This document shows positions 1 to 35,814 of a DNA stretch of 35,814 bases, one piece after another (the first letter of the stretch is position 1; every line of letters starts with the position of its first letter). The notes below the pieces were generated by a model. It did no database searches. It had not been told where the DNA came from and saw only the letters and a list, made by a program, of their open reading frames with translations. The stretch is from Octopus sinensis (lineage: Eukaryota). The position numbers and the translations under genes were made by a program. Where the stretch lies: NCBI RefSeq assembly GCF_006345805.1, contig NW_021829918.1:1-35814 (forward strand). Reading direction: 5' to 3'.

Positions 1-450
1 TGTAGTGGTAGTAGTAGTAGTAGTAGTGTTGGTGGTGGTAGTTGTAGTGGTAGTAGTTGTGGTTATAGTAGTGGTTGTAGTTGTGACGGTAGTGGTTGGT
101 GATGATAGTGGTTGTAGTAGTGTGATAGTGGTGGTGATGGTGGTGTGGTTGTAGTAGTAGTGATGGTGGCATTGGTGGTAGTTGTGGTGGTGCTGGTGAT
201 GATAGTGGTTGGTGATAATGGTGGTGGTCATAATGGTGGTTGTGGTAGTGGTGGTGGTGGTGGTAGTGGTTGTAGTAGTTGTAGTGGTAGTAATGGTGCT
301 GGTGGTGGTAGTAGTGGTAGTTGTGACGGTGGTGGTGGTTGTTGTAGTGGTGGTGATGGTGGTAGTAGTAGTGATGGTGGTCATAGTGGTGGTGGTGGTG
401 GTGGTTGTGGTAGTGGTTGTTATAGTAGTGGTAGTTATGGTGGTGGTGTG
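1..450. repeat. (GGT/AGT)n degenerate microsatellite
   Basis: Directly visible. Confidence 0.95.
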
Positions 451-454
451 GCCA

Positions 455-975
455 CTCCATTTCTTATTCAGGCACAATGTACGTAGGACTACATAATCTA
501 ATGTGTCCTTCACTGGGTCAAGGCTGACATGGGACTAAACAGATTTATGACCTGCTGGATTGAGCTGGGGTTCCAGCCATGACCATCGCAACAGATATCC
601 AGTCACAATATATCTAGGAGTACATTACGTAATGTCTCCTTCCATCTTTACTCCTTATTTAACCCTAGGTCAGTCCTGACCCATCACACCTATGATCAAA
701 GACTAGACACTCTTGACATGACCATCTAGTGTTATTCATGTCACAGTGTATCCAGGACTACATTATAGAATGTTTCCTTCCTTCTTTGTTATTTAGCCTG
801 AGGTCAAGTGAGTCCAATCCAGCAATGACCCTTCATCAAAGACAACCCAGTCATGACCTTCCTGTTTTTTAAGATTATCTAAGACTGAATAATCTAACAT
901 GATGTATCGTTATTCAAGACAGTTGGACATAATTTGAAGCAGATTTGGCTGCTGTTTCTAGCACTGGAGTATAGA
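455..975 (+). repeat. Degenerate ~130-bp repeat family array
   Basis: Motifs TATCTAGGAGTACATTA / CCTATGATCAAAG / ATGACCATC are shared with 19880-20725. Confidence 0.7.
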
Positions 976-982
976 GGCATAC

Positions 983-1386
983 TCTTTTTTTTACTCTTTT
1001 ACTTGTTTCAGTCATTTGACTGCGGCCATGCTGGAGCACCGCCTTTTAGTTGAGCAAATCGACCCCAGGACTTATTCTTTGTAAGCCTAGTACTTATTCT
1101 ATCGGTCTCTTTTGCCAAACCGCTAAGTAACAGAGACGTAAACACAGCAGCATCAGTTGTCAAGCAATGCTAGGTGGACAAACACAGACACATAAACATA
1201 TATATACATATATATATATACGACGGGCTTCTTTCAGTTTCCATCTACCAAATCCACTCACAAGGCTTTGGTCGGCCCGAGGCTATAGTAGAAGACACTT
1301 GCCTAAGGTGCCACGCAGTGGGACTGAGCCCGGAACTGTGTGGTTGGTAAGCAAACTACTTACCACACAGCCACTCCTGCGCCTAT
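983..1386 (-). mobile_element. tRNA-derived SINE, family A (full length)
   Basis: Head GGCGCAGGAGTGGCTGTGTGG (A box) ... GGTTCCGGGCTCAGTCCC (B box), CORE-like CCTTAGGCAAGTGTCTT, internal (TA)n, tail GAAACAAGTAAAAGAG. More than 10 copies in the window. Confidence 0.85.
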
Positions 1387-1468
1387 GTGCGGCATATGTG
1401 AGTTTGCCTCTCATATATGACCAGAACCTGTTGCTGTCTTTAAACATGACCATTTCTTATTCTTCCAG

Positions 1469-1553
1469 GTGTTTCTCTGCCATCCGTGATGTTTCCAAGG
1501 TGCAATTTTTGGAGGATACCATTAAGATTGCCGAAGAAGCTGCAGAAATTCCG
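1469..1553 (+). CDS. IFT172: IFT172 internal exon (window exon 1): (R)CFSAIRDVSKVQFLEDTIKIAEEAAEIP
   Basis: ttccAG acceptor and GTacga donor; 85 nt, phase 2 to 0. Peptide resembles remembered vertebrate IFT172 RCFSALGQVAKARFLHET. Confidence 0.9.
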
Positions 1554-1617
1554 GTACGATGGCTTTTATATACACACACACACAAAAAAACCCAACAAAA
1601 AATGCATTACACTCATA

Positions 1618-1785
1618 GGCGCAGCAGTGTCTGTGTGGTAAGTAGCTTGCTAACCAACCACATGGTTCCGGGTTCAGTCCCACTGCGTGGCATCTTGGGC
1701 AAGTGTCTTCTACTATAGCCTTGAACGCACCAAAATCTTGTGAGTGGATTGGTAGATGGAAACTGAAAGAAGCCTGTTGTATATA

Positions 1786-1832
<47 letters not shown>

Positions 1833-1907
1833 GGAGTGGCTGTGTGGTAAGTAGCTTGCTTACCAACCACATGGTTCCGGGTTCAGTCCCACTGCACTGG
1901 CACCTTG
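1618..1907 (+). mobile_element. SINE family A: two partial copies separated by (TA)n
   Basis: The same head/body sequence occurs at 1618-1780 and 1830-1907. Confidence 0.8.
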
Positions 1908-2066
1908 TGACATTGACCACAATTTGATGGTGTTTTTTACATGCCACTGGTACAGAAACCAGTCAAGGCGGCGCTGGTATCAGGCCACGTTCGGGTGGTG
2001 CTTTTTACATGCCACCGACACCGGGATCACAAGTACAATTTTCATTTGAATGTGATTTGATTTGAT

Positions 2067-2486
2067 TTGTCTTATGAAGAAAGGCTGAAGACGCTTGACC
2101 TTCATTCTCTAGAAAAATGACGACGCTGTGGTGATCTCACATTCTTGCTCACAACATCACAAGCGGAAAGTGTAACCTCACGAAAGAGCTGTTCTTCACT
2201 CCTGCTCCAGAGCGTCGGCTGCAGGGTCATTCTGAAAAGCTCTATCTGCGACGATTTCATCTCAATTGAAGGAGAGGGGCTTTCTCCGTCCGGGTTGCAG
2301 ATCCGTGGAATAAGCTGCTGGACGAGATAGTGAAGATGCCAACGACCGCTCGGTTCAAAGTCTCCCTTGACCAGATATGGCTTGAACTCTTTGCATGAAC
2401 ACCCTCATTGTACATAACTCCATGTCCCCCTACATGGCCTTGCTTTTTGCTGTTTGAGCCAAAAATTTTAACTAACTAACTAACTA
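2067..2486 (+). mobile_element. CR1-clade LINE 3' end (decayed)
   Basis: Homologous to 24314-24788 (SYEERLKTLDL...). Contains stops and frameshifts and ends in a (TAAC)n tail. Confidence 0.8.
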
Positions 2487-2679
2487 CTTGAGTCGATAGG
2501 TCTCCTCAAGCATGGCATATCACCCTTCGATCCAAGGTACTTTTGAGTGGGCTGGTTATGCGACACTGGCGTGGGTTACAGCTGTGAAATCATCAGTTAC
2601 CCTTGCATACAGGCTCTTCCCTTGCAACCCTGACCAGCTGAGCATTGCTAATCTTGTGGGCTTGTAAGTGCAGGTACCA

Positions 2680-2872
2680 CATGAAAAGCACCCATATTGG
2701 TACTGTGTAAAAGCATTCAGTACGCTGTGTAAAGGGGTTGGCATTAGGAAGGGCATCCAGCCATAGACTCCTTGCCAATATAGACAGGGAGCCTGAACGG
2801 CCTTTCAGTTGGTCAAAGCGTCCAAACCATACCAGCATGGACAACAAACATTATTCGATGATGATGATGATG
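2680..2872 (+). mobile_element. Family C non-autonomous retroelement 3' end, (GAT)n tail
   Basis: GGCATTAGGAAGGGCATCCAGCC...CCAGCATGGA...GATGATGAT, the same motif as 15345-15580, 28915-29087, 29590-29871 and 32225-32494. Confidence 0.65.
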
Positions 2873-2874
2873 CG

Positions 2875-3120
2875 GAGGAGTGGCTGTGTGGTAAGTAGCT
2901 TGCTTACCGACCACATAGTTCCGGGTTCAGTCCCACTGCCCTGGCACCTTGGGCAAGTGTCTTCTACTATAGCCTTGGGGCCGACCAAATCCTTCTGAGT
3001 GGATTTGGTAGACAGAAACCGAAAGAAGCTTGTCGTATATATATGTGTGTGTGTGCGTGTGCATGTTTGCCCCCCCCCCCACCATCGCTTGGCAAACGAT
3101 GCTGGTATCTTTACATCCCC
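2875..3120 (+). mobile_element. SINE family A, 3'-truncated
   Basis: GGAGTGGCTGTGTGGTAAGTAGCTTGC head and body. Confidence 0.8.
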
Positions 3121-3354
3121 TGAGGTAGCCATGCGTAATTAAGCCAGCAGCACCTAGTCGAACAAGCACTCCCACGCATGCGTAATACAATAATGGTGAT
3201 GTTCTTAACTGTTATATGGGAATGTAAATATATTTTCAAGTTGTTTTTGCTACATGTTATTCTGGGTTCTGAATACTTTTATTTTAATAAATGTTGCTTA
3301 CTGCAAGTTATGGATGATTCTTTTATGGCTTCATTGCTTTCAGGCTTAGCTTAA

Positions 3355-4446
3355 CCCTTTCGTTACCAAACTGCCCGAAAAAAATTTTGGTTAATGTGAC
3401 CAAACCGCCCAAACCCGCCCGAATTTACCTATTCATATTTAAATGAGAATATCAGAGCAAATCTCTTTAGTACATTCGTGAAAACACGTGATTATGCTTC
3501 GTAAACAATTCATCTACAGTTTTGTACAACGATTGACGTGTAATTTTAATTCCCTGAATTTTGGGAGATTTTTTTCCACATTTTTTTCGGCATCGATTTT
3601 TCTTCAACTTTGAAAATAGATAGGAGTTTCATGTTAACAAGCATTGATTCCGAATTGGAAAATTTGTGAAACAAATACTGGGTACTGTTGTGGATTTAGT
3701 TTTTTTACAGGGAAACTAATGTTAGTCAGCATGGCTTAGGGTATGATGTGGTCTGGAAGTTATTGTTTGAAGCAATCAATGCGGAAACAAATTTACGCAG
3801 ATTGTAAACAAACACAAAATAGGGGTTCAAATTTTGGAAAATTTGTGAAGCAAATACTGGGTACTGCGTGGATTTAGTTTTTATACAGGGAAAATAATGT
3901 TAGTCAGCATGGCCTAGGGAACGATGTGGTCTGGAATTTATCACTTCCATACCATAACCAGGGCCGTATATTATTTTTTGACCGATTTCTTTAGTTCGGT
4001 CAAACTTACGGTGGATTCTAGTATTTCACTTTATTCCACCTTTATGGTACACCTGTTGTGCATTAAATTCAACTGATGATATAGTTATGTGCACAATTCT
4101 TCTTTATCAAAATTTTGTTGCATACCCATTTGAATATTAGCTGATGATTCATTTTCTATGGTGATGTTTAAACAAAATTTTGCTCAATTTAAAATTTTAA
4201 TATTTTTACCTTTTGCTCAATTTACCTGGATTTACCTGTAATTAAAGTCACTTTCAGACAAAAGTTATGCAATAGAATTGATTAAGAACCCTTTCTTTAA
4301 TTATGTTCCAAATATCACATTAATATGTTGATAAATAAAAAAAGTTACAGTTATTTAATGAAACAAGCCTAGATTCATGATTATTTTAGAATTTAATTGA
4401 AACTCATGAGGGGTGTATTTTGGTCAGAAATATAGTAACGAAAGGG
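3355..4446. mobile_element. piggyBac-like non-autonomous DNA transposon (MITE)
   Basis: TTAA|CCCTTTCGTTAC ... GTAACGAAAGGG|TTAA: perfect 12-bp TIR with TTAA TSD. AT-rich interior with a ~105-bp internal direct duplication (3655-3760 / 3835-3938). Confidence 0.8.
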
Positions 4447-4786
4447 TTAAAGTATTTTCGTGCCCGACATCACTAAATGCGTCTGAATAAACATTGCCGG
4501 ACAGCAAATAGAGACTCAGACATTGCTTAGAAAATATATTTCATTTTTAACGTCGTATGTAGGGATTTTGACCTTTAAATTTTGGGGTAAAAATGCGAAT
4601 TATACTCGAGGATTTATGGTAATAATAATTATGATGATGATGACAACGATCATAAAGAGGAAGAGGGAAAAGGAAACTGAGTGAAGCTTATGTCTTTTGA
4701 ATCTTAGGATTCAAGAAGAAAAAATAAAACAAAAAGAAACCCCAGGAAAAGAAAATTACTTATTGGTGTTCTTTTGGTCATTTTAG

Positions 4787-4879
4787 GGTCAGTACAATTT
4801 TGACCATTATCAAGTGCGTGCTCGGTTGGCTATCATTGACAAATCATTGAAGGAAGCGGAGAACATTTACCTGGAACAG
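4787..4879 (+). CDS. IFT172: IFT172 exon 2: [31 protein letters not shown]
   Basis: ttttAG / GTgagt; 93 nt, in frame. Matches IFT172 [26 protein letters not shown]. Confidence 0.95.
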
Positions 4880-5436
4880 GTGAGTACTACACGCTGTGTG
4901 TGTGAGGCACAGGGAGGAGATAGCTCATGCAAACACACATCACCCCGCAATCACATTATGCCACGTTGCACCAGGTTACGTGATGCTATGCTATGCTTTG
5001 TCACATTGTGCACTTACATCCCATGAGTGTCACACTGTGTGCCATAATAAAGAACCCCCTGGATAAAGGATTTATTTTAGGCAACGGCAAATGGCCAAGA
5101 CCTTCACCAACATGCTGTGCTTAAGAAGAAGACCCATCAAACCCTGTGAAATCGTGTCCCTTGTGAAATTGTATCCCACATCTTGTACACACACATACAC
5201 ACCTTCATGTACATACAGACACAGAGCGTGCACATACACATACACACGCCCTTTCTGACGCCAACCACTCTAAGAGTGTAACGGGTGCTTTTACGTGCCA
5301 CCGGGGTGTTTTTATGTGTCACTGGCACAGGTGCCAACCTGTGTGACACCGGTATCAGTCACGACTGCAATTTCGCTTGGCTTGATGGGTCTTCTCAAGC
5401 ACGACATAATGCCAAAGGTCTTGGTCATTGCTCCTA

Positions 5437-6325
5437 CCACCACCACCACCACCACCACCACCACCACAACACCACAAACAACACTACTGCCACTACCATC
5501 ATAATCGCTACCACCACCACCACCACCATCATCACAACTACCACCATCACCATCACCACCACCACAACTACCACCACAGCCAGTACAAATACCACAACCA
5601 CCATCACCACCATCATCACCATCGCCACCACCATCATCACAACTACCACCATCACCACCACCACCACCAACACCCTCACCACCATCACCACCACGACCAA
5701 CACCCTCACCACCGCCACCACCATCACCACCACGACCAACACCCTCACCACCACCATCACAACCCTCACCACCATCACCAACACCCTCACCACCACCATC
5801 ATCACAACCACCACCATCACCACCACGACCAACACCCTCACCTCCACCACCACCATCACAACCCTCACCACCATCACCAACACCCTCACCACCATCACCA
5901 CCATCACAACCCTCACCACCATCACCACCACCACCCCTACCACCACCACCACCACCACAACCCTCACCACCATCACCAACACCCTCACCTCCACCACCAC
6001 CATCACAACCCTCACCACCATCACCAACACCCTCACCTCCACCACCACCATCACAACCCTCACCACCATCACCAACACCCTCACCACCATCACCACCACC
6101 ACCACAACCAGCACCAACATTACCATGACCACCATCATCATCACCATCACCACTGCAACGACCATCGCAACCACCACAGCCACCACCACCACCACCACCA
6201 CCATCCCTACCACCAGCACCACCACCACAACCACCACCACAGCCACCACCACAGCCAGTACCATCGCAACCACCACAACCACCACCACTACCACCATCAC
6301 CATCACCATCACCACCACCACCACC
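5437..6325. repeat. (ACC/ATC)n microsatellite with ~57-bp higher-order units
   Basis: Recurring ACCAACACCCTCACC variants. Confidence 0.95.
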
Positions 6326-6379
6326 TCTCCATGCCACATGTACGTTAAACCTGTCCTCCATGTTCTGTCTCTTTACCAG

Positions 6380-6457
6380 AATCAAGTTGATGAAGCTATC
6401 CAGATGTACCAAAATATGCATATGTGGCAGGAGGCCATAGAAGTAGCAGAGGCAAAG
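6380..6457 (+). CDS. IFT172: IFT172 exon 3: NQVDEAIQMYQNMHMWQEAIEVAEAK
   Basis: taccAG / GTtggc; 78 nt. Matches [26 protein letters not shown]. Confidence 0.95.
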
Positions 6458-6558
6458 GTTGGCTCACCCTTTATACTTTTCTCTCTCTCTCTTTCCCTCT
6501 GTCTTACTATCTTGTGCACTGCATCACATAGCAGAAACGGCTGTAAGCCAATGCAGTT

Positions 6559-7160
6559 CTCTTTACTCTTTTACTTGTTTCAGTCATTTGACTGCGGCCA
6601 TGCTGGAGCACCGCCTTTAGTCGAGCAACTCGACCCTGGGACTTATTCTTTTGTAAGCCCAGTACTTATTCTATCGGTCTCTTTTGCCGAGCTGCTAAGT
6701 GACGGGGACATAAACACACCAGCATCGGTTGTCAAGCAATGCTAGAGGGACAAACACAGACACACAAACATATACACACATACATATATATGTATATATA
6801 TATACATATATACGACGGGCTTCTTTCAGTTTCCGTCTACCAAATCCACTCATAAGGCTTTGGTTGACCTGAGGTTATAGTAGAAGACACTTGCCCAAGG
6901 TGCCACGCAGTGGGACTGAACCCGGAACCATGTGGTTGGTTAGCAAGCTACTTACCACACAGCTACTCCTGTGCCTATATATATATATATATATATGATG
7001 GGCTTCTTTCAGTTTCCGTCTACCAAATCCACTCACAAGGCTTTGGTCGGCCCGAGGCTATAGTAGAAGACACTTGCCCAAGGTGCCACGCAGTGGGACT
7101 GAGCCCGGAACAATGTGGTTGGTAGACAAGTTACTTACCACACAGCCACTCCTGCGCCTA
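6559..7160 (-). mobile_element. SINE family A: full copy (6559-6976) plus a partial tandem copy (6995-7160)
   Basis: Reverse complement of the family A consensus. Confidence 0.85.
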
Positions 7161-7346
7161 TGACAATTTTTTTTTTTTTATTTTGACATTTTAATTTCTT
7201 GGTGTGACTGTGCGGTAAAAAGTTTGCTTCTCAACCACATGGTCGCAGGTTCAATCCCGCTGTGCTGTTGTTTGTTGCAAATCCCTACTTTCACTTTCTC
7301 TCTCTCTCTCTCTCTCTTTTTTACCTCCTCACCCCTACACCTCTAG

Positions 7347-7427
7347 TGTCACCCAAACGTGGACGGACTCAAGCAGCACCACTACAACTGGCTCATCGAC
7401 ACCGGACAGAATGAAGCGGCTGGACAG
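7347..7427 (+). CDS. IFT172: IFT172 exon 4: CHPNVDGLKQHHYNWLIDTGQNEAAGQ
   Basis: ctctAG / GTgagt; 81 nt. Matches [27 protein letters not shown]. Not in the ORF track. Confidence 0.93.
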
Positions 7428-7441
7428 GTGAGTAAAGGTTC

Positions 7442-7746
7442 GGGTGGGGTGGGGTGGGGTGGGGTGGGGTGGGGTGGGGTGGGGTGGGGTGCCGGGGGTG
7501 AAATCTGGACGTTAGGTTGGGGAGTATGGTGATGGGGTGGGGGCGTTTGGTGATGGGGTGGGGGCGTTTGGTGATGGGGTGGGGGCGTTTGGTGATGGGG
7601 TGGGGGCGTTTGGTGATGGGGTGCGGGCGTTGGTGGTGATGGGGTTGGGGGCGTGTTTGGTGATGGGGTGGGGGCGTTTGGTGATGGGGTGGGGGCGTTT
7701 GGTGATGGGGTGGGGACGTTTGGTGATGGGGTGGGGACGTTTGGTG
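7442..7746 (+). repeat. (GGGGT)n plus 21-bp G-rich minisatellite GGTGATGGGGTGGGGGCGTTT
   Basis: About 10 copies of each. Confidence 0.95.
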
Positions 7747-8009
7747 TGTCAGTGCATGCATGGCGGGAGGTGTTTGTGCTTAGACAGGTCATTTGGTCAG
7801 TTGGTTTTTGTTGTTGTTATTGCTCTAAGTCCAGGTCAGTGTGTTCCAACCATGACCGTCATGATTGAATCTTGTGTGTTTAAGGTCCCAGACATCACAT
7901 CATCCAATAAATATTTTGTTTATTGAGTCGATGGTGGGTGGCAAATGATTTGAGGGTAAAATGGTTTGACTGCTGTTTTTAGCAGGTCAGTTCCACCCCC
8001 AACCATGTA

Positions 8010-8022
8010 GAGTGTGGATATA

Positions 8023-8060
<38 letters not shown>

Positions 8061-8594
8061 TGTATGTATGAGTGTGTGTGTGTGTGCGTGTGTGTGTATG
8101 AGTGTATGTATGAGTGTGTGTGTGTGCATATGTATAAGTGTATGTGTGCGTGTGCATGTGTGTGTGAGTGTGTGTATGTATGAGTGTATGTGTGTATGTG
8201 TGCATGTGTGTGTGAGTGTGTGTTTGTATGAGTGTATGTGTGTGTGTGTGAGTGTGTGTATGTATGAGTGTGTGTGTGCGTGTGTGTGCATGTGTGTGTG
8301 AGTGTGTGTATGTATGATTGTATGTGTGTGTGTGAGTGTGTATGTATGAGTGTATGTGTGTGAGTGTGTATGTATGATTGTATGTGTGTGTGTGAGTGTG
8401 TATGTATGAGTGTATGTGTGTGGTCATGTGTGTGTGTTGTGTGTATGTGTGTGTGCGTGTGTGTATGAGTGTGTGTATGTATGAGTGTATGTGTGTGCAT
8501 GTGTGTGCATGCGTGTGTGAGTGTGTGTTTGTATGAGTGTGTGTGTGTGTGAGTGTGGGTTGGGTTGGAGGTGTGGTGGAAAGATGAGGGTTTG

Positions 8595-8629
<35 letters not shown>

Positions 8630-8630
8630 G
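8010..8630. repeat. (TG)n-derived microsatellite
   Basis: Directly visible. Confidence 0.95.
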
Positions 8631-8704
8631 GGGTGTTGTGTTTCTGTATGTTTCGGTCTGATCACATGACAGCTTAAGAAAAAAAATGTAAAACAAAGTG
8701 ATAT

Positions 8705-9455
8705 ATCATCATCATCATCAGCAACAGCAGCATCAGCAGTGGCATTGTCATTATTGCCATCATCATCACCATCACCACCACCTTAATCATTATCATCATC
8801 ACTACAACCACCACCACCACCACCACCACCATCATCACTATTACCATCACAACCACCACCATCATCATCATTACCACACCAACATCACCACCACCACCAC
8901 CACCATCATTACCACACCATGATCATCACCACCACCACCCCACCAGTACCTCCGCCACCATCACCACCATCTTCATCATTACCACATCATCATCACCAAC
9001 ACCATCACCACCACCACCATCATCACCACCACCACCTTAATCATCATCATCACAATCACTACTACCATCACAACCACCACCACCACCACCGCTACCATCA
9101 TCACCATCACCATCATTTCCACCACCATAACTACCACCCATCATCATCACCATCATGATTATCATGACCACCGTCACATTCACTACCACCACCAACATCA
9201 TGATCATCATCATCATCACTGCCACCACCTCCACCACCACCACCACCACTACACCACCACCACCACCACCACCACCTCTATCATCATCATCATCATCATT
9301 CCTGTCACCACCACCACCACCACCATAATTATCACCATCACCATCATCACCACCACTACCACCTCTATCATCATCATCACCACTATCATCATCATCATCT
9401 TCATCATTGCTGCTGTGACCACCACACCACCACCACCTCCACCACCACTACTACA
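8705..9455. repeat. (CAC/CAT)n microsatellite
   Basis: Directly visible. Confidence 0.95.
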
Positions 9456-9482
9456 CCTCCCATCACATTGTTTACACTTCAG

Positions 9483-9578
9483 GTGAAAGAGAAAGAAGGC
9501 GACTACAACGTGGCCATCAACCTCTACCTCAAATCTGGATTGCCCACCAAGGCTGCCCGGGTTGTGACCAACCATGAG
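9483..9578 (+). CDS. IFT172: IFT172 exon 5: VKEKEGDYNVAINLYLKSGLPTKAARVVTNHE
   Basis: cttcAG / GTaagt; 96 nt. Matches AISLYLKAGLPAKAARLV. Confidence 0.96.
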
Positions 9579-9701
9579 GTAAGTTATCACACTTTGCTAA
9601 TAGCAGCAGCAGCAGCAACAGTAGTAGAAGTAGTAGTAGTCGTAAGGTTCATTGAATTGTAGTCTATATATACATACAGTGTGTGTGTGTGTGTGTGTGT
9701 G

Positions 9702-9792
9702 TGGAGGTGCAATGGCCCAGTGGTTAGGGTAGCGGACTCATGGTCATAGGATTGCTGTTTCGATTCCCAGACTGGGCATTGTGAGTGTTTAT
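9702..9792 (+). mobile_element. SINE family D tRNA head, truncated at the U6 fragment
   Basis: GGAGGTGCAATGGCCCAGTGGTTAGGG...GTTTCGATTCCC, matching the reverse complement of 16990-17083. Confidence 0.75.
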
Positions 9793-9826
9793 GGAATGCT
9801 TCACGAATTTGCGTTTCATCCTTGCG
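9790..9826 (-). pseudogene. RNU6: U6 snRNA 3' fragment (approx. nt 66-102)
   Basis: Reverse complement CGCAAGGATGAAACGCAAATTCGTGAAGCATTCCATA vs canonical U6 CGCAAGGATGACACGCAAATTCGTGAAGCGTTCCATA, 35/37 identical. Confidence 0.9.
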
Positions 9827-10037
9827 TAATCCGACCCCATCTACCGCCCCTTAAACCGTTCCCATCCCTAAATGAGACAAATAACTGAAAAATCAAACAA
9901 CTTTTTCGCTTTTCAGCCTTATAGATATTGATATATATTTATAGAGTGGTTGTATACTGTCAACATAATGTGACAGTCCCGTAAGGGAATTACACCACCG
10001 CTGTTTAGCCCTAGGAAGCATCGACGAGGGAGGGCAG

Positions 10038-11016
10038 TGAGCTGGCAGAAACATTAGCACGTTGGGCGAAATGCTTAGCGGTATTTCGTCTGCCGTTACG
10101 TTGTGAGTTCAAATTCCGCTGAGGTCGACTTTGCCTTTCATCCTTGCGGGGTCGATAAATAAAAAGTACCAGTTACGCCTGGGGGGGGTCGATGTTTTGT
10201 AGTCGATTTAATCCGTTTGTCTGTCCTTGTTTTTCCCCTCTATGTTAGCCCCTTGTGGGTAGTAAAGAAATAGGTATTTCGTCTGCGTTATGTTGTGAGT
10301 TCAAATTCCACCGAGGTCGACTTTGCCTTTCATCCTTGCGGGGTCGATAAATAAAAAGTACCAGTTACACACTGGGGTCGATGTAGTCGATTTAATCCGT
10401 TTGTCTGTCCTTGTTTTTCCCCTCTATGTTTAGCCCCTTGTGGGTAGTAAAGAAATAGGTATTTCGTCTGCCGTTATGTTGTGAGTTCAAATTCCACCGA
10501 GGTCGACTTTGCCTTTCATCCTTGCGGGGTCGATAAATAAAAAGTACCAGTTACGCACTGGGGTCGATGTAGTCGATTTAATCCGTTTGTCTGTCCTTGT
10601 TTTTCCCCTCTATGTTTAGCCCCTTGTGGGTAGTAAAGAAATAGGTATTTCGTCTGCCGTTATGTTGTGAGTTCAAATTCCACCACCGAGGTCGACTTTG
10701 CCTTTCATCCTTGCGGGGTCGATAATAAAAGTACCAGTTACGCACTGGGGTCGATGTAGTCGATTTAATCCGTTTGTCTGTCCTTGTTTTTCCCCTCTAT
10801 GTTTAGCCCCTTGTGGGTAGTAAAGAAATAGGTATTTCGTCTGCCGTATGTTGTGAGTTCAAATTCACCGAGGTCGACTTTGCCTTTCATCCTTGCGGGG
10901 TCGATAAATAAAAAGTACCAGTTACGCACTGGGGTCGATGTAGCGATTTATTTAATCCGTTTGTCTGTCCTTGTTTTTCCCCTCTATGTTTAGCCCCTTG
11001 TGGGTAATAAAGAAAT
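10038..11016 (+). mobile_element. SINE family B, head-to-tail pentamer (~186-bp units)
   Basis: One head (GAGCTGGCAGAAAC), then units starting at 10081, 10274, 10459, 10645 and 10832. B box GAGTTCAAATT. Core GCCTTTCATCCTT..GGGGTCGATAAAT resembles the Meta/MESC SINE domain (from memory). Confidence 0.85.
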
Positions 11017-11059
11017 ATATATTTGTGAAGGGGAGGCAAGCACCCCCACCACCTAGGGT

Positions 11060-11118
11060 TCACACCTGAAGACATGCATGTTTCTGGGTCTTTCCCGTCA
11101 TCAGTCCAGGGTAGTGAG
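11060..11118 (-). ncRNA. Minimal type I hammerhead ribozyme motif (Penelope/retrozyme-like)
   Basis: Minus strand reads CCUGGA-CUGAUGA-C-GGG-AAAGA-CCC-A-GAAA-CAUGCAUG-UC^UUCAGG. It has the complete CUGAUGA/GAAA/GUC core, a 6-bp helix I, a 3-bp helix II and a palindromic helix III. Confidence 0.78.
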
Positions 11119-11354
11119 TCCTGCTAGTTGAGATACCTGCCAAGCCTTCGCAAAGATATATATTTACAGTGAAATCTATTCACTGGTCACCGTAATTCGA
11201 AATATTAAATTTCTAAATGTCTCAAAGAGCCATGAGCGGTGGTGGAGCGGTAGAGTGGTTGTATACTGTCAACTTAACGTGACAGTCGCGTATATATACA
11301 TACACACCCTTCATACACATTTACATGTATTTTTCCGTTTTTCCTCTTTTCCAG

Positions 11355-11426
11355 AACCTTCTCTCCAACACTGAACTGACGTCTCGAATCGCCTCCGCCC
11401 TTGTCAAAGCAGAGCTTTACGAACAA
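11355..11426 (+). CDS. IFT172: IFT172 exon 6: NLLSNTELTSRIASALVKAELYEQ
   Basis: Polypyrimidine tract + ccAG / GTaagt; 72 nt. Matches [24 protein letters not shown]. Confidence 0.95.
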
Positions 11427-11624
11427 GTAAGTTTAGGTTTGAGAGTTTGTGTTGCGGTCGTGGTGGTAGCTGCAGTACGCTTGTTTGCTGTGGCTGTGAC
11501 GCGACGTGGTGCTGTGGTGTCACGGGATGTGACTGTATGTTTGTGTCATAGTACGAGTGGTGCTCAGTTTCCATAGTGTGTAGTGTGGTAGTTGTTGTTC
11601 TGTAATGTGGTGGTGGTGTGGTGG

Positions 11625-14082
11625 TGGTTGGTGTACTGGTATTGTGGTGGTGGTAGTTTTACAGTGGTATGTTTTGTAGTTGTGCTAGTGGTGGTGGTTG
11701 ATGTACTGGTATTGTGGTGGTGGTAGTTTTACAGTGGTATGTTTTGTAGTTGTGCTAGTGGTGGTGGTAGTTTTACAGTGGTATGTTTGTAGTTGTGCTA
11801 GTGGTGGTGGTTGGTGTACTGGTTTGTGGGTTGGTGGTGTTGGTGTTTTTTACAGTGGTATGTTTTGTAGTTGTGCTAGTGGTGTGGGTTGAAGCACTGG
11901 TATTGTGGTGGTGGTAGTTTTACAGTGGTATGTTTTGTAGTTGTGCTAGTGGTGGTGGTTGGTGTACTGGTATTGTGTGTGTGGTGGTTTTTACAGTGGT
12001 ATGGTTTTGTAGTTGTGCTAGTTGTGCTAGTGTGTGGTTGAAGCACTGGTATTGTGGTGGTGGTAGTTTTACAGTGGTATGTTTTGTAGTTGTGCTAGTG
12101 GTGGTGGTTGAAGCACACTGGTATTGTGGTGGTGGTAGTTTTACAGTGGTATGTTTTGTAGTTGTGCTAGTGGTGGTGGTTGAAGCACTGGACTGGTATG
12201 GTGGTGGTGGTAGTTTTACAGTGGTATGTTTTGTATTGTGCTAGTGGTGGTGGTTGATTGTACTGGTATTGTGGTGGTGGTAGTTTTACAGTGGTATGTT
12301 TTGTAGTTGTGCTAGTGGTGGTGGTTGAAGCACTGGTATTGTGGTGGTGGTAGTTTTACAGTGGTATGTTTTGTAGTTGTGCTAGTGGTGGTGGTTGATG
12401 TACTGGTATTGTGGTGGTGGTAGTTTTACAGTGGTATGTTTTGTAGTTGTGCTAGTGGTGGTGGTTGTGTACTGGTATTGTGGTGTGTAGGTTTACAAGT
12501 GGTATGTTTTGTAGTTGTGCTAGTGGTGGTGGTTGGTGTACTGGTATTGTGGTGGTAGTTTTACAGTGGTATGTTTTGTAGTTGTGCTAGTGGTGATGGT
12601 TGAAGCACTGGTATTGTGGTGGTGGTAGTTTTACAGTGGTATGTTTTGTAGTTGTGCTAGTGGTGATGGTTGAAGCACTGGTATTGTGGTGGTGGTAGTT
12701 TTACAGTGGTATGTTTTGTAGTTGTGCTAGTGGTGGTGGTTGATGTACTGGTATTGTGGTGGTGGTAGTTTTACAGTGGTATGTTTTGTAGTTGTGCTAG
12801 TGGTGATGGTTGAAGCACTGGTATTGTGGTGGTGGTAGTTTTACAGTGGTATGTTTTGTAGTTGTGCTAGTGGTGGTGGTTGAAGCACTGGTATTGTGGT
12901 GGTGGTAGTTTTACAGTGGTATGTTTTGTAGGTTTGTGCTAGTGGTGTGGTTGATGTAATGGTATTGGGTGGTGGTAGTTTTACAGTGGTATGTTTTGTA
13001 GTTGTGCTAGTGGTGGTGGTTGATGTACTGGTATTATGGTGGTGGTAGTTTTACAGTGGTATGTTTTGTAGTTGTGCTAGTGGTGGTGGTTGATGTACTG
13101 GTATTGTGGTGGTGGTAGTTTTACAGTGGTATGTTTTGTAGTTGTGCTAGTGGTGGTGGTTGATGTACTGGTATTGTGGTGGTGGTAGTTTTACAGTGGT
13201 ATGTTTTGTAGTTGTGCTAGTGGTGGTGGTTGATGTACTGGTATTGTGGTGGTGGTAGTTTTACAGTGGTATGTTTTGTAGTTGTGCTAGTGGTGGTGGT
13301 TGATGTACTGGTATTGTGGTGGTGGTAGTTTTACAGTGGTATGTTTTGTAGTTGTGCTAGTGGTGGTGGTTGATGTACTGGTATTGTGGTGGTGGTAGTT
13401 TTACAGTGGTATGTTTTGTAGTTGTGCTAGTGGTGATGGTTGAAGCACTGGTATTGTGGTGGTGGTAGTTTTACAGTGTATGTTTGTAGTTGTGCTAGTG
13501 GTGGTGGTTGAAGCACTGGTATGTGGTGGTGGTAGTTTTACAGTGGTATGTTTTGTAGTTGTGCTAGTGGTGGTGGTGGATGTATGGTATTGTGGTGGTG
13601 GTAGTTTTACAGTGGTATGTTTTGTTAGTTGTGGCTAGTGGTGGTGGTTGATGTACTGGTATTATGGTGGTGGTAGTTTTACAGTGGTATGTTTTGTAGT
13701 TGTGCTAGTGGTGGTGGTGAAGCACTGGTATTGTGGTGGTGTAGTTTTACAGTGGTATGTTTTGTAGTTGTGCTAGTGGTGGTGGTTGAAGCACTGGTAT
13801 TGTGGTGGGTGGTAGTTTTACAGTGGTATGTGTTGTAGTGTGTGCTAGTGGTGGTGGTTGAAGCACTGGTATTGTGGTGGTGGTAGTTTTACAGTGGTAT
13901 GTTTTGTAGTTGTGCTAGTGGTGGTGGTTGAAGCACTGGTATTGTGGTGGTGGTAGTTTTACAGTGGTATGTTTTGTAGTTGTGCTAGTGGTGGTGGTTG
14001 GTGTACTGGTATTGTGGTGGTGGTAGTTTTACAGTGGTATGTTTTGTAGTATGCTAGTGGTGGTGGTAGTGTTACAGTGGTA
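11625..14082. repeat. 70-bp minisatellite, ~35 copies
   Basis: Unit CTGGTATTGTGGTGGTGGTAGTTTTACAGTGGTATGTTTTGTAGTTGTGCTAGTGGTGGTGGTTGATGTA; period 70 (e.g. 13021 to 13091). Confidence 0.95.
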
Positions 14083-14644
14083 TGTGTGTGTATATATATG
14101 CATGTATATGTGTATGGATGGATGTATGTATATTTGTATCTTTGTATGTATGCATGTATGTATGTATGTATATATGTATATATATATGTGTATGTATGTA
14201 TGTGTGTATGTACATATGTATGTTCATGTGTGTGTGTGTATATATGCATGTGTATATGGATAGATGGATGTTTGCTTGCATGTATGTATATATGTATGTA
14301 TGTGTATTTATGTGTGTGTGTGTATGTTTGTATGTGTGTGTGTATATGTCTGTATATGTGCATGTGTGTGTATATATATATATATGCATGTATGTATGTA
14401 TGGATGGATGGATTATGTATTTATGTATGCACGTATGTATGTGTGTGTGTCTGTATATGTGCATGTGTGTGTATATATATATATATGCATGTATGTATGT
14501 ATGGATGGATGGATTATGTATTTATGTATGCACGTATGTATGTGTGTGTGTCTCTATATGTGCATGTGTGCGTGTGTATATATATGCATGTATATATGTA
14601 TGGATGGATGGCTGTATTTTGTTTGTATGTATGTATGTATGTAC
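14083..14644. repeat. (TATG/TG/TA)n microsatellite
   Basis: Directly visible; includes a ~100-bp internal duplication. Confidence 0.9.
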
Positions 14645-14860
14645 ATTCAAGTGGCTGAGTACTCCACAGACACACATGTACCCTTAATGTAGTTCTCAGG
14701 CTGGCCCTGATGAATTACAGGTACTACTCATTTTTGCCAGCTGAGTGGGTTGGAGCGACAGGAAATAAAGTGTCTTGCTCAAGGACACAACACCCTGCTG
14801 GGAATTGAACTCACGACCTCATGGTCACGAAGCCAAATTCCCTAACCATTAAGCCAGATG
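14645..14860 (-). mobile_element. SINE family D-like (diverged)
   Basis: Shares CAAGTGGCTGAGTACTCCACAGACAC..CCCTTAA with 16700-17083. tRNA head on the minus strand. Confidence 0.65.
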
Positions 14861-15019
14861 CATTCACAACATGTGTGTGTGGTGTGTGTGTGTGTGTAGT
14901 TACCAATGCCATTACTTTGCTCTCTCAACACCCAATTACCCGCCCATCCACATGCCATGACCATCACTTCTTTCAACCTTTGCCTCTTTTTTATCCCCTT
15001 ATTTACCCCCCTTTTGCAG

Positions 15020-15098
15020 GCAGGAAACCTTTACGAGAAAACAGGGGAGTTTGCCCGTGCCTTGCAGTCGTATCGAAAAGGACGCAGCTATCAACAAG
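15020..15098 (+). CDS. IFT172: IFT172 exon 7: AGNLYEKTGEFARALQSYRKGRSYQQ(A)
   Basis: ttgcAG / GTatgt; 79 nt, ends phase 1. Matches [21 protein letters not shown]. Confidence 0.95.
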
Positions 15099-15344
15099 GT
15101 ATGTGCCGTAGGTCGTTGTGGTTGCTGTTGTAGTATGCTGTTGTTGTGTTTAGACCAGTGATCAAAGCGACAAAAATATTTTGACAAATTAAATTTAAAT
15201 ATTGAAGAGAATCTAACGGTTTTTGTGTGTTTCTTAAATGGCTTATAAACACCTTCCAAGCTGCAGTTGTTTTTGTTCCAGCACATGATCTCAGATCAGG
15301 TCACTTGCTATGCATGTACATCTCTGTAATATATATATATAAAA

Positions 15345-15580
15345 AGCACCAACTGACCGTGGCCGATGGCAGACCCCTCTGGCACCTGTGCAGGTGGCAC
15401 GTAAAAAGCACCCACTACACTCGCGGAGTGGTTGGCGTTAGGAAGGGCATCCAGCTGTAGAAACACTGCCAGACCAGACTGGAGCCTGGGGCAGCCCCTG
15501 GCTCCCAGACCCCGGTCGAAACCGTCCAACCCGTGCTAGCGCGGAAAACGGACGTTAAACGATGATGATGATGATGATGA
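15345..15580 (+). mobile_element. Family C retroelement 3' end with (GAT)n tail
   Basis: AAAAGCACCCACTACACTC...GGAAGGGCATCCAGCTGTAG...GGACGTTAAACGATGATG. Confidence 0.75.
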
Positions 15581-15602
15581 TATATTTATATATATATATA
15601 TT

Positions 15603-15998
15603 CACTTTTACTCGTTTCAGTCATTTGACTGTGGCCATGCTGGAGTACCGCCTTTAGTCGAGCAAATCGACCCCAGGACTTAATCTTTGGAAGCCTAGTA
15701 CTTATTCTATCGGTCTCTTTTACCAAACTGCTAAATTACGGGGAGGTAAACACACCAGCATCGGTTGTCAAGCGATGTTGGGGGGACAAACACAGACACA
15801 CAAACATATACACACATGCACACATATATATATATAAATATATATGACGGGCTTCTTTCAGTTTCCGTCTACCAGAAGGCTTTGGTCGGCCCGAGGCTAT
15901 AGTAGAAAACACTTGCCCAAGGTGCCACGCAATGGGAATGAACCCAGAACCATGCAGTTGGTAAGCAAGCTACTTACCATACAGCCACTCCTCTGCCT
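15603..15998 (-). mobile_element. SINE family A
   Basis: Reverse complement of the family A consensus with an internal deletion. Confidence 0.8.
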
Positions 15999-16207
15999 GT
16001 GTACGTCCCCCCACACACACACACACATACACACACACTCAACCACTGCTTGACAACCGGTGTTAGTGTGTTTACATTCCTGCAACTTGGTTCAGCAAAA
16101 ACAAGAATTAAATTCCGGACTTTAGCAAAATAAGTGCTTGGTTGGGGGTGGTGTTTCGATTCACTTGACTAAAAAATCATTTGATGGGGAGCCCCAGCAT
16201 GGCCTGC

Positions 16208-16436
16208 GAGCTGGCAGAAACGTTAGCATGCCGGGCGATATGCTTAGCGGTATTTCGTCTGCATTACGTTGTGAGTTCAAATTCCGCCGAGGTCGACTTT
16301 GCCTTTCATCCTTTCGGGGTCGATAAATTAAGTACCAGTTACGCACTGGGGTCGATGTAATCGACTTAATACCTATGTCTGTCCAAATTTGTCCCCTCTG
16401 TGTTTAGCCCCTTGTGGGTAGTAAAGAAATAGGTAT
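16208..16436 (+). mobile_element. SINE family B monomer
   Basis: GAGCTGGCAGAAACGTTAGC...GTAAAGAAATAGGTAT. Confidence 0.85.
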
Positions 16437-16537
16437 ATGATTTTTGTACTTTGTTAACTCTCTCTCTCTCTCTCCCTAACTGTTTCTTTTTCCATTTTTC
16501 TCTCCCACCTCTCTGCTGCCCTCGTTCCCTTCTCCAG

Positions 16538-16658
16538 CCGTAGAACTAGCCAGGCGCTGCTTCCCCAGTGATGTGGTCGGCCTGGAAGAACAGTGGGGGG
16601 AGTACCTGGTCTCCCAGAAGCAGCTCGATGCTGCCATTAACCATTTTATCGAGGCAGG
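16538..16658 (+). CDS. IFT172: IFT172 exon 8: (A)[39 protein letters not shown](G)
   Basis: ctccAG / GTaagt; 121 nt, phase 1 to 2. Matches [40 protein letters not shown]. Confidence 0.97.
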
Positions 16659-16689
16659 GTAAGTCGATTTTTCTTTGCTGTTGTTGTTG

Positions 16690-17083
16690 TTGTTGATGGG
16701 AAGCACTCCGTCGGTTACGACGACGAGGGTTCCGGTTGATCCGAATCAACGGAACAGCCTGCTCGTGAAATTAACGTGTAAGTGGCTGAGCACTCCACAG
16801 ACACATGTACCCTTAACGTAGTTCTCGGGGATATCAGCGTGACACAGAGAGTGACAAGGCGGCCCCTTGAAATACAGGTACAACAGAAACAGGAAGTAAG
16901 AGTGAGAGAAGTTGTGGTGAAAGAGTACAGCAGGGATCACCACCATCCCCTGCCGGAGCCCTCGTGGAGCTTTTAGGTGTTTTCGCTCAATAAACACTCA
17001 CAACGCCCGGTCTGGGAATCGAAACCGCAATCCTATGACCGCGAGTCCGCTGCCCTAACCACTGGGCCATTGCGCCTCCACTG
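16690..17083 (-). mobile_element. SINE family D (full length), (CAA)n tail
   Basis: Minus-strand head GGAGGCGCAATGGCCCAGTGGTTAGGGCAGCGG...GGTTTCGATTCCC (A/B boxes); tail runs into the (TTG)n tract. Confidence 0.8.
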
Positions 17084-17284
17084 TTGTTGATACTACTGTT
17101 GTTGTTGCTGGTTAGCCCTTGGTTGACCCTGCTGCCCCCAACACAGCAGACCTATCAGCAAAGAAAATTGATCCATGGCCATCATCTTTGTCGTCGTCAT
17201 CGCCGCCGCCACTGTCATCAACATTATCATCATTTTTGTTGCACTTGTCATCGTCATCATTATCATCATCGTCATCACCATCAA

Positions 17285-17556
17285 CACTATCATCATCATT
17301 GTTCGACCGTGGTCGAGACAATGGAATTTACCATGCTACGCCAGACTTCACGGTCCATCATAGCATTACGGAGGTCCTGTTGCTGGATGCCTGTATCCCT
17401 GGGGATTACATCAGGGTAGGAGTGTGTGCACCCTCTGGTATTGCGAGCAGATGGCTTCCAGAGGAGAAGAGTAGAAATTACCTTGTTTCCAGTTCTACAA
17501 CAATGTCCAGCAAACTGGACTCTTCTGCTTTTCACAAGAGATGATATGTATGTATG

Positions 17557-17593
<37 letters not shown>

Positions 17594-18290
17594 ATCATCA
17601 TCATCATTGTTCGACCTTGGTCGAGACAATGGAATTTACCATGCTACACCAGACTTCACGGTCCATCATGGCATTACGGAGGTCCTGTTGCTGGATGCCT
17701 TGTCCCCTGGGGATTACATCAGGGTAGGGTGTGTGCACCCTCTGGTATTGCGAGCAGATGGCTTCCAGAGGAGAAGAGTAGAAATTACCTCGTTTCCAGT
17801 TCTACAACAATGTCCAGCAAACTGGACTCTTCTGCTTTTCACAAGAGATGATATGTATGTAGTAATAATATATATATATATATATTTAAATATATATATA
17901 TCATCATCATCATTGTTTGACCGTGGTCGAGACAATGGAATTTACCATGCTACACCAGACTTCACGGTCCATCATAGCATTACGGAGGTCCTGTTGCTGG
18001 ATGCCTGTATCCCTGGAGATTACATTAGGGTAGGAGGGTATGCACCCTCTGGTATCGCAAGCAGATGGCTTCCAGAGGAGAATAGTAGAAATTACCTCGT
18101 TTTCAGCTCGACAACAATGTCCAGCAAACTGGACTCTCCTACCTTTCTCAAGAGATGACACAGGTGGTAGTTTCCCATATATTTGCATTTTGGTTGGACG
18201 GCGCTTCCACGAGAGATTTTGAGCTCTCATAAGGAGGTGAGTGTAGGTTCCATCGAACCGCCTCTCAAGCTTCTTTGATAACGTCCAGGT
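17285..18290 (-). mobile_element. RTE-type LINE 3' end, three tandem copies separated by (TA)n
   Basis: ORF 17910-18230 reads RAQNLSWKRRPTKMQIYGKLPPVSS..RRVQFAGHCCR..LLWKP..AMMDREVW, typical of the RTE/RTE-X ORF2 C-terminus; (TGA)n tails. Confidence 0.8.
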
Positions 18291-19130
18291 TTGGTGATGG
18301 TGGCGATGATAATGATAGTGATGTTGATGATGATGATAATGTTGGCAGTAATGATGATGACTATGGTGGTGAAGGTGATGATGATGAAGATAGTGATGAT
18401 GTTGATGATGACGATGTCAATGATGATGATGATGATGGCAGTAATGATGATGACTATGGTGGTGAAGGTGATGATGATGAAGATAGTGATGATGTTGATG
18501 ATGATGACGATGTCAATGATGATGATGATGATGGCAGTAATGATGATGACTGGTGGTGAAGGTGATGATGATGAAGATAGTGATGATGTTGATGATGATG
18601 ACGATGTCTAATGATGATGATGATGGAGTCAGTAAATGATGAGGACTATGTGGTGAAGGTGATGATGATGAAGATAGTGATGATGTTGATGATGATGACG
18701 ATGTCAATGATGATGATGATGATGGCAGTAATGATGATGACTATGTGGTGAAGGTGATGATGATGAAGATAGTGATGATGTTGATGATGATGACGATGTC
18801 AATGATGATGATGATGATGGCAGTAATGATGATGACTATGGTGGTGAAGGTGATGATGATGAAGATAGTGATGATGTTGATGATGATGATGATGGCAGTA
18901 ATGATGATGACTATGGTGGTGAAGGTGATGATGATGAAGATAGTGATGATGTTGATGATGATGACGATGTCAATGATGATGATGATGATGGCAGTAATGA
19001 TGATGACTATGGTGGTGATGGTGATGATGATGATGAAGATAGTGATGATGTTGATGACGATGACGATGTCGATGATGAAGATAGTGATGACGATGACAAC
19101 GGCGACGACGACGTCGATGATGATGATGAT
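18291..19130. repeat. (GAT)n-derived ~93-96-bp minisatellite
   Basis: GGCAGTAATGATGATGACTATGGTGGTGAAGG recurs about every 95 bp. Confidence 0.9.
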
Positions 19131-19253
19131 ATCCACTGTAGTCTTGTGCTGCTGTAAGGAACAAACAGCCAATTGTTGTTGCTGCTGTTGTTGTTGTTGT
19201 TATTGTTTTATAACATTCGCCTGTCTCTTTGTCTTCCTCTCCCGGGTGTGTAG

Positions 19254-19398
19254 GTGCACCACGAAAGCTATTGAATCCGCCATCAGCTCAAACCAATGGA
19301 AAAAAGCCGTCCAGATCCTCGAGCTGCAGGACTCGTCCACCGTCACTAAGTACTACAAGAAGATCGCTGACCATTACTCTCAGGTCAAGGAGTACAAG
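19254..19398 (+). CDS. IFT172: IFT172 exon 9: CTTKAIESAISSNQWKKAVQILELQDSSTVTKYYKKIADHYSQVKEYK
   Basis: gtgtAG / GTaaca; 145 nt, phase 2 to 0. Matches [23 protein letters not shown]. Confidence 0.96.
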
Positions 19399-19733
19399 GT
19401 AACAATCTTATCTGTTTGTTTGTTTGTTTCTGCCATTTTTTAAATTTATCTTTTGTTTATTCATAAATAAATATATATATATATATATTAATATATATAT
19501 AAGGCGCAGGAGTGGCTGTGTGGTAAGTAGCTTGCTAACCAACCACATGGTTCCGGGTTCAGATGATGATAATGATGTTGATGATGGTGATGATATTCAT
19601 GATGACGACAACGAAGACCATGCCGCTACCACCGCCGCCGCCGCCGCCGTTTATGTTTTTAATTATGTTTTTTTTCCCGTTTTTTTAAAAAAAATTTTAT
19701 TATTATCGATGCTTTTCGTTTTTGTCTCTGCAG

Positions 19734-19823
19734 ATTGCCGAGCGTCTCTATTTGGCTGCGGATTGTATGAAGGAGGCAGTGGACATGTACAACGAAGTCG
19801 GAATGTGGCAGCAGGCTCATAAG
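19734..19823 (+). CDS. IFT172: IFT172 exon 10: IAERLYLAADCMKEAVDMYNEVGMWQQAHK
   Basis: ctgcAG / GTaaag; 90 nt. Matches [30 protein letters not shown]. Confidence 0.95.
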
Positions 19824-19879
19824 GTAAAGAAAGACAACAAAAGCAGTGGTGGTGGTCACGTTGTTGTTGTCGTTGCTGT

Positions 19880-20725
19880 TGTCGTTTAACCCGAGGTCTG
19901 TTCTGATCGAACTAGCCTACGATCAAAGAGGTTCCAGCTGTGACCATCCCGTCTTTTATTGACATAGTGTATCTAGGACTACATTAACTAATGTGTCCTT
20001 CCTTGGTGATGTTTAGCCACAGGTCTGTCCTGATCCAGTAGACCTATGATCAAAGATCTTCCAGCTGTGACCATCCTGTCTTTTATTATTCAGGCATAGT
20101 GTATCTAGGAGTACATTATCTAATGTGTCCTTCCTTGTTGTTGTTTAGCCACAGGTCAGTCCTGATCCAGCAGACCTATGATCAAAGATGTTCCAGCTGT
20201 GACCATCCTGTCTTTTATTATTCATGCATCGTGTATCTAGGAGTACATTATCTAATATGTCCTTCCTTGTTGTTGTTTAGCCACAGGTCAGTCCTGATCC
20301 AGCAGACCTATGATCAAAGATCTTCCAGCTGTGACCATCCTGTCTTTTATTATTCAGGCATAGTGTATCTAGGAGTACATTATCTAATGTGTCCTTCCTT
20401 GTTGTTGTTTAGCCACAGGTCAGTCCTGATCCAGCAGACCTATGATCAAAGATCTTCCAGCTGTGACCATCCTGTCTTTTATTATTCAGGCATAGTGTAT
20501 CTAGGAGTACATTATCTAATATGTCCTTCCTTGTTGTTGTTTAGCCACAGGTCAGTCCTGATCCAGTAGACCTATGATCAAAGATGTTCCAGCTGTGATC
20601 TTCCAGCCTTTTATTCAGACATAGTGTATCTAGGAGTACATTATCTAATGTGTCATTTCTTGTTGATGTTTAGCCCCAGGTCAGACCTGATCCAGCAGAC
20701 CTATGATCAAAGACATTCTAGCTGG
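19880..20725 (+). repeat. 132-bp tandem repeat, ~6 copies
   Basis: GTATCTAGGAG at 20101, 20233 and 20365 (period 132). Confidence 0.92.
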
Positions 20726-20729
20726 GAGC

Positions 20730-21422
20730 ATGCACACGTATACACATATGCACATATATACATACATACATACATACACATACATACATTGACATACATA
20801 TATACATACACATACACACATACACATACGTAAACATACATACACACTCATACATACACATGCATATATACACACATGCATACATATACATATATATACA
20901 TTCATACATCCTTATATGCACACATGCATATACATACATACACATACTCACATACATACACAGGCAGGTACATACACATATACATACACACACGTAAACA
21001 TACATACACACATACATGCGTGCATATATATATATACATACATGCATCCATGCACACATACATACATATACATGCATGCATATATACACATGCATCCGTG
21101 CATACATATATACACACATATGCATCCATGCGTACTTACACATACATACTTACACACACGCATACATACATACACACATACATACATACATACATACACA
21201 TGCATCCATTCATACTTACATGTACATACACACACACATACTTACATATACATGCATACACACATATTTACACATGTATACATACACACATACATACATA
21301 TACATACATACATACACACATCTATATATACATACATACACACATACATGCATATACATACATACACACACATACATACATTTATATACATACACGTATA
21401 CACATGAATGCATTCTTACATA
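20730..21422. repeat. (CA/TA/CATA)n microsatellite
   Basis: Directly visible. Confidence 0.95.
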
Positions 21423-21424
21423 TA

Positions 21425-21621
21425 CAGGGAGGACCAAAATGATCTGACACATAGGCGTAGGAGTGGCTGTGTGGTAAGTAGCTTGTTTACCAACCACATG
21501 GTTCCAGGTTCAGTCCCACTGCGTGGCACCTTGGGCAAGTGTCTTCTACTATAGCCTCGGGCCGACCAAAGCCTTGTGAGTGGATTTGGTAGACGGAAAC
21601 TGAAAGAAGCCCATCGTATAT

Positions 21622-21665
<44 letters not shown>

Positions 21666-22342
21666 TGTGTGTCTGTGTTTGTCCCCCTAGCATTGCTTGA
21701 CAACTGATGCTGGTGTGTTTATGTCCCCGTCACTTAGCAGTTTGGCAAAAGAGACCGATAGAATAAGTACTAGGCTTACAAAGAATAAGTCCTGGGGTCG
21801 ATTTCCTCGACTAAAGGCGGTGCTCCAGCATGGCCACAGTCAAATGACTGAAACAAATAAAAGAGTAAAAGAGAGAGTAAGAGTACATATAATGCCATTT
21901 TATTTCATTAATTTTTAAAAATTAAATCAGCTAAATGCCTCCCATTATTGTCAATACACTGTTGGAGACGTTCCTGAAAGTTATCGATAACTCTTTGGAT
22001 CATTTCTTCTGGAATGGTGAAATGTGATTTTTACTTGTGGGGATATTTAAAATCAAAAGTATTCGGTCATCGCCTTCGATCTATCGATGAATAAAATGTG
22101 TAATTTGTGTAGAAATAGCAACCATTCCAGAAGAAATGATCCATAGAGTTATCGATAACTTTCACGATCGTCTCCAACAGTGTGCTGACAATGATGGGAG
22201 GCATTTAGCTGATTTAATTTTTAAAACTTAATGAAATAAAATGGTATCATATGTACATTCAGAAAATAAAATTTTTCTTTTCATTATTTCTTATTGCTTT
22301 TATTAAGCCTCCAAATGTGTCAGATCATTTTGGTTCACCCTG
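21425..22342. mobile_element. Tc1/mariner-superfamily fold-back MITE, interrupted by a SINE
   Basis: TA|CAGGGAGGACCAAAATGATCTGACACAT ... ATGTGTCAGATCATTTTGGTTCACCCTG|TA (26/28 TIR). Long internal inverted repeat. Transposase C-terminal remnant at 22023-22231. Confidence 0.8.
21454..21876 (+). mobile_element. SINE family A (full length) nested in the MITE
   Basis: Complete head, body, (TA)n and AAAAGAG tail. Confidence 0.88.
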
Positions 22343-22419
22343 TATATACATACACATATACACATGCTTGCATTCTTACATATACATACATACACACACA
22401 TACATACACACATTTCTAT

Positions 22420-23010
22420 AAGCTGGCAGAAACATTAGCACGCCAGGCGAAATGCGTAGCCATATTTCGTCTGCCGTTACGTTCTGGTTTCAAATTCCAC
22501 CGAGGTCGACTTTACCTTTCATCCTTTCGGGGTCGATAAATTAAGTACTAGTTACGCACCGGGGTCGATATAATCAACTTAATCCGTTTGTCCGTCCTTG
22601 TTTTTCCCCTCTGTGTTTAGCCCCTTGTGGGTAGTAAAGAAATAGGTATTTCGTCTGTCGTTACGTTCTGAGTTCAAATTCCGCTGAGGTCGACTTTGCC
22701 TTTCATCCTTTTGGGGTCGCGAAATTAAGTACCAGTTACGCACTGGGGTCGATATAATCGACTTAATCCGTTTGTCTGTCCTTGTTTGTCCCCTCTGTGT
22801 TTAGCCCCTTGTAGGTAGTAAAGAAATAGGTATTTCGTGTGCCGTTACGTTCTGAGTTCAAATTCCGCCGAGGTCAACTTTGCCTTTCATCCTTTCGGGG
22901 GTCGATAAATTAAGTACCAGTTACGCACTGGGGTCGATATAATCGACTTAATCCCTTTGTCTGTCCTTGTTTGTCCCCTCTGTGTTTAGCCCCTTGTAGG
23001 TAGTAAAGAA
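22420..23010 (+). mobile_element. SINE family B, head-to-tail trimer (~184-bp units)
   Basis: One head, then units at ~22462, 22646 and 22830. Confidence 0.85.
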
Positions 23011-23176
23011 ATATATATCTATATATACATACACACATACATATGCATGCACACATACACGCATAAACACGCATATACATGCATACATACACGCATACAT
23101 GCACCCACCAACACCCACACACACATTCATAGAGGAAGTACTAGTCTTCACTAATTATTACGTATGTTATCAAGTG

Positions 23177-23515
23177 AAGGCGCATGGCTCAGTGGTTAGA
23201 GCGTCGAGCTTACGATCGTGAGGTTGTGAGCTCGAATCGCGGTCCGGGCTGCGTGTTGTGTTCTTGAGCAAGGCACTTTATTTCACGTTGCTCCAGTTAA
23301 CTCAGCTGTAGAAATGAGTTGCGACGTCACTGGTGCCAAGCTGTATCGACCTTTGTCTTTCCCTTGGATAACACTGGTGGCGTGGAGAGGGGAGGCTGGT
23401 ATGCATGGGCGACTGTTGGTCTTCCATAAACAACCTTGCCCGGACTTGTGTCTAGGAGGGTAACTTTCTAGGTGGAATCCCATGGTCATTCATGACCGAA
23501 GGGGGTCTTTACCCT
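23177..23515 (+). mobile_element. tRNA-derived CORE-like SINE with 10-bp TSD
   Basis: A box TGGCTCAGTGG, B box GAGCTCGAATC; TSD TTATCAAGTG at 23167-23176 and 23516-23525. Confidence 0.85.
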
Positions 23516-23696
23516 TTATCAAGTGTCATCTAGAAGGGTATGCCCCAGCATGGCCGCACGCCTTAGTTTGAAACTAGTAACAAAATAAAAAAAATAAAAA
23601 ATTAAGAAAACCCGCGAAGATTTCCGTTATTCACAAACTTCTCATTCTTCCTGTCTAATCATGTTGTCTGTCTGTGCGTCTGTCCCTCTCTTGCAG

Positions 23697-23794
23697 CTCG
23701 CTTCCAAGTTCATGAATGCTGACGCGGTGACAGCCCTCTACGTGACCCAGGCAGACAAACTCCGCGATCAGGGCAAAGTGAAAGAAGCAGAAAG
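23697..23794 (+). CDS. IFT172: IFT172 exon 11: LASKFMNADAVTALYVTQADKLRDQGKVKEAE(R)
   Basis: ttgcAG / GTaaga; 98 nt, ends phase 2. Matches [33 protein letters not shown]. Confidence 0.95.
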
Positions 23795-24313
23795 GTAAGA
23801 CAATCTATCTGCCCCTGCCCTGCCCCTGCGTCTTTTGCATTACCAATCCTTCCGCCACCTCAGTCAATCGCTCCGCCCCCCCGCCTGTTGCACATTTTGT
23901 CATATGCTCTCGCTTTTCATTGGATAGCTTTTTAAGCCAGAATGTCACTCACAGTTATGAAGATCCCTTTTTTTTTCTCTTTTTACATGTGATCCACCTC
24001 TCCCTACGCCTCTATCTCTGCCGGCTGCTGGGTTGTTAGCCAGTCATGCGAACCCATCCCTCATTCTATCCCCCCCCCCCCCATCAACAACAGGCACTCT
24101 GTCGGTTACTATGACGAGGGTTCCAGTTGATCCGATCAACAGAACATCCTGCTTGTGAAATTAACTTACAAGTGGTTGAGTACCCCACAGACATGAATGC
24201 CCTTAATGTAGTTCTCAGAGAGATTCAGCAGACATGGAATGTGACAAAAGCTGGCCCCTTTGAATTACCGGTACTACTCCCTTTTGCCAGGTAAGTGGAT
24301 TGGAGCAATGTAA

Positions 24314-24788
24314 GTTAAGTTAAGTTATGTTAATTTTTGGGCTCAAAAAGCAAAAAGCAAGGCCATGTAGGGGGACATGGAGTTATGTACAGGGTGGTGT
24401 TCATATAAAGAGTTCAGGCCACTTGAGGTCCAGGGAGGCTTTGAACAAAGCGGTCGTCGGCATCTTCACTATCTCGTCTGGCAGCTTATTCCACGGATCA
24501 GCAACCCGGACGGAGAAAGCCCCTCTCCTTCGATTGAGATGAAATCGTCGCAGATAGAGCTTTTCGGAGTGACCCCGCAGCCAACGCTCTGGAGCAGGAG
24601 TGAAGAACAGCTCTTTCGAGAGGTTACACTTTCCGCTTATGATGTTGTGAGCAAGAATGAGATCACCACGGCGGCGGCGTTTTTCTAGAGAATAGAGGTC
24701 GAGCGTCTTCAGCCTTTCTTCATAAGACAAATGCTTGAGACCAAGAACCATGCGGGTAGCCAGCTTCTGGACTCTTTCGAGATGATGT
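24314..24788 (-). mobile_element. CR1-clade LINE 3' end with intact ORF2 C-terminus, inserted in a family D SINE
   Basis: ORF 24401-24751 LKHLSYEERLKTLDLYSLEKRRRRGDLI...FSVRVADPWNKLP is the characteristic CR1 ORF2 end; (TAACT)n tail. SINE halves at 24085-24310 and 24795-24890. Confidence 0.88.
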
Positions 24789-24914
24789 ATGTAACATAAA
24801 GAGTTTTGCTCAAGGACACAAGGTACTGCTGGGAATCAACCTTATGACCTTATGATCACGAGTCAAATGCCATACCCTCTGCCCTATGAATATTTATATT
24901 TGTGGTTGTGTGGT

Positions 24915-25078
24915 AGGCGCAGGAGTGGCTGTGTGGTAAGTAGCTTGCTTCCCAACCACATGGTTCCGAGTTCAGTCCCACTGTGTGGCATCTTGGGCAA
25001 GTGTCTTCTACTACATCCTTGGGATGACCAAAGACATGTGAGTGGATTTGGTGGACGGAAACTGAAAGAAGCCCATCG

Positions 25079-25111
<33 letters not shown>

Positions 25112-25260
25112 CTCTTGGCGAAAGAGACCGATAGAATAAGTACTGGGCTTACAAAGAATAAGTCCTGGGGTTGAGTTGCTCGATTAAAAGGCGCTGCTCC
25201 AGCATGGCCGCAGTCACATGCCTGAAACGAGTTAAAGAGTAAAAAGAAGAGTAAAAGAGA
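24915..25260 (+). mobile_element. SINE family A
   Basis: Head, body and tail present; internal deletion. Confidence 0.82.
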
Positions 25261-25347
25261 ACTAAATGCCCTAACCCCTAAGCGGCGCACATTGACCCCT
25301 ATTTATAAGACTCTCTCTCTGATTAGCTACTTCTGTATACTCCTCAG

Positions 25348-25483
25348 GCTCTTCCTTACCGTCGAGGAACCCGAGCGTGCGATTGCCATGTACAAACAGC
25401 TGAAGATGTACCCAGATGTTCTGCGACTGGTGAAGCTCTATCATCGGGACATGCTGGAAGAGACCTACTGCCGACTTGCCAAG
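25348..25483 (+). CDS. IFT172: IFT172 exon 12: LFLTVEEPERAIAMYKQLKMYPDVLRLVKLYHRDMLEETYCRLAK
   Basis: cctcAG / GTttgc; 136 nt, phase 2 to 0. Matches [28 protein letters not shown]. Confidence 0.95.
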
Positions 25484-25522
25484 GTTTGCTGCGGACCCCA
25501 CTTTCTATGCTGCTTTTTTTGT

Positions 25523-26453
25523 CATTTAATTACTTGTTGTTTGCTTGTTTATTTGTTTTATGTTTTACTCCTGTGATTCTATGCTGGCATGAATCGGAGG
25601 AAGACTTTTTTTTTAGGTTATGGCTGTGTTTGACAGCCTGATGCCCTTTCTTTTGCAAGGAAACTTTTAACAAGGGATTTCTATTTTTTACTCTTCTACT
25701 GGGGGTTTGTGAACCTCACAAATTGCTGGCCCCTTCATGAAATCATTGATAACTAATCATTTACCCCACCCGCCATCATGAAATTTTCTAAAATATATTA
25801 GTAAAATATAATTAGTAAAAGAAATTTCTTAGTTGATTCATTTAATACTTGTTGTTTGCTTTTATTTGTTTTATGTTTTACTTCTGTGATTCTATGCTGG
25901 CATGATCGGAGGAAGACTTTTTTTTTGGTTATGGCTGTTGTTTGACAGCCTGATGCCCTTTCTTTTGCAAGGAAACTTTTAACAAGGGATTTCTATTTTT
26001 TACTCTTCTACTGGGGGTTTGTGAACCTCACAAATCGCTGGCCCCTTCATGAAATCATTGATAACTAATCATTTACCCCACCCGCCATCATGAAATTTTC
26101 TAAAATATAATTAGTAAAATATAATTAGTAAAAGAAATTTCTTAGTTGATTTCATTTAATTACTTGTTGTTTGCTTGTTTATTTGTTTTATGTTTTACTT
26201 CTGTGATTCTATGCTGGCATGGATCGGTGGAAGACTTTTTTTTTAGGTTATGGCTGTGTTTGACAACCTGATGCCCTTTCTTTTGCAAAGAAACTTTTAA
26301 CAAGGGATTGCTATTTTTTACTCTTCTACCAGGGGTTTGCGAACCTCACAAATCGATGGCTCCTTCATGAAATCATTGATAACTAATCATTTACCCCACC
26401 TGCCATCATGTAATTTTCTAAAATATAATTAGTAAAAGAAATTTCTTAGTTGA
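25523..26453. repeat. ~315-bp tandem triplication
   Basis: Near-identical units start at ~25523, 25839 and 26152. Confidence 0.92.
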
Positions 26454-26479
26454 TATATAAATTTCTCAATTTTCATAGT

Positions 26480-26639
26480 ACAGGCGTGGCTGTGTTGTAA
26501 GAAGTTTGCTTCCCAACCACATGGTTCTGGGTTCAGTCCCTCTGCATGGCATCTTGGGCAAGTGTCTTCTGCTATAGCCCCGGGCCGACCAATGCCTTCT
26601 GAGTGGATTTGGTAGACAGAAACTGAAAGAAGCCTGTGG

Positions 26640-26672
<33 letters not shown>

Positions 26673-26883
26673 TATATATTATATATGTATATATGTATGT
26701 GTTTGTCCCCCTAGCATTGCTTGACAACTGATGCTGGTATATTTATGTCCCCATCACTTAGCTGTTCGGCAAAAGAGACCGATAGAATAGGTACTGGGCT
26801 TACAAAGAATAAGTCCCGGGGTCGAGTTGCTCGATTAAAGGCGGTGCTTCAGCATGGCCGCAGTCAAATGACTGAAACAAGTA

Positions 26884-26886
<3 letters not shown>
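26480..26886 (+). mobile_element. SINE family A
   Basis: Head, body, (TA)n and tail present. Confidence 0.82.
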
Positions 26887-26924
<38 letters not shown>

Positions 26925-27114
26925 GTGCGTAAAAAGCACCATCTGATTGTGGTTGATGCCAGCTACCCTGCCCCTGTGCCGGTGGCACATAAAAAGCACC
27001 CACTACACTCTCAGCCACTCCTGTGCTTTATATATATATATATATGTATGTATATATTAACAGAATGAGTTAAAAAACCCAAGGCTGTGAAAGTTTCCAG
27101 AGCGTTTATAAAGA

Positions 27115-27159
27115 GAAAGTCTGACAGCTGTTTCCGGGATATTTTATATATCCCCTCAT
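27115..27159 (-). ncRNA. 5'-truncated hammerhead ribozyme remnant
   Basis: Minus strand reads AUGA-G-GGGAUAU-AUAAA-AUAUCCC-G-GAAA-CAGCUG-UC-AGAC. The CUG and the 5' strand of helix I are missing. Confidence 0.6.
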
Positions 27160-27466
27160 ATATTAATAAATAGAACATATGCATATATATAAACATATAT
27201 GTACGTACCTACCTCTACATGTACATATACACGCATATATGAGTACAGGACACCAAAAAGGACGTCGTAAACAATGAGAAACGAAAACATAGACACAAAC
27301 CAAAGGAACTGGACATTTTTTTAAACAACAAAAAAATAGAGTACAGGACAAATAACACAAAGAAAAAACCCCTTCTTCAGTCGCTATGGTTTCATCTACT
27401 CTACGTTTCGAAGGTGAAAGCGAGACGTATTTTCGACAAGAAACTTTTCTTCCTGCGAAATACATG

Positions 27467-27498
<32 letters not shown>

Positions 27499-27501
27499 CC
27501 A

Positions 27502-29087
27502 TATCAAAATAGATGAACATCAATGGAATTTGTATCTTTGTGGTTCCAGTACCGGTGGCACACAAGAAAACCATCCGAACGTGGCCGTAGCCAGTACCGC
27601 ATCGACTGGCCTCCGTGCTGTGGGCACAACAAACACCATCTGATCGTGGCCGTTCGCCAGCCTCATCTGGCACCTGTGTCGGTGGCACATAAAAAACCAT
27701 CCGAAGACCCGGCGACGTAGTCAGTCCACCTGTGCATACCTTCCTACTTATGACACTTGTGAAGACCTGTTGAGGCAAGTGTGTGACACTTGTGTAGACC
27801 TGTTGAGGCAAGTGAAAATCAAATCAAATCAAATCAAACCAAATCAAAATAGATGAACATCAATGGAATTTGTATCTTTGTGGTACCAGTACCGGTGGCA
27901 CACAAGAAAACCATCCGAACGTGGCCGTATAGCCAGTACCGCATCGACTGGCCTCTGTGATGTGGGCACATAACAAACACCATCCGATCGTGGCCGTCCG
28001 CCAGCCTCATCTGGCACCTGTGTCGGTGGCACATAAAAACACCAACCGAAGACCCGGCAAGACTAGTCAGGCCATAACCCGTGGCCCCTACTTGGGACGT
28101 AGTCAGTCCACCTGTGCATACCTTCCTTCCTTCTTGTGACACTTGTGAAGACCTGTGAAGACCTGTTGAGGCAAGTGAAAATCAAATCAAATCAAATCAA
28201 ATCAAAATAGATGAACATCAATGGAATTTGTATCTTTGTGGTACCAGTGCCGGTGGCACACAAGAGAACCATCCGAACGTGGCCGTAGCCAGTACCGCAT
28301 CGACTGGCCTCCGTGCTGTGGGCACGTAACAAACACCATCCGTTCGTGGCCGTTCGCCAGCCTCATCTGGCACCTGTGTCGGTGGCACATAAAAACACCA
28401 TCCGAAGACCCGGCAAGACTAGTCAGGCCATAACCCGTGGCCCCTACCTGGGACGTAGTCAGTCCACCTGTGCATACCTTCCTTCTTGTGACACTTGTGA
28501 AGACCTGTTGAGGCAAGTGAAAATCAAATCAAAACAAATCAAAATAGATGAACATCAATGGAATTTGTATCTTTGTGGTACCAGTGCCGGTGGCACACAA
28601 GAAAATCATCCGAACGTGGCCGTAGCCAGTACCGCATAGACTGGCCTCCGTGCTTTGGGGACGTAACAAACACCATCCGATCGTGGCCGTCCGCCAGCCT
28701 CATCTGGCACCTGTGTCGGTGGCACATAAAAACACCATCCGAGCGTGGCCGTCTGCCAGCCTCGTCTGGCACCTGTGTCGGTGGCACATAAAAACACCAT
28801 CCGAGCGTGGCCGTCTGCCAGCCTCATCTGGCACCTGTGTCGGTGGCACATAAAAACACCATCCGAGCGTGGCCGTTCACCAGCCTCGTCTGGCACCTGT
28901 GTCGGTGGCACATAAAATCACCCACTACACTCTCGGAGTGGTTGGCGTTAGGAAGGGCATCCAGCTGTAGAAACACTGCCAGATCTGACTGGCCTGGTGC
29001 AGCCTTCGGGCTCCCCAGACCCCAGTTGAACCGTCCAACCCATGCTAGCATGGAAAACGGACGCTAAATGATGATGATGATGATGAT
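27502..29087 (+). mobile_element. Family C element with a 5' array of ~350-bp units and ~62-bp subrepeats, (GAT)n tail
   Basis: Units start at ~27502, 27843, 28201 and 28538, separated by (AAATC)n. Four 62-bp repeats at 28670-28915, then the family C tail. Confidence 0.75.
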
Positions 29088-29102
29088 ATATATATATATG
29101 TA

Positions 29103-29150
<48 letters not shown>

Positions 29151-29589
29151 AACACACACACATATACACACACATATATATAATATTCAGAGGTTGGCAA
29201 ACTTTTGGTATCATCGACTTCATCGATGGACCCGTTGATAACTTATTGACCCCGCATCATGTAAATTTCTAAAATGAAAATTAAGAAGGACAATTAACAA
29301 AAAGAAAAAAAAAACACCCCAAAAAATTTTGATTTAATAACTATAGTTGTTCTTTCATTATTACCTCTGAATAAAAAAAATATCTAAAGAAATTTCATGA
29401 TGGTACTTATCGAAATTAATATAGAACAATAAAAATTCAGTCCTGTTATTAAGTTGTCATAGCCAGAATATTTAATGCAGAATTTGTGCTTGGATAATAT
29501 GAGTTATTGTGTTGGTGTTTGGAAAGAAATCAGTGAATTTTGGGTTTGAATTATTGCATTCTGCCAGATTGTAGTTCGCTAATAATTTT

Positions 29590-29871
29590 GGCCTGCCAGC
29601 CTCGCCTGGCCCCCGTGCTGGTGGCACGTAAAAGCACCATCCGTTCGTGGCTGTTTGCCAGCTCCGTCTGGCACCTGTGCGGGTGGCACGTAAAAAGCAC
29701 CCACTACACTCACGGAGTGGTTGGCGTTAGGAAGGGCATCCAGCCGTAGAAACACTGCCAGATCAGACTGGGCCTGATGCAGCCTTCTGGCTTCTCAGAC
29801 CCCAGTTGAACTATCCAACCCATGCTAGCATGGAAAGCGGACGCTAAATGATGATGATGATGATGATGATG
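29590..29871 (+). mobile_element. Family C retroelement 3' end
   Basis: Same motif and (GAT)n tail as the other family C copies. Confidence 0.75.
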
Positions 29872-29884
29872 AATGCTCAAAACC

Positions 29885-30150
29885 GTGGAGGCGCGTGGCT
29901 TAGTGGTTAGGGTGTCAGCATCATGATCGTAAGATTGTGGTTTCAATTCCTGGACCGGGCGACGTGTTGTGTTTTTGAGCAAAACACTTCATTTCACGTT
30001 GCTCCAGTCCACTCAGCTGGCAAAAATGAGTAACGCTGCGATGGACTGGCGTCTCGTCCAGCTGGGGAACACAAACGCCATAGAAACCGGGAAACCGGGC
30101 CCTGTGAGCCTGGCTAGGCTTTAAAAAGGCGCATTTATTTATTCTATTTT
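29885..30150 (+). mobile_element. tRNA-derived CORE-like SINE with 13-bp TSD
   Basis: A box TGGCTTAGTGG, B box GGTTTCAATTCC; TSD AATGCTCAAAACC at 29872-29884 and 30151-30163. Confidence 0.85.
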
Positions 30151-30967
30151 AATGCTCAAAACCCTTTCTTGTGTTTAATGATCCCTTGGATAATCGCATA
30201 GACCATCAGAGGATCAATATTGACAGCCTTGACGATCCTTGTGCTTGGAAATTAGGGAGTTTTAGGTGTTAATTCCTGAACCCTTCCAATTAATGATCGT
30301 TAATAATTTAGCCCTTTTAATGCTCAAAATCCTTTCTTATGTTTAATGAACCCCTGGATAGTTACATGGTCCCTTTCCCCACCAGGAAATGAATATCAAC
30401 AGCTTTTGTCTTTCATCCTTTTGGGGCTAATAAATTAAGTACTAGTTGTGTAATTGACTAGCCCTGCCCTCCACCAAAAAATTTCAGGCCTTTTGCCTAT
30501 AGGTGAAAAGTTTATTATTATTGCAAAAAATGGTTGAGGACCATTGCCCTTAAACATTACTCAAAGAGCTGAACCTGGAAAACCCTAAACCCCTAAACCA
30601 TCCTCTCAGTTTGCTAAACCTCTCATCCAAACCTCAATAACTGAACCTTATTTTATCTCAGCTCACTTCAGTTTCTCTGTGAGGCCTTGTGTCAACTAAA
30701 TCTGACCTCTGACCTGATATAAGCAAGACCATCCTGTCATGACCTTTTCATCAACTGTTTTCTATCTATGGACCCCTTTGATTGCTCTTTTACTCTGGTA
30801 AACCCCTATATCCGTTTGATGTTTAAAAAATAGTTTTATAGAAACCTCTTTCAAAATTCCTGTTTTGTTTTTCACACGTTCCCCTTGTGTAGGTGGATCT
30901 GTGTAAAATGGGAAGAGAAAGAAACCCAGCTGTTTCTTATTTCTTTATTGCCCACAAGGGGCTAGAC

Positions 30968-31250
30968 ATATAAAGCACATGCAGTAATGTACAAATGTCT
31001 GGAAAGCGAACAATGTATGAGTCAGATACATGCTTGCGTGTGTATGGAGGGGAGAAAATCAGGTGTAGTGTTGGCGAATCTCAGGAAGCATGGAAGTTTT
31101 GAAGGATGCAGTGCTCTAACAACTGATGCCGGCCCTTTGTTCCATGCTTCAGCAACTCTCAGCGTGAAAAAATGTTTCCTAAAGTCATGGGAGCTGTGCT
31201 GTTTTCTGACTTTGTAAATATGTCCACGGGTGTTAGATGTTTGATTTAGA
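30968..31250 (-). mobile_element. CR1-like LINE 3' fragment (second family)
   Basis: ORF 31022-31285 SNTRGHIYKVRKQHSSHDFRKHFFTLRVAEAWNK.P matches the CR1 ORF2 C-terminal TRGH..K....R..FF..RV...WN.LP pattern. Confidence 0.8.
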
Positions 31251-31602
31251 TGTATGTATTGCAAGGAATGGCTAGGTTTTATCATCTAACATTTCACATA
31301 GTTTAACCTACAAAGTTAAGATGAATTTTAAAAGAAAGTATATATAAGACATTTGTACATTACTGCATATGCTTTATACGCACTTTCTGACAAGTTGTGG
31401 TGCACCTGAGCACTCTATACAATAATTTCATTATTATTATTATTATTTAAAATGTTATCAGGGCCCTTAAGATACTATTGTGGACCCCCAACTTACTATT
31501 TTGCTGCACAGAACCCCAAAAGTCTAATATAGACCCTTAGGGGCCATATTGAACCTGTATCAGAACCGCTGATCTAATGTGTCTCTTTCTTTTTCTCTCC
31601 AG

Positions 31603-31719
31603 GAAGTTGAATCTGATGGGAACCTACGTCAGGCTGAGGAATACCTGCTTAGTGCCAACAATGCCAAAGCAGCGATAAATATGTACCGGTCTCAGAATAT
31701 GTGGTCTGATGCCTACAGA
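31603..31719 (+). CDS. IFT172: IFT172 exon 13: EVESDGNLRQAEEYLLSANNAKAAINMYRSQNMWSDAYR
   Basis: ctccAG / GTgagt; 117 nt. Matches [39 protein letters not shown]. The gene continues beyond the window. Confidence 0.95.
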
Positions 31720-31729
31720 GTGAGTACAA

Positions 31730-31730
<1 letters not shown>

Positions 31731-31776
<46 letters not shown>

Positions 31777-31934
31777 CATTATTATTATTGTTGTTGTTGT
31801 TGCTGTTGCTGTTGCTGTTGCTGTTGTTGTTGTTGTTGTTGTTGCTGTTGTTGTTGTTATAATTACTGTTATTATTATTATTATTATTGTTATTATTATT
31901 GTTATTATTATTGTTATTATTATTATTATTATTA

Positions 31935-31970
<36 letters not shown>
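31731..31970. repeat. (TTA)/(TTG)/(CTG) compound microsatellite
   Basis: Directly visible. Confidence 0.95.
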
Positions 31971-31976
<6 letters not shown>

Positions 31977-32050
31977 CACACAACTTTAACTTTCCTACGA
32001 ATTATATTCAAACTCGTTGCTTCGAGGTTCGCCCGCCCTCCCACCCCTTC

Positions 32051-32136
32051 CACCAATACCGGAATTTTCTACACCAGTACCAGAAGTTTCTACACCAATA
32101 CCGGAAGTTTCTACACCAATACCGGAAGTTTCTACC
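32051..32136. repeat. 21-bp minisatellite CACCAATACCGGAAGTTTCTA x4
   Basis: Directly visible. Confidence 0.9.
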
Positions 32137-32224
32137 CCTGTCTTACTTGACTATCCCCCCCCGCCCCGAGTATACCCCCACTCACACCTCTATGTAGGGT
32201 TTATTTGATCATATAGCGCAGCGC

Positions 32225-32494
32225 CGCCAGGACTGGCTTCCGTGCCGGTGGCACGTAAAATGCACCAATCCGACCGTGGCCGTTGCCAGCCTCGCCTGGC
32301 ACCTGTGCAAGTGGCACGTAAAAAGCACCCACTACACTCACAGAGTGGTTGGTGTTAGGAAGGGCATCCAGCTGTAGAAACACTGCCAGATCAGACTGGA
32401 GCCTGGTGCAGCCTTCTGGCTTCCCAGACCCCGGTCGAACTGTCCAACCCATGCTAGCATGGAAAGCAGACGTTAAACAATGATGATGATGATG
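32225..32494 (+). mobile_element. Family C retroelement 3' end
   Basis: Same motif and (GAT)n tail as the other family C copies. Confidence 0.75.
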
Positions 32495-32499
32495 ACACA

Positions 32500-32645
32500 C
32501 AACGGGCTTCTTTCAGTTTCCATCTACCAAATCCACTCACAAGGTTTTCGTCAAACTGAGGCTGCACAAAGTACCATGCGGTGGGACTGAACCTGGAACC
32601 ATGTGGTTGTGAAGCAGGCTTCTTACCACACAGCCACGCCTGCGC
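32500..32645 (-). mobile_element. SINE family A fragment
   Basis: Reverse complement of the head/body with a deletion. Confidence 0.7.
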
Positions 32646-33138
32646 TTACACATATGAATGATAAAATCAGCGGGCTCGGGAAGTGTCGGAGAGAAAGCAA
32701 AACTGGGGGAAAGGCGGAGAGAGGGAGCCATTGGAGAATTGCAACGTGTTTGAAAGCAATTGGGAGAAGGACATGTTGTAACAATCTAATGCAATTGCGA
32801 AATTTAATTAAGGTTAATAGGTTTTCTGCTGCGGAACAAGAATTCCAATAACCAATTTCTGTGAACGCATGATTGCATGTAAGGGACATTACAGCAGTTG
32901 TCGGAAAGCGCAACATGTCATTGCATCATTGATGGATTGAGATTTCCAGGAAGTACTTCTGTGTCGTTTAGCTTTGTGCACTGCCTGCAGTTTGCAGTTT
33001 TGCAGCGTGCAGCTTCCGTTTCGGTTAGTTTTCGATACAGCAATTAGTAAATTCCTGTGAATATCGTTTTGAGTGTGCCATATTTTCTGGTATAGAAGAC
33101 GACGATGTGTGCGTGTATATGTATATATATATATATAT

Positions 33139-33182
<44 letters not shown>

Positions 33183-33299
33183 TATATGTGTATATATATA
33201 TGCATATATATGAATATATATATGCATATATATATATGTATATGTATATATATATGGTATATATATATGTATATATATCTGTATATATATATCTATATA

Positions 33300-33348
<49 letters not shown>

Positions 33349-33394
33349 GCATACATATATATGTATGCATGGAGAACGGACGAAATGATGATGA

Positions 33395-33448
<54 letters not shown>

Positions 33449-33451
33449 TAA

Positions 33452-33646
33452 ATATCTTTACTGCCCACAAGGGGCTAAACACAGAGAGGACAAACTAGGA
33501 CAGACAAAAAGTCGATTACATCGACCCCAGTGCGTAACTGGTACTTATTTAATCGACCCCGAAAGGATGAAAGGCAAAGTTGACCTCGGCGGAATTTGAA
33601 CTCAGAACATAACGGCAGGCGAAATACGGCTACGCATTTCGCCCGG
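33452..33646 (-). mobile_element. SINE family B monomer
   Basis: Reverse complement of the family B unit. Confidence 0.8.
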
Positions 33647-33647
33647 C

Positions 33648-33785
33648 AGCTTGCTTAACAACCACATGGTTCCGGGTTCAGTCCCACTGCGTGGCACCTT
33701 GGGCAGGTGTCTTCTACTATAGCCTCTGGTTGAACAAAGCCTTGTGAGTAGATTTGGTAGACGGAAACTGAAAGAAGCCCGTCAT
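33648..33785 (+). mobile_element. SINE family A fragment
   Basis: AGCTTGCTTAACAACCACATGGTTCCGGGTTCAGTCCC... Confidence 0.75.
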
Positions 33786-33855
33786 AGATAGATCGGTAGC
33801 CACTACACACATTTTTTTTCTCTCCTTGTTTCTCCCCTTGTTTCTTTCTGTGTTC

Positions 33856-33891
33856 CTTTCTGTAGAAGAGCATAGGCTCGAAATGTTAAAG
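33856..33891 (+). ncRNA. Degenerate hammerhead-like motif
   Basis: CUUU-CUGUAGAA-GAGC-AUAG-GCUC-GAAA-UG-UU-AAAG. Helix I CUUU/AAAG, helix II GAGC/GCUC, non-canonical core. Confidence 0.4.
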
Positions 33892-34063
33892 TCTTTTTCA
33901 ACTCCTGACCGTTATACTAATACATCTGTTTGTTTTCTACACCACCTGTCTTCGTCTTTTGTTTTTTTCGTGAATTTTCCCTATATATGTGTGTGTGTGT
34001 GTGTCCGTGTTTGTCCCCACATATATACATATGTATACACACACACTCGCACATATATATACA

Positions 34064-34097
<34 letters not shown>

Positions 34098-34124
34098 CAC
34101 ACACACACATATATATATAGATAT

Positions 34125-34171
<47 letters not shown>

Positions 34172-34228
34172 AATATGTATATACACATATATATGCATAT
34201 ATATTGTACATATATACATATGTTATAT

Positions 34229-34266
<38 letters not shown>

Positions 34267-34304
34267 CAAATATACACACACATATACATACACATATATA
34301 TACA

Positions 34305-34356
<52 letters not shown>

Positions 34357-34425
34357 CATACATACACACAGCTTGTTTACTACACACAATTTGTAGATGT
34401 TTACTAGACATGGACACAGTGTTTG

Positions 34426-34463
<38 letters not shown>

Positions 34464-34651
34464 GCACACATACAGTGTGTATATATTGAGTGGATAGACA
34501 GAGTCAGCGTGTACCTGTTGACCGGGTATATAGATAGCAAACTGACGATGAATAGATATGCTGACGGGAACAACGGCAATGAATCCGGCCCATGGTGGGA
34601 TACTTAACGTTCTCGTAGAATCGAGTGAATAAAATGATGCTTTGAGGTTCT

Positions 34652-35330
34652 TCCTATGATCAGCAGGCCTATGATCAAAGCCGTTCTATCTGTGGCCATC
34701 CTGTCTTTTATCCTGGCATAGTGTATCTTGGACTACTTCATCCAATGTGTCCTTCTTTGTTGTTAAGCCCCATGTTAGACTTTATCCAGCAAATCAAGGA
34801 TCAAGGCTGTTCCAACCGTGACCATCACATCATTTATTCTGACATAGTGTATCTAGGAGTACATCATCTAATGTGTCCTTCCTTGTTGTTGCTTAGTCCT
34901 GATCCAGCAGGCCTATGATCAAAGCCGTTCCATCTGTGGCCATCCTGTCTTTTATCTTGGCATAGTGTATCTTGGACTACATCATCCAATGTGTCCTTCT
35001 TTGTTGTTAAGCCCCATGTTAGATTTTATCATCAAGGCTGTTCCAACTATGACCATCCCATTTGTTTCTTCACACATAATGTATCTTGGAATATATTTGT
35101 CCTTTGTTACTACTGTCATTTAACACCGAGTGAGACATAATCCAGCAAGCATATGCTCAAAGATGATCCAGTTGTGACCATTCCATCTTTTATTCAGGCA
35201 TAGTGTATCTTGGACTACCTTATCTGATGTGTCCTTTGATTTTCAATAAACTAGCTTGTGATATGAATTAACGGTCGTTCAACTGCTATTTCTAGCGGAT
35301 TGAGCAGCTGCCTGCTTAGAGGTTTCCTGG
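34652..35330 (+). repeat. Degenerate ~130-bp repeat family array
   Basis: Same motifs as 19880-20725 (CATAGTGTATCTAGGAGTACA, CCTATGATCAAAG). Confidence 0.8.
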
Positions 35331-35522
35331 TTACTTCCTTTGATGTGGTGGTGTTGAAAGGAGAGTTGAGTGCCTGGCCTAAGGATTGGCCACACAAAGA
35401 ACAAAGAAAAAGGAACAGGAAAGCAAGGAGGGGGAGGAGGAGGAAGTGTGGCAGGGGAAGCAAGGAGGGTTGGTAAGGGGCGGTGGAGGAATGGGTGGTT
35501 TGTTGTTTGAGGCGAAGCAAGC

Positions 35523-35814
35523 ATGATGATGATGATCATCATCATCGTCATCATCGTCATAGTCGTCATCATCACCTCACTACCATCATATTCATGAACT
35601 GACATCACCATCGCCACCACCAACATCACTGTTATCATCATCACCATCATTATCATCATCATCATCATCATTGTCTCCACAACAACCACCACCACCACCA
35701 TCATCATCACCACCATCATCTTTATCACCATCACCACCACCATCATCATCATCATCAGTACCATCACCATCAGTACCATCATCATCTCACTACCACCATC
35801 ACCACCATCATCAT
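35523..35814. repeat. (CAT/CAC)n microsatellite
   Basis: Directly visible. Confidence 0.95.

Follow-up and report, generated by a model that had tools for sequence, protein, structure and literature searches.

Hammerhead Motif and Its Host Intron

The window analyzed here is the whole 35,814-nt stretch of the Octopus sinensis contig NW_021829918.1, and it contains a predicted type I hammerhead ribozyme lying antisense in an intron of IFT172 (Table 1). The intron spans 9579-11354 between two spliced exons. Its placement in IFT172 by the first-pass annotation was borne out by the flanking spliced exons, several of which matched IFT172 in order: the exon upstream did so (three consensus-TPR proteins outscored IFT172 there), the 24-aa exon downstream gave no match of its own in the database search, and two later exons matched residues 848-883 and 1045-1082. 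Other short-repeat tandem arrays were observed in the IFT172 introns at 11618-14067 (70 nt), 17289-18158 (307 nt), 19877-20731 (132 nt), 22463-23013 (184 nt), 25522-26437 (318 nt), and 27503-28742 (337 nt).

Table 1. Features at the hammerhead locus (positions in the window).
Feature	Position	Strand	Basis or remark
IFT172 exon upstream of the intron	9483-9578	+	Matches IFT172 residues 763-791, E 3.6e-7
Unit, 3' part	9941-10027	-	Tail-less fixed end CAACCACTC, then TATA
Five tandem 186-nt units inside the copy	10030-11017	+	Insert that splits the copy
Unit, 5' and middle part	11018-11292	-	Begins after TATATA; 92-95% identity to the nearest copies compared
Long imperfect hairpin of the unit	11018-11158	-	Fold of 11040-11140 and a related natural monomer; inverted repeat
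Type I hammerhead	11060-11118	-	Read from the letters; cut predicted between 11071 and 11070
Empty LINE target zone	11123-11140	-	In other copies, 3' junctions lie 19-22 or 29-36 nt upstream of core C3
Next exon	11355-11426	+	In frame with the previous exon; IFT172 by position

Re-reading the minus strand gave the same letters as the first-pass annotation, with all core nucleotides present. Helix I is formed by CCUGGA (11110-11105) and UUCAGG (11070-11065), with a distal bulge. CUGAUGA follows at 11104-11098 (C3 = 11104), and a 3-bp helix II (GGG-AAAGA-CCC) is closed at its base by a mismatch between C10.1 (11097) and A11.1 (11085), the usual (common, not obligatory) G10.1-C11.1 pair being absent. 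After A11.1 come GAAA, helix III (ACAUGCAUGU, 11081-11072), which has 3 bp and a palindromic tetraloop, and C17 (11071). The core order of a type I hammerhead (CUGANGA, GAAA, UH) is found in this motif and conserved across the family described below. The motif had been called minimal, a term that does not fit: the min-HHRs of Penelope-like elements (PLEs), as described in the available text of PMC4209133, are without helix III, whereas the hammerhead of the present unit has one.

Taken by itself, the window motif does not exceed what chance would give. Three overlapping matches to a loose hammerhead pattern were found, all at one site, vs. 1.36 expected, and 22 of 100 shuffles scored as high. 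The Rfam hammerhead families, a search that the first-pass annotation had proposed, gave no match at E ≤ 1 in the window or at E ≤ 10 in 201 nt. In addition, the 71-nt fold around the motif had a z-score of -0.79 and a predicted shape other than a hammerhead, the hammerhead fold being computed to lie 3.9 kcal/mol above the minimum-energy fold. We take the motif as real because of the family evidence (copies, covariation, and palindromes), not because of single-site statistics.

The copy that carries the motif runs from 11292 to about 9945 and comprises ∼1.1 units, its first ∼40 nt being repeated at the end; in the fold, the hammerhead forms the tip of a ∼140-nt imperfect hairpin. The inserted array of five 186-nt units, which we take to be SINE-like, replaced about 35 nt of the unit. 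Having a single ribozyme, a 1-kb insert, and an antisense orientation, the window copy is likely inert; it is ordinary debris. Being antisense and broken, it occupies the intron incidentally, and as it is also one among hundreds of dispersed copies, we rejected a role in the processing of IFT172; no effect of this dead antisense insertion on IFT172 RNA is expected.

A Repeat Family With a Covarying Hammerhead

A genome search returned 737 candidates, 40 of which were scored, and full matches were 89-96% identical. The exact core pattern matched the genome at least 243 times (reversed control, 0) and an exact 35-mer at the unit 3' end at least 359 times, both counts being lower bounds on copy number. 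The unit has a period of 353 nt and 45% GC, and its z-score when folded as a circle was -10.1 (40 shuffles).

For the covariation analysis, 60 of 124 distinct hammerhead stretches were picked for diversity and aligned. RNAalifold recovered helices I and II without guidance, with two-sided changes in 9 of 11 pairs; when the structure was named, two-sided changes were found in 10 of 15 pairs, including all six of helix I and two of the three Watson-Crick pairs of helix II. The covariation score, which is inflated because the aligned copies are related and were chosen by core pattern or LINE adjacency, was reached by none of 500 shuffles and was far lower in slid controls. Helix III was palindromic in 127 of 146 pattern rows (about six of the 146 being false positives), at lengths of 6, 8, and 10 nt, and a U3-A8 core covariation was also found in the family. 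The first-pass annotation had predicted a ribozyme-bearing mobile RNA family with a palindromic helix III and had suggested checking copy number and covariation; these copies and compensatory changes, together with the PLE and retrozyme character shown below, agree with that prediction.

Positions 10.1 and 11.1 were unpaired in 48 of the 60 aligned copies and formed G-C in none, and no G-C was present among the 100 core matches listed; it occurred only in the distant subfamilies of L252 and L300, whose core is UUGACAA. On these grounds, the C10.1-A11.1 mismatch is a lineage trait. Decay of the window copy was rejected as its cause, the mismatch being common to the family, and the earlier description of the motif as near-intact overlooks that it follows the family norm here. 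The natural series at this position (C-A, U-A, U-U, A-U, and G-C) could be used as a set for ribozyme biochemistry. Mismatches of this kind may already be described in the work of Lunse et al. on PLE hammerhead variants. Furthermore, the minus strand of L299 (3307-3998) contains two tandem units, 98% identical, of a distant subfamily with a 358-nt unit, the U3-A8 core, and U-U at 10.1-11.1; this dimer is a good candidate for cleavage assays.

Copy Architecture and a Probable Link to Penelope-Like Elements

Copies of the unit share a distinct architecture. At 109 loci with 175 arms, 143 arms stopped at one of two fixed points ∼55 nt apart, and 75 of these 143 ends preceded TA or TC runs. Head-to-head arms were found in 39 of the 109 loci, 26 of which had an extra tail on one arm only, and 23 of the 175 arms exceeded 400 nt. 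The 30 matches anchored on the 3' end, several of which are two arms of one locus, displayed the same architecture with widely varying 5' ends. PLE insertions are described as 5'-truncated and inverted, with one end bearing a tail (PMC8557442, in the text available), and the architecture observed here (5' truncation, inverted partners, one-end tail, and TA-rich sites) matches these marks of PLE mobilization.

In many copies, the unit end continues into its own start, and two cores lie in one locus at L059 and L075; full tandem dimers are rare in the subfamily of the window, most copies being shorter. Because copies run across both the cut site and the unit junction, we infer that reverse transcription likely began inside a circular or multimeric template. 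No pile-up of copy ends at the cut was seen, one of the 100 cores listed stopping there, plus L052 and L222. The stretches L070:3470-3533 and L052:3491-3535 end at the predicted cut, and L070 starts ∼30 nt upstream of the core, as do several other copies, which hints at a transcript start there.

We sampled three PLE families, 30 loci each, via PLE proteins from sampled loci, and none of these loci held a PLE with the unit as terminal repeat. The L005 unit had no match in the 30 loci of the Poseidon-like PLE, one of which carried a short tail match to a distant subfamily, nor in the 30 loci of the first Neptune-like family, which gave a few short matches to the flanks of other queries; both were discarded as a source of the unit, their 3' regions being unrelated to it. 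The third family has open frames of up to 1120 aa with a Cys linker and a GIY-YIG-type end, and its Atlas neighbors carry RVT_1, HTH_animal, and GIY-YIG; it was identified from these motifs and Atlas, a Pfam search with a 1042-aa frame giving no match. The unit was found within 1.5 kb in 4 of its 30 loci (3 of 29 without the query's own locus). In L298 and L300, units of distant subfamilies, other than that of the window, are fused directly to PLE pieces from within an ORF, an arrangement expected of template switching. Judged by these fusions, this Neptune/Nematis-type PLE appears to be the likeliest partner. A contig loose end resembling a PLE C-terminus was set aside, since it turned out to be single-copy flanking sequence.

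As to how animal retrozymes are copied, the present family shows PLE integration marks on more than 100 copies, and the long-frame PLE to which units are directly fused at two loci is a testable mobilization partner. Additionally, some of the sampled PLEs have hammerhead-like motifs of their own. In the Poseidon-like PLE (L180-L209), the 3' repeat contains a tRNA-like segment as well as a min-hammerhead of the element's own, whose helix III is palindromic; these lie 150-250 nt downstream of the endonuclease. A Neptune-like PLE (L151-L175), as read by eye, has a hammerhead-like motif ∼200 nt after the stop, with the U3-A8 core and a palindromic helix III but G at position 17.

LINE Insertions at the Ribozyme 5' Flank

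At 13 of 79 core-anchored loci, the 3' end of a LINE lay immediately upstream of the ribozyme. The commoner inserting element is ∼1.65 kb long and ORF1-only, with its own 3' end and target site duplications (TSDs). Its 3'-end pattern, which was first noticed beside units and so may have missed non-targeting subfamilies, occurred at 63 places genome-wide, each of which was examined: 48 matched the unit within 130 nt by BLAST, vs. a background of 18 of 3000 random places in PLE-anchored loci, three further ends were seen by eye to join a short target stub (L110, L133, and L135), and 12 were off-target. A loose core regular expression fired at 75 of the 3000 random places and was dropped for BLAST. 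The junctions of this element clustered 19-22 and 29-35 nt upstream of C3.

The second element bears a reverse transcriptase (RT). It is 5.4-5.6 kb long and has two ORFs with a zinc knuckle, APE, RT, and zf-RVT; its closest solved relative is L1 ORF2, and its domains, TSDs, and closest structure indicate an L1-group APE LINE. The same site, 35-36 nt upstream of C3, was used in seven of nine 3' ends, and all seven 5' ends listed followed unit sequence, four of them at loci already counted. Insertions with TSDs of 9-22 bp and unit sequence on either side were common, and off-target copies also had TSDs. The ORF1 products of the two elements, ORF1-only and RT-bearing, share ∼30% identity, and the nearest ORF1 clusters occur most often in Mollusca.

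LINEs have been treated as target-specific when more than 20% of copies are flanked by one repeat (PMC4494074, in the part available); the proportions found here, 48 of 63 and 7 of 9, lie above this value, and the ends behind them are not all independent, since some composites were re-copied together with the unit (L028, L063, L068, L108, L113, and L123) and element similarity correlated with target similarity (rho 0.42; 29 rows, a few with <480 nt of element). Target labels on the element tree required 15 changes, the minimum being 6, and none of 200 shuffles was as low. Elements at least 90% alike lay in targets at most 72% alike in 6 of 269 pairs. These results demonstrated that the 5' flank of the unit's ribozyme is a preferred insertion site, kept across diverged subfamilies.

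Several further observations concern these elements. The full-length ORF1-only copies of L111, L138, L127, L148, and L130 have short extra 5' pieces, which are target-like sequence of another subfamily; the piece of L130, as we take it, recalls the 5' end of U1 snRNA. In L113, L123, and L252, the ORF1-only element and the unit are repeated together in tandem, and the predicted ribozyme cuts would free a ∼2-kb ORF1-encoding RNA. Contigs of runs labeled as three other organisms (X18, X19, and X20) covered both the unit and the element 3' end, and among the contig pieces listed none spanned a LINE-unit junction with 31 nt on both sides. The unit and element families are likely, by sequence, to be common to relatives.

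Proposed Mechanism and Competing Explanations

We regard it as probable that the family is a ∼353-nt repeat of non-LTR retrozyme type with a predicted hammerhead, copied in trans by a PLE, and that its 5' flank is preferred by an L1-group LINE and an ORF1-only relative. The family, its covariation, the copy architecture, and the insertion preference were observed, and to these the model adds cleavage and circularization as presumed steps. Specifically, multimeric transcripts would be cut at GUC, aided by the pairing of two palindromic helix III strands, and the monomers would circularize after cutting. A PLE enzyme would prime at TA-rich DNA and start at a fixed point ∼180-230 nt downstream of the cut, from which it could continue past the unit junction; a fixed start and a run past the junction would lead to 5'-truncated copies, copies of 1 to 1.7 units, and head-to-head copies. 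The LINE endonuclease likely recognizes the unit loosely, and annealing of read-through RNA may assist.

Competing explanations were weighed on the same evidence. The unit might be a solo terminal repeat (pLTR) of an unfound autonomous PLE, with short 5'-truncated copies and no circular RNA. The PLE-type copy architecture would suit such an origin, as would the type I hammerheads that occur in PLE pLTRs (PMC4209133) and the similarity of frog retrozymes to pLTRs (bioRxiv 10.64898/2026.07.22.740005), both in the available text of these sources; however, the unit closes on itself in many copies, continuation into a PLE frame as a terminal repeat is seen at no locus, whether core-linked (109) or 3'-anchored (30), the two fusions involve mid-ORF pieces, and the 3' regions of the three PLE families differ from the unit, so that we consider a pLTR origin quite improbable. 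Another possibility is that the hammerhead is a relic, inactive since the loss of the 10.1-11.1 pair, and that the unit is simply a short repeat whose spread depends on PLEs. Compensatory change has kept the core, the triplet, the helix pairing, and the palindrome across subfamilies without the pair, and the axolotl HHR_Amex2, which resembles the octopus motif in having a mismatch at the helix II base (U-U there, C-A here), still cleaves, to 22% within one hour and more strongly when dimeric (PMC7229834, in the part available); both points make the relic explanation unlikely. It is favored by the lack of G-C among the 100 cores listed, the more stable misfold, the copy ends without a pile-up at the cut, and the Naiad PLEs, which are described as spreading without hammerheads (PMC8557442, in the text available). 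The fold and the alignment also speak against self-cutting, the hammerhead not being the minimum-energy fold and most aligned copies being unpaired at 10.1-11.1.

The LINE association, in turn, might reflect not targeting but descent from a single old LINE-in-unit composite, or from a few, multiplied by the PLE machinery. We hold this to be highly improbable: the site is used by two different elements with two junction classes, TSD lengths and 5' truncations vary among insertions that have unit sequence on either side, off-target copies carry TSDs of their own, second elements were inserted in front of the first at the same site (L081, L133, and L135), and the elements of L101 and L138 are 96.5% alike, their targets 70.7%. 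Re-copied composites do exist, seen as inverted or tandem forms, and the clustered target labels and the rho value given above would be expected from them, but the labels still need more than twice the minimum number of changes.

Helix I and the core stay whole downstream in most insertions, and therefore, under the preferred reading of a retrozyme-type repeat copied by a PLE and targeted by a LINE, read-through LINE RNA might be cut 50-70 nt beyond the element. It is conceivable, though doubtful, that the LINE borrows the ribozyme in this way: inserted upstream, its RNA would be cut so as to leave a tail complementary to the empty target, and the ribozyme would both finish and steer the RNA. 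The idea is made plausible by R2Ol: when its RNA finished, at the very 3' end, in read-through sequence of the target, efficiency rose from 12% to 96-98%, and additional sequence was a hindrance (PMC6530143, in the part available). The element 3' end, AATAAA, and the short A run in one junction class argue against it; the site may also be just a conserved multicopy target, or it may lie near a promoter. If the ribozyme is borrowed, the chain of parasites would have four tiers: PLE, retrozyme, LINE, and half-LINE. A LINE aimed at the ribozyme 5' arm allows a test of whether a retroelement can exploit a genomic hammerhead.

Comparison With Known Systems

Non-LTR retrozymes and their PLE link (PMC7229834, PMC4209133, bioRxiv 10.64898/2026.07.22.740005, PMC6765202) and LINEs aimed at other repeats (PMC4494074, PMC8869645) have already been published; the comparisons below refer to the available text of these sources. 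The octopus unit is like the metazoan non-LTR retrozymes of coral, mussel, and axolotl (Rtz_353) in being a non-coding unit of 150-450 nt with GC below 50% and in its type I hammerhead with a short palindromic helix III (PMC7229834). It differs from their long tandem arrays (PMC7229834) in having mostly dispersed copies of 0.3-1.7 units with fixed 3' ends and inverted partners, and its circular RNA is a prediction. Eight of nine predicted frog retrozymes did not cleave (bioRxiv 10.64898/2026.07.22.740005). With the hammerheads of PLE pLTRs and PLE-derived retrozymes (PMC4209133; bioRxiv 10.64898/2026.07.22.740005), the unit shares inverted 5'-truncated copies, a one-end tail, TA-rich sites, the U3-A8 core variant, and a proposed PLE dependence; unlike in PLE-derived retrozymes, its PLE link consists of architecture and two direct fusions, not pLTR homology.

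The octopus LINE is comparable with the Tx1-clade elements Tx1L in Tx1D, Tx1-Mar in Mariner-N4, and Keno in U2, which are also two-ORF APE-type LINEs that prefer a single position within a different multicopy element and share this target with a non-autonomous partner (PMC4494074). This likeness is one of target behavior; the hits of a homolog search bore no clade labels, and the octopus LINE is placed, by its domains, only as L1-group. It differs from the described Tx1-clade LINEs in that its target is a ribozyme 5' arm, kept across subfamilies to ∼66-72% identity. In the literature listings and papers covered by our search, neither a retrozyme from a cephalopod nor a LINE directed at a hammerhead was found. 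We regard the ribozyme family as a further case of the non-LTR retrozyme type, and the novelty lies in the LINE targeting.

HAL1 (half-L1) elements are ORF1-only. The ORF1-only element of the octopus is similar to HAL1, as generally known, in its content, its size of ∼1.65 kb, and its own 3' end and TSDs, and it differs in being target-specific and in an ORF1 so distant from that of its RT-bearing LINE. In R2, the HDV-like ribozyme sits at the RNA 5' end. Like R2, the octopus LINE is a site-specific element, one of whose RNA ends would be tied to a ribozyme (PMC6765202, PMC6530143); R2 has its own HDV-like ribozyme and another endonuclease, whereas for the octopus LINE the target would supply the ribozyme, which would cut at the 3' side.
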